Assembly: GCA_963727625.1 (NCBI GenBank)
Contig: CAVSHR010000008.1
Location: 320,001 to 384,000, forward strand
Reading direction: 5' to 3'
Source of the DNA: an uncultured delta proteobacterium
GTDB taxonomy: Bacteria > Desulfobacterota > Binatia > UBA9968
DNA: 64,000 bases
In this document: one piece after another, positions 1-64,000 of the stretch
Layout of the letters: every line of letters begins with the position of its first letter
How positions within the stretch are numbered: the stretch's first letter is position 1
Translations under genes and position numbers: made by a program
The notes under the pieces: model-generated
The model's input: the letters and a program-made list of their open reading frames with translations, nothing else
Database searches by the model: none
Told to the model about the DNA's origin: nothing

Positions 1-732
1 CAGCCAATCACAGCCGAGATCGCGAATCTCGCCGCGCGACGTGAACTTTGGCAATTCCGCCAGTGCTCTCGTCAATATCGTTTGCTTGCGTTTGGCATCG
101 TGAGGCGGTCCGAAAGTCCGACCGACCGGATGGTCGACAAAGGCCGCGCGCGGCGGCGTGACCTTGCTCATGATGTCGCGCGCGGTGCCAATTACCAGTG
201 TCGGAACTTTATGCGCCTCGATTACGTGGGCGATGAGACCGACGGTCTCGTGACAGAAGGGTCAATAGGGGACGAGTAATGCGAGATCGACGCCGGCTTC
301 GATTAAATCGTTAGCGATGGCCGGGGCCAGCTCGGTTTCGATTTCTTTGGGTCGTTTAACGCCGCCCATGAACGAAAAATGCCAGGGAGACAGCGAGCCG
401 ACGATGCCTTCCTCTGCCAATGCGGCCAGTGCCGTGCGCGGAAAAACAATCTCCGGGTCCTGCCTCGGCACTATGCCGATGCCGGAATGATGGTCGATGA
501 CGAGCACGCCGGCGTTCGGATCCGACGGCACGCGGCGGTAACTCAGGTCTTCGCGCGGTATAAAAGGCGGATGGTCGGCGAGCCGAAGCGCGGCGCTGCT
601 CAGCAAAGCAACGCGCGACCGGCTGACGGGTTTGGTCACCGGGCACCAGGCCGCCTTCGACGGCGCCGCCAGCACGCGCGGCGGTTTCGGCGCCGAGTTC
701 TGCGCCATGATCGGCAGATATTCAACAGCCAT
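1..732 (-). CDS. PrdB/GrdB-like reductase selenoprotein B family protein, probable selenocysteine at in-frame TGA 262-264; 3' end runs off the window
   Basis: ORF from ATG 732 (MAVEYLP...RVALLSSAAL...HFSFMGG...GVDLALLVPY) hits TGA at 264-262. The same frame stays open to position 1: PFCHETVGLIAHVIEAHKVPTLVIGTARDIMSKVTPPRAAFVDHPVGRTFGPPHD... This gives a UxxC motif and the family-typical PPR/G..G.P.D tail. Confidence 0.85.
235..249 (-). promoter_or_regulatory. Candidate bacterial SECIS hairpin
   Basis: Minus-strand RNA GAGACC-GUC-GGUCUC. The stem starts 12 nt after the UGA and the apical loop starts with GU 18 nt after it. Confidence 0.65.
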
Positions 733-842
733 GGAGTATTTCCCACTCGTATTGCCACTACTACTCGACTCGCCGGCGCTAATCAACCGGAGCGGTGGTT
801 ACGAGTGAATTACGGGTTGGGTTGTGATAAGCATTTTCCCTC

Positions 843-1535
843 ATGGTCGACGTTGCCGGTAACTACCGAACGATTCTATCGCGGATCAATGAAGCGGCGG
901 ACAAAGTAGGGCGCGACGCAGGGGGAATCAAGCTTCTCGCGGCCGCCAAGTTGCAGAGCATCGAGCGGATTTGTGCGGCAGTTGCCGCCGGCGTGGCGCT
1001 GATCGGTGAGAATTACGTCCAGGAAGCCCAAGAAAAAAAATCACAGCTTGCCCAAACCGTCGAATGGCATATGATCGGCCACTTGCAGCGCAATAAAGTG
1101 AAGGCGGCGGCGGAGATCTTCGATGTGATCGAGTCGCTGGATAGCGTAGCCCTGGCACGGGCGCTGGACAAGGAAGGCGGCAAAAGCGGAAAGATCGTCC
1201 GAACCTTTGTCGAAGTGAACTTGGGCGGAGAGGAAAGCAAGAGCGGCATTCCAAAAGATCAGGTAAAAAGCGTGCTCGAAGAGATCGCAAAGCTGTCCCA
1301 CCTCTTTGTCCGAGGGCTGATGACTGTGCCGCCGTTTCGGGAAAATCCTGAAGAGGTGCGCGGTTTTTTTCGCGAGCTCGGCGAGTTGCGCGAGCAGCTT
1401 GGTGGTTTAAATTTACCAAACGTTGACTTGAAAGAGCTTTCCATGGGCATGACCCACGATTACCCGGTGGCGATCGAAGAGGGAGCGACCATCGTGCGCA
1501 TCGGCACGGCGCTCTTTGGTCCGAGGAATCAGTGA
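843..1535 (+). CDS. yggS: YggS family PLP homeostasis protein
   Basis: Motifs GENYVQE, WHMIGHLQRNK, GLMTVPP, LSMGMTHD and GATIVRIGTALFG. Confidence 0.95.
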   Translation: MVDVAGNYRTILSRINEAADKVGRDAGGIKLLAAAKLQSIERICAAVAAGVALIGENYVQEAQEKKSQLAQTVEWHMIGHLQRNKVKAAAEIFDVIESLDSVALARALDKEGGKSGKIVRTFVEVNLGGEESKSGIPKDQVKSVLEEIAKLSHLFVRGLMTVPPFRENPEEVRGFFRELGELREQLGGLNLPNVDLKELSMGMTHDYPVAIEEGATIVRIGTALFGPRNQ

Positions 1536-1539
1536 TCCG

Positions 1540-1839
1540 ATGTTTATTTTGTCCAACTTTCTTGTCGCCCTGGCGCAGGTTCTCGACTATGTCTTGTGGG
1601 CTTACTCCTGGGTCCTTCTTGGTCGAGTGATCATTTCCTGGGTGAACGCGGATTATCAGAATCCGATCGTCCGGTTTCTCTATGCGACCACCGAGCCGGT
1701 GCTGGCGCCGGTGCGCCAGCGTCTACCGCTGTTTGGCGGCGGCCTCGATTTATCGCCGTTTGTCGTATGGTTTGCGGTCCTCTTTCTGCAGCGTTTTTTG
1801 GTTCGCTCGCTCTATGAGTTGGCTTTTGCCTTGAGGTAA
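1540..1839 (+). CDS. yggT: YggT family membrane protein
   Basis: Hydrophobic protein with SWV..D..NPIVRFL...TEPVL.PVR..LP..GGLDLSP; ATG at 1540; follows yggS. Confidence 0.92.
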   Translation: MFILSNFLVALAQVLDYVLWAYSWVLLGRVIISWVNADYQNPIVRFLYATTEPVLAPVRQRLPLFGGGLDLSPFVVWFAVLFLQRFLVRSLYELAFALR

Positions 1840-1857
1840 CCGGCGGAGGGCGTTTCT

Positions 1858-2829
1858 ATGAAGTCTCTCTACGCTGCCGATATTCGCGAGAATCAGCTGT
1901 TGGACACGTTGTTTTTGGTCGCATCGAAGAATCACGGCGTGACCAAGGGCGGGAGAAGTTACTTGACGCTCAAATTGCTCGACCGCAGCGGCGAGATCGA
2001 GGGGCGGGTGTGGGAGCGGGCCGATGATTTGGGGCGTGGTTTCGAAAGAAACGATTTTGTCCGCGTGCGCGGCCAGGCGACGCTTTATCAGGGGAAGATC
2101 CAGATCCGTGTCCAGGATGTCATGCGCGTCGACGAAACAAAAATTGCCGCAGAGGATTTTTTGCCGAAAAGCACGGACGATCCCGAGACCATGCTCACTG
2201 AACTGCAAGCGATTCTTCGCGGCATCAAAAATCCGCATCTGCTGGCGCTCGCCGAGGCCTGCTTTGCCGACGAAGAGCTGATGCGACTCCTTAAACAGGC
2301 GCCCGGCGCCAAGACGATTCATCATCCTTATTTAAGCGGTCTCTTGGAACACACCCTGTCGCTGCTTAAGCTCATCCTCAAAGTCGTCGAGAACTACCGC
2401 GGCATCGACATCGATCTACTGCTGATCGGTGGTTTCCTGCACGACATCGGCAAGGTTTACGAGTTCTCTTTCGAGCGTGCCATCGATTACACGGACGAGG
2501 GACAGCTATTGGGCCACCTGGTCATGGAAGTGGAGTTGGTCGGCAAGAAGATTGCCGCCATCGCCGATTTTCCGGCGGACCTGGCGCTGCTGGTGAAGCA
2601 TTTGCTGGTGAGCCATCACGGCGCCTACGAATTCGGCTCGCCGAAGTTGCCGCAGACGCTCGAAGCCGTTATTCTGCATTCCCTGGACGACCTCGACGGT
2701 AAAATTCAGGCGATTCAAAATCTGCCGGAAAAAGAGCCGGGTTCGAAGTGGACGGCGTTTCATCGCGCCTATGGGCGCAGTTTTTTTAAAGCTAATTCAC
2801 AACGCGACGAGAACGGCGGCGACGTTTGA
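1858..2829 (+). CDS. yhaM: YhaM-like 3'-5' exoribonuclease (OB fold plus HD domain)
   Basis: N-terminal YLTLKLLDRSGEIEGRVW OB fold; HH.YLSGLLEH, LHDIGK and SHHG..EFGSP motifs. Confidence 0.88.
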   Translation: MKSLYAADIRENQLLDTLFLVASKNHGVTKGGRSYLTLKLLDRSGEIEGRVWERADDLGRGFERNDFVRVRGQATLYQGKIQIRVQDVMRVDETKIAAEDFLPKSTDDPETMLTELQAILRGIKNPHLLALAEACFADEELMRLLKQAPGAKTIHHPYLSGLLEHTLSLLKLILKVVENYRGIDIDLLLIGGFLHDIGKVYEFSFERAIDYTDEGQLLGHLVMEVELVGKKIAAIADFPADLALLVKHLLVSHHGAYEFGSPKLPQTLEAVILHSLDDLDGKIQAIQNLPEKEPGSKWTAFHRAYGRSFFKANSQRDENGGDV

Positions 2830-2862
2830 GGCGTGTCGTTCGCGTCAAGGGAGGAATGAGCC

Positions 2863-4281
2863 GTGAAAAATTTTATCGCGGGAAAATGGATCGATAAGAC
2901 AAAAAAAATCGAAGTGCGAAACCCGTTCGACAACTCGATTATTGATACCGTGCCCAAGGCCGACGGTGCCGACTTGGAGCAGGCGCTGGTTTTCGCCGAG
3001 CGCGGCGCCAAGGTGATGGCCAAGCTGTCGAGCTACGAACGCTGGAAGATCTTGCGCAAGGCCGCCGATCTGATGGCGGCACGCAATGATGAGTTGGGCC
3101 AGGTGATTTCCAAGGAAGAGGGAAAGATCATCGCCGAGGGACGGGGCGAAGCGAGCCGGGCAGTGGAAACCATGATGGGCTCGGCGGAGGAGGCCAAACG
3201 AATCCACGGCGAGACGGTGCCGCTGGATGCGGACCCCACCGGCAGTAAAAAATTTGGCTTTACCCTGCGCATCCCATGCGGCGTCGTGGCGGCGATTGCG
3301 CCGTTTAACTTTCCACTCAACTTAGTTTGCCACAAGGTCGGCCCGGCGCTGGCGGCCGGCAATACCGTCATTATTAAACCGGCTTCCGACACGCCGCTGT
3401 CGGCGCTCAAGCTGACAGAGATTCTACTGGAATCGGGTTTGCCGCCGGAGGGCATTCAATGCATCACCGGCTCCGGCGGTGAGATCGGCGACGCCCTGGT
3501 CGCCGACCGGCGCGTGCGCAAGGTAACGTTTACCGGCAGCCGCGAGGTCGGCGACCGCATTTGCCGCTCTGCCGGTATTAAAAAGGTTACCATGGAACTC
3601 GGCTCCAATAGTCCGGTGATCATCATGCCGGACGCCGACCTGGAGAAAGTGGCCGCGGTGGTGGCGATGACCGGCTACGGAAATGCCGGTCAGACCTGCA
3701 TCTCGACGCAGCGGGTGCTGACGGCGAAAAAAGCTTACGGCGATTTTCTCAATCTACTAAAACCCAAAGTCGAAGCGCTGACCACCGGCAATCAGCTCGA
3801 CGAAAAATCCAAAGTCGGACCGATGGTGAAGGAGAGCGAAGCGGTGCGGGTCGACGATTGGGTCAATGAAGCGGTGGGTGGTGGCGCGCGGTTGGTGGCG
3901 GGCGGCGGCCGGCGCGGCTCGATTTATTTGCCCGCGGTCGTGGCGGACGTGCATCCCGACATGCGTATCTCGCGCGATGAGCTCTTCGGCCCGGCGGTGG
4001 CGGTGACACCGTTTGATTCAATCGAAGAAGCGATCGCCCTGGCGAACGATAGCGTCTACGGTTTGGCCGCGGGTATTTTCACCGAGAAGGTCGAATGGGC
4101 GATGAAGTTCGCGCGCGAAGCCGAAGCCGGCAACCTGCATGTCAATTGGGGCTCGCAGTGGCGCGTCGATCTGATGCCTTACGGCGGCTTGAAAGACTCG
4201 GGCTTCGGCAAAGAGGGGCCCAGATATGCCGTCCAAGAAATGACCGAATTGAAAATGGTCGTTTTCCATTTGAATAGTTGA
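2863..4281 (+). CDS. Aldehyde dehydrogenase family protein
   Basis: Motifs PFNFPL, KPA..TP, FTGS, ELGSNSP, catalytic GQTCIS, ELFGP and PYGGLKDSG. Confidence 0.93.
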   Translation: MKNFIAGKWIDKTKKIEVRNPFDNSIIDTVPKADGADLEQALVFAERGAKVMAKLSSYERWKILRKAADLMAARNDELGQVISKEEGKIIAEGRGEASRAVETMMGSAEEAKRIHGETVPLDADPTGSKKFGFTLRIPCGVVAAIAPFNFPLNLVCHKVGPALAAGNTVIIKPASDTPLSALKLTEILLESGLPPEGIQCITGSGGEIGDALVADRRVRKVTFTGSREVGDRICRSAGIKKVTMELGSNSPVIIMPDADLEKVAAVVAMTGYGNAGQTCISTQRVLTAKKAYGDFLNLLKPKVEALTTGNQLDEKSKVGPMVKESEAVRVDDWVNEAVGGGARLVAGGGRRGSIYLPAVVADVHPDMRISRDELFGPAVAVTPFDSIEEAIALANDSVYGLAAGIFTEKVEWAMKFAREAEAGNLHVNWGSQWRVDLMPYGGLKDSGFGKEGPRYAVQEMTELKMVVFHLNS

Positions 4282-4349
4282 GAGGCAACGGGCAAAGGTC
4301 TGGAAAAACGGAAAACAACACTGGGACGAGGCATAGATTGGATGGTTGA

Positions 4350-5090
4350 ATGAGATCTGATGGGCGAAAACCAAAGCAACTTAGACCGGTGACAATTGCG
4401 CCTGGCTACATCAAGACTGCCGATGGTTCGGTGTTGATCGAAATGGGCGGCACCCGGGTTATCTGCACGGCCAAGTTGGAGGAGCGTGTCCCGCCGTTTT
4501 TGCGCAACAGCGGCAAGGGCTGGATCACGGCGGAATATGGCATGCTGCCAGGCTCCTCCGGGACGCGTATCGGCCGCGAGTCGTCGCGCGGTAGGGTCGG
4601 CGGCAGGACTCACGAAATCCAGCGGCTGATCGGCCGCAGCCTGCGCACCGTCGCCGATTTGCACAGCCTCGGGGAAAAAACTATTTGGATCGACTGCGAC
4701 GTGATTCAGGCCGACGGTGGCACGCGCACCGCGTCGATCACCGGCGCCTACGTGGCCTTGGCCGAGGCGGTGCGCAGGTGGCTCGCGCGCGGGATCATCG
4801 GTATCGATCCGATCAAAGACGCCGTCGCCGCGGTGAGCATCGGCATTATCGAAGGCAAGATTCTCCTGGATCTGTGTTATGAGGAGGACAGCAACGCCGA
4901 CGTCGATATGAATTTCGTCATGACCGGCTCGGGAAAATTCATCGAGGTGCAAGGCACGGCGGAAGCTTCGCCGTTTACCAAGAAGCAGATGGAGCGGATG
5001 GCGGACATCGCCCAGCAGGGGATCAAAGAGTTGCTCAAGGCTCAAAAAAAAGCAATTGCCTCTCTCGCGGGATCCAGCACTCCGACGTGA
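4350..5090 (+). CDS. rph: Ribonuclease PH
   Basis: Motifs [39 protein letters not shown] and EVQGTAE. Confidence 0.97.
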
Positions 5091-5707
5091 TCGATCTTTT
5101 AGTGGCCACAACCAACCCGGGAAAGTTTGCCGAAGTACAAGCGTTCCTGAACGATCTCCCGTTACGGATCATCTCCCTCAAGAACATCGTCAATCCGCCG
5201 CCGGTCATCGAAGACGGCAGGACTTTCGAGGAGAACGCGCTCAAAAAGGCGCGCACTTTGGCCGAATTTTCGGGGCTGATCACCTTGGCGGACGATTCCG
5301 GGCTAGAAGTCGACGCATTGAACGGTGCGCCGGGAATTTACTCAGCCCGTTACGCTGGCCAGGAGGGCGATGACCAGCGGAACAACGATAAGCTGCTGCG
5401 GGAATTAGAAAATGTTCCGGAGGAACAACGGGCGGCGCGCTTCGTCTGCGCCTTGGCGATCTACGCCCCTGCTTCCGACCCCGCCCGGTCATGGACGGCG
5501 CGGAAGTCCTGCGAGGGTCGGATCGCTTTCGCAGCCAAAGGCGCGAACGGCTTCGGCTACGATTCGCTGTTTTTCTATCCGCCGTTGGGCAAAACCTTTG
5601 GCGAGATCGATCATGCAACCAAGGCGACGGCGAGCCATCGCGGCAAGGCGCTAAAAAAATTCGCCGAGATTCTCCCGTCGCTGATTGATTTGGTCGCAAA
5701 ACCTTGA
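5087..5707 (+). CDS. rdgB: RdgB/HAM1 non-canonical purine NTP pyrophosphatase
   Basis: Motifs [33 protein letters not shown] and SHRGKA; overlaps the rph stop. Confidence 0.95.
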
Positions 5708-5731
5708 TTTCACGCGCTTGCTGTGTAGAAT
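5704..5731 (+). promoter_or_regulatory. Putative sigma70 promoter for the tRNA cluster
   Basis: TTGATT-16 nt-TAGAAT, ending 17 nt upstream of tRNA-Pro. Confidence 0.5.
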
Positions 5732-5748
5732 GACCGCTGGTCAATTGA

Positions 5749-5825
5749 CGGGGCGTAGCGCAGCCTGGTAGCGCACCTGCCTTGGGCGCAGGGGGTCGGA
5801 AGTTCGAATCTTCTCGCCCCGACCA
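5749..5825 (+). tRNA. tRNA-Pro(TGG)
   Basis: Cloverleaf; anticodon arm CCTGC-CT-TGG-GC-GCAGG; TTCGAAT; CCA encoded. Confidence 0.95.
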
Positions 5826-5842
5826 TTCAGCAGTATGGAGTT

Positions 5843-5906
5843 ATGAGTGCTGAGTGCTGAGCAATGCGGAACGAAAGAAGTTTGCCGCTCAGTCCTCAGC
5901 ACTTAT
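5843..5906. repeat. Heptamer-based inverted repeat (TGAGTGC)n / (CTCAGCA)n
   Basis: 5843-5862 ATGAGTGCTGAGTGCTGAGC is the 17/20 reverse complement of 5887-5906. Confidence 0.8.
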
Positions 5907-5920
5907 TGCTCTAGGTCGTG

Positions 5921-5997
5921 GCGCCAGTAGCTCAGGTGGATAGAGCAACGGCCTTCTAAGCCGTAGGTCAGGGGTTCGAATCCCTTCTGGCGCGCCA
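5921..5997 (+). tRNA. tRNA-Arg(TCT)
   Basis: Anticodon arm ACGGC-CT-TCT-AA-GCCGT; CCA encoded. Confidence 0.95.
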
Positions 5998-6018
5998 GCT
6001 TGGGGTTTCGGTTTTTGC

Positions 6019-6095
6019 GGTGAGTGTAGCTCAACGGTTAGAGCACTGGACTGTGGCTCCAGGGGTTGAGGGTTCAAATCCCTTCACTCACCCCA
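6019..6095 (+). tRNA. tRNA-His(GTG)
   Basis: G-1:C73 pair, anticodon GTG, CCA encoded. Confidence 0.95.
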
Positions 6096-6107
6096 GTTGA
6101 AAACAAA

Positions 6108-6160
6108 AAGGATGAAGGATAAGAGATGAAGTTCCTAATTATCCTTTCGTCTTTATCCTT
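6108..6160. repeat. Heptamer-based imperfect inverted repeat (AAGGATG-like / TTATCCT-like)
   Basis: AAGGATGAAGGATAAGAGATGAA versus TTATCCTTTCGTCTTTATCCTT, between tRNA-His and tRNA-Lys. Confidence 0.65.
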
Positions 6161-6171
6161 CTCATTGTGTT

Positions 6172-6247
<76 letters not shown>

Positions 6248-6401
6248 TTTTTTTCCTTCCTGGGTGGTTCTTCCCCATCTCTCCGCGCACACGCTGTCGC
6301 GACCGTCAATGTTTGTTGTTAAGCGAATCGGCTGGTGCCATAATCGCTCCGGATAAGGCAAAACTCGATCGTTAGCCGCGTTCGGCGCAAGGAGCTGACA
6401 G

Positions 6402-6926
6402 ATGGCCGCAGAGGCGGGTCTCGTGTACACGATGTTGGTGGAAGTTTATCTCGAGGCGGCCGTCGTGCGCGGCGTTCTGGAAACCAATCAAGATCGGCTG
6501 AGCAGCTATTTAGCTGTCCGGCAGGGAGAAGAAGTATTCGCATTGAAAGAAGCGATACTGCAAGTCCCGGGTCGCGAGCCGGTGTCGGCCGGTTCCCACG
6601 AATATCTACTCTACATGCAGGAAGTATTGCTCATCGCCGACTTGAGCACCGAAGACCCGGCACGCCGCGCTGCTTTGCCGGGCTTGTTTGTTAAAAAAGA
6701 GAAAAGCAAAGCCTTACTTAGCGTCGGTTCATACCTTCTGCAGGGTAACCTACATTTGCAGGCTGGCAGTCCGTTGCAAGAATTTCTGATGGAAAACAGC
6801 CGCTTTCTTCCAGTCACCGAGGCAACGTTGGCGGATCGACCGGATATCGGACCACGCACCTATCTGGTCAACCGCGCCAAGATCGGCTTTCTATCAGCTC
6901 TGGGACAAGATTTGGTCGAATTTTAA
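6402..6926 (+). CDS. Hypothetical protein with two similar halves (DUF6812-like)
   Basis: AGGAG Shine-Dalgarno upstream. C-half LQGNLH...FLPVTEATL...YLVNR and N-half VRGVL...RLSSYL...FALKEA resemble each other. Family call is from memory. Confidence 0.7.
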   Translation: MAAEAGLVYTMLVEVYLEAAVVRGVLETNQDRLSSYLAVRQGEEVFALKEAILQVPGREPVSAGSHEYLLYMQEVLLIADLSTEDPARRAALPGLFVKKEKSKALLSVGSYLLQGNLHLQAGSPLQEFLMENSRFLPVTEATLADRPDIGPRTYLVNRAKIGFLSALGQDLVEF

Positions 6927-6935
6927 AGGGTCGCA

Positions 6936-7259
6936 ATGGCAAGATCGAACCCAACGGAAATTAACCATATTAAATCGCGCAATGTTGTGCGCATAACCTG
7001 GGACGACGGCCACGCTGGCGAGTATGAGGAAATATTCCTGCGCGGCTACTGCCCCTGCGCACTTTGTCAGGGGCACGGAGCGCAGCGCCGTTTCGTCGAC
7101 GTACCGGATGCCAAATTGGTGGCAATTCGTCCGGTGGGCAACTATGCCATCGAGATCGGGTGGGATGACGGCCACAGCACCGGAATTTATACTTTCGACT
7201 ATTTGCGCTCTCTATGCCCCTGCAGCGAGTGTAAGGCGACGACAAGCGACAGTACATAA
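6936..7259 (+). CDS. DUF971 / GBBH-like N-terminal domain protein
   Basis: ITWDDGH, LRGYCPCALC and PVGNYAI.I.WDDGHSTGIYTFDYLR. Confidence 0.88.
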   Translation: MARSNPTEINHIKSRNVVRITWDDGHAGEYEEIFLRGYCPCALCQGHGAQRRFVDVPDAKLVAIRPVGNYAIEIGWDDGHSTGIYTFDYLRSLCPCSECKATTSDST

Positions 7260-7664
7260 ATGCCGCGAACGACGATCGGCGCTCACCCATTCTCAAGAAT
7301 TTCCCCGGCCTCATGATGCGAAGTCCGCTGATGTACGCTTCGGCGACAGTTCTAGCCGAAGAGACAAGAGCTCGCGCATGGGAAGTTCCAGGAATCTTCT
7401 GCCTTTCCACGGCCAAGCGTTGATTTCCCTTTTGAAACAGACAACGGCGAGCGACGGTCAAGGTTACTCTTTGACAAGGTCGCGACGGGTATTTCTTCTG
7501 AAGATGAGGCGCGCCGGGTCGACCCGGATGGCTTGAGTTTAGTCAATCCGAACACACCTTAGGATTATCAATCGGCGCTGACACTTTGGAGCGCCCGGGC
7601 ACAGTGATGGCAAATTTGAGTAGGCTGCGGCTTTGGCGGCGCAAAAATTCGCTCCGGACGGTGC

Positions 7665-7693
7665 TTGACATACCGGTGGGTTATTTTTACTCT
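7665..7693 (+). promoter_or_regulatory. Putative sigma70 promoter for tRNA-Leu/tig
   Basis: TTGACA-17 nt-TACTCT. Confidence 0.55.
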
Positions 7694-7745
7694 GCACTTC
7701 GAGTTGAAAAGGACTTCAGGAAATTTTGTTGCGAGCCCGCGGTGC

Positions 7746-7828
7746 GCGAGAGTGGCGGAACTGGCAGACGCACTAGACTTAGGATCTAGCGGGCAACCGT
7801 GGGGGTTCGAGTCCCCCCTCTCGCACCA
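7746..7828 (+). tRNA. tRNA-Leu(TAG)
   Basis: Anticodon arm CTAGA-CT-TAG-GA-TCTAG, variable arm, CCA encoded; usual position upstream of tig. Confidence 0.95.
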
Positions 7829-7972
7829 TTGGAAAAAATTTCCAACCGAGCACATTCACAGAAAGGTCAATGTTTAGGGCTTTGGCCGCTTGTTGCAACG
7901 AGAGTGCAAGGCGAACCGTCCCGTCCTCGAACCCACAAGCCAAAGTGCCTGCGGAACATAATAGTAGTGAAC

Positions 7973-9298
7973 ATGAAAATCGACATCGATGAGCTAAGTC
8001 CGGTGCAGCGCAAGGTTCGCGTCGAGCTTCCGGTGGAAACGGTCAGCGGTGAATTCGCACGCGCCTACAAAAACCTGGGCCAGCGCGTCCGCGTCAAAGG
8101 GTTTCGCACCGGTAAAATCCCCAAGCACGTGTTACAGGGGATCTACGGCGACGAGGTGAAAGGCGAAGTTCGGTCGCACTTGGTAGATGAATCGTTAGGC
8201 GAAGCAATCCGCGAAAACGGATTGCAAATCGTGTCGCGGCCGGAGGTCGAAGCCAACGATCTCAGCGAAAACAGCGCGTTTTCGTTCTCCGCCGTGTTCG
8301 AAGTCAAACCCGAAATCGTCGTCAACGATTATCTTGGCATCCAAGTCGAAAAGGTCAAAGTTTCCATCTCCGATGAGCAAGTTGAGGAGGCGCTGAGGCG
8401 GCTGCAAGAGGGGCATGCTCGTCTTGAGCTGGTGGCGGACCGCGATGCCGTGCAAAAATGCGATTTTATCACGCTCGATTTCGAAGGCACGATAGATGGC
8501 AAACCCTTTGCCGGCGGTAAGGGGGAAAATTACACCCTCGAGGTCGGCGGTGGCCACGCCCTGCCGCAATTTGAAGACGCGGTGGTCGGATTGAAAGTGA
8601 ACGAGCAGGAAAACGTTCGGGTGAATTATCCAGAGAATTATCCCAACAAGGAAATTGCCGGCAAAGCGGTCAACTTTTCTCTGGTCGTGCGGGAAATCAA
8701 ACAAAAAATATTGCCTATTCTCGATGATGAATTTGCCAAAGACCATGGCGAATGCGCCTCCCTGGAAGAATTGAAAGGGCGCATTCGGGGACGGCTGGCG
8801 GAAGAGCTGAAACGATACCAGGACGATGAGCTTAAGGAAAAGATCATAAGTCTGCTGATCGAAGCGCACTCGTTTGCGATCCCGCCTTCTATGGTCGAGC
8901 GGCAAACCAGGTATTTGATGGAGCGATACCAGAATCAAGTCGCAACACAGGGCGGCGCTGAAGGCGGCGATACGCCGCCGATGGAAGAGGCGCGGAAAAA
9001 CCTTGAAGCGCGCGCCACGCGCCAGGTGCAGGCGACACTTTTGGTGGAACGCATCGCGCAACTCGAAAAGATCGAGATCGCCGACAAAGAAGTTCAGGAG
9101 CGAATCGATAACTTGGCGCGGGCGGCCGGCGACCGTGCCAAGACCTTACGGGATGTCTATTCACGGCCGGATACTCGGGAGGATCTGCGTGCCCAAATGG
9201 TGTTTGATCGAACCGTCGAATTTTTGCTGGAGCGCGCGAAGATCAAGGATGTCGATTTGCCGCCCTCCAAGGTTGATGAGCAGGCCGAAAAAAGTTAG
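7973..9298 (+). CDS. tig: Trigger factor
   Basis: GFRTGKIP ribosome-binding motif and FKBP-type domain. ATG 7973 chosen because the longer ORF overlaps tRNA-Leu. Confidence 0.95.
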   Translation: MKIDIDELSPVQRKVRVELPVETVSGEFARAYKNLGQRVRVKGFRTGKIPKHVLQGIYGDEVKGEVRSHLVDESLGEAIRENGLQIVSRPEVEANDLSENSAFSFSAVFEVKPEIVVNDYLGIQVEKVKVSISDEQVEEALRRLQEGHARLELVADRDAVQKCDFITLDFEGTIDGKPFAGGKGENYTLEVGGGHALPQFEDAVVGLKVNEQENVRVNYPENYPNKEIAGKAVNFSLVVREIKQKILPILDDEFAKDHGECASLEELKGRIRGRLAEELKRYQDDELKEKIISLLIEAHSFAIPPSMVERQTRYLMERYQNQVATQGGAEGGDTPPMEEARKNLEARATRQVQATLLVERIAQLEKIEIADKEVQERIDNLARAAGDRAKTLRDVYSRPDTREDLRAQMVFDRTVEFLLERAKIKDVDLPPSKVDEQAEKS

Positions 9299-9331
9299 AA
9301 TGCTTTTCGTGTTCGAGGTGTTTAACGCTAT

Positions 9332-9946
9332 ATGAACTTCATCCCCATCGTCGTTGAACAAACCGGGCGCGGCGAGCGCGCTTATGATATCTATTCGCGG
9401 CTTTTGAAAGACCGGATTGTATTTCTCGGCTCTGTTATCAACGACGAAGTCGCCAATCTCATTACCGCTCAATTGCTATTTCTCGAATCCGAGGACCCAG
9501 AACGGGATATTTTCTTCTACATTAATAGCCCAGGTGGTGCGGTGACCGCCGGCTTGGCGATTTACGACACCATGCAATACGTCCGGCCGCAGATTTCAAC
9601 GGTCTGTGTCGGGCAAGCGGCCAGTATGGGGGCGGTCTTGCTGGCGGCCGGGACCAAAGGCAAGCGTTTCGCGTTGCCTCATTCGCGCATCATGATTCAC
9701 CAGCCTTTGGGTGGTTTTCAAGGTCAGGCCGCCGACATCGACATCCAAGCCCGCGAGATTCTACGCATGCGGGAAGAGCTAAACAATATTCTCATGAAGC
9801 ATACCGGGCAGAGCTTGAAGAAAATCGAAAAAGACACGGATCGAGACATGTTCATGAACGGCAAGCAAGCCCAAGAATACGGCGTGGTCGACGAAGTGAT
9901 AGCAACTCGGCCCGATTCCTCTGTCAAAAAGTCATCGTCAGTTTAA
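9332..9946 (+). CDS. clpP: ATP-dependent Clp protease proteolytic subunit
   Basis: [25 protein letters not shown] and IMIHQP. Confidence 0.98.
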
Positions 9947-9957
9947 GCGGGGGTTCT

Positions 9958-11211
9958 ATGGCCAAGCACGGTGAGCATGGATCGGGAAATCTCGTCTGCT
10001 CTTTCTGCGGGAAGAGTCAAGACGAGGTGCGTAAGTTAATCGCCGGTCCGACCGTATATATTTGCGATGAGTGCATCGATCTGTGCAACGATATTATCGC
10101 CGAGGAATGCGATCACGACGAAAACATCAGCTCCTCATCGAACGTTCCGAAACCCATCGAGATCAAACGCGTGCTCGATCAGTACGTCATCGGCCAGGAA
10201 CGCGCTAAGAAAATCCTCGCTGTCGCGGTCCACAATCACTATAAACGGATCGACAGCCAGTTGGTGACCGGCGAGGTCGAATTGCAAAAAAGCAACATCC
10301 TTCTGCTCGGGCCGACCGGCTCGGGTAAAACACTGCTGGCTCAGACACTCGCGCGTTTTTTGCAAGTGCCGTTTACGATCGCCGATGCCACGAGTCTCAC
10401 TGAGGCCGGCTATGTTGGCGAGGATGTTGAAAATATCATTCTCAATTTGCTTCAATCGGCGGACTATGATGTCGAAAAGGCGCAGCGGGGCATCGTTTAT
10501 ATAGACGAAATCGACAAAATCTCCCGTAAATCGGATAATCCGTCGATTACTCGCGACGTCTCGGGCGAGGGAGTGCAGCAAGCGTTGCTGAAAATCATCG
10601 AAGGCACGATGGCGAGCGTGCCCCCCAAGGGCGGGCGCAAGCACCCGCAGCAAGAATTTTTGCAGGTGGATACCACCAATATTCTTTTCATCTGCGGCGG
10701 CGCCTTCGTCGGTTTGGACGACATCATCCGTAAACGAACCGGGCGCAAACGCATGGGGTTTGGCGGCCAGCTAGACGACAAGGACGGCCGTCGGCCCACT
10801 GACCTGCTTCATGACGTGCAAACCGAGGACTTGTTGAAGTTTGGGCTGATTCCCGAGTTCATCGGTCGCTTGCCGGTGATCGCGACGCTCGAGGAATTGG
10901 ACGAATCCGCGTTAATGCGAATTCTCAAGGAACCGAAAAATGCTTTGACGAAACAGTATTCAAAACTATTTGAGATGGAATCCGTGCATCTGAAATTTAC
11001 CGAAGAGGCGCTGCGAGCGATTGCTCTTGACGCCATGAAGCGGAAATCGGGTGCGCGCGGGCTACGTGCGATCATGGAAAATATCATGTTAGATATCATG
11101 TACGACATGCCCTCACAGCCAAATATCAAGGAAGTCGTGATTTCAGAGGATGTCGTGGAAAGACATGAACCTCCGATCGTCGTATACACCAAGGCCGCAG
11201 AGAGCGCTTAG
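9958..11211 (+). CDS. clpX: Clp protease ATP-binding subunit ClpX
   Basis: CSFCGK zinc finger, [15 protein letters not shown] and [14 protein letters not shown]. Confidence 0.98.
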
Positions 11212-11223
11212 GAGGGGATCTCT

Positions 11224-13689
11224 ATGCTATTTCGGAACGATAAAAAAGACGACAGGGAACAAGGCTCGGGGCCCGCGCGCGTTCCCCTGCTTCCGCTGCG
11301 CGATATCATCGTATTCCCCCATATGGTCGTGCCGCTTTTCGTCGGCCGGCAGCGCTCCATCAAGGCCCTCGAAGATGCGACCCAGAAGCAGAGCCTAATT
11401 TTTCTCTCGTCCCAGAAGGACGCCAAAACCAACGATCCCACCGAGGAAGATATTTATAAAATCGGCACGCTGGGTTCGGTCGTGCAAATGCTCAAGCTCC
11501 CCGACGGCACGGTCAAGGTTCTTATCGAAGGGAAGAGGAGAGCGGGGGTCGCCAAATTTGTTTCCAATGCGGATTTTTTCTTGGTGGACGTCGAAGAAGC
11601 GCCGGAGGTTGTCGATCGCAATACCGAGGTTGAAGCGCTGGTACGAGAAGTTCACACTACGTTCGAAAATTATGTAAAGCTCAAGAAGAAGATACCGCCA
11701 GAAATGGTGATGTCGGTGTCTTCCATCGATGATCCGGGACGGTTGGCGGATACCATCGTGGCCCATTTGGGCATTAAGCTAGAAGACCGCCAGAATCTTC
11801 TGGAGACTTTTAACGCCGCTGAGAGGTTGGAAAAAGTCCTTGGTCACATGCGCGCCGAAATCGAGATCCTGGAAGTCGAACGGCGCATTCGTTCACGCGT
11901 GAAGAAACAGATGGAGCGCTCGCAAAAAGAATATTATCTAAACGAGCAGATGCGCGCGATCCAAAAAGAGCTTGGCGAAAAGGATGAGTTCAAGAATGAA
12001 ATTCAGGAAATAGAAGACAAGCTCAAACAGAAAAAACTTTCGGCTGAAGCTAAGGACAAGGTCGAGAAGGAACTCAAGAAACTTAAAATGATGTCGCCCA
12101 TGTCGGCGGAAGCCACCGTGGTGCGAAACTATATTGATTGGATCTTGAGCCTGCCGTGGAACGAATTTACCGACGACAAGCTTGATATCAACGAAGCCGA
12201 ACGCGTGCTTGAAGAAGATCACTACGGTCTGGAGAAGGTCAAGGAGCGCATTCTCGAGTATCTTGCTGTGCAGAGCTTAGTGGGCAAAATCAAAGGTCCG
12301 ATCCTTTGCCTGGTCGGACCTCCGGGCGTTGGTAAAACTTCGCTAGGGCGATCGATCGCCAGGGCCACCGGCCGAAAATTCGTACGAGTTTCACTCGGTG
12401 GCGTGCGCGACGAAGCCGAGATCCGCGGCCACAGGCGCACTTACATCGGCGCTTTGCCGGGAAAAATCGTTCAATCCATGAAAAAAGCCGGGTCGAGCAA
12501 TCCGGTATTTCTCATGGACGAGATCGATAAGATGTCGACGGATTTTCGCGGCGACCCGTCGTCCGCGCTGCTCGAGGTCTTAGACCCCGAGCAAAATACA
12601 ACTTTCAATGATCATTACCTCGATCTCGACTATGATTTGTCGAAAGTGATGTTCATTACAACAGCCAACACTTTGGACCGGATTCCCCGACCCTTGCAGG
12701 ACCGCATGGAAATCATTCGCATTGCTGGCTATACGGAGCTGGAAAAACTCAGTATCGCCAAAAAATACCTTGTGGAAAAACAGAAAGAGGCCAACGGGCT
12801 GAATACGGACAACCTAGTTTTCACGGATACTGCGATCCTTGGTGTCATCCGGCACTATACTAAGGAGGCGGGAGTTCGCAGCCTGGAACGCGAGATTGCC
12901 GCCATTTGTCGCAAAATCGCAGTGGAAGTGGTGCGCAAGGACCGCGATTCCCACATTCAGGTCGGATCTAAGAGCATCCACAAATATCTCGGACCGATCA
13001 AATTTCGTTACGGTAAGGCCGATGCAGAGGTCAAAATCGGTGTAACCACCGGCTTGGCCTGGACCGAATTGGGCGGCGAGCTATTAGCTACCGAGGTCAC
13101 GATTATGCCCGGTAAAGGGCAACTGATCATTACTGGTAAACTCGGCGACGTAATGCAGGAGTCGGCACAGGCGGCGATGAGCTACGTGCGTTCTCGCGCG
13201 GCCGAGCTCGGGTTGGAGCGGGATTTTTATCAGAAGCTGGATGTGCACATTCATGTGCCTGAGGGCGCGATCCCCAAAGACGGCCCGTCCGCCGGTATCA
13301 CCATGGCAACTTCTTTGGTTTCCGCGCTGATGAAAATTCCGGTCCATAACGATTTGGCGATGACCGGTGAAATTACATTGCGCGGCAACGTGCTGCCGAT
13401 CGGTGGATTGAAAGAAAAAGTCTTGGCGGCTCATCGCGCCGGAATCAAGCGGGTTTTGATTCCCGCGGAGAATGAAAAAGACATCGAGGAGATCCCCAGC
13501 ACGGTGCTCAAAACCGTCGAACTGGAGTTAGTGTCCCATATGGACGATGTTTTGAAGAAAGCGCTGGTGATCAATGATCCGGCCCGACTGTTCCGCAATC
13601 CACCGGAGGAGAGTCAGTCGAAGGATGAGCCTCCCGCATTCACCGAGAAGGTCAACGAAGTGCCTGCCTCTGAGATTTTACCGCAATAA
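11224..13689 (+). CDS. lon: Lon protease (endopeptidase La)
   Basis: [27 protein letters not shown] and IGGLKEK. Confidence 0.98.
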
Positions 13690-13710
13690 CAGTATTCAAA
13701 TAACCGAAAA

Positions 13711-13737
13711 AGTGCCGGGTGTTTGACACCCGGCACT
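13711..13737. terminator. Perfect 12-bp inverted repeat downstream of lon
   Basis: AGTGCCGGGTGT-TTG-ACACCCGGCACT; the A-run on its left gives a U-tail on the minus strand only. Confidence 0.6.
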
Positions 13738-13751
13738 CGTGCTGTTATAAA
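13723..13751 (+). promoter_or_regulatory. Near-consensus sigma70 promoter
   Basis: TTGACA (13723-13728), 17 nt, TATAAA (13746-13751), with an extended -10 TG. Confidence 0.65.
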
Positions 13752-14127
13752 ACCGCATCGCGTAACCCGCCAAACCGCGCGTTATTTTTGTTCCTGGTTG
13801 ATGTTTGCCCGAGAGCATGCCGGGAGGATTCGTGTCTGGCAGAGTGTGTGGTAACAAAAGGGAATCAGCGGCTTGGGCTGAATCATCGATTTAATATTCG
13901 CAGTAGCTTTGGTGGGATTTGAGCCCCGGTGAAGTAATATGAATTATCTCGTGAGTCGCCGGTTCAAATATACAATTGCCACCTTTCGGCTGGTAAATTG
14001 TGAGCCGGAAAAATCCTGAGAGGTTGCCAAGATTAGGTTGGCTGGTAAAAAGCGGCGCCGAGGCGGGAGAGGTTTCTGCTCGTGCTAAAAAATTCTCTGC
14101 TGTAGCGTAGGCGGATGATTTAGCGGG

Positions 14128-14202
14128 GGGCGGTTAGCTCAGCGGGAGAGCATCGGCCTTACAAGCCGGGGGTCACAGGTTCAAATCCTGTACCGCCCAC
14201 CA
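14128..14202 (+). tRNA. tRNA-Val(TAC)
   Basis: Anticodon loop CT-TAC-AA; CCA encoded. Confidence 0.95.
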
Positions 14203-14228
14203 GGGGACGCACCAAAGAGCGCAATGTC

Positions 14229-14305
<77 letters not shown>

Positions 14306-14359
14306 CCTCTCCGCTCATTGGTGCGGTTCAAGAGATGAACGAGTAGTGGAGCGAGTGCC

Positions 14360-14785
14360 ATGAATAAAGAAGAAGCTCTGTCCCAACGACGATGGTACGT
14401 TGTCGACGCGCAAGGCAAGGTTCTTGGGCGGATGGCCACCGAGATCGCGAAGGTGTTGCGTGGAAAGCACAAACCCATTTTCACGCCGAATCAGGACGCT
14501 GGCGACTTCGTTATTGTCGTCAATGCGCGCGCCGTGAAACTGACGGGTACCAAGCTGGAAAAGAAGATGTATTTTCGGCACACCGAATATCCCGGCGGGA
14601 TCAGGGAGCGCACAGCGGCGCAAATGCTTGAAGAAAAGCCCGAAGAACTAGTGATGCTTGCCGTAAAGGGGATGCTGCCTAAGAACCGGTTGAGCCGGAA
14701 GCTGGTGACCAAGCTCAAAGTCTATGCTGGTCCTGAGCACCCTCATGACGCGCAAAAACCACAACCTCTGGCGATCGTAGCGTAG
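14360..14785 (+). CDS. rplM: 50S ribosomal protein L13
   Basis: WYVVDA...LGR...LRGKHKP.FTP..D.GD and HPH.AQKP. Confidence 0.98.
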
Positions 14786-14793
14786 GAGAACCA

Positions 14794-15186
14794 ATGGCGG
14801 ACAAAGCTTTTACAGCGACTGGACGACGAAAGACTTCCGTTGCCCGCGTGTTCTTGAAACCGGGTAAGGGCAAAATTACGATCAACGCTCGGCCTTTGCA
14901 AGAATACTTCGGCCGTGAAACGGCTCGCATGATTGTGCTCCAACCATTTGAACTTACACAAACGACAGACAGCTTTGATATCGATATAAACGTTGTTGGC
15001 GGTGGCAACTCGGGCCAGGCTGGCGCGATTCGCCACGGGATTACCCGTGCATTGATGCGGGTCAATCCGGATTTCCGAGCGCCGCTCAAAAAGGCGGGCT
15101 TCGTCACTCGTGATCCGCGCGCCGTAGAGCGTAAAAAATACGGCCGCCACAAAGCGCGGAAGCGACCGCAATATTCCAAGCGGTAA
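14794..15186 (+). CDS. rpsI: 30S ribosomal protein S9
   Basis: [22 protein letters not shown] and QYSKR. Confidence 0.98.
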
Positions 15187-15618
15187 ATATCTCCAGAATT
15201 TGTCTGCGGTTTTGGCCAGTTCGTATTGCGCGCCGGTCGCCTAACAGGCAACGATCAAAGCCGCGTAATTTCTTAATCCCGTCGCAAAAACCGCAATCTT
15301 CCGCGCCGGCCATTTTAGCCGATCTCTATGGATTCCGTTGTGTTGGGGGTTTGAAACGCCCCGCGTAGCGCAAACCCTACGCTTACGATTTTACAGTGAT
15401 CCAATATCCAGGTTAATTCCCCCGCAGTAAGTTCACGCCGCGCAGCTGCCTTGAATCTCAGCAACATTGAAATTTATCGTGCTATCTATTGCGCGATAAA
15501 ACCTGTTTCGTGCGGGAACTGGCTGGGACCGTCAAATCGCGCCACATGCAAACGATAGCGGCGTATTCTTGATGTTTGCAGATTATAGTGACTAGCTTTT
15601 GGCCGACATTCATAGGGG

Positions 15619-15646
15619 AAAAAGTATTGCGATCCGTCACAATATT
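15619..15646 (-). terminator. Intrinsic terminator after lptG
   Basis: Minus-strand UAUUGUGA-CGGA-UCGCAAUA followed by C-UUUUU. Confidence 0.55.
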
Positions 15647-15665
15647 TTACAAACCTCAATAATTG

Positions 15666-16775
15666 TTATTCCTCTGCGGTAAAGAAAAACAAACCGATCA
15701 TTGCGAAAATAACATTGGTTGCCCATGCTGAGATCCACGCCGGCATGGCGCCGCTATGGCCCAAAGATATGCAGAAGGCCGACAGAACCCAATAACCAAA
15801 TGCGATTACCATGGCGATGCCGAAACTCAACGAAATGCTGCCGCTCAATCGTCGCTTAAGTGCAAACGGGATCGCCAGTAGCACCATCAAAGGCGCGATG
15901 AACGGCAAAGCGATTTTAATCTGCAGATCGACTTCGGACGAAGTCGTGTCGATGCCCTTATTTTTCATATCGGTGATCTGTTTCTGGAGGTCGAAGTAAG
16001 AAAACTCTTCGGGGTCGCGCGCCAAGAGCTTGAGATCCTCCGGTGTTTCCGAAATGGGCAACGCGGCCGTCACCGTTTGTCGACTCGTTTGACCGTTTGC
16101 AAGAAAATTCCACTCCGTAGCCTGGTCGGTTGCCCATCGCCTGCCGTTCCATTGGGCCTTGGGAATCTCCACGAGAGCGCGTAGGCCGAAATCGCGGTTG
16201 AGAAGAAAAATCGTCACTGTATCGAGTTGGCCGGCGCGGGTGTCGAAGTAACCGACGTTGATAAAACTACCGTCGCCGCGGATCCATATATCATGGGTTC
16301 CTAAAAGGCTTCGTTGCTGTTTATTTTTGATTTCGGTTTTGTAGATGTTTTGTGCGTTGTGAGTAAAAATGGGGACGAGGGTTTCGTTCCAGACGAAAGT
16401 AGAACCGCAAATTATTAACGCCAGGAGCAAAAGCGGCAAGGCAATCCTTTCTACGGAGATCCCGCTGGAACGGATCGCCGTGATCTCGTGCGTTCGGACC
16501 AAAGACCCGAGGCAAAACAGAGTCGAAAAAAGCGCGGCAAATCCAACCACCCGCGAAATCAGCAGCGGCGCCTTATAAAAAAAATAGCGCATGATGCTCG
16601 ACATGGTCGCACCGCTATCCAGCAAGGTGCCGATACGGTCGAAAAAATCGACCGTGACGTAAAGCGACGTTACTACGGCCAGGCTGATGAAAAATATCCG
16701 AATAAATCCAACCACTAAATAGCGGTCTAAAATGCTACCGACGGGAAGAAATTTGAATCGCAGTTTGGTCGCCAT
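15666..16775 (-). CDS. lptG: LPS export permease LptG
   Basis: ILDRY, EITAIRSSGIS, 3+3 transmembrane layout and AW..N; ATG at 16775. Confidence 0.9.
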   Translation of the reverse strand: MATKLRFKFLPVGSILDRYLVVGFIRIFFISLAVVTSLYVTVDFFDRIGTLLDSGATMSSIMRYFFYKAPLLISRVVGFAALFSTLFCLGSLVRTHEITAIRSSGISVERIALPLLLLALIICGSTFVWNETLVPIFTHNAQNIYKTEIKNKQQRSLLGTHDIWIRGDGSFINVGYFDTRAGQLDTVTIFLLNRDFGLRALVEIPKAQWNGRRWATDQATEWNFLANGQTSRQTVTAALPISETPEDLKLLARDPEEFSYFDLQKQITDMKNKGIDTTSSEVDLQIKIALPFIAPLMVLLAIPFALKRRLSGSISLSFGIAMVIAFGYWVLSAFCISLGHSGAMPAWISAWATNVIFAMIGLFFFTAEE

Positions 16776-16803
16776 GGGGTTTCCTAGTTGGGCCGAACGG
16801 GCT

Positions 16804-17982
16804 TTACCTTCTGCGCCAGCGACTGGCCAACGCAAGCGCGTTTTCCAACACTCGTGGCAGGAAAAGCGGCACTTCCCGCTGCGCATGGTTGAAGAAGTGG
16901 AGTCCGATTGCGGCTACGACGAGGTTAGGTAACCATGTCGCTGGCACCGGATGAAGAATGTTCTTATCGCCGAGCGCCTTGCCGAGGGAAAGGAGGGCGT
17001 AGTACGCCATGAGCCAAAATAGGCATAACATAAATCCCCACGACCGATTCGCCCGAGAGGTTCGCGGAAGAAGAGTCAGCGATACTCCTAGGAGGCAAAA
17101 TATCAACGGGACAAAGCCGAAGGAAATCCGCTGATGCAGCTCCATTCTCTCTCCGATGGCGTTGGCGCCACGGCTCTGCTTGGCCGAGATGGCTTTCAAG
17201 AGATCGGAAAGCGGCATTTCCTTCGGTCCCGATTCACGTTGGCGCACCGGTCCAACGAGGTCATCCAAGTCGAGTTTAAAATCATAAATATTAAAACGCG
17301 TCTGGCTGAAGCCGGGCCGCGATCTTTCGCGCTCATAAATCGATCCGTCGAATAACCGGAGACCCAAGCTATTGGTTTCTTCGTCGGTGGTGATGCGCGC
17401 GACCTTGCCGAGTATGATGTCCTCGCGCGACCTATCACGGTTGTCGACAATGAGTACTCCTTGAGCGGTGTTGCCCGGCGGCACGATTTCTTCCACGTAG
17501 ATCAAAATTTTTGGAAAGTCGTCATTGAAGACTTTTTCCTTTAGAGCAGTGCCGATGCGGCTCTTGGCAATATTGTAAAGTTCCTTCTTTAGTGCGAAGT
17601 TCGCCGCTGGGCGGACAAACATTGTCAAGGCGAAGGTCGCTAAGGTGATGACCACGGCGATCAGTATCGTAGGCCAGAGTATTTGCGTGGGACTGACGCC
17701 CGACGCTTTCATGGCCAATAGTTCTTGATCATTGGACATGCGCCCGAGTCCTAAAAGAATAGCCAGCAAGAAGGCCATCGGCACGGTCATTTCCAGAAAT
17801 GTCGGCAGAATCAGCGAGAAAAGTTTGGCGATTTGTAGTAACGGGACGCCCCTTGTGACTACTAATTCGATGAGTTTGATCATCCGCCCGATCAACAGAA
17901 TGAACGTAAACGCCAAAAGGCCGACAAAAAAAGGCGGAAGAATTTCCGAAATGAGATAACGAGAGAGGATCCTGCGTTTCAC
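16804..17982 (-). CDS. lptF: LPS export permease LptF
   Basis: ILSRYLISE, GRMSNDQELLAMKASGVS and WLPN; paired with lptG. Confidence 0.9.
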   Translation of the reverse strand: MKRRILSRYLISEILPPFFVGLLAFTFILLIGRMIKLIELVVTRGVPLLQIAKLFSLILPTFLEMTVPMAFLLAILLGLGRMSNDQELLAMKASGVSPTQILWPTILIAVVITLATFALTMFVRPAANFALKKELYNIAKSRIGTALKEKVFNDDFPKILIYVEEIVPPGNTAQGVLIVDNRDRSREDIILGKVARITTDEETNSLGLRLFDGSIYERERSRPGFSQTRFNIYDFKLDLDDLVGPVRQRESGPKEMPLSDLLKAISAKQSRGANAIGERMELHQRISFGFVPLIFCLLGVSLTLLPRTSRANRSWGFMLCLFWLMAYYALLSLGKALGDKNILHPVPATWLPNLVVAAIGLHFFNHAQREVPLFLPRVLENALALASRWRRR

Positions 17983-18049
17983 TGTGCGGCCATGTTAACT
18001 GGTGCGTAATTCAATGTAAAATCCTCCGGTCGCAGGAGCACGGCAAGCG

Positions 18050-18820
18050 ATGGCCACGAAGCAAAATCTGATCTTTGGTGTCAATTCGGTTTTAGAAAAG
18101 CTCAGAGCGTCACCAGACGATGTTATTGAGATTCTGCTTTCGGATGTTTCCGATCGTGCGGCTTTGCGTCACATTAGTGAACAAGCCCTGCGCCAGCGCG
18201 TTCCTATTGTCGCCGCAAGTCCCAAGTTACTCGATCACCTAGTCGGAGGGCAAAGACACCAAGGCGTGGTGGCCCGAATCGAAGACTATCGCTATCTGCC
18301 ATTTGTGAACCTGCTGGAGCAGGTTGTAGCATCTTCGGGAGCGGAACGCATTTTGATGTTGGACGGCTTGACCGACCCGAGAAATTTTGGAGCGCTGTTA
18401 CGGACAGCGGATGGCGCGGGTGTACGCTACGTCGTGATTCCCAAGAACCGCTCCGTGGAAGCGAATGCAGTTGCCATCAAAGCTTCTGCGGGTGCGGCGC
18501 ACCATGTAAAAATCGCCAAGGTTACCAATCTTCACCGAGCGATTTTAGAGCTCAAGAAACTCGATTACTGGATTGTTGGACTGGAAGCGGGCGGCCAAGA
18601 ATCAATTTATGACCGAAGTTATCCCTCGCGGTTAGCGATCGTTCTTGGCAGCGAAGGAAAGGGCGTTCGGCCGGTAATCCTGCGGGAATGTGACTTCTTG
18701 GTATCAATTCCCATGCTCGGCAAGGTTGCTTCACTTAACGTCTCAGTGGCCGGGGCGGTGTTGCTCTACGAGTTGCTCCGGCAACGGCGCAGCGTTGACG
18801 TAAATGTGGCAAGAACTTAG
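18050..18820 (+). CDS. rlmB: 23S rRNA (Gm2251) methyltransferase RlmB, TrmH/SpoU family
   Basis: HQGVVA, DGLTDPRNFGA..R, GSEGKG and IPM.G.V.SLNVSVA. Confidence 0.93.
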   Translation: MATKQNLIFGVNSVLEKLRASPDDVIEILLSDVSDRAALRHISEQALRQRVPIVAASPKLLDHLVGGQRHQGVVARIEDYRYLPFVNLLEQVVASSGAERILMLDGLTDPRNFGALLRTADGAGVRYVVIPKNRSVEANAVAIKASAGAAHHVKIAKVTNLHRAILELKKLDYWIVGLEAGGQESIYDRSYPSRLAIVLGSEGKGVRPVILRECDFLVSIPMLGKVASLNVSVAGAVLLYELLRQRRSVDVNVART

Positions 18821-19072
18821 AGGGCAAATTGGGTAAATTGAAATTTGCGCGTCCTTAAGGCATTGAGCTGTTGACATAACTACGGGGAGGTGCTTTAAAT
18901 ACCCGTTTACTAAAGGGGAAAGGTGTCTCCGGGCCGTGGTACGTCAAGTCGGTACCGATGCGCCACTGGGGTTGATCGATAACTTGCCAGAAATGTTCTT
19001 CTTTTAAGTAGTTGACTTAAGGGCGAATTCGCAGCATTTACGCGACGCGAGAAGGGCCACGATGTCAACCAG

Positions 19073-19147
19073 GCTGGCGTAGCTCAACGGCAGAGCAGCT
19101 GATTTGTAATCAGCAGGTTGTAGGTTCAAGTCCTATCGCCAGCTCCA
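19073..19147 (+). tRNA. tRNA-Thr(TGT)
   Basis: Anticodon arm GCTGA-TT-TGT-AA-TCAGC; CCA encoded. Confidence 0.95.
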
Positions 19148-19229
19148 GCCAGAAGAGTTCGATTGCTAGAGACCCGGTGCGATGCAGGCTTTTTAAAGGA
19201 AATGTTTTTAAGTGGGGGTGAAGAGAGAC

Positions 19230-19314
<85 letters not shown>

Positions 19315-19323
19315 TTTTTGATT

Positions 19324-19399
19324 GCGGGAATAGCTCAGTTGGTAGAGCGCAAGCCTTCCAAGCTTGGGGTCGCGGGTTCGAGTCCCGTTTCCCGCTCCA
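19324..19399 (+). tRNA. tRNA-Gly(TCC)
   Basis: Anticodon arm CAAGC-CT-TCC-AA-GCTTG; CCA encoded. Confidence 0.95.
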
Positions 19400-19487
19400 A
19401 TTGCCTATGGCGGGTGGTAGATCACACATGGCCCAAAAAGCCCTAGGTGGAAAAATCGACCATGCGCCATAAGCCATCGACTGCTAG

Positions 19488-19560
19488 GCCCAGGTAGCTC
19501 AGTCGGTAGAGCACGTCCTTGGTAAGGACGAGGTCAGCGGTTCAATCCCGCTCCTGGGCT
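19488..19560 (+). tRNA. tRNA-Thr(GGT), CCA not encoded
   Basis: Anticodon arm GTCCT/AGGAC around GGT; acceptor GCCCAGG/CCTGGGC followed by TTTG. Confidence 0.93.
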
Positions 19561-19639
19561 TTGCCCGAACCTTGGTTCGAGAGCGCGCTAATTTTTACGG
19601 AAGAAGTTGATCGACTGGCAAATCAATCAGGAGGATGAG

Positions 19640-20830
19640 ATGAGCAAACAGAAGTTCGAGCGGAAAAAACCGCACCTTAACATCGGCACGATCGGTCACG
19701 TCGATCATGGTAAGACAACTCTGACTGCAGCGATTACGAAAGTTCTGGAAAAGTCGGGGAAGGCTAAATTCCTTGCCTACGACCAGATCGATAAGGCGCC
19801 CGAGGAGAGAGAGCGCGGCGTCACGATCAATATCGCCCATGTCGAGTATGAGACCGAGAAGCGTCATTATGCCCACGTCGATTGTCCCGGCCACGCGGAC
19901 TACGTAAAGAACATGATCACGGGTGCGGCGCAGATGGACGGCGCGATTCTAGTCGTTTCGGCCGCCGATGGACCGATGCCACAAACGCGCGAGCATATTC
20001 TGTTAGCGCGCCAAGTCGGAGTCCCGGCCATCGTGGTCTTCCTCAACAAGGCCGACATGGTCGATGATAAGGAGCTGCTCGAACTGGTTGAGTTGGAGGT
20101 GCGCGAACTTCTGTCCAAGTACAAATTCCCGGGCGACGATACGCCTATTATCATTGGCAGTGCATTGAAGGCGCTCGAAGGTGATACCTCAGAAATGGGC
20201 GAGGGCGCGATTTTGAAACTCATGGATGCGGTAGACTCCTTCGTTCAAGAACCGGTTCGCGATATCGACAAGCCTTTTATTATGCCGGTTGAGGATGTTT
20301 TCACTATCAGCGGCCGCGGCACGGTCGTGACTGGTCGTGTGGAGCGGGGTGTTGTCAAGGTTGGCGAGGAAATCGAGATTGTCGGCTTCAAGGCGACCCA
20401 GAAGACCGTTGCGACCGGCGTCGAAATGTTTCGCAAATTGCTCGACGAAGGTCAGGCCGGCGATAATATCGGCGTGCTGCTGCGCGGCACCAAGCGCGAG
20501 GATGTCGAGCGCGGCCAGGTTTTGGCCAAGCCAGGTAGCATTACTCCCCATACCAAATTTAACGCCGAAGCTTACGTTCTGACCAAAGAAGAGGGCGGGC
20601 GCCATACGCCGTTTTTTAACGGCTATCGGCCGCAGTTTTATTTTCGCACCACCGATGTTACCGGTGTCGTTAAATTGCCGGAAGGAACCGAGATGGTCAT
20701 GCCCGGTGATAATATCAATGTGGAGATCGAGTTGATCACTCCGGTTGCTATGGACGATGGACTGAAATTCGCTATTCGCGAGGGCGGGCGTACCGTCGGC
20801 GCGGGGGTTGTTACTAAAATTATTCAGTAG
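19640..20830 (+). CDS. tuf: Elongation factor Tu
   Basis: [24 protein letters not shown] and NKAD; 396 aa. Confidence 0.99.
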
Positions 20831-20860
20831 GATAAGACCGGACTAGAAAGGTTGGGGGTT

Positions 20861-21013
20861 ATGCGGGAACTCGTAGGATTTGCTTGCGATAAGTGTAAGC
20901 GTAAAAATTACACGTCGACGAAGAACCGGAAATTAACGACCGAAAAATTATCGCTCAAAAAGTTTTGCTCATCTTGCCGGACCCATACCCTGCATCGTGA
21001 GGTAAAAGTCTAA
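20861..21013 (+). CDS. rpmG: 50S ribosomal protein L33 (zinc-ribbon form); absent from the ORF track
   Basis: Manual translation: MRELVGFACDKCKRKNYTSTKNRKLTTEKLSLKKFCSSCRTHTLHREVKV. Confidence 0.95.
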   Translation: MRELVGFACDKCKRKNYTSTKNRKLTTEKLSLKKFCSSCRTHTLHREVKV

Positions 21014-21025
21014 AGGAGTTACAGC

Positions 21026-21102
21026 GGGTCAGTAGCTCCAATTGGTAGAGCGCCGGACTCCAAATCCGGTTGTTGCAGGTTCGAGTCCTGCCTGACCCGC
21101 CA
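21026..21102 (+). tRNA. tRNA-Trp(CCA)
   Basis: Anticodon arm CCGGA-CT-CCA-AA-TCCGG; between rpmG and secE. Confidence 0.95.
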
Positions 21103-21124
21103 GTTTAACTCGTTGTGGTGTAGC

Positions 21125-21340
21125 ATGGGGGATTGGATTCAAAAACTTCAGGACGGTGTCCGTCATGGTACGGAGTTTATCCAGGAGGCTTGGCAGGAGC
21201 TAAAGAAAGTTTACTGGCCTTCGCGTAAGGAAACCTATGCGGCGACTTTCGTGGTGATCGTCGTGGTTTTATTGATTTCCGGGTATTTAGCATTGGTCGA
21301 TTTGGCTCTGACGAAAGCCATTCAGGCCATTATCGGTTGA
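21125..21340 (+). CDS. secE: Preprotein translocase subunit SecE
   Basis: ELKKVYWPSRKE plus one transmembrane helix. Confidence 0.95.
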   Translation: MGDWIQKLQDGVRHGTEFIQEAWQELKKVYWPSRKETYAATFVVIVVVLLISGYLALVDLALTKAIQAIIG

Positions 21341-21358
21341 TTTGGCGGGTTCTCCGTT

Positions 21359-21889
21359 ATGGCGAAACAGTGGTACATCGTTCACACCTTTTCGGGCTTT
21401 GAGCAGAAGGCCAAGGCCGCGCTCGAAGAGCGGGTCAAGGCGTTCGGCAAGCAGGATTTATTCGGCGAGATCCTCGTTCCGGTGGAAAAGGTCGTGGAGC
21501 TGGTCAAGGGCAAGAAAAAGACTTCTTCGCGGAAATTTTTTCCCGGTTATATTCTCGTTCAGATGGAGCTGAACGATGACACTTGGCACGTGGTCAAGGA
21601 AACTCCGAAGATCACCGGCTTTGTTGGAGGAAGCACCAATCCGCCCCCGGTGAGCGACGAGGAAGTCCGCGCGATCACTCAGCAGATGGAAGAGGGGGCG
21701 ATCAAGCCCAAGCCTCGGGTGTTGTTCTCCGTGGGTGAAAACGTGAAGGTGATCGACGGTCCGTTCGCCGATTTCAACGGCGTTGTCGAAGAGGTTAAGC
21801 CGGACAAGGGTAAACTGAGGGTGTTGATCAGTATCTTTGGAAGAGCCACCCCGGTGGAACTGGAGTTCGTCCAAGTGGAACGCAACTAA
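21359..21889 (+). CDS. nusG: Transcription factor NusG
   Basis: WYIVHTFSG, FFPGYIL, KOW motif and IFGRATPVEL. Confidence 0.98.
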   Translation: MAKQWYIVHTFSGFEQKAKAALEERVKAFGKQDLFGEILVPVEKVVELVKGKKKTSSRKFFPGYILVQMELNDDTWHVVKETPKITGFVGGSTNPPPVSDEEVRAITQQMEEGAIKPKPRVLFSVGENVKVIDGPFADFNGVVEEVKPDKGKLRVLISIFGRATPVELEFVQVERN

Positions 21890-21908
21890 ACCGAAGGATT
21901 AGAAAGCA

Positions 21909-22334
21909 ATGGCGAAGAAAGTCATCGGCGAAATCAAGCTGCAAATTCCCGCTGGGCAAGCTAATCCGAGCCCGCCCGTGGGCCCGGCACTTGGGCAGCG
22001 CGGCGTCAACATCATGGAGTTTTGCAAAGCTTTTAACGCTTCGACTCAAGCTCAACAGGGCATGATCACTCCGGTGATCATCACAGTTTACGCTGACCGG
22101 TCGTTCACCTTTGTAACCAAGACGCCGCCCGCTTCGGTCTTGCTCAAGAAGGCCGCCGGGTTGGAGAAGGGCTCTTCCGAACCAGGAAAAAACAGAGCCG
22201 GCAAGGTTAGCCGCGCGCAGATCCGGCAGATTGCTGAGTTGAAACTAAGGGATCTAACCGCAAAGGACATCGCGGCGGCGGAAAGATCGGTGGAGGGCAC
22301 GGCGCGTAGCTTGGGTCTAGACGTCGAAGGCTAG
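21909..22334 (+). CDS. rplK: 50S ribosomal protein L11
   Basis: [13 protein letters not shown]. Confidence 0.98.
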
Positions 22335-22405
22335 ATAATTTGATTAATCGTTTTGAGCGGCTCTTTAGGGAAAACTTTAGTCGGCTCCTGCTTAGAGGAA
22401 AAACC

Positions 22406-23104
22406 ATGAGTGGAAAGAGTTATCGTGAAGCGTTAGCGAAAGTGGATCGTAATCAACGCTATCTATTGGAAGACAGTCTCCGTTTGGCCAAGCAAACGGC
22501 GCGCACTAAATTCGATGAAACCGTTGAGATGTCGATTCGTTTGGGCGTGGATCCACGCCAGGCTGATCAGAATATCCGCGGCACTGTGACCTTGCCCCAC
22601 GGCATGGGCAAAACTGTGCGTGTGCTCGCCTTTGCCAAGGGTGAGAAGGAAAAAGAGGCGCAGGATGCCGGCGCGGATTTCGTCGGTAGCGATGATCTGA
22701 TTAAGAAAATTACCGATGGCTGGCTGGATTTTGATAAAGCCGTTGCTACGCCCGACATGATGGCCGCGGTCGGCCGCATCGGGAAAATTTTGGGACCGCG
22801 CGGCCTCATGCCCAACCCCAAAACCGGAACCGTTAGCCCGGATATCGGCAAAGCGGTGAAGGAGATCAAAGCTGGAAAATTGGAGTTTCGGGTAGACAAG
22901 GCGGGAATTGTCCACGTGCCTGTGGGCAAGGCTTCGTTCGGCCCCGAGCAGTTGATCGATAACGCCAAAGCAGTTCTTATGTCAGTTTTGCGTGCCAAAC
23001 CCGCATCGGCCAAGGGCAACTATGTCAAAGGTGTAACCGTGGCGACCACCATGGGGCCGGGCATCAAGATTGATTTGGCGCAAATCCGTGCGATGGCCGC
23101 CTAA
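22406..23104 (+). CDS. rplA: 50S ribosomal protein L1
   Basis: KFDETVE and [14 protein letters not shown]; ATG 22406 after GAGG. Confidence 0.98.
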
Positions 23105-23159
23105 AAAAACAAGCTTCAGCAATTTGGAATGACGCCCCATCGGCGTCCGGGAGAAGGGA

Positions 23160-23702
23160 ATGTCGGAATTGGAAGTTGTCCGTGCCAGTCACGGTGAGAA
23201 GGCCGAAACGGTCGCCGCCATCCATCAGCGTTTAAAGTCAGCCAAAATGGCGATCGTTACGGAATACCGTGGGCTAACGGTAGCGCAGATGACTCGCTTG
23301 CGCCGGGAAATCCGCGACGTGTCGGGCGAGTATCAAGTGATAAAAAACACCTTGGTGCGCCGGGCGCTGCAAGACACCGCGTTCGGTGATCTGGAGAAGT
23401 TGCTCGAAGGACCGAACGGCTGGGTGTTCGCCTATGACGATCCAGTTGTGCTGTCGAAAGCGCTGATTAAATTCGCCAACGATAACGACAAGCTCGCGAT
23501 CAAGGGCGGTGTGTTTGAGGGAAGCTTCATGGACACTGCCGGTGTCAAGGTTTTGTCCCAGATGCCGAGCAAGCCCGAACTCCAGGCTAAACTGTTGGCG
23601 ACGATCAACGCGCCGGCTACACAGCTCGCACGTCTGATTCAGGAGCCCGGCGCACGGGTGGTGCGATTGCTCGAGTCTTTGCGGAAAACTAAATCTGAAT
23701 AG
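23160..23702 (+). CDS. rplJ: 50S ribosomal protein L10
   Basis: YRGLTVAQMT.LR and VIKNTL; position in operon. Confidence 0.96.
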   Translation: MSELEVVRASHGEKAETVAAIHQRLKSAKMAIVTEYRGLTVAQMTRLRREIRDVSGEYQVIKNTLVRRALQDTAFGDLEKLLEGPNGWVFAYDDPVVLSKALIKFANDNDKLAIKGGVFEGSFMDTAGVKVLSQMPSKPELQAKLLATINAPATQLARLIQEPGARVVRLLESLRKTKSE

Positions 23703-23744
23703 ATTAAAAAGTTTGGCAGAAATTAGTAAAGGGGGAAGGTTTTT

Positions 23745-24122
23745 ATGGAAGGCGTATCGAAAGAGCAAGTAAAGGATTTCATCAAGAACATGAGCTTGAT
23801 GGACGCGGCCGCGCTGGTGAAGGAGCTTGAGGAAGAGTTGGGCGTGAGCGCGGCGGCGCCGGTTGCAGTCGCCGCGGCGACTGCGGGTCCGGCGGTGGCG
23901 GTGGAAGAGAAGACCGAATTCGATGTTATTCTGACCGAAGCTGGCGAGAAAAAGATTCAGGTCATTAAGGTCGTGCGTGAGCTGACCGGCCTGGGATTGA
24001 AAGAAGCTAAGGATCTCGTCGATGGCGCGCCGAAGGCGGTGAAGGAAGCGGTGCCGAAGGCCGAGGCGGAGACGATCAAGAAGAAACTTGAAGAGCAAGG
24101 CGCGAAGGTCGAAATCAAGTAG
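23745..24122 (+). CDS. rplL: 50S ribosomal protein L7/L12
   Basis: EEKTEFDV and [11 protein letters not shown]. Confidence 0.98.
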
Positions 24123-24192
24123 GTCGAGGACGGTGGTGAGTGGCTGCGGGTTTTGATGGATTGTTGACCGGAAGTTCGACAGGGGAGTACGC

Positions 24193-27100
24193 ATGGCGTT
24201 TCAAGTTGCCAATAATTTAAGATTTCGGCGCAGTTTCGGGAGGATCAGAAAGATTATCGATCTTCCCTACCTAATTGAAATCCAAAAGAACTCTTATGAC
24301 CTGTTTCTGCAAAAGGACGCGGCTCCGACAGAACGTCAGAACATGGGTTTGCAGGAAGTCTTTAGGTCGGTTTTCCCCATCAAGGATTTTAACGAAACCT
24401 CGTCCTTGGAATTTGTCAGTTATTCTCTCGGTGAACCCAAGTACGATGTCGATGAGTGTCATCAACGCGGTATGACCTATGCGGCGCCTCTCAAGGTGAC
24501 CGTGCAGCTCGTGCTCTGGGACGTCGATCCGCATACCGGGTCGCGCAGCATCAAGAACGTCAAGGAGCAGGAGGTCTATTTCGGCGAAATTCCGCTCATG
24601 ACAACCAACGGAACCTTCATGGTCAACGGGACTGAGCGTGTCATCGTCAGCCAATTACACCGCTCCCCCGGAGTGTTCTTCGAGCATGACAAGGGAAAAA
24701 CTCACGCCAGCGGCAAACTGCTCTATTCGGCGCGGGTGATTCCATACCGCGGCTCTTGGGTGGATCTTGAATTCGACCCGCGTGACATTCTCTACGTGCG
24801 CATCGACCGGCGGCGCAAATTTCACGCTACCGTGCTACTGCGCGCGCTCGGCATGACTACGGAAGATCTGCTCAACTATTATTACAAGAGCGACACGATT
24901 GTGTTCGATGGCCGCAAGCCGTCCCTGGTTTTCAATCCCGGTCAGCTTATGGGCGCGAAAGTCAGTGCGGACGTGCGCGACCCGAAAACCAACGATATCA
25001 TCGTCAAGGAAGGCAAGAAATTCACTCGGCCGATTTTGCGCCAGATGGAAGCGGCCAGGGTGAAGCAGGTGCCGATCGCCTGGGAAGACATTTCAGGGCG
25101 AGTGGCGGCCCATGATGTTCTCGATCCGCAGACCAAGGAAGTGCTCGTTGAGTGCAATCAGGAACTGACTCAGGACAAGCTCGATTTGATCCGTGAAAAA
25201 GGCATTCACCAAATCGAGGTGCTGTTCATCGACGAATCCAGTGTCGGCCCCTACTTGCGTAACACTCTGCTCCAAGACCGGATTCGTGCCCCCCAGGATG
25301 CGATCTTGGAAATTTACCGGCGCTTGCGGCCGGGCGACCCGCCCACCGTCGATTCGGCGACAAACTTTTTTAACAATTTGTTTTTCAACCCGGATCGCTA
25401 CGATCTCTCCAAGGTCGGCCGGCTTAAGCTCAATCACAGGCTCAAGCTTTCGGTGCCGCTCGAGCAGGGAACTTTGCGCAAGGAGGATATTCTCGAGGTC
25501 GTGCGCTATTTGATGGAGCTCAAAAGCGGAAATGGGTCGGTGGATGATATCGATCATCTCGGTAACCGCCGAGTGCGCGCCGTCGGCGAACTAGTGGAAA
25601 ATCATTTCCGTGTCGGCCTGGTGCGCATGGAGCGGGCGATCAAGGAAAAAATGAGCCTGCAGGACATCGAAACTTTGATGCCGCAGGAGCTGATCAATTA
25701 TAAACCGGTCTCCGCGGCGCTCAAGGAGTTTTTCGGTTCTAGCCAACTTTCACAGTTCATGGACCAGACCAACCCGCTTTCGGAAATCACCCATAAGCGC
25801 CGCTTATCAGCTCTCGGCCCTGGCGGTTTGACCCGGGAGCGCGCCGGCTTTGAGGTCCGCGACGTGCATCCGACGCATTACGGCCGGGTCTGCCCGATCG
25901 AGACCCCCGAAGGTCCGAATATCGGTTTGATCGCCTCGCTGACCACCTACGCGCGGGTCAATGATTTCGGTTTTATCGAGACGCCTTACCGTGAAGTGGA
26001 AAATGGCCGGGTGACGGATCGCATCCGTTATCTTTCCGCTCTAGAAGAGGAGGACCATGTCATCGCCCAGGCCAACGCGCCGATCGACGGCCGCGGCAAC
26101 TTCACACTTGATTTAATTTCGGCGCGCAAAGGTGGCGAGTTCGTCATGGCTCGTCCGGAAGAAGTTAATTTCATGGACGTGTCGCCGAACCAGTTGGTGA
26201 GCGTGGCCGCCTCGTTGATTCCCTTCTTGGAAAACGATGACGCGAACCGTGCGCTGATGGGCTCGAACATGCAGCGCCAGGCGGTACCTTTGCTCAGAAC
26301 CGAAGCGCCGTTCGTTGGCACCGGAATGGAAAAAACTGTGGCGCGGGATTCCGGCGTCACCATCGTTGCGCGACGCGACGGCGTGGTGGAAAGCGTGGAT
26401 TCTGCGCGCATCGTTATCAAGGCCGACAAAACATCCGGTGCGCGCGACACCGGCGTCGATATCTATAATTTGATTAAATATCAACGGTCGAACCAAAATA
26501 CCTGCATCAATCAGCGCCCGATCGTCGTGGTTGGCGATCAAGTAAAGGCCGGCGAAATCATTGCCGATGGTCCATCCACCGAAATGGGCGAACTTGCTCT
26601 GGGGCGCAACGTCGTGGTCGCTCTGATGCCCTGGGGTGGTTATAATTTCGAAGATTCGATTCTGATCAGCGAGCGGGTCGTGAAGGAGGATATTTATACC
26701 TCGATTCACATCGAAGAGTTCGAGTGCGTTTCGCGCGACACCAAGCTCGGCCCCGAGGAGATCACCCGCGATATTCCCAACGTCGGCGACGAAGCGCTAA
26801 CTGATCTCGATGAGAGCGGCATCATCCGTATCGGCGGCGAAGTCAAGCCCGGCGATATTCTCGTCGGCAAAATTACGCCCAAGGGCGAAACGCAATTGTC
26901 GCCGGAAGAGAAACTCCTGCGGGCGATCTTCGGCGAGAAAGCGGGTGAAGTGCGCGATACTTCGCTGCGGGTTCCGCCCGGCGTCGAGGGCACGGTCATC
27001 AACGTGCGGATTTTTTCTCGCAAGGGCTTGGGCAAGGACGATCGCAGCCGAACGATCGAAGAGGAAGAGATTGTCCGGCTCAGAAAAGATCAGCACGACG

Positions 27101-28296
27101 AGATCCGCATTTTACAGGATGGCGCGCTCAGGCGTTTAAAGAAGCTTTTGACGAGCCGCAGGTTGGCGGGCCGGATCACCGACGACAGCCGGAAGGTCTT
27201 ACTCAATAAGGGCCAAGAGTTGACCGAAGAAGACCTCGATCAGCTGCCGATGGCTTATTGGAGCGAAATTCGCGTTGATAATGAATCGGTGGAAAACGAG
27301 CTCGGCCGCATCATTGAGAGCACGACGAGCCAGGTTAGCCAGATTAAGCGTAGTTTCGAAGACAAGATCGAAAAACTCAAAGGCGGCGATGAGCTGCCGC
27401 CCGGCGTAATCAAGATGGTCAAAGTTTTTGTCGCGATCAAGCGCAAGCTGCAGGTCGGCGACAAGATGGCCGGGCGCCATGGCAACAAAGGCGTCATCTC
27501 GCGAATTCTTCCGGAAGAAGACATGCCTTATTTAGAGGATGGCTCACCGGTGGACGTGGTTCTCAATCCCCTTGGCGTGCCCTCGCGAATGAACGTCGGC
27601 CAGATTTTAGAAGCGCATCTTGGTTGGGCCGCGCGCAGCCTCGGTCAGCAAATTGATGAGATGTTGCGCACTCAAGCCGGCGACGGTGACGCTCTGCGGC
27701 GCCGCTTGAAAGAATATCTCAGCACTCGCGAAGCTAACGAATTGATCGATGGAGCCAAGGAGGCTGAAATCGTAAAACTCGCCGAGAAGTACCGCGAAGG
27801 CGTTCATATCGCGTCGCCGGTGTTCGACGGCGCCGCGGAAGAGGAGATTTTCAATCTATTCAAAAAAGCCGGATTGCCAGTCACAGGACAGGTGACTCTC
27901 TACGACGGGCAAACCGGTGAACCTTTCGACAGCAAGGTTACCGTGGGCGTCATGTACATCATGAAGCTGCATCACTTGGTCGATGACAAGATTCACGCAC
28001 GCTCGACGGGTCCTTATTCGTTGGTTACCCAGCAACCGCTTGGCGGTAAGGCGCAATTCGGCGGCCAGCGCTTGGGTGAAATGGAAGTTTGGGCCCTGGA
28101 AGCCTACGGCGCCGCTTACACGCTCCAGGAAATGCTTACTGTCAAATCCGACGACGTCGTCGGCAGAACGCGTATGTACGAGGCCATCGTCAAAGGGGAC
28201 AATTTGCTCGAGCCGGGTTTGCCGGAGTCCTTTAACGTTATGGTCAAAGAACTTCAGAGCCTGGGCCTGGATGTGGAGCTAGTCGAGGAAAAATAG
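24193..28296 (+). CDS. rpoB: RNA polymerase beta subunit
   Basis: [25 protein letters not shown] and GGQRLGEME. Confidence 0.99.
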
Positions 28297-28341
28297 CTGG
28301 GCCAAGATGGGTTGTGCCGCTCAAACCGGAGGTGGTGCGTT

Positions 28342-32469
<4,128 letters not shown>

Positions 32470-32563
32470 CTTTGACAATGTTAATATATTTTGTTAATAA
32501 CAGGATTTCCCCGGGAGTTTGAGCTGATAGCTGCTCCCTAAATCCAACTGCAAACGAGAATTT

Positions 32564-32935
32564 ATGCCGACGATCAGTCAATTAGTGCGCGAAAGCCGCG
32601 AAAAGCAACGACGTAAGAATACCGCACCGGCCCTACAGTCCTGTCCGCAGAAACGCGGCGTCTGTACGCGTGTTTACACATCGACACCCAAGAAACCAAA
32701 CTCAGCTTTGCGGAAAGTCGCGCGCGTGCGGTTGACCAATGGGATCGAGGTTACTTCATATATCCCGGGGGTAGGGCATAACTTACAAGAACACTCCGTG
32801 GTCTTGATTCGCGGGGGGCGTGTCAAGGACCTGCCTGGGGTACGCTATCACATCGTTCGTGGAACACTGGATTCAATCGGTGTTCAAGAAAGGCGTCAGG
32901 GCCGTTCCAAGTACGGCGCCAAAAGACCGAAGTAG
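32564..32935 (+). CDS. rpsL: 30S ribosomal protein S12
   Basis: [10 protein letters not shown] and RVKDLPG. Confidence 0.99.
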
Positions 32936-32941
32936 GGATTT

Positions 32942-33412
32942 ATGCCACGCAAAGGTGAAGTAAGGAAGCGCGAAATTTTACCGGATCCCAAGTACGGAGA
33001 TAAGGTGGTGGCCCGGTTCGTCAATACGATCATGGGCCGCGGCAAGAAAAGCGTTGCGGAATCCATTTTCTATCGCTCACTGGACATCGTCGCGGCGAAG
33101 ACTAAGGAGGAATCTCTCGGCGTATTCAAGCGCGCCATCGAAAATTCCCGGCCTACCGTCGAGGTCCGGTCCCGTCGCGTCGGCGGCGCGACCTACCAGG
33201 TGCCGGTGGAAGTGCGGCCGCAGCGACGGCTATCGCTGAGCATGCGTTGGCTTATCGACGCGGCGCGCGCCCGAGCCGAGAAGTCGATGGAAGAGAAATT
33301 GGCAGCAGAATTGATCGACGCCGCCAATAATCGCGGCACGGCGATTAAAAAGAAGGAAGATACGCATCGGATGGCGGAGGCCAATCGGGCCTTCGCGCAT
33401 TACCGTTGGTAG
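32942..33412 (+). CDS. rpsG: 30S ribosomal protein S7
   Basis: [11 protein letters not shown] and AFAHYRW. Confidence 0.99.
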
Positions 33413-33438
33413 CCTAACGACGAAAATTATGTCGAGTG

Positions 33439-33468
33439 AAGGAGGCGGTTGACCCGCCTCCTTTTTTT
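33439..33468 (+). terminator. Intrinsic terminator-like hairpin between rpsG and fusA
   Basis: AAGGAGGCGG-TTGAC-CCGCCTCC followed by T7. Confidence 0.7.
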
Positions 33469-33482
33469 CCACGTAAAGAGAA

Positions 33483-35575
<2,093 letters not shown>

Positions 35576-35579
<4 letters not shown>

Positions 35580-35884
35580 ACGAGAAAATTAGGATTCGGC
35601 TGAAAGCCTATGACCATCGCGTGCTGGATCAGTCGGTGGGTGAGATTGTCGAGACCGTCAGACGCACGGGAGGCCGAGTGGCAGGTCCCATTCCGCTGCC
35701 TACTCGGATCGAGCGATTTACCGTGAACCGCTCGCCCCACGTCGATAAGAAATCCCGGGATCAGTACGAGATTCGTACTCACAAACGGCTTCTCGATATT
35801 CTTGAACCGACGCAACAGACCATCGACGCGCTGGGCAAGCTCGATATCGCGGCCGGCGTCGATGTCGAAATCAAATTGCAGTAA
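35576..35884 (+). CDS. rpsJ: 30S ribosomal protein S10
   Basis: [10 protein letters not shown] and GPIPLPT; ATGA overlap with fusA. Confidence 0.99.
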
Positions 35885-35931
35885 CCGATGAACAAACGGG
35901 GCCGTCAAGGCGCGCCAGCTGGAATGCGAAT

Positions 35932-36564
35932 ATGACAGGATTGATTGGAAGAAAAGTCGGCATGACGCAATTCTACAATGCCGAGGGCAACGTAATACCC
36001 GTTACGGTGGTTGAGACGGGTCCCTGCGTCGTGGTGCAAAAAAAACAGAGCGATACAGACGGCTATAGCGCGCTCCAGGTCGGCTTTGGCAGCAAAAAAG
36101 CGCAACGCGTGAATAAGCCTGGCCAGGGGCATATGGCAAAGGCGGGCAAGGGCGCCTTCGAGGTGTTGAAGGAGTTTCGTGTCGACGATGTGTCGCCCTA
36201 TGAAGTCGGCCAGGAGATCAAGGCCGGTGACCTGTTTAAAGTAGGCGACCGTATCGACGTATCGGGCATCTCGAAGGGGCACGGATTCGCCGGTGTGATC
36301 AAACGCTGGTCATTCGCGGGTTTTCCGGGTTCTCACGGTACCCATGAGTATTTTCGTCACGGCGGTTCGATCGGTAACCGATCTTATCCGGGACGGGTGC
36401 GCAAGGGAAAAAAGATGGCTGGCCATTGGGGTAATGAAAATGTATCCACCCAGAATTTGGAAGTGGTCGAGGTTCGCGCCGAGCAAAACCTGTTGTTGGT
36501 GCGCGGCGCGGTACCGGGCGCGAAGCGCGGTTTGGTGATCTTGCGGTCGGCGGTGAAAAGGTAA
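35932..36564 (+). CDS. rplC: 50S ribosomal protein L3
   Basis: GRKVGMTQ and SKGHGFAG. Confidence 0.98.
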   Translation: MTGLIGRKVGMTQFYNAEGNVIPVTVVETGPCVVVQKKQSDTDGYSALQVGFGSKKAQRVNKPGQGHMAKAGKGAFEVLKEFRVDDVSPYEVGQEIKAGDLFKVGDRIDVSGISKGHGFAGVIKRWSFAGFPGSHGTHEYFRHGGSIGNRSYPGRVRKGKKMAGHWGNENVSTQNLEVVEVRAEQNLLLVRGAVPGAKRGLVILRSAVKR

Positions 36565-36569
36565 GCACC

Positions 36570-37166
36570 ATGGAAGTTCATGTTATTCAGCCAAAACTCA
36601 ACGAAGTAATCTTCGGCGCCAAGACCCGCTCCCATCTGCTTCATCAAGCGGTGGTCATGCAGCTCGCCAACCGGCGCGCCGGCAGCGCCGCCACTAAATC
36701 CAAGGGATTTGTCAGAGGCGGCGGCAAGAAACCGTGGCGGCAAAAAGGCACGGGGAGGGCGCGTGCGGGCAGCAGTCGCTCGCCGATCTGGGTCGGCGGC
36801 GGCACGACTTTCGGGCCGCAGCCACGCGATTATTCTTACCGCATGCCGCGGACGGCCCGACGCGAGGCGCTGCTCTCGGCGCTCAGTCTTAAAAATCGCG
36901 AGGGCAAGTTGATTGTCGTGGATAAATTGGAACTTGACGAGGCTAAAACGAAGCGGATGGTGCAGGCTTTGGAGAAATTAAAAGTTGAGAGCGCGGTCAT
37001 CGTCATTGCTCAGCCGGATGCGAAGATCGCGCGTTCGGCGCGCAATTTGCCCAAGGTCAAGGTGCTGCGCGTCGAGGGCTTGAATGTGTACGATCTTTTG
37101 CGCTATGAGCACTTGATTCTCACCGAAGCGGCGCTGCAGCGATTGGAAGAAAGGTTGGCGGCATGA
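36570..37166 (+). CDS. rplD: 50S ribosomal protein L4
   Basis: KPWRQKGTGRARAGS. Confidence 0.98.
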   Translation: MEVHVIQPKLNEVIFGAKTRSHLLHQAVVMQLANRRAGSAATKSKGFVRGGGKKPWRQKGTGRARAGSSRSPIWVGGGTTFGPQPRDYSYRMPRTARREALLSALSLKNREGKLIVVDKLELDEAKTKRMVQALEKLKVESAVIVIAQPDAKIARSARNLPKVKVLRVEGLNVYDLLRYEHLILTEAALQRLEERLAA

Positions 37167-37453
37167 AAAGCTACCATGAGGTGATTAAGGCCCCGTTAAT
37201 CTCGGAAAAGGGCACGCTCCTCACCGAGACAGCCAATCAAGTGTTGTTTAAGGTTCGCACTGGTGCCAACAAGATCGAAGTGAAAAACGCAGTCGAGGCG
37301 CTTTTCAAGGTGAAGGTAGAACAGGTGCGCATGGCGCGCTATCTCGGCAAGATGCGCCGTATCGGCAAAAGCATGGGGCGGCGTTCGGATTGGAAAAAGG
37401 CGTACGTCACGCTCAAAGAAGGCGACAAGATCGATTTCTTCGGCGGCGCATAA
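37163..37453 (+). CDS. rplW: 50S ribosomal protein L23
   Basis: PLISEK, ANKIEVK and WKKAYVTL. Confidence 0.98.
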   Translation: MKSYHEVIKAPLISEKGTLLTETANQVLFKVRTGANKIEVKNAVEALFKVKVEQVRMARYLGKMRRIGKSMGRRSDWKKAYVTLKEGDKIDFFGGA

Positions 37454-37477
37454 AGAGAGACAAGGCGAGAATCGTAA

Positions 37478-38305
37478 ATGGCAATCAAGACCTATCGGCC
37501 GACCTCGGCGGGAATGCGCTTTCGCACCGGGCTCGGTTTTGACGAACTGACCAAGACGCGTCCAGAAAAGGGGCTGCGCGAGCGGCTCAATCAGAGCGGC
37601 GGCCGCAACAACACCGGCAGGGTTACTGCGGACCATCGCGGCGGTGGTCATAAGCGGCTTTACCGTTTGATCGATTTCAAGCGTAACAAGCGCAATGTGC
37701 CGGCGAAAGTGGAAGCGATCGAATATGATCCAAACCGTACGGCACGCATCGCGCTGCTTTGCTATGCCGATGGGGAGCGCCGTTATATTCTCGCGCCCGA
37801 GCGCTTGCAGGTCGGCGCGACAGTGATCTCGGGCGACGATAACGTCGATATTCAGCCGGGTAATTCTATGCCGCTCAAATGGATTCCCGTGGGTACCGTG
37901 GTTCATAATATCGAGCTTAAGATCGGCAAAGGCGGGCAACTGGTGCGGAGCGCCGGCTTAGGCGCCCAATTGATGGCGAAGGAAGGCACCTATGCGTTGC
38001 TGAAGCTCCCATCCGGCGAATTGCGTTACGTGCTGTCCGAGTGTCGTGCGACGGTGGGTCAAGTCGGAAACGCTGACCAGGAGAACGTATCATGGGGCAA
38101 GGCCGGTAGGATGCGCTGGTTGGGTTTTCGGCCGACGACTCGCGGCATCGCCAAGAATCCGGTAGACCATCCCCATGGCGGCGGCGAAGGACGCTCGAAA
38201 GGCAATCACCCGATGACTCCATGGGGCAAACCGACCAAGGGCTACAAGACCAGAAAAAACCATTCGTCCGACAAATATATCGTGCAGCGGAGAAAAGGTA
38301 GATAG
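37478..38305 (+). CDS. rplB: 50S ribosomal protein L2
   Basis: EYDPNRTA and [12 protein letters not shown]. Confidence 0.99.
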
Positions 38306-38307
38306 CG

Positions 38308-38637
38308 ATGGCACGTTCAGTTAAAAAAGGACCTTTTGTCGACCAGCATTTATTGAAAAAAGTCGCAGCGATGAGTGATTCGCGCCAGAGGCAGGTGATT
38401 CGCACCTGGTCGCGGCGCTCGACGGTCACTCCCGAAATGGTCGGCCATACCATCGGCGTTCATAACGGCAGAAAATTTATCCCGGTTTTCGTAAGTGAGA
38501 ATATGGTCGGTCACAAGCTTGGCGAGTTCTCGCCGACACGGACATTTTACGCTCATTCCGGCGACCGCAAGGCAGAGGCGAAGGAAACGACGGGCGCCGC
38601 AGCGGCGCCGCGACCGGCACCGGGAGCAAAGGCATAG
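38308..38637 (+). CDS. rpsS: 30S ribosomal protein S19 with an Ala/Pro-rich C-terminal tail
   Basis: [10 protein letters not shown] and [11 protein letters not shown]. Confidence 0.98.
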
Positions 38638-38711
38638 GCGGCATCAGGCTAGCTCTAAAGCGATGCTTTGAGGGCGTCCAAAAAAGAGCTTGGATTCAGT
38701 TGGCGAGACTT

Positions 38712-39056
38712 ATGGAAGCAAGCGCAATCACGAAATTTGTCAGAGTGTCGCCGCGAAAGGTTCGGCTGGTGGTCGATCAAATTCGCGGTAAGGGTGTCGA
38801 GGACGCTTTGAACATCCTCAAGTTCATTCCCAAACGCTCGGCTGGAATCGTCGCTAAGACGGTGCGCACGGCGGTGGCGAACGCGGAGAACACCCAGAGC
38901 GTCGACGTCGATCGGCTGTTCATCAAGCGGGCGAAGGTGGACGAAGCCGGCATGTGGAAGCGCTTTACGTCACGTGCCCAAGGACGGGCCACGCGAGTAC
39001 GCAAACGGCTCAGCCATGTTACGATTGTCCTCGATGAAGCGCAGGAGAGGAGTTAG
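38712..39056 (+). CDS. rplV: 50S ribosomal protein L22
   Basis: RVSPRKVRLV and RAQGRA. Confidence 0.97.
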   Translation: MEASAITKFVRVSPRKVRLVVDQIRGKGVEDALNILKFIPKRSAGIVAKTVRTAVANAENTQSVDVDRLFIKRAKVDEAGMWKRFTSRAQGRATRVRKRLSHVTIVLDEAQERS

Positions 39057-39062
39057 TGCCTG

Positions 39063-39725
39063 ATGGGTCAGAAAACGCATCCGAAATTATTTCGTCTTGG
39101 CGTGATCGAGTCGTGGGACTCCAAGTGGTTCGCGCGTCACGACTACTCCAAGCTGCTCCACGAAGACTTTCGAGTGAAAAAGTTTTTGAAGAGCCGGCTT
39201 TATCATGCGGGAATCTCGCGCATTGAGATCGAACGGGCGGCCAACAAAGCGAAGATCAATATTCACACGGCGCGTCCGGGAATCGTGATCGGTAAAAAGG
39301 GCGCGGAGATCGAAAAACTCAAAGAGGAAATTACCAAACTGACTCATCGTGAAACGTACATCAATATTCATGAGGTCCGAAGACCAGATCTCGACGGTCA
39401 GCTCGTTGCGGAAAACGTCGCCTTGCAGCTGGAGCGTCGCGTCGCTTTTCGCCGGGCTATGAAGGAAAGCGTCTCGCGCGCTATGCGCATGGGCGCGCAG
39501 GGAGTAAGAATCCAATCGGCCGGTCGGTTGGGCGGTTCTGAAATCGCGCGCACGGAGTGGTACCGTGAAGGACGCGTGCCGCTGCACACACTCCGCGCCG
39601 ACATTAGTTATGGTTTCGCCGAAGCGCGCACCACTTACGGCGTGATCGGTGTCAAAGTCTGGATCTTTCGCGGCGAAGTTTTGACCGAGGAAGAAGAGCA
39701 GCAAAAGGCCATGTTGGGCGGATGA
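39063..39725 (+). CDS. rpsC: 30S ribosomal protein S3
   Basis: MGQKTHP and [10 protein letters not shown]. Confidence 0.99.
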
Positions 39726-39777
39726 CGAAAGCGATTTTAGGCGCGGTGTTTTAATAAACAGATTAAAGTAAGCAAAA

Positions 39778-40203
39778 ATGCTCGAACCAAAAAAAGTCAA
39801 ATATCGAAAAATCCAAAAGGGGCGCCGCCGCGGCACGGCTCATCGCGGCTCGACCCTCGCTTTCGGTGACTACGGTCTCAAAGCGCTGCGTCGCGGATGG
39901 ATGAGTGCGCGCGAAATCGAAGCCGCGCGCGTTGCATTGACCCGTTACCTCAAGCGCGGCGGCAAGGTTTGGATTCGCATCTTTCCTGACAAACCATTGA
40001 CCAAGAAGCCGCTTGAAACCCGCATGGGCAAGGGTAAAGGCGCGCTGGAAATGTGGGTCGCGGTGATCCAGCCCGGACGGATTTTGTTCGAAATGGAGGG
40101 GGTGGAGGGCCCGCTCGCCAAGGAAGCCTTTCGATTGGCGTCGCACAAGCTGTCGATCCCGACCATCATGGTCGAACGCCGGGGGATGGCTCATGGACGC
40201 TAA
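39778..40203 (+). CDS. rplP: 50S ribosomal protein L16
   Basis: IEAARVA and RMGKGKG. Confidence 0.98.
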
Positions 40204-40396
40204 GGAACTGCGCGAAATCAGCGCCCAAGACCTGGTTCAGAAGCTGACGTCCTTGCGCGAGGACATCGGCCACTTAAAACTTCGGCGCGCCACCGGCCGA
40301 TTGGAAAACCCGATGAAGCTTCGAGAGGTCAAGAAGGACTTGGCTCGGGTCGAGACAATTCTGCGGGAGCGAGCGCTTAAAGGTCAGAAAGGCTGA
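40193..40396 (+). CDS. rpmC: 50S ribosomal protein L29
   Basis: ELR...[19 protein letters not shown]. Confidence 0.96.
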
Positions 40397-40398
40397 GT

Positions 40399-40689
40399 AT
40401 GAACACCCGAGGATTAACCAAGGAACGGGCCGGGCTGGTGGTCAGCGATCGTATGCAAAAAACCGTGGTGGTGAGCGTAGAGCGCACGGTTATGCATCCA
40501 AGATATAAAAAGATTCTACGGCGGCGTACCAAAGTCAAGGCCCACGACGAGAGAAACGAATGTCATGTGGGCGATCGGGTGTTGATCGTCGAGTGCCGAC
40601 CGCTCAGCCGGGACAAGCGCTGGCGCGTCAGCAAGGTTCTTGAACGGGCTCAAACGACCTCGGACGAAAAGCAAAATGCCAGCGCTTAG
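40399..40689 (+). CDS. rpsQ: 30S ribosomal protein S17
   Basis: [12 protein letters not shown] and ECRPLS. Confidence 0.97.
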
Positions 40690-40722
40690 GAGTCAATTAG
40701 GAAGTGCGCTTAAGGTGGACTG

Positions 40723-41091
40723 ATGATTCAGACGCGAACAACGTTAGATGTGGCGGATAATTCCGGCGCGCGCCGAGTCCAGTGCATCAAGGTACTCGGC
40801 GGCAGCAAACGCAAATATGCCTCCATTGGCGATATTATCGTAGTTTCGGTGAAGGAAGCGATCCCCAACGCCAAAGTGAAAAAGGGCGACGTGATGAAAG
40901 CCGTCGTTGTGCGCACAGCTAAGGAGATTGGTCGCCCGGACGGCAGTTATATTCGCTTCGACAACAACTCCGCAGTATTGATCGACAACCAGAAAGAGCC
41001 GGTCGGGACGCGTATTTTCGGTCCGGTGGCGCGCGAGCTGAGAGCGAAAAAATTCATGAAAATCATCTCGCTCGCGCCCGAAGTGCTTTAG
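40723..41091 (+). CDS. rplN: 50S ribosomal protein L14
   Basis: VADNSGA and [12 protein letters not shown]. Confidence 0.99.
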
Positions 41092-41108
41092 TCAAGGATC
41101 GGGAGAAG

Positions 41109-41426
41109 GTGCTCGTGCAGATTCGCAAAAATGACAGCGTGATGGTGATCGCGGGTAAAGAGCGGGGCAAAACCGGCAAGGTTCTGCGCGTGTTGACGGA
41201 TAGAGGCGCGGTCATCGTCGAGCGACTCAATATCGTCAAGCGCCATACCAAGCCGCGCGGCCCGCAACAATCGGGCGGTATCGTTGAAAAGGAAGCGGCC
41301 ATTCACGCTTCCAACATCATGATCATGTGCGATAAATGCAACGCTCCCGTGCGAATCGGCCGGAAAATTCTCGCCGATGGCAAGAAGATTCGTATTTGCC
41401 GGCGCTGTCAGGAAGCATTGGAGTAG
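41109..41426 (+). CDS. rplX: 50S ribosomal protein L24
   Basis: KOW motif [11 protein letters not shown] and [12 protein letters not shown]. Confidence 0.97.
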
Positions 41427-41436
41427 TGGGATCAGC

Positions 41437-41976
41437 ATGGCACGCTTGAAAACCAAATATCAGGACGACGTGGTTCCGAACATGATGAAAGAGTTCGCTT
41501 ATAAGAACTCCATGCAAGTGCCCCGGCTCGAAAAGATCACGGTGAACGTGGGTCTCGGCGAGGCGACGCAGAATGCAAAGGCCGTGGACGCCGCAGTGGT
41601 GGAGATTACCGCGATCACCGGGCAGAAGCCGGTGGTGACCCGGTCGAAAAAGGCCATCGCCAATTTCAAGCTGCGCGAAGGCGTGCCGATCGGCTGCATG
41701 GTAACGCTACGGAGCGAGCGCATGTATGAGTTTTTAGACCGACTAATCCATGTCGCGCTGCCGCGGGTGCGCGATTTCAAGGGCATTTCCAACCGCTCGT
41801 TCGACGGTAGGGGAAATTACTCCTTGGGCTTGCGCGAGCAAATCATATTTCCCGAGATTCACGCGGATAAAGTTGAAAAGACCCGAGGGATGACGATCAC
41901 GATTACGACCACGGCAAAAACCGATCAAGAAGGCCTAGCGCTGCTTCGATTGATGGGCATGCCGTTTTCGAGTTAG
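41437..41976 (+). CDS. rplE: 50S ribosomal protein L5
   Basis: ITGQKP, LPRVRDF and FDGRGNY; ATG 41437. Confidence 0.98.
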
Positions 41977-41995
41977 CTCACGAGGGAGAAGTCCA

Positions 41996-42181
41996 TTGGC
42001 GAAAAAGTGTCTTCGAATCAAGGCGGAACTGCCGAACAAGTTCAAGGTGCGCGAGTATAATCGTTGCCCGCTGTGCGGCCGGGCGCGGGCTTTTTTCCGG
42101 CGTTTTCGCATGTGTCGGCTTTGCCTACGCGATCATGCGCGCAAGGGGCATATCCCCGGACTCATTAAGGCCAGCTGGTAA
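41996..42181 (+). CDS. rpsN: 30S ribosomal protein S14 type Z
   Basis: 61 aa with CPLCGR...CRLC zinc ligands; TTG start. Confidence 0.96.
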
Positions 42182-42196
42182 GCTCCGGAGAAAAAT

Positions 42197-42601
42197 ATGG
42201 GAATGACAGATCCAATCGCCGACTTGTTAACTAGAATTCGCAACGCCTCGCGGGCGCGTCACCAAAAGGTCGGGGTGCCGTGGTCGCGCCTGAAAGAGAA
42301 TATCGTCAAGGTTCTAATCGAAGAAGGCTATTTGAAGGACCAGAAGAAGGTTAAGGCCGCGGTCGGAGGCGGCCAGGAAATCATCATTCAACTAAAGTTC
42401 GACCGTGAGAATAGGCCGATCATCATCGGCATGAAACGAGTCAGCAAGCCCGGGCGCCGGGTTTATGTCGGGGCGACAAATTTGACTCCGATTCGCAAGG
42501 GCTTGGGCATTCATATCCTGTCGACCTCCAGGGGAATCATGGTGGACCGTTCGGCGCAGCGCGCCAAGGTTGGCGGCGAAATCATTTGCACCGTGTGGTA
42601 A
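42197..42601 (+). CDS. rpsH: 30S ribosomal protein S8
   Basis: TDPIADLLTRIRNA and SKPGRRVY. Confidence 0.98.
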   Translation: MGMTDPIADLLTRIRNASRARHQKVGVPWSRLKENIVKVLIEEGYLKDQKKVKAAVGGGQEIIIQLKFDRENRPIIIGMKRVSKPGRRVYVGATNLTPIRKGLGIHILSTSRGIMVDRSAQRAKVGGEIICTVW

Positions 42602-42618
42602 GTTGATCGAGGTGTAAC

Positions 42619-43170
42619 GTGTCACGCATTGGAAAATTGCCGGTAACAATCCCCGCGGGCGTTAAAGTTGCTGTCGACGCCAACTCCGTCTGTTTGGAGG
42701 GGCCGAAGGGTAAACTCCAAACTGCTGTTCCCGCCGGGGTTACGATTAAGATTGAAGGAAATCTGTTGCGCGTCGAGCGCCAGGCCGAGGATCGCAAGAT
42801 TCGCGCTCTACATGGTCTGACCCGAAAGCTCATCGCCAACATGACGCAGGGGGTCAGCCAAGGTTTTACCCGCGTACTGGATATCAATGGCGTCGGCTAT
42901 CGCGCCGAAGTGAAAGGTCAGGAACTCCACATCAGCTTGGGTTTTTCCCATCCGGTGGTCTTTAATCTGCCGCCGGCGGTGTCGGCTTCGGTGGAGCGCC
43001 AGGTTATCGTTACCTTAGGCAGTGCCGATCGCCAAGTGCTTGGCGAGACCGCGGCGAAGATTCGCAGTCTCCGGCCGCCCGAGCCCTACAAGGGCAAAGG
43101 CATCAAGTATCGTGAGGAAGTGATTCGGCGCAAGGCCGGTAAAGCGGTGGGGTCCGCTGGTGGAAAATAG
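42619..43170 (+). CDS. rplF: 50S ribosomal protein L6
   Basis: MSRIGK and PPEPYKGKGI. Confidence 0.98.
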   Translation: MSRIGKLPVTIPAGVKVAVDANSVCLEGPKGKLQTAVPAGVTIKIEGNLLRVERQAEDRKIRALHGLTRKLIANMTQGVSQGFTRVLDINGVGYRAEVKGQELHISLGFSHPVVFNLPPAVSASVERQVIVTLGSADRQVLGETAAKIRSLRPPEPYKGKGIKYREEVIRRKAGKAVGSAGGK

Positions 43171-43187
43171 AGTGTTGAGGATTGCAG

Positions 43188-43553
43188 ATGGTGAATAAAC
43201 GGCAAGATGGCGCTAGGTTGCGCCGTAAAGCACGAGTGCGTAAGAAGGTCATCGGAACGGACGGACGCCCACGGGTCTGTGTCTTTCGCAGCAACAAGCA
43301 TATCTACGTCCAAGTGATTTCCGACGACCAGCGTAAAACCTTGGCCGCGGTGTCGACGCTCACGGGCGAATTGGCCGATACGAACAATAAAAGCAAGGGC
43401 GTCGAAGCGGCAAAGATGGTCGGCCTCGCTGTGGCTAAGGCGTGCAAGGAAAAAAATATTACCAATGTGGTTTTTGACCGCAACGGTTTTCTCTATCACG
43501 GTCGAATAAAGGCCGTGGCCGACGGAGCGCGCGAAGGCGGCTTGGTATTTTAA
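43188..43553 (+). CDS. rplR: 50S ribosomal protein L18
   Basis: [12 protein letters not shown] and [11 protein letters not shown]. Confidence 0.98.
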
Positions 43554-43580
43554 CCGCAAACTTTGAAACGAGGGGTACCT

Positions 43581-44078
43581 TTGGAACGGATTGATCCACA
43601 GGGATTAGAGCTCAAAGAAAAAGTAGTCAACATTAACCGAGTGGCCAAGGTCGTCAAGGGTGGCCGGCGGTTCAGCTTCAGCGCTCTGGTGGTGGTCGGC
43701 GATAACCGCTCGGTGGTCGGCTACGGCATGGGCAAGGCGAACGAAGTGCCTGAGGCGATCCGCAAGGGCTTGGATCAGGCGAAGAAGAGCTTGATTCGCG
43801 TACCGGTGACGGACGGCACCATCCCGTTCGAAGTGACCGGCCGCTACGGCGCGGGCTACGTGATCCTCAAACCGGCCTCGGAGGGCACCGGCGTGATCGC
43901 CGGGGGGGGGGTTCGCGCGGTAGTCGAAGCCTCGGGAATACAGAATGTCTTGACCAAGTGTCTCGGTTCAAACAATCCACATAACATGGTCAAGGCGACG
44001 ATCGAGGCTTTGCGCGAATTGCGCGCACCGGAAGAAATCGCCAGCCGGCGCGGCAAGGAATTGGCGGAGATTCGTTGA
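43581..44078 (+). CDS. rpsE: 30S ribosomal protein S5
   Basis: [12 protein letters not shown] and GTGVIAGG; TTG start after GAGGGG. Confidence 0.98.
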
Positions 44079-44080
44079 TT

Positions 44081-44525
44081 ATGAGACTCGATGATCTAAA
44101 ACCAGCGACGGGTTCAAACAAAAAACGTAAACGGGTCGGCCGCGGCGATGGCTCCGGCCATGGCAAAACCTCGTGCCGCGGCCACAAGGGCCAGGGCGCT
44201 CGCTCCGGCGGCAATACCAAACCCGGCTTTGAAGGCGGCCAAATGCCGTTGCAGCGTCGCTTGCCCAAGCGCGGCTTTCGCAATCCGTTCCGGGTTGAGA
44301 TGTCGGTGGTGAATCTTGGCCAGATCGAGGCGCTGCCTGCGGGCAGCGAAGTGACGCCGGAACTTTTGACGCAGCACGGCTTTGTGACTGGCAAGAACCG
44401 CCGCGTGAAAGTGCTCGGTGACGGTGCTTTGTCTAAAGCGTTAACGGTTCGGGCTCATGGATTTTCCGCCAAGGCGAAAGAAAAGATCGAAGCCGCCGGC
44501 GGAAAGGCGGAGTTGATTTCCGTTT

Positions 44526-44533
<8 letters not shown>
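44081..44533 (+). CDS. rplO: 50S ribosomal protein L15
   Basis: RVGRG.GSG.GKT and [16 protein letters not shown]. Confidence 0.98.
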
Positions 44534-45836
<1,303 letters not shown>

Positions 45837-45842
45837 AACATC

Positions 45843-46508
45843 GTGACCGCAGGTGCGCGCGTCGTTTTGCTCGGACCGCCCGGGGCCGGAAAAGGAACCC
45901 AGGCTAAGCTGCTCCAGGAACAATTTGCCGCCTGCCAAATTTCGACGGGAGACATTCTGCGCCAAGCCGTAGCGCAGCAAACTCCGCTGGGTCGAGAGGC
46001 GGGCCAGTACATCAATCGCGGCGCTCTCGTTCCGGATGGCGTCATCGTTAATCTGGTGGCCGAGCGGCTGAAAGAGAAAGACTGCGAGAAGGGGTTTATT
46101 CTCGATGGGTTTCCACGGACGATCCCGCAGGCGGAAAGTCTCGACGCGATCCTGAGCCGGATGAACTTGAGCCTTAACGGCGTTTTGTCCGTTCAGGTGC
46201 CGCGGCAGACCATTATCGAAAGGCTGGCCGGTCGCCGCACCTGCAAGAGCTGCGGCGCGCTCTGTCACGTGGTTTTCGATCCGCCGACAAAAGCAGGAGT
46301 CTGCGACCGCTGCGGCGGCGAGCTATTCCAGCGGGACGACGATCGCGAGGAGACGATTGCCAATCGTCTCAAGGTTTACGAGAGCCAGACCGCACCCTTG
46401 GTCGGTTATTACCGCGAGCGCGGTTTGCTGCAAGAAATCGATGGCGTTGGCGCCATCGACGAGATTCGCGCCCGGGTGACCCGGGCGCTGGGAGATCTAG
46501 TGGCGTGA
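45843..46508 (+). CDS. adk: Adenylate kinase with zinc-binding LID
   Basis: GPPGAGKGTQ, LDGFPR and CKSC...CDRC. Confidence 0.97.
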   Translation: MTAGARVVLLGPPGAGKGTQAKLLQEQFAACQISTGDILRQAVAQQTPLGREAGQYINRGALVPDGVIVNLVAERLKEKDCEKGFILDGFPRTIPQAESLDAILSRMNLSLNGVLSVQVPRQTIIERLAGRRTCKSCGALCHVVFDPPTKAGVCDRCGGELFQRDDDREETIANRLKVYESQTAPLVGYYRERGLLQEIDGVGAIDEIRARVTRALGDLVA

Positions 46509-47263
46509 TTTCGCTCAAGTCACCTCGAGAAATCGAGATCATGAGACGGGCGAACATTATCGTCGCGGAGGTTCTGCAAGAGTTGAAACAGCGCGTCGCA
46601 CCGGGGGTGACGACGCTCGACTTGGATGCTATCGCCGAGGAGATGACGCTTAAGAAAAAAGCGATCCCGGCATTCAAAGGATACGATGTCGCGGGGAGAG
46701 TCTATCCGCGCTGTCTATGCGCTTCGGTGAACGACGAAATCGTCCATGGGATTCCAAGCAACCGAGCGCTGCGCGAGGGCGATATTATCGGTCTCGATTA
46801 CGGCGTTATCTATGAAGGGTTTTACGGCGATTCGGCGATTACCGTGGGAATAGGCAAGGTCAGCGACGATGCTCAGCGCTTGATGGATGTAACCGAAGAG
46901 TCGCTGTACAAAGGCATCGAACAGCTGCGCGACGGTAAAAGGTTGGGAGATCTTGGCGCCGCGGTGCAAAAAGTCGCGGAAGGCGCCGGTTATTCCGTCG
47001 TTCGCGCGTTTGTCGGCCATGGCATCGGTAAAAAACTGCACGAAGAGCCGCCGGTGCCCAATTACGGAGAGTCCGACCGCGGGCTTCGACTTAAAGAAGG
47101 GATGGTCTTGGCCATCGAGCCGATGGTGAACGCTGGAGGCTACGAGGTGGAAATTAAAGAGGACGGTTGGACGGCGGTGACGAAAGATGGTAGCTTAGCT
47201 GCCCATTTTGAGCATTCGGTGGCGATTGCCAAGAATGGGCCGTATATTTTGAGTCGATTATAG
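46505..47263 (+). CDS. map: Type I methionine aminopeptidase
   Basis: SVNDEIVHGIP, GHGIG..LHEEP and AHFEH. Confidence 0.97.
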   Translation: MISLKSPREIEIMRRANIIVAEVLQELKQRVAPGVTTLDLDAIAEEMTLKKKAIPAFKGYDVAGRVYPRCLCASVNDEIVHGIPSNRALREGDIIGLDYGVIYEGFYGDSAITVGIGKVSDDAQRLMDVTEESLYKGIEQLRDGKRLGDLGAAVQKVAEGAGYSVVRAFVGHGIGKKLHEEPPVPNYGESDRGLRLKEGMVLAIEPMVNAGGYEVEIKEDGWTAVTKDGSLAAHFEHSVAIAKNGPYILSRL

Positions 47264-47293
47264 TCTCGGGGAGAAGCGCATTAGGCAGGGTTT

Positions 47294-47512
47294 ATGCCAA
47301 AAGAAGATTCCATCGAAGTCACTGGCAAGGTTTTGGAGACACTGCCCAACGCGATGTTTCGGGTGGAGCTGGATAACGGGCATAAAGTGCTCGCTCATAT
47401 ATCCGGCAAGATGCGCATGCATTACATCAAGATCCTCCCCGGCGACAAAGTGAAAATTGAGCTGTCGCCTTACGACTTGGCGCGGGGACGAATTGTTTTC
47501 CGGGAACGATAA
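47294..47512 (+). CDS. infA: Translation initiation factor IF-1
   Basis: LPNAMFRV and HISGKMR. Confidence 0.98.
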
Positions 47513-47526
47513 GATGAGGAGCGGCC

Positions 47527-47640
47527 GTGAAAGTCAGAGCATCGGTTAAAAAGATCTGCAACAAATGCAAAGTCATTCGCCGCAAGGGCGTGGTGCGGGT
47601 ATTGTGCGAGAATACCAAACACAAGCAGCGGCAAGGCTAA
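47527..47640 (+). CDS. rpmJ: 50S ribosomal protein L36; absent from the ORF track
   Basis: Manual translation from GTG: [37 protein letters not shown]. Confidence 0.97.
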
Positions 47641-47725
47641 AAGTTGATTTTGGGGTTTAATAAGAACGATTATCTGGAACCTGTTAGAGCGCGTTTCGGA
47701 GTGAAGCCGCGAACGGAGTAACGAT

Positions 47726-48109
47726 ATGGCACGTATTGCAGGTGTGGACTTGCCGAAAAGCAAGAGAATGGAAATCGCGCTGACGTATATTTACGGCATC
47801 GGCCGCAACTCGTCGCGTGATATCCTCGACAAAGCCGGTATTTCGCTGAATCTCAAGAGCGATGATTTGAGCGACGACGATGTCGCTAAAATCCGCCAAA
47901 TCATGGATCAGAGTTGCAAGGTCGAAGGCGATCTCAGGCGCGACGTAACGGCGAATATCAAGCGCCACCTCGACATGGGGTCGTACCGCGGCTTGCGTCA
48001 CCGCAAAAATTTGCCGGTGCGCGGCCAGCGTACGCACACCAACGCGCGCACCCGAAAAGGGCCGCGCAGAACCGTCGCGGGCAAAAAGCCGGCGCCGTCG
48101 AAGGGCTAA
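47726..48109 (+). CDS. rpsM: 30S ribosomal protein S13
   Basis: MARIAGV and [16 protein letters not shown]. Confidence 0.98.
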
Positions 48110-48120
48110 AGGAGAAGATA

Positions 48121-48561
48121 ATGGCAGAGGCCGGCGACGAGAAACCGAAGGCTGAAGGACAAGCGGACGCCAAGGCCGCCGAGCGGGCGGCGCGCCGCAA
48201 ACGCGGCCGCAAGAATATCGCTGAAGGAGTGGTGCATATCCACTCGACGTTTAACAACACGATCGTCACGATCACGGATTATCAGGGCAACGTGATATCC
48301 TGGTCCAGCGCCGGCGCGATGGGCTTCAAGGGCTCGCGCAAGGGAACCCCGTTCGCGGCCCAGCAGGCGGCCGACAGCGCCGCAAAAAAAGCCATGGATC
48401 ACGGCTTGCGCAGCGTGCAAATTTTCGTGCGCGGGCCGGGAGCGGGCCGGGAATCAGCGCTGCGTGCGCTGCAATCGGCGGGCATCAACATCAGCTTGAT
48501 AAAAGACGTCACGCCGATCCCGCATAACGGTTGCCGGCCGCCGAAACGACGACGCGTTTGA
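48121..48561 (+). CDS. rpsK: 30S ribosomal protein S11
   Basis: STFNNTI and [13 protein letters not shown]; ATG 48121 after GGAG. Confidence 0.98.
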
Positions 48562-48582
48562 TGATTATTAGGAGGAAGAAGA

Positions 48583-49209
48583 TTGGCTAGATACACAGAT
48601 TCTGTTTGCCGGCTGTGCAGGCGCGAAAACTTGAAGCTTTTTCTCAAGGGTGAGCGCTGCTACACCGACAAATGCGCGATTGAAAGACGTAATTACCCCC
48701 CCGGGGAGCATGGCCAGGGCAGGCCGAAGTTTTCGGAGTACAGCATTCAGCTGCGGGAAAAGCAAAAGGTCAAGCGCATGTACGGCCTGTTGGAAAAGCA
48801 ATTTCGCCGCACTTTCGCCGAGGCCGCACGAACCAAGGGGATTACCGGCGAGACCTTATTAACCCTGCTCGAACGCCGTCTGGACAGCGTGTCTTACCGG
48901 ATCGGGTTTGCCAGTTCGCGCGCCGAGGCGAGAACTTTGGTTCGGCATGGCCATATCCATGTCAATGGCAAGAAGATCAACATCCCTTCCTACACCGTCC
49001 GTGCCGGCGACGTGATTTCGGTCAAAGAGAAAAGCCGTCAGATCTCGCGGGTGGTATCGGCCATGGAAGGGTCGCAACGGCGTGGCGTGCCCGACTGGGC
49101 GGAAGTGGATCGCGAAGCGTTCAGCGGCAGGATAAAGATTCTGCCGTCGCGCGGCGATGTCACCATGCCCATCAATGAAAAACTGATCGTCGAATTGTAT
49201 TCGAAATGA
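48583..49209 (+). CDS. rpsD: 30S ribosomal protein S4 (zinc form)
   Basis: CRLCRRE...C...KC, QLREKQK and ELYSK; TTG start. Confidence 0.98.
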
Positions 49210-49229
49210 GTTCGATATTGGGAGACGCT

Positions 49230-50258
49230 ATGTCGACAATGTACAAGCATTGGACGGAAATGATCAAACCCAAACAATTGGAGGTAGAAGAGAAAACTCT
49301 GACCCCAACCTATGGTAAATTTTACGCGGAGCCCTTTGAGCGCGGCTTCGGCCAAACGGTCGGTAATTCGCTGCGGCGTATTCTCTTGTCCTCGCTTATG
49401 GGCGCGTCCATTGTCGCCGTGCGCATCAAGGGTATCCTGCACGAATTCTCCACCGTGCCCGGCGTGACCGAGGACGTCGCCGATATTATTCTGAATCTCA
49501 AAGAAATCCGCCTGCGGATCAACGATAGCGAGCAACAGACCCTTAAGATCGAAGCCAAAGGTCCGGGGACTATTTATGCCAAGGATATTATTGCGCCCCC
49601 TTCGGTCGAGATTCTTAATCCCGACCATAAGATCGCCACGCTTTCGCGCGATGCCAAGCTGGAAGTCGAGTTGCTCGCCAAGCTCGGCCGCGGCTACGTT
49701 CCGGCGGAGCGCAACAAGGAAGAGGGCGCGCCGGTGGACACGATCTTTATCGACGCGATCTTCTCGCCCGTGCAAAAGGTGAATTTCAACGTCACTAACG
49801 CGCGCGTCGGCCAGCGCACCGATTACGACCGAGTGGTGTTCGAGGTCCATACCGACGGCAGCGTCAAGCCGGACGACGCGATGGCCTATGCCGCCAAGAT
49901 TCTTCAGGACCAAGTGAGCATCTTCGTCAACTTTCAGGAAGAACCGCGCGCGGAGAAAAAAGACGACGGCCCGCCGGTGCCGCTCAACGAAAATTTATTT
50001 CGCAGCGTCGATGAGCTCGAGTTTTCAGTGCGTTCGCAGAACTGTCTGCAGAATGCCGACATCAAATATATCGGCGAGCTGGTGCAAAAGAGCGAACAAG
50101 AGATGCTGCGCACCAAGAATTTCGGCCATAAGTCGCTCAATGAAATCAAAGAAATTCTCAAAGAAATGGGTCTTGAGCTGGGCATGAAGGTCGATCACTT
50201 TCCTTCGCGCGAAGAGATCGACGCCCGCAAACGGGCCGCTGAGAAGGAGCCAGTCTAG
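49230..50258 (+). CDS. rpoA: RNA polymerase alpha subunit
   Basis: [15 protein letters not shown] and alpha-[11 protein letters not shown]...NFG.KSL.E; exact start uncertain (49206, 49230 or 49239). Confidence 0.98.
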
Positions 50259-50261
50259 GCC

Positions 50262-50708
50262 ATGCGCCATCAAAAATCAGGAAGACAATTGAGTCGGAAT
50301 TCAGCGCACCGCTGGGCGCTGATGCGCAACCTTATCACCGCGCTGTTGCGCGAGGAAAAGATCAAAACCACCGACCCCAAGGCCAAAGAACTGCGTCGCT
50401 GGGTCGATCGTGTGATCACTCTCGGTAAACAAGGTACCCTGCACGCGCGCCGGCAAGTTTTGAGCATCGTCCTGGACAAGGCCGTGGTGCGAAAGCTTTT
50501 TGATTCGATCGGACCGCGCTTCAAAGACCGGCCAGGCGGTTACACGCGCATCATCAAGCTCGGCATCCGGCGCGGCGACGCAGCGCAGATGTCTTTGATC
50601 GAGCTGGTCGGAGCCGAAGGCGCTGCCTCGGAAGCGTCCAAAGGCGGCGCGAAGAAAGGCCGCAGAGCACGGCGCCGACCGGCACAGCAGCAAGAAGCAG
50701 CCGCTTAG
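50262..50708 (+). CDS. rplQ: 50S ribosomal protein L17
   Basis: MRH...L.R...HR and RPGGYTRI. Confidence 0.98.
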   Translation: MRHQKSGRQLSRNSAHRWALMRNLITALLREEKIKTTDPKAKELRRWVDRVITLGKQGTLHARRQVLSIVLDKAVVRKLFDSIGPRFKDRPGGYTRIIKLGIRRGDAAQMSLIELVGAEGAASEASKGGAKKGRRARRRPAQQQEAAA

Positions 50709-50732
50709 ATTTTGCTTAAACTCGCCGCAACA

Positions 50733-50778
50733 AACGGCCCGCGCGTGATTCGCAAGAATCCGGCGGGCTGTTCCATTT
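50733..50778 (+). terminator. Putative terminator hairpin after rplQ
   Basis: ACGGCCCGC...GATTC-GCAA-GAATC...GCGGGCTGT followed by TCCATTTT. Confidence 0.45.
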
Positions 50779-51212
50779 TCCGCGACATTGCAGTACTCAT
50801 GTCAAGAAATCACTGACAAGCTAATCGGCAACGCGACACTTCGCTTCGAAGAAAAAAAATGTCAGGCGGTTGAGAAAATTGGGAGGGCGTGCCCGCGTCA
50901 AATTTCTACAAGTTGACGATCACCCGCAGATTTGTTGCCAGTCCGGTATACGACGGGCGCGTAATGACACAGCCGGGTCTTCGAAACGCGACCCTGTTTC
51001 CACCGCGCTCTAAACTCTCTTTCCGAGGGGTTAGCCCCCCGAGCAAAAGGCTTGCCTGACGGGGCGCGCATGAGGAGGTCGGAGATTGATCTAAGGCCAT
51101 GAATATGGATTTAGTTCGGTTGTATGGTATGTAAATTAGAGGGTTTCTCATTCGGCAGCTTCGATCGACGAAGTGAGTCGGTGATTTACCGAAACTAGAA
51201 AGGTCATGACTG

Positions 51213-51938
51213 GTGGAACGACGGCATTTGCTGATCATCGGCGCGCCTCGCTCGGGCACAACGCTGCTTGCGACGATAATTAGCCGGCATACGGAAATTG
51301 GTGTTTTGAATGAGGATAAGGGATGGGCGCTGCGGCGTTTGCTCGGCAAGGCGATCGTCGGCAATAAGCGTTGCATCCCCAATCAGATAGAAATTAAAAA
51401 GCGCAATCGGTTCCATATTCGCCTTTGGAAAAGGCTTGGGTTGGCCAAAGAATACCCAACATCGCAGTTTTCTATCGAGGAGTACTTGACGCTGCCGCAT
51501 ATCCAAGTGATTGCGCTTATCCGGGATGGTAATGATGCCATTTTATCCGGCATGCGCCGCGGTAAGAAGAATTTTCGCGGTGCAGCATACCGATGGTGCC
51601 GGGCCGTTGAAATCATCCACGAGATCAAATCACGATATCCCGAGCAGGTGCTGGTGGTATCCTTCGAAGATCTCGTGTTGCGTCCTACACAAAACATCAA
51701 GCGAATCGCCAGATTCCTCAAAGTCGAGTACCAAGAACGCATGCTAGAGGGACCGGTCTACAACCCCTGGTATCCCGAAAGCGGCATGAATGAAAACAAA
51801 GTCAATCGTTCAAAAAAGGAACAGATCGACTTTAAAATCCCGGAGCGCTTCCCCGCCGCCGAACGCCAGTACCGAGAACTATTGCGCCTATGCGATATTG
51901 TCGAGGTCACAGATGCACCGAAGGTAGTACACGGTTGA
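51213..51938 (+). CDS. Sulfotransferase family protein
   Basis: 5'-PSB motif IIGAPRSGTTLL, 3'-PB LIRDG.D..LS and V.FEDLV..P. Confidence 0.85.
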   Translation: MERRHLLIIGAPRSGTTLLATIISRHTEIGVLNEDKGWALRRLLGKAIVGNKRCIPNQIEIKKRNRFHIRLWKRLGLAKEYPTSQFSIEEYLTLPHIQVIALIRDGNDAILSGMRRGKKNFRGAAYRWCRAVEIIHEIKSRYPEQVLVVSFEDLVLRPTQNIKRIARFLKVEYQERMLEGPVYNPWYPESGMNENKVNRSKKEQIDFKIPERFPAAERQYRELLRLCDIVEVTDAPKVVHG

Positions 51939-52123
51939 TCTTCTGCCGAGACCGGTTGTTATCCCAGGCTAAGGACGCTTCCGAGTCAAGCGTGACTTTT
52001 GCTATTTGGCGGCGGGCCATGCTGGAGCACAGAGCCTTCTAGCGTGCCAGCCGGTAGTTTGCGCCGGAAAGCACAGAGGCGACGAGTACTATACATCGAT
52101 TAGTCAAATTGAAGGGATCGCGA

Positions 52124-52699
52124 ATGAATGGCCTGGTTAGACTCATTTTAATGCTAATGATGATCCTAACGCTTGCTACGTGTTGGAAAGCACCAACCAC
52201 GACACAGTCGTCGGTCGCAAGAGGAAAATATTTAGTTGTCCTAGCGGGCTGTAACGACTGTCATACGCCGAAAATTCCCGGGCCGAACGGCGCGCCCGTG
52301 CCGGACAACTCGAAGCTCCTGGCCGGCCATTTGGAGAAAACCCCGGTGCCGTCGTGGTCGCCGGAGGATGCCAAAGATAAGGGCGTGGTCGCGGCGACGA
52401 ATGGTTCGCTTACCGCCTGGGCGGGTCCGTGGGGCGTAAGCTTCGCGATCAATCTGACTCCGGACAAGGCCACGGGCATCGGCGAGTGGAGCGAGGAAAT
52501 GTTCATTGAGATGGCGCGCACCGGCAAACATCAAGGCCAGCCCACCGGCCGGGAAATTTTACCGCCCATGCCCTGGTTCAACATGAAGGATCTGACCGAC
52601 GCCGACTTGAAGGCGATCTGGGCTTATCTGAGAAGCTTGCCGCCGGTGACCAACCCAGTGCCGCTGCCGATCCTGCCCACGGCGACCGCGCCAAAATAA
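52124..52699 (+). CDS. Exported monoheme c-type cytochrome
   Basis: Signal-like N-terminus; RGKYLV..GCNDCHTP (CxxCH), NLTPD..TGIG.W, PPMPW and DL.AIWAYLRSLPP. Confidence 0.88.
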   Translation: MNGLVRLILMLMMILTLATCWKAPTTTQSSVARGKYLVVLAGCNDCHTPKIPGPNGAPVPDNSKLLAGHLEKTPVPSWSPEDAKDKGVVAATNGSLTAWAGPWGVSFAINLTPDKATGIGEWSEEMFIEMARTGKHQGQPTGREILPPMPWFNMKDLTDADLKAIWAYLRSLPPVTNPVPLPILPTATAPK

Positions 52700-52887
52700 A
52701 TCCATAGGTGCTTTGGAGACTGGCGCGTCGCAGTCAGTTTCTGCCGACTTTGAGATGCGGTCATTGAGCATCGTTCATGGTTCGCCCTAATGGGCCGGCG
52801 AAAGTGGCGATAATTTCCCGCACGCGGCTGCTTGAACAATTTCCCAGCGTTCTTTTGTTAGCCAAACAGTCGTGATATTTAAGCCAC

Positions 52888-53268
52888 GTGGACCAGGATC
52901 CGACTGGCATGTTGCGCCGCTCGCTGAATGATTTTTTAAGCTTCGAGCTCGATGAAGCCGCGCTGGAGCGACTTTCCTGGCGCGACTTCGGCAACGGTCT
53001 CTCAATGGCTCGTCTGGCGCGCGTGGATCAGCGTGAGTTGGTTCTCTACCGAATCCGCGCGGGCGCGGCAACGGACGCGTTTTTAAAGCATGAACATATC
53101 GGCGGCGAGTTCTATCTGGTGCTCAAAGGCAAGATCGCCGACGAGATCGGTGAGTACGCCAAGGGTGATCTGGTATTTTTAGATCCGCGCTCGATGCACA
53201 CGCCGCGGGCGGTCGGCGAGACGGTGGTGCTGGTGTTATGGCCAGCCGGTGTGCGCATCGTCGATTAA
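52888..53268 (+). CDS. ChrR-like cupin domain protein
   Basis: HEHIGGEFYLVLKG.I.DE.G.Y..GD...S.HTP cupin motifs. Confidence 0.8.
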   Translation: MDQDPTGMLRRSLNDFLSFELDEAALERLSWRDFGNGLSMARLARVDQRELVLYRIRAGAATDAFLKHEHIGGEFYLVLKGKIADEIGEYAKGDLVFLDPRSMHTPRAVGETVVLVLWPAGVRIVD

Positions 53269-53305
53269 CGGACTCAATTCGATCAAACGAACATCAGGAG
53301 GGAAA

Positions 53306-54190
53306 ATGAAAAATCTAGGATTCATCGGTACCGGCGGCATGGGCAGCGGCATGGCGGCCAACCTGATCAAGGCGGGCAACAAACTGGTTATCAACGACCT
53401 GCGCCGCGAGCAGTGCAAGGGGCTAGAGAGCCAGGGCGCGGTCTATAAAGAATCGCCCAAAGCTGTGGCCGAGTCCTGTGAAATCGTATTGTCCATGCTT
53501 CCTTACAATGAAGCGGTGCGCGCGGTTGGGCTCGGCAACGGCGGGCTCCATGAAGCGAGCAGCGGGGCGAAGCTATGGATCGATTTCAGCAGCATCGATA
53601 AGAAAACCATCGTCGGCGTCAGCGCCGAGCTGGCCAAAAAAGGCTGGACCGTCGTCGATGGCTCGGCGGGCGGTGTCGAGGAGGCCGCGGCGGCGGGCAC
53701 TTTGTCGCTTTGGCTGTCGGGATCCAAAGCGGTTTTTGACGAGAACCAGGCGGTGTTCAAGGCGATGGGAAACAAAGTGCTTTACGTCGGCGAGTTGGGC
53801 AACGCCAAGCTGGTGAAGAACGCCATGGCGATGTTTGCCGCGGTGACCCATTTGACACTAGCTGAAATTTGCTCGTGGTTAAAAAAGGGTGGACTCAGCG
53901 AAGAAACCTTTCGTACGATTCTGAAAAATTCCGCACAGGACTCCGTGGCCATCGACCGGATCATGGAAATTGTTGTCAGCCGCAACTACAAACCGCGCAA
54001 GTCCTGGATGCCGAAGGACGTCGGTTTCGGCCTGGACATGGCGCGCGAGATGGAAGTACCGATGCCGTTCGTTGCCCTGGCATACCAATTGTTTTCGATC
54101 GCCCAGGCCACCGGCATGGACGGCTACGAAGCCACCGGCATTGCCTGCAACGTTTACGATGTCATCACCGGGCAGAAGCGGGGTGTCTGA
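53306..54190 (+). CDS. NAD(P)-dependent beta-hydroxyacid dehydrogenase family protein
   Basis: GFIGTGGMGSGMA Rossmann motif, AAAGTL, catalytic KLVKN and KD...; ATG 53306 after GGAGG. Confidence 0.88.
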   Translation: MKNLGFIGTGGMGSGMAANLIKAGNKLVINDLRREQCKGLESQGAVYKESPKAVAESCEIVLSMLPYNEAVRAVGLGNGGLHEASSGAKLWIDFSSIDKKTIVGVSAELAKKGWTVVDGSAGGVEEAAAAGTLSLWLSGSKAVFDENQAVFKAMGNKVLYVGELGNAKLVKNAMAMFAAVTHLTLAEICSWLKKGGLSEETFRTILKNSAQDSVAIDRIMEIVVSRNYKPRKSWMPKDVGFGLDMAREMEVPMPFVALAYQLFSIAQATGMDGYEATGIACNVYDVITGQKRGV

Positions 54191-54194
54191 GGAG

Positions 54195-54734
54195 ATGGCC
54201 GGTCTACCGCATGAACGCATTTCCCGGTTTCTCACTTATCTTTTGCGCCACCGGCCCAAGGAGTATCCGCTGGTTTTCGATAAGCGCGGCTTTGTCGACT
54301 GGGGCGATGTCGTCGAAATGGTCCAAGAGCGTTTCTATGACGTCACCGAAGCGCAGGTCCACACCGCAGTCAGCGATTCGGAGAAGCAGCGTTTCGAGTT
54401 GATCGACGGCAAAGTACGCGCCACCTACGGCCATTCCTTCCCCATCGATCTTGCCGACAACGCCACCGAACCGCCTCCGAGACTTTACTGCGGCGCAGCG
54501 CGGGATTTGGCGCGGTCCATGCTGCGCAACGGCCTCAATCCGCGCGATCGCCAATACGTCCATCTCAGTCTGACTGCGGAAGAAGCTGAATCAGTGGCTC
54601 GGCGCCACGATCCCGCGCCGGCTCTTTTGATCGTTGACGCCCAGGCCGCGCACGACGACGGAGTTGTGTTCTATCAGTCCGGACCGTTATTTTTGGCGGA
54701 AAGCATTCCGGCAAAGTTTTTGTCGCTCAGGTAA
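54195..54734 (+). CDS. kptA: RNA 2'-phosphotransferase Tpt1/KptA
   Basis: ISRFLTYLLRH, KQRF, RATYGHS and GL.P..RQYVHLS; ATG 54195 after GAGGAG. Confidence 0.88.
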   Translation: MAGLPHERISRFLTYLLRHRPKEYPLVFDKRGFVDWGDVVEMVQERFYDVTEAQVHTAVSDSEKQRFELIDGKVRATYGHSFPIDLADNATEPPPRLYCGAARDLARSMLRNGLNPRDRQYVHLSLTAEEAESVARRHDPAPALLIVDAQAAHDDGVVFYQSGPLFLAESIPAKFLSLR

Positions 54735-54770
54735 TCGAGCGTTAGGCTTTGAAGCGCGGCGAACCAGAAA

Positions 54771-55000
54771 GGATCTCGGCATACCCAGCGGACGGCGGCG
54801 TGTCGTCATAGGCCGCGGCAGGGCTGGCCCCAGTAAAAATCAAGCGGCCCTCCTTGCTAGTTTCATCGGTGCTCGGCCCGTTTGGGTGCGCGGTCAGGTT
54901 TCCGGCCTAGCTTCGCGCCAGTGTTTAGGAAAGTTGTTCGATCCTAGTTACCTCGGCGGGAGCGTTCGGTTTGGCGGTTACCGCGCTATGTTTGAGATCC
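54771..55000 (+). ncRNA. Candidate Y-shaped structured RNA or MITE-like element, unassigned
   Basis: Hand-folded: terminal stem GGATCTCGGCATA/TATGTTTGAGATCC encloses two adjacent long hairpins. Confidence 0.4.
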
Positions 55001-55142
55001 CAAGGGCGGCTCGCCGCCGGATTGCACGCCATAAATCATTACGTTAAAGTAACTTCGAAGCAGCCATCGTTTCCGCTTTCGTTAGGGAAGTTGCCCGATC
55101 GCGGCTCCTAAGCCCGACACAGACCTAACTATAACAAAATAA

Positions 55143-56825
55143 ATGCGCAGCCATCTCAGAGAGCTTCTGAACCGGGCCGTTGAAAAGACGGCTAAAGGCG
55201 GAGAGCTGGATTCAGCACAGCTCCCGGCTTTGCTTCTTGAGCCGCCGAAGCAGCGCGAATTCGGCGACCTGGCGAGCAACATTGCCATGCTCTGGGCCAA
55301 CAGCGCCAAGAAACCGCCTCGAGCGATCGCCGAAACGATTCTCAGGAACATCGAAGATCCACTGGGTATTCTCGCGCGCATGGAAATCGCCGGGCCGGGT
55401 TTTTTGAATTTTACTTTCTCGCCTCAATTCTACTATCAGCAGCTGCGCGAAATTAGCGCCGGCAAGGGCGCCGATCTCGATCTTGGCCACGGGCAAAAAG
55501 TGCAAGTGGAATTTGCCAGCGTTAACCCGACCGGACCGTTACATGTCGGCCATGGGCGTGTGGCGGTGATCGGTGATGTGTTGGCCCGGCTGCACGAGGC
55601 GACCGGTTTTCAGGTTGAGCGCGAGTATTACGTCAACGACGCCGGCAATCAGATGGAGAACCTAGGACTGTCGCTCTATGCCCGCTACCGCGAAGCATTC
55701 GGCGAGACCGTCGAATTTCCCGAGGGCGGCTATCCGGGTGACTACGTCAAAGAGATTGCCGCTCAGGTGAAGCAGAAATACGGCGAGAAGTTTTTGCACG
55801 AGGACAAAGCGGTCGCGGTAAAATTTTTTCGCCAATACGGCGGTGCTGCGTTGCTCGAAACGATCCGCGCGCAGCTAAAATCTTTCGGCATCGAGTTTGA
55901 TTCGTTTTTCAGCGAAAAGGCGATGCGTGAGAGTGACGAAGTGGCGGCGTCGATGAACCTATTGCGCGCGCGCGATTTGCTTTACGCCCACGATGGCGCC
56001 GAGTGGTACCGATCGACGCAGTTCGGCGACGACAAAGACCGCGCGGTGATCAAGAGCGACGGCGAGTTGACCTACTTTGCCAGCGACATCGCCTACCATC
56101 GGAACAAATTCGAGCGCAAGTTCAACAAGCTCATTAACGTCTGGGGCGCCGACCACCATGGCTACGTGCCGCGCTTGAAGGCGGCGATGCAAGGTCTGGG
56201 TTACGATCCCGAACTTCTCAAGGTCGTTTTGGTGCAGATGGTCCAGCTGACGCGCGGCGGCGAACCGGTGCGGATGGGCAAACGGACCGGCGAATTCGTT
56301 TCCCTCGAAGAAATATTGGAAGAAGTCGGAAGCGACGCGGCACGATTTTTCTTCTTGATGCGCAAATCGGACAGTCACCTCGACTTCGATTTGGAGCTGG
56401 CCAAAAAGCAGTCGAGTGAGAATCCGGTATTTTACGTGCAGTATGCCCATGCGCGGGTATCGAGCATCTTCGAGCAGGCGAGCAAGAGCGGCCTAGCGCC
56501 GGGCGCGCGGGAATCGATTCCGGTGGAGCGTCTGGTGCTTTCAGAGGAGTTGGAGTTGATTCGCAAAATGATCCAGTTTAACGATGTGCTCGAGGATAGC
56601 GTCCGCGAGCTTGAACCCCATCGCATGGTTTTTTATCTGTTGGATCTGGCCGGCGAATTCCATCGTTATTACAACCGCCACCGGGTGATTTCCGGGGACG
56701 CTGAATTGACCCAAGCGCGTTTGCTGCTGATCAAGAATATTCAAAAGACGGTTCGCCGCGGACTGGAAATTCTGGGCATCGAGGCGCCAGTGAGAATGGC
56801 CGCCCGCGCGGAAGTGGGCATCTAA
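55143..56825 (+). CDS. argS: Arginine--tRNA ligase
   Basis: EFASVNPTGPLHVGHGR (HIGH motif), TYFASDIAYH, GADHHGY and YVQYAHAR. Confidence 0.97.
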   Translation: MRSHLRELLNRAVEKTAKGGELDSAQLPALLLEPPKQREFGDLASNIAMLWANSAKKPPRAIAETILRNIEDPLGILARMEIAGPGFLNFTFSPQFYYQQLREISAGKGADLDLGHGQKVQVEFASVNPTGPLHVGHGRVAVIGDVLARLHEATGFQVEREYYVNDAGNQMENLGLSLYARYREAFGETVEFPEGGYPGDYVKEIAAQVKQKYGEKFLHEDKAVAVKFFRQYGGAALLETIRAQLKSFGIEFDSFFSEKAMRESDEVAASMNLLRARDLLYAHDGAEWYRSTQFGDDKDRAVIKSDGELTYFASDIAYHRNKFERKFNKLINVWGADHHGYVPRLKAAMQGLGYDPELLKVVLVQMVQLTRGGEPVRMGKRTGEFVSLEEILEEVGSDAARFFFLMRKSDSHLDFDLELAKKQSSENPVFYVQYAHARVSSIFEQASKSGLAPGARESIPVERLVLSEELELIRKMIQFNDVLEDSVRELEPHRMVFYLLDLAGEFHRYYNRHRVISGDAELTQARLLLIKNIQKTVRRGLEILGIEAPVRMAARAEVGI

Positions 56826-56858
56826 AGCTTCGCGTTGCGGTAGCAAGAGGGAAAATTC

Positions 56859-57572
56859 ATGGCGGAAAATCGCAAAGGCAAAGAAAATCGCTTTTACTTC
56901 AGTCGCGGGCAGATGGTATTGCTCGGCGCAGGTTTTACGCTCGCTTCGGTCATCATATTCGTGCTGGGAATTTTTGTTGGGAAAGGTATCGAAGCAAGAA
57001 AGATGTTCAAGCCGGAGGAACCCCTGGTCAAGATTCCGATCCAACCGGGAGCGCAGCAGTCAAGCAGCGCGTCGACTCCGGCACCTAAAGACGAAATTAC
57101 CTTTAACGACACGCTGCCTAAATCCTCCGGTGCGGCTGCAGCGGCCGAGAAGAAACCGGGGGCTGGAAAGCCGGTAGAAAAAGTCGCTAGGGTCGAACCC
57201 AGGAAAAGTCTGCCTCTACCCAAGCCTGAAGCTCCCGCGCCGAAGGCAGCGGAAAAGAAAACCGAAAAGGCCGCACTGTCTGGGGAGACGGCTCGGAAGC
57301 CGGAAACCGGGGCGAACGGCGGGTCCAAGGAGCCGGGCAAGACCTGGCGCGCGCAAGTGAATGCTTTTCCCGACGAGCGCTCGGCTAAGCTGGCAGTTGA
57401 TCGACTCAAAATTAAAGGCTACAACGCCTATGTTACCGAGGTACAGAACCGGGGAAAGACCTGGTATCGCGTTAACGTAGGTAAGTTCAGCACGCGCGAT
57501 GAAGCCGACAAAATGGTAGAGTTACTGCGGGCCAAAGAGAATTTCCCGAAGGCTTTTGCCGCGTCCCGGTGA
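56859..57572 (+). CDS. SPOR-domain membrane-anchored cell division protein (FtsN/DedD-like)
   Basis: N-terminal transmembrane helix, Pro/Ala/Lys linker and C-terminal WRAQVNAF...WYRVNVG.F SPOR domain; usual neighbour of argS. Confidence 0.85.
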
Positions 57573-57589
57573 GCCGGCGGAATTCCACA

Positions 57590-58606
57590 ATGAATATTCG
57601 CGAAGCGATCGAAAAAATGGTTAATCGCGCCGACCTTTCCGAGGCCGAAACCATCGACGTCATGAACCAAATCATGACCGGCGAAGCGACTCCGCTGCAG
57701 GTGGCGTCTTTTCTCACCGCTTTGCGCATGAAAGGGGAGACGGTCGAGGAAATAACCGGCGCGGCGCGGGTCATGCGCGAGAAGGCCCACCGTGTGGAAG
57801 TCGGCGCAAAAACCGTTCTCGATACCTGCGGCACAGGCGGCGACCAGAAGGGCACGTTCAATATCTCGACGACGGCGGCGTTCGTTCTCGCGGGCGCCGG
57901 CGTGAATATCGCCAAGCATGGCAATCGCTCGGTGTCGAGCCAATCCGGCAGCGCCGACGTGCTGGGCGCTCTAGGCGTCAAGGTCGACGCGCCGAAGGAG
58001 CGGGTTGAGCAATGCATCGCCAAGATCGGCATCGGTTTTTTATTCGCGCCGCTGCTCCATGAGGCGATGAAATACGCCGTGCAGCCGCGCCGCGACATCG
58101 GCATCCGTACGATTTTCAATATCCTCGGTCCGCTGACCAATCCGGCGATGGCGACGCATCAGCTGATCGGCATTTACAGCGGCGATATGGTAGCGATGAT
58201 CGCCCATGTGCTCAAGAATCTCGGCAGCGCGCGGGCCATGGTCGTGCATGGCGTGGAAGGGCTGGATGAAATTTCCCTGTGCGGTCCGACTCAAGTCGCC
58301 GAGCTGCGCGACGGCCAGGTGAAAGAGTACGTTATCGAGCCGGAGCAGTTCGCTTTCACGCGCTGCCGCCTGGAGGAATTGCATGGCGGCAACGCGGAAC
58401 AAAGCGCCGCGATCGTGCGCGGCATCCTTGACGGCGAGCTAGGGCCCGCCCGTGACGTAGTCTTACTCAACAGCGCCGCGGCGCTCTACGTCAGCGGCAG
58501 CGCCGCGACGATTCAGGAGGGCATCCGGCTCGCCGCTCAATCCATCGATTCGGGGAACGCGCGTCAAAAACTTGCACAGCTGGTCGAAATGACCAACGCC
58601 GCGTGA
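57590..58606 (+). CDS. trpD: Anthranilate phosphoribosyltransferase
   Basis: [28 protein letters not shown] and GLDEIS. Confidence 0.97.
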
Positions 58607-58612
58607 TCGGGC

Positions 58613-59392
58613 ATGGCGGAAATTCTGGCCACCATCGCCGACCATGTGCGCGAGGTCGTGGAGCGTCGCCGGCGCGAGGCGCCACTCGAGGCTCTGCGCG
58701 ATCGGCCGCTGTTCAATCTGCCGACCCGGGGATTCGCTAGAAATCTGGCAGGCGCCGAGCGGCGCATCATCGCCGAGGTCAAAAAAGCCTCGCCGTCCAA
58801 GGGACTCATTCGCGCTGATTTCGATCCGGTAACGATCGCCAAGGATTATGCCGCCCACGGCGCCGGGGCGATCTCGGTGTTGACCGAGGAGCGCTTTTTT
58901 CAGGGCAGCCTGCGCTACTTGGAAGAGATCCGCGCGGCGGTTGAGGTCCCGTTGCTGCGCAAGGATTTCACCCTCGATCCCTATCAGATCGTCGAAGCCA
59001 AGAGTTACGGCGCCGACGCGGTGCTGTTGATCGCGGCCATGCTCGACGCTCGGCGGATGGCCGGATTGCGCGCGCAGGCGAGCGAATTGAAATTGGATAC
59101 ATTGATCGAAGTCCATACGGAAGACGAATTGGCCGCTGCCGTTGAAGCGGGCGCGCAGATGATCGGCGTCAACAACCGCGATTTAAAAACTTTTCAGGTG
59201 AGCCTCGCAACGACCGAGCGGCTGGCGCCGCTGATTCCAGCCGGCACGGTGGCGGTGTGCGAAAGCGGAATTGACAGTCTCGATCAGATTCGCCGGGTCG
59301 AACAGTGGGGCATTCATGTTTTCCTGGTCGGCGAGTCGTTGATGCGCGCGCCGGAGCCGGGAAAGAAGCTGGCGGAGTTATTCAAGGACTGA
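58613..59392 (+). CDS. trpC: Indole-3-glycerol phosphate synthase
   Basis: IAEVKKASPSKG, LRKDF, GVNNRDL and ESGI. Confidence 0.97.
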   Translation: MAEILATIADHVREVVERRRREAPLEALRDRPLFNLPTRGFARNLAGAERRIIAEVKKASPSKGLIRADFDPVTIAKDYAAHGAGAISVLTEERFFQGSLRYLEEIRAAVEVPLLRKDFTLDPYQIVEAKSYGADAVLLIAAMLDARRMAGLRAQASELKLDTLIEVHTEDELAAAVEAGAQMIGVNNRDLKTFQVSLATTERLAPLIPAGTVAVCESGIDSLDQIRRVEQWGIHVFLVGESLMRAPEPGKKLAELFKD

Positions 59393-59405
59393 GCTATGGG
59401 TTTGT

Positions 59406-59449
59406 CGAAGGGGACAGTCCCCCTTCCGAAAGGGGGACTGTCCCCTTCG
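59406..59449. repeat. REP-like palindrome, copy 1
   Basis: Perfect 20-bp inverted repeat CGAAGGGGACAGTCCCCCTT-CCGA-AAGGGGGACTGTCCCCTTCG. Confidence 0.85.
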
Positions 59450-59468
59450 TGGGTTTTGGCATTAACTT

Positions 59469-60083
59469 ATGGCTGTTAAAGTTAAGGTTTGCGGCATCAC
59501 CAGTCTAATCGACGCGGAAACGGCGCTCGGGTTTGGCGCCGACATGCTCGGGTTTAATTTTTATTTGGCGAGCCCGCGCGTGATCGCGCCTGAAACAGCG
59601 GCGCAAATTATCGAGCGACTGCCTGCGAGCTCGTTCAACATTGCGCTGTTCGTCAACGAGAGCCGAGAAAAGGTTTTAGAGGTGATTGCCACAGGGAAGC
59701 AGGCTTACCGCGGCCTGCAATTTCACGGCGAAGAGAGCGCGGCTTATTGCGAAGGTTGGGGCATGAAAGTCATCAAGGCATTTCGCCTGAGGGAAAAAGC
59801 ATCGCTGGCCGCGATAAGCGGCTTTCCCGCGGACTATTATTTGCTCGACTCCTGGTCGGCGGGCTATGGCGGATCAGGATCGCAATTTCCTTGGGAGTGG
59901 CTTGACGGGCTCGACACCGGCAAGCTTATTCTCTCCGGCGGGCTGCGGGTGGAGAACGTCGCCGAGGCGATCCGTCGGGTTCGCCCCTATGGCGTCGATG
60001 TGTGCAGCGGTGTGGAAGCGCGTCCAGGTGTCAAGGATCATGGAAAACTCAAAGAATTTATCGATGCTGCCAAAGGTGCCTGA
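59469..60083 (+). CDS. trpF: Phosphoribosylanthranilate isomerase
   Basis: VKVCGIT, QFHGEE, GGSG and [13 protein letters not shown]. Confidence 0.96.
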
Positions 60084-61260
60084 CCGGCGCGGCCACTTCG
60101 GCGCGTACGGCGGCCGCTACGTCGCCGAGACGCTGATGCCGGCGCTCACCGAGTTGGAAAAAGCTTACTCTAAGGCGCGGCGGGATCGCGCGTTTCGCAA
60201 GGAAATACAGTTTTATCTGCGCGAATACGTCGGCCGCGAGACGCCGCTTTACTTCGCCGAACGGCTCTCGGCCAAGCTCGGCGGCGCAAAAATTTATCTA
60301 AAGCGCGAAGATCTCTGTCACACGGGCGCGCATAAAATCAACAACACCATCGGCCAAATCCTGCTGGCCAGGCGCATGGGTAAGCAGCGTATCATCGCCG
60401 AGACCGGGGCGGGACAGCATGGCGTGGCCACGGCGACGGTGGCGGCACGATTCGGTCTTGAGTGTGAGATCTTCATGGGCGAAGAAGACGTGCGGCGCCA
60501 GTCGCTGAACGTTTTTCGCATGAAGCTTCTCGGCGCCAAAGTCCGGGTCGTGGAAGCGGGCAGCCGTACGCTCAAAGATGCCATGAACGAGGCGCTGCGC
60601 GATTGGGTGACCAACGTGCGCAACACTTATTATTTAATCGGATCGGTGGCCGGGCCGCATCCCTATCCGATGATGGTGCGCGACTTTCAATCGGTGATCG
60701 GCCGGGAAGCTCGCCGGCAGATTGTCAAAAAAGAACGCAGGCTGCCGGATTACCTGGTGGCCTGCGTCGGCGGCGGCAGTAATTCGATGGGCCTGTTTTT
60801 TCCCTTCGTGCGCGATCTCAAGGTGAAAATGCTCGGCGTGGAGGCCGCCGGATTGGGCTTGCGCAGCGGCAAGCATTCGGCGTCGATCCAGGGGGGTGCG
60901 GTGGGGGTGTTGCATGGCAGCAAAAGCTACGTGTTGCAGGACCGGCGCGGTCAAATTACCGAAACCCACTCCATCGCCGCGGGGCTCGACTATCCCGGCG
61001 TCGGCCCGGAGCTGAGCTACCTGCGCGACTGCGGCAGGGCGCAATTCACCGCGGCCACCGATCGCGAAGCGATCGCCGCGATCAAGCTGCTCGCCGAAAT
61101 TGAGGGAATTATCCCGGCGCTCGAAAGCGCGCATGCGATCGCTGCGGTGGCCAAGCTGGCGCCGCGCTTGAGCAAGCGCCAGATCATCATCGTCAACCTG
61201 TCGGGCCGGGGCGACAAGGACATGCTGACCGTCGGGGATTATCTGGGAGTGAAACTGTAA
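60064..61260 (+). CDS. trpB: Tryptophan synthase beta subunit
   Basis: [17 protein letters not shown] and [10 protein letters not shown]; ATG 60064. Confidence 0.98.
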
Positions 61261-61263
61261 GAA

Positions 61264-61371
61264 GAGAGTCCAGAGTCGAGGGTTGAGAGCTGAAGTCTGT
61301 GTTTAGAATTTTCGGTGGCGCACACGCATTCGTATAACCTTAGACCTTAGACCCTAGACACTAAACCTGAA
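61264..61371. repeat. Two heptamer tandem arrays between trpB and trpA
   Basis: GAGAGTC-like x4 (61264-61291) and ACCTTAG-like x5 (61337-61371). Confidence 0.75.
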
Positions 61372-61377
61372 ATTGCC

Positions 61378-62199
61378 ATGAGCCGAATCGAAAAAACTTT
61401 TAGCGAATTAAAAAAGCGCGGTGAAGCGGCGCTAATTCCCTTTGTCACTGCGGGAGATCCCGATCTTCCAACCACGCTCAAGATCTTGCGCGCGCTCGAC
61501 CAGGGCGGCGCCGACTGTATCGAGCTGGGCATCCCGTTTTCCGATCCGACAGCGGATGGGCCGACCATCCAGCGCTCCTCCGAACGGGCGCTCAAGAAAC
61601 CCGTTTCTCTGGCGGCTATTTTTCACTTGGTGCGCGAATTTCGCAGCGCTTCGCAAGTGCCGGTGGTGCTTTTCGGCTATTTCAATCCGATTTTCCGCTT
61701 TGGCCTGGAAAAGTTTGCCCGGCAAGCCGCCCAGGCAGGCGCCGACGGCGTGCTCTGCGTCGATCTGCCGCCGGAAGAGAGCGGCGAGCTCAAGCGTTGG
61801 ACCGATGCCGCGGGCATGGATTTGATATTCCTATTGTCACCGACCAGCGGCCCCGACCGCGTCCATCAGGTCGCGCGCCAGGGGCGCGGATTTATTTATT
61901 ACGTGTCGGTCACCGGCGTGACCGGCGCGCGCCGCTCCTTCGATGACGGCTTACGTTTCCAAGTGGAGCGCGTGCGCAAGGCTGCAGCGCTGCCCGTGGG
62001 TGTCGGTTTCGGTATTTCAACGCCCAAGCAGGCTGCCTGGATCGCCGGTTTTGCCGACGCCGCAGTGGTCGGCAGCGCGCTGGTCGAGCGGATTGAAAAG
62101 GCCAAGGGCAGCAATCAAAAGGCGAAGCAGGCGGGAAGATTTATCGCGCAGCTCAAGCGGGCGATCAGGCGCGCGGCGCGAACCAAGCGCGCCTCTTGA
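61378..62199 (+). CDS. trpA: Tryptophan synthase alpha subunit
   Basis: ELGIPFSDPTADGPTIQ, YYVSVTGVTGAR and VGFGIS. Confidence 0.98.
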   Translation: MSRIEKTFSELKKRGEAALIPFVTAGDPDLPTTLKILRALDQGGADCIELGIPFSDPTADGPTIQRSSERALKKPVSLAAIFHLVREFRSASQVPVVLFGYFNPIFRFGLEKFARQAAQAGADGVLCVDLPPEESGELKRWTDAAGMDLIFLLSPTSGPDRVHQVARQGRGFIYYVSVTGVTGARRSFDDGLRFQVERVRKAAALPVGVGFGISTPKQAAWIAGFADAAVVGSALVERIEKAKGSNQKAKQAGRFIAQLKRAIRRAARTKRAS

Positions 62200-62218
62200 A
62201 CTCGGATGATGCGAGCTG

Positions 62219-62260
62219 GAAGGGGACAGTCCCCCTTCCGGAAAGGGGACTGTCCCCCTC
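62219..62260. repeat. REP-like palindrome, copy 2
   Basis: GAAGGGGACAGTCCCCCTTCCGGAAAGGGGACTGTCCCCCTC, near-identical to 59406-59449. Confidence 0.85.
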
Positions 62261-62281
62261 GGACTCCCCTCGGACTGCTCC

Positions 62282-63592
62282 ATGGAAAATTATCTCGCGA
62301 CACTGCAAAATATTTACAACTTACAAGGCGGTATCATCGATCTGCGCCTGGATCGAATGAATCGCGCGCTGGCGCTTTTTGATCATCCAGAGGCCGCGTT
62401 CCCGTCGATTCATATTGCCGGCACCAACGGTAAGGGATCGACGGCGGCGATGCTGCATAGCATATTATCCAGCGCCGGCTACCGAACCGCGCTCTACACC
62501 TCCCCCCACCTGGTTTCTTTTACCGAACGCATGCGCGTCGACGACTATGAAATTTCACCACAGGAGGTGCTGGACATCGCCGACGAGATCTGGCGGCGAA
62601 CCGGCGCCGCCGAAGTGCAACTGACCTTTTTCGAGTTTGTCACCATGATGGCTTTTATCTATCTCGCACGCCAGCATGTCGATATTGCCGTTGTCGAGGT
62701 CGGTCTGGGCGGCAGGCTCGATGCGACCAATGTCGTCACACCGCTGGTTTCGCTGATTACGACGATTTCCAAGGATCATGAGGCATACCTTGGGCCCGAT
62801 GAGCTTTCGATCGCGCGCGAGAAAGGCGGCATTATCAAGCCGGGCGTGCCAGTGGTTTGCGGCAAGATTTCCTCAGAAGTTTCGCGCTTGCTTTTAGAAA
62901 TCGCGGCGGAGCGGCAATCGCGGGCTTATTTGTTAGGTGCCGATTTCAGTTTTTCCTTGAAAAATGACGGGCATTTCGACTATAGAGGTATAAAACAAAG
63001 TTTTCTTGATGTTACGGTGGCGCTTTGCGGCCGCCACCAGCGAGCCAACGCTTCGTTAGCCTTGGCGGCGCTGGAATTGGTTGAGAACCGTTTCCCGGTT
63101 CCTGAAAAAGCGCTGCGGGCCGGCTTGCAAAAGGTGCTCTGGCCGGGACGTCTGGAGGTTATGTCACAGCGGCCGACGGTTATCCTGGACGGTGCTCACA
63201 ACCCTGAAGGGGTTCAAGTCCTTGTCGAGGAGCTGAACGGCATTGGCCAGGGTCGGAAAATAAAGCTGCTGTTTGCGACCATGGCGGACAAAGAATGGGA
63301 AATCATGCTGCGTGCGCTGGCAAAAGTAGTGGATGAAATTGTTCTTACGAAGGTGGGCATGGAGCGCAGCGCCGATCCCGATCAATTGGCAACCAAGCTC
63401 GGCGAATCGCTTCCCCATCGCGTGCTCGACAACCCCCGAGTCGCACTGGGCACGCTATTAGATGAAGCGCAAGCCGAAGATGTCATCGTGGTGGCGGGGT
63501 CGCTTTATTTGCTGGGAGAAGTGCGTCCCATGCTGCAAGAGCTGGCAATGGCTAGAACGGACGAGAGCGGCACGGCGAATTCATCGATCTGA
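62282..63592 (+). CDS. folC: Folylpolyglutamate synthase / dihydrofolate synthase
   Basis: HIAGTNGKGST, YTSPHL, EVGLGGRLDATN, DGAHN and GSLYL.GE. Confidence 0.96.
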   Translation: MENYLATLQNIYNLQGGIIDLRLDRMNRALALFDHPEAAFPSIHIAGTNGKGSTAAMLHSILSSAGYRTALYTSPHLVSFTERMRVDDYEISPQEVLDIADEIWRRTGAAEVQLTFFEFVTMMAFIYLARQHVDIAVVEVGLGGRLDATNVVTPLVSLITTISKDHEAYLGPDELSIAREKGGIIKPGVPVVCGKISSEVSRLLLEIAAERQSRAYLLGADFSFSLKNDGHFDYRGIKQSFLDVTVALCGRHQRANASLALAALELVENRFPVPEKALRAGLQKVLWPGRLEVMSQRPTVILDGAHNPEGVQVLVEELNGIGQGRKIKLLFATMADKEWEIMLRALAKVVDEIVLTKVGMERSADPDQLATKLGESLPHRVLDNPRVALGTLLDEAQAEDVIVVAGSLYLLGEVRPMLQELAMARTDESGTANSSI

Positions 63593-63603
63593 AGCAAGCT
63601 AAA

Positions 63604-64000
63604 ATGAAATTCATCACAGGGTTTTTAACCGGCGCGCTTCTCGGCGCACTTTGCATTTTCGTTGCGCCCTCGGGTGCCGCTCAATCGACTGCCCGCGGGG
63701 CGCAGACTCAAGCCAGCGAGATCAATCTTGAAGCGGACAAACTCGAGACCGGAGACGGCTCCAGCCAGATCGAGGCCACGGGCAACGTGGTGATCAAGCG
63801 CGAAGCGACCACGTTGAAAGCCGACGAGGTCCGTTTCAATCGTGAGACTCAAGATATGGAGGCGAAGGGCAATGTCACCCTGGATGACCCCGAGTGGAAG
63901 GTCAAATCGGCGGATTCTATTCAGATGAACATGGAGAATGAGACCGGCTTGATTCAAAACGGCGATCTTTTTCTCGAACAAGGGCATATCAGCATGTCCG
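63604..64000 (+). CDS. lptD: LPS-assembly protein LptD, N-terminal part (truncated by window)
   Basis: Manual translation from ATG 63604: signal peptide then INLEADKL...IEATGNVVI....TLKADEV.FN..T...EAKGNV (OstA/LptA-like jellyroll); frame open to the window end. Confidence 0.8.
   Translation, partial: MKFITGFLTGALLGALCIFVAPSGAAQSTARGAQTQASEINLEADKLETGDGSSQIEATGNVVIKREATTLKADEVRFNRETQDMEAKGNVTLDDPEWKVKSADSIQMNMENETGLIQNGDLFLEQGHISMS

Follow-up and report, generated by a model that had tools for sequence, protein, structure and literature searches.

A gene at the left edge of a 64-kb stretch of DNA from an uncultured delta proteobacterium (the whole stretch is called "the window" here) likely encodes a genuine selenoprotein of the GrdB/PrdB superfamily. 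In this reading, UGA codon 157 would be translated as selenocysteine (Sec) with the help of a SECIS hairpin, creating a UxxC redox centre in an orphan PrdB-like reductase that is not a PrdB subunit. Taken by itself, the decoding of UGA157 as Sec is very likely, given the sequence comparisons described below. Sec insertion, a redox cycle and a role as a reductase are what we infer. Selenoproteins of this kind are already known; what is particular here is a well-sampled clade of uncultured metagenome-assembled genomes (MAGs) in which the Sec codon and the putative SECIS are invariant, the locus is conserved and partner genes are missing nearby.

The gene and its reading frame

The features discussed are as follows, in window coordinates.

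1..732, minus strand: PrdB/GrdB-superfamily gene, predicted to encode a selenoprotein; codons 1-244 of about 263, with the 3' end past the window's left edge
262..264, minus strand: UGA codon 157, probably read as selenocysteine; TGA in 44/44 aligned sequences, Cys in 82/103 distant homologues
253..255, minus strand: Cys160 codon (TGT), putative resolving cysteine of the UxxC; Cys in 44/44 sequences
235..249, minus strand: SECIS-like hairpin; GAGACC at 249-244, loop GUC at 243-241, GGUCUC at 240-235
733..842, no strand: intergenic region between the selenoprotein gene and the divergent yggS, defined by the gene coordinates
843..1535, plus strand: yggS-type PLP-binding protein gene (Pfam Ala_racemase_N, E 4.4e-20), outside the selenoprotein gene's unit

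Translation of the window gives a minus-strand ORF that starts at ATG 732 and meets an in-frame TGA at 264-262, which is codon 157. With TGA read as U, the frame then runs for 87 further stop-free codons, to base 1. The codon lies in a UxxC motif, Y156-U157-P-F-C160, in the context L-L-V-P-Y-U-P-F-C-H-E-T-V-G-L-I, and the Sec-spanning peptide is LLVPY-U-PFCHETVGLIAHVIEAHK. An earlier reading of the DNA from its letters alone (the sequence-only reading) had described this ORF with the same start, the same TGA, the same open frame to the edge and the same motif, and re-translation agrees with it. ATG 732 matches the N-terminus conserved among relatives, M-x-x-x-Y-L-P-I-M-A.

Where does the gene end? 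In 39 of 43 relatives the terminal stop is a second TGA, 107 codons past the Sec codon; the exceptions are L012, L021 (one-base deletion), L026 (earlier TAG) and L039. From the position of this stop, the full product is predicted to have about 263 residues, 244 of which are encoded within the window. The second TGA was also considered as a second Sec codon and rejected: conservation stops there, as at a stop codon. A recurring "NFHS*" that follows it in several loci is a conserved AT-rich motif in intergenic DNA.

The selenoprotein gene had been described as divergent from yggS, and a yggS-type gene does lie on the opposite strand at 843..1535. The promoters of both genes should lie in the intergenic region between them (733..842); a promoter scan of positions 1-1000 gave no match to the sigma-70 consensus.

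Conservation across the UGA codon

A tblastn scan of one genome per species yielded 44 related loci, with coverage of residues 1-243/244. All come from uncultured MAGs with mixed labels: Candidatus Binatia (14), "uncultured delta proteobacterium" (14), Syntrophobacter(aceae) (6), Deltaproteobacteria (5), Verrucomicrobiia (2), and Chloroflexota, Thermodesulfobacteriota and Proteobacteria (1 each). The UGA site is spanned by 43 of the 44 (L042 ends short), which together with the window gives 44 sequences. The column of codon 157 is TGA in every one of these 44, and the column of Cys160 is likewise Cys throughout (TGC in 38, TGT in 6). The sequence-only reading had named a sequencing error as something that would undo its case; the TGA is no such error, as all 44 sequences share it and their assemblies are independent.

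Conservation does not weaken past the UGA. Amino-acid identity to the window protein is 73.6% upstream of it (34 loci; 9 loci with indels or frameshifts in the N-terminal part are omitted from this figure) and 74.0% downstream (43 loci). Nucleotide differences at codon positions 1, 2 and 3 number 1094, 736 and 2688 upstream, and 776, 579 and 1919 downstream. Since identity is equal on the two sides and third-position changes dominate on both, the part downstream of the UGA is translated in this frame too, with the same selection acting on both parts. This bears out the earlier suggestion that the extension is conserved and reads like the C-terminus of its family.

More distant homologues come from an exhaustive HMMER search of 1.84 billion representative sequences. 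It returned 977 proteins with E <= 0.001, of which we examined the best 150. Among these best 150 of 977, 103 span the Sec column, and 82 of the 103 have Cys there; a C/C pair (CxxC) is found in 72 of the 103. In the remaining 21 the residue is W (3), S (7), G (6), T (2) or, in the rest, N, D or F. The three with W probably reflect a TGA called under another genetic code. A further 25 of the best 150 of 977 end exactly at the Sec column, with 30-72% identity, and 8 are C-terminal-only fragments. The expectation that homologues would carry either Cys or TGA in this column is thus borne out by the 44 of 44 TGA among relatives and the 82 of 103 Cys among the distant proteins from the best 150 of 977. 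Such a switch between Cys and TGA, at a redox motif of a family that includes proven selenoproteins, is what classically marks a Sec site.

The hairpin downstream of the UGA

A bacterial SECIS is a stem-loop that closely follows the UGA and has a G in its small apical loop. The hairpin in the window has this form: it lies just 3' of the UGA, and its small apical loop bears a G. Counted from the UGA, its perfect 6-bp stem begins at 12 nt and its 3-nt loop, GUC, at 18 nt. The sequence-only reading had placed a perfect 6-bp hairpin with a GU-starting loop 18 nt downstream; the hairpin and its loop are as described, and the distance is right for the loop and wrong for the stem.

By itself, this hairpin is not beyond chance. 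Of the 1895 TGA triplets that the window contains, 106 (5.6%) are followed by a perfect hairpin of at least 6 bp in that range, and the 76-nt stretch folds no better than shuffles do (z-score -0.46). The hairpin stands above chance because it is conserved across the relatives. Its four stem codons are GAG in 44/44 sequences, ACC in 43/44, GGT in 44/44 and CTC in 44/44, such that the majority synonym is used in 175 of 176 instances and a minority synonym in 1. Other codons for invariant amino acids in the same 90-nt stretch use the majority synonym in 233 of 396 instances and a minority synonym in 163 (Fisher p about 1e-30, a value that is indicative only, since the sequences are related). For example, outside the stem in these 90 nt, Glu is encoded by GAA 34 times and GAG 10 times; Thr by ACC 14, ACG 13, ACA 10 and ACT 7 times; and Gly by GGC 26, GGA 6, GGT 6 and GGG 3 times. 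In the loop codon the third base alone varies (GTC 40, GTT 2, GTA 1, GTG 1), with the G and the U kept.

Structure prediction is consistent with this picture. Pairing probabilities within the hairpin are 0.98-0.996, and the RNAalifold consensus contains no other helix. In 60-nt folds the hairpin is part of the minimum free energy structure of 33 of the 44 sequences, and other pairings are favoured in 11 of the 44. No compensatory changes occur in the stem, since the stem is invariant across the 44 sequences. The shortness of the hairpin and its loop of only 3 nt also count against it. An invariant stem gives no covariation, so the SECIS argument rests on the constraint at synonymous sites. An Rfam scan of window positions 1-900, with E up to 10, returned three chance-level matches and no SECIS family. 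Judged by position, form and codon constraint, the hairpin reads as a bacterial SECIS.

Protein family and genomic setting

What kind of protein does the gene encode? The NCBIfam model TIGR04483 (PrdB) matches residues 26-239 over profile positions 17-230 of 238, with an E value of 2.6e-32. The score of 112.1 bits misses the equivalog cut-off of 300. The models for GrdB, GrdF and GrdH match weakly, and so do TIGR01918, with 21.4 bits (cut-off 65.45), and Pfam GRDB (PF07355), with 14.3 bits (cut-off 22) over residues 90-153. Among longer distant homologues that were scanned, 24 of 30 pass the Pfam GRDB cut-off. The Pfam match in the window protein stops at profile position 344, residue 153, just before the Sec column, and for 22 of the 24 homologues that pass, the last matched profile position falls within 344-347 of 347. 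Every member of a 65-row family alignment (A2) matches TIGR04483, with a best E value of 3.6e-58.

The surroundings of the gene are those of a housekeeping region, with yggS, yggT, an HD/OB protein, an aldehyde dehydrogenase, RNase PH, Ham1 and tRNAs, as well as trigger factor, ClpP, ClpX, Lon, rpoB, rpoC and ribosomal operons. The upstream gene order recurs in relatives, with yggS (cluster C2) as a neighbour in 22 loci. None of the 70 ORFs scanned in the 64-kb window (all 69 greedy ORFs of at least 90 aa plus one alternative) is a prdA, grd or sel gene. Within 7 kb of the gene in 43 loci, the Pfam families of PrdA/GrdE, GrdA, PrdC, thioredoxin and Sel proteins are found in 0 of 199 neighbour clusters, each scanned through a representative. 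The earlier observation that no prdA or grd partner is visible therefore holds for the window and extends to those relatives whose downstream DNA can be seen.

These data bear on whether the protein could be a true PrdB subunit of D-proline reductase (or of glycine, betaine or sarcosine reductase) whose pyruvoyl subunit, PrdA/GrdE, and other parts are encoded elsewhere. PrdB is the best family match and covers the full length, the JGI annotation of many relatives is "D-proline reductase (dithiol) PrdB", and UxxC is the motif given for PrdB in PMC2398784 and PMC13188914. Against this, 112 bits is far from 300, and the best of 65 relatives reaches only an E value of 3.6e-58. In addition, prd and grd genes are organised in operons according to reviews (PMC13188914), and the neighbour clusters in the 43 loci contain none of the PrdA/GrdE, GrdA and PrdC families. 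The conserved setting is also that of a housekeeping region, which is not known to be typical of Stickland-fermentation loci. A true PrdB subunit is consequently very improbable here. Because the score is far below the equivalog cut-off and neither prdA nor grdE lies alongside, we are quite confident that this protein is no canonical subunit of D-proline reductase. An orphan PrdB-like reductase is the better label for it, and any claim of a specific substrate would be clearly unlikely to be right.

The orphan PrdB-like reductase has one recurrent set of downstream neighbours. In relatives, it is followed on the same strand by one or two genes for secreted, TctC-like binding proteins. These are paralogues of about 340 residues and distant members of the TctC/Bug family (scores 31.9 and 21.3 bits, cut-off 27). 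They are found downstream in 32 of 43 loci, directly in 27 and past inserted genes in 5. A functional link to these TctC-like neighbours was considered and dropped: the upstream housekeeping synteny is also conserved, and nine loci lack both. These nine form a subclade without yggS and TctC-like neighbours (L011, L013, L014, L015, L021, L027, L028, L029 and L037), and because of it the TctC association may reflect inherited gene order rather than function. It is a speculative and unlikely idea that orphan PrdB-like selenoproteins are stand-alone selenium-dependent reductases that need no pyruvoyl partner; in this clade, their substrate would be a carboxylate or an amino-acid-like compound that the TctC-like periplasmic binding proteins capture. 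If it were true, the GrdB/PrdB fold, which has no counterpart among solved structures, would gain a new catalytic use, and a selenoprotein family abundant in environmental metagenomes would gain a function.

Other readings of the UGA

Could the UGA be read through without selenium? A near-cognate or suppressor tRNA might insert Trp, Cys or Gly, in which case the hairpin would be a stimulator of read-through or simply a DNA palindrome. The hairpin element is also a near-perfect palindrome in DNA and hence a possible protein-binding site, and the window and the related loci show no Sec machinery. Specifically, tRNA-Sec is absent among the 12 tRNAs of the window and from the 44 loci (each up to about 20.7 kb), and no SelA, SelB or SelD domain was found in the 70 window ORFs or the 199 neighbour clusters, which are small parts of the genomes. 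Because such small parts are covered, this absence says little either way. One further gene was considered as evidence for Sec use in these genomes, a fragmented molybdopterin oxidoreductase in L044 that might have been a Sec formate dehydrogenase. It is a frameshifted gene, one frame of which has Cys in the motif SRLCMASA, and it provides no evidence of Sec; the motif resembles the Mo-ligand Cys of nitrate-reductase-type enzymes.

A tryptophan at the site is found in one database entry, P0002 (259 aa), the sole long protein among the best 120 matches in a word-indexed search. This entry also has W at the terminal TGA, which points to an artefact of a gene caller using a code with TGA=Trp. TGA is an ordinary stop in the window, where it terminates 14 of 36 Pfam-supported genes. 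Since these genes and the relatives' selenoprotein gene itself end in TGA, the codon is not reassigned. Normal use of TGA as a stop argues against insertion of a standard amino acid, as does the alternation of Cys and TGA at a UxxC motif in a family with proven selenoproteins (PMC1088965). Selenium-free read-through is accordingly very improbable.

The remaining 119 of the best 120 matches stop at codon 157, as had been predicted for standard gene callers: 118 have 156 aa and one has 161 aa, and four shortened entries that were inspected among these 120 end at the residue just before the TGA. The reading with the poorest prospects, and an extremely improbable one, is that the UGA is a real stop, whether because the gene is split, has become a pseudogene or was misassembled, so that the product would have 156 residues and the C-terminal part might be made separately: standard gene callers report the 156-residue proteins, and some callers report C-terminal fragments (the 8 among the best 150 of 977 representatives), but the TGA is kept in all 44 sequences across independent assemblies, full-length Cys forms exist, the downstream identity of 74% is not expected of a pseudogene, and the stretch of 31 codons from the UGA to the first ATG (M189) belongs to the best-conserved parts of the protein, with changes mainly at third positions.

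Under the Sec reading, these entries imply that the gene is systematically mis-annotated, with 119 of the best 120 database entries being halves that end at the Sec codon. Routine annotation would also miss the C-terminal 107 residues, as Pfam GRDB matches end just before the Sec column.

Structure model and proposed chemistry

An AlphaFold2 model built from the 65-row alignment is an alpha/beta protein with a mean pLDDT of 96.7 and a pTM of 0.94. A strand at 150-154 precedes U157, and a helix at 160-173 starts at C160. In the model, Sec157 and Cys160 (U-P-F-C) would thus sit in a short turn between strand and helix, the usual geometry of redox-active UxxC/CxxC motifs. Searches of the PDB by sequence and with the profile of the same alignment gave nothing meaningful, and a Foldseek search of the model against the PDB gave no match at E <= 0.001, the best being a periplasmic binding protein with a TM score of 0.32. 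As the model has no solved look-alike, this reading of the active site rests on secondary structure.

How might the protein be made and work? First, the 6-bp hairpin within the coding sequence would recruit SelB with Sec-tRNA(Sec), such that UGA157 is decoded as Sec during translation. Second, by analogy with PrdB, the selenolate of Sec157 could attack a carbon of the substrate or an oxidised partner. Third, Cys160 would resolve the adduct as a Se-S bond. Fourth, a dithiol donor would re-reduce this bond. Kabisch et al. are said to have proposed a selenolate/thiol redox cycle for PrdB in 1999.

Comparison with known systems

To our knowledge, the sole biochemistry of the PrdB family is the Stickland-type reduction of D-proline in clostridia. 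D-proline reductase PrdB (TIGR04483, Clostridium sticklandii type) resembles the window protein in its whole-length homology, its similar size and the Sec in a UxxC at the equivalent place. It differs in that the window protein scores 112 bits against the 300 required, in that prdA, prdC and the other prd genes are missing from the window and from the 7 kb around the gene in 43 loci, and in its hosts, which in the present case are uncultured environmental MAGs rather than amino-acid-fermenting Clostridia. PrdB is listed with its UxxC among experimentally known selenoproteins in PMC13188914 and PMC9312934.

The similarity to GrdB, GrdF and GrdH (PF07355, TIGR01917/01918) is weak but consistent over residues 90-207, and the Pfam GRDB model is passed by the 24 of 30 distant homologues. 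In contrast to these proteins, the window protein is about 170 residues shorter than GrdB, scores 14-22 bits against cut-offs of 22-800, and has no grdA, grdE, grdC or grdD near its gene.

A third comparison is with PrdB-like proteins of the Cys type, from MAGs labelled Acidimicrobiales, Dormibacteraeota and others. They share about 36% full-length identity with the window protein, and their CxxCH aligns with UxxCH; unlike it, they have Cys rather than Sec and about 290-305 residues, and they are annotated as "hypothetical protein" or "PrdB".

A search of the literature, with subscription journals and supplements outside its scope, found nothing on the present clade or on PrdB-like orphans and, among the matches listed, nothing by title or abstract on Binatia selenoproteins. 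Among metagenome surveys, PMC1088965 ranks "Proline reductase PrdB" third by abundance among the selenoprotein families of the Sargasso Sea (42 sequences), and PMC2398784 places PrdB among the most abundant in the Global Ocean Sampling (GOS) data, with 235 selenoproteins, 110 Cys homologues and occurrence in 38 samples. The sequence-only reading overstated the novelty of the selenoprotein, since PrdB-family UxxC proteins have been counted among the most abundant environmental selenoproteins since 2005 (PMC1088965, PMC2398784). Like the survey family, the present proteins are environmental, PrdB-related UxxC proteins with Sec/Cys homology and a SECIS-like hairpin; unlike it, and compared by description only, the present clade comes from other uncultured MAGs and has its own gene order. 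The clade offers a clean entry point to the role of such partner-less enzymes.

Database annotation and gene integrity

The selenocysteine (Sec) codon of the PrdB/GrdB-like gene (window 1-732, minus strand) divides its relatives in the databases. Among the 120 closest database proteins, 119 (entries P0003-P0121) are N-terminal halves that end at the Sec codon, and C-terminal fragments have been deposited as entries in their own right, such as P0145, P0187 and P0200. Another entry, P0002, has tryptophan at both TGAs, as if the gene had been called with a code in which TGA specifies tryptophan.

Five related loci carry a selenoprotein gene with a frameshift or premature stop. The defect lies in the N-terminal part in L041, L043 and L044 and at the 3' end in L021, while L026 has TAG in place of a tryptophan codon. 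Because the molybdopterin oxidoreductase gene of L044 (15448-17600, minus strand) is likewise frameshifted, some of the defects, at least, seem to have arisen in assembly and not through decay.

Neighboring sequences and genes

Related loci share a conserved AT-rich motif, TTTnATAGTTAATTGCC...GAGAAAA, which begins ~15 nt past the selenoprotein stop codon, upstream of the TctC-like gene for a secreted binding protein. In one relative, at a position corresponding to DNA past the left edge of the window, it is:

L003:10793-10860, AT-rich motif

The motif occupies the equivalent position in L002, L004, L006, L007, L010, L016, L020, L023 and others. Of 43 loci, 15 have the strict pattern, and further loci carry variants of it, for instance ACATAATAATTCCCGCAGAC. 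Its conservation explains why “NFHS*” recurs when the selenoprotein gene is read through its stop codon. The motif could be a promoter or operator of the genes downstream of the selenoprotein gene.

In 24 loci, the gene for a conserved protein of ~145 residues (cluster C1) faces the TctC-like genes in convergent orientation, for example:

L001:2536-3024, minus strand, cluster C1 gene, conserved neighbor
L008:7183-7614, minus strand, cluster C1 gene, conserved neighbor

The protein has an N-terminal membrane anchor, ends in “...ADCGF” and has no match in Pfam.

The window contains 12 tRNA genes in total, with three clusters:

5749-6247, tRNA gene cluster
14128-14305, tRNA gene cluster
19073-19561, tRNA gene cluster

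The position of the Pro-Arg-His-Lys cluster next to the yggS-to-Ham1 block is kept in many relatives.

Relationship to known families

A single locus has a cysteine-rich CCG domain gene (PF02754, E 3.8e-14) directly downstream of the selenoprotein gene and on the same strand:

L028:5310-6578, plus strand, CCG domain gene

This domain is of the heterodisulfide reductase type, and it is conceivable that the L028 protein is a reductant for a Se-S bond.

The Pfam GRDB model (PF07355) matches residues 90-153 of the window protein, ending directly before the Sec column; of the 24 distant homologues that pass the cut-off, 22 have matches that stop somewhere between positions 344 and 347 of the 347-position profile. 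The conserved 107 residues past Sec therefore lie outside the model. In two distant homologues, the stretch past the Sec/Cys motif weakly matches Pfam UGSC (PF24696), below the cut-off (P0195 residues 255-314, E 9e-4; P0209 residues 199-260, E 1e-4). UGSC is the family of the “UGSC-containing” marine selenoproteins. Judging from these sequence matches, the PrdB-like and UGSC proteins, two UxxC families, may be distant kin.
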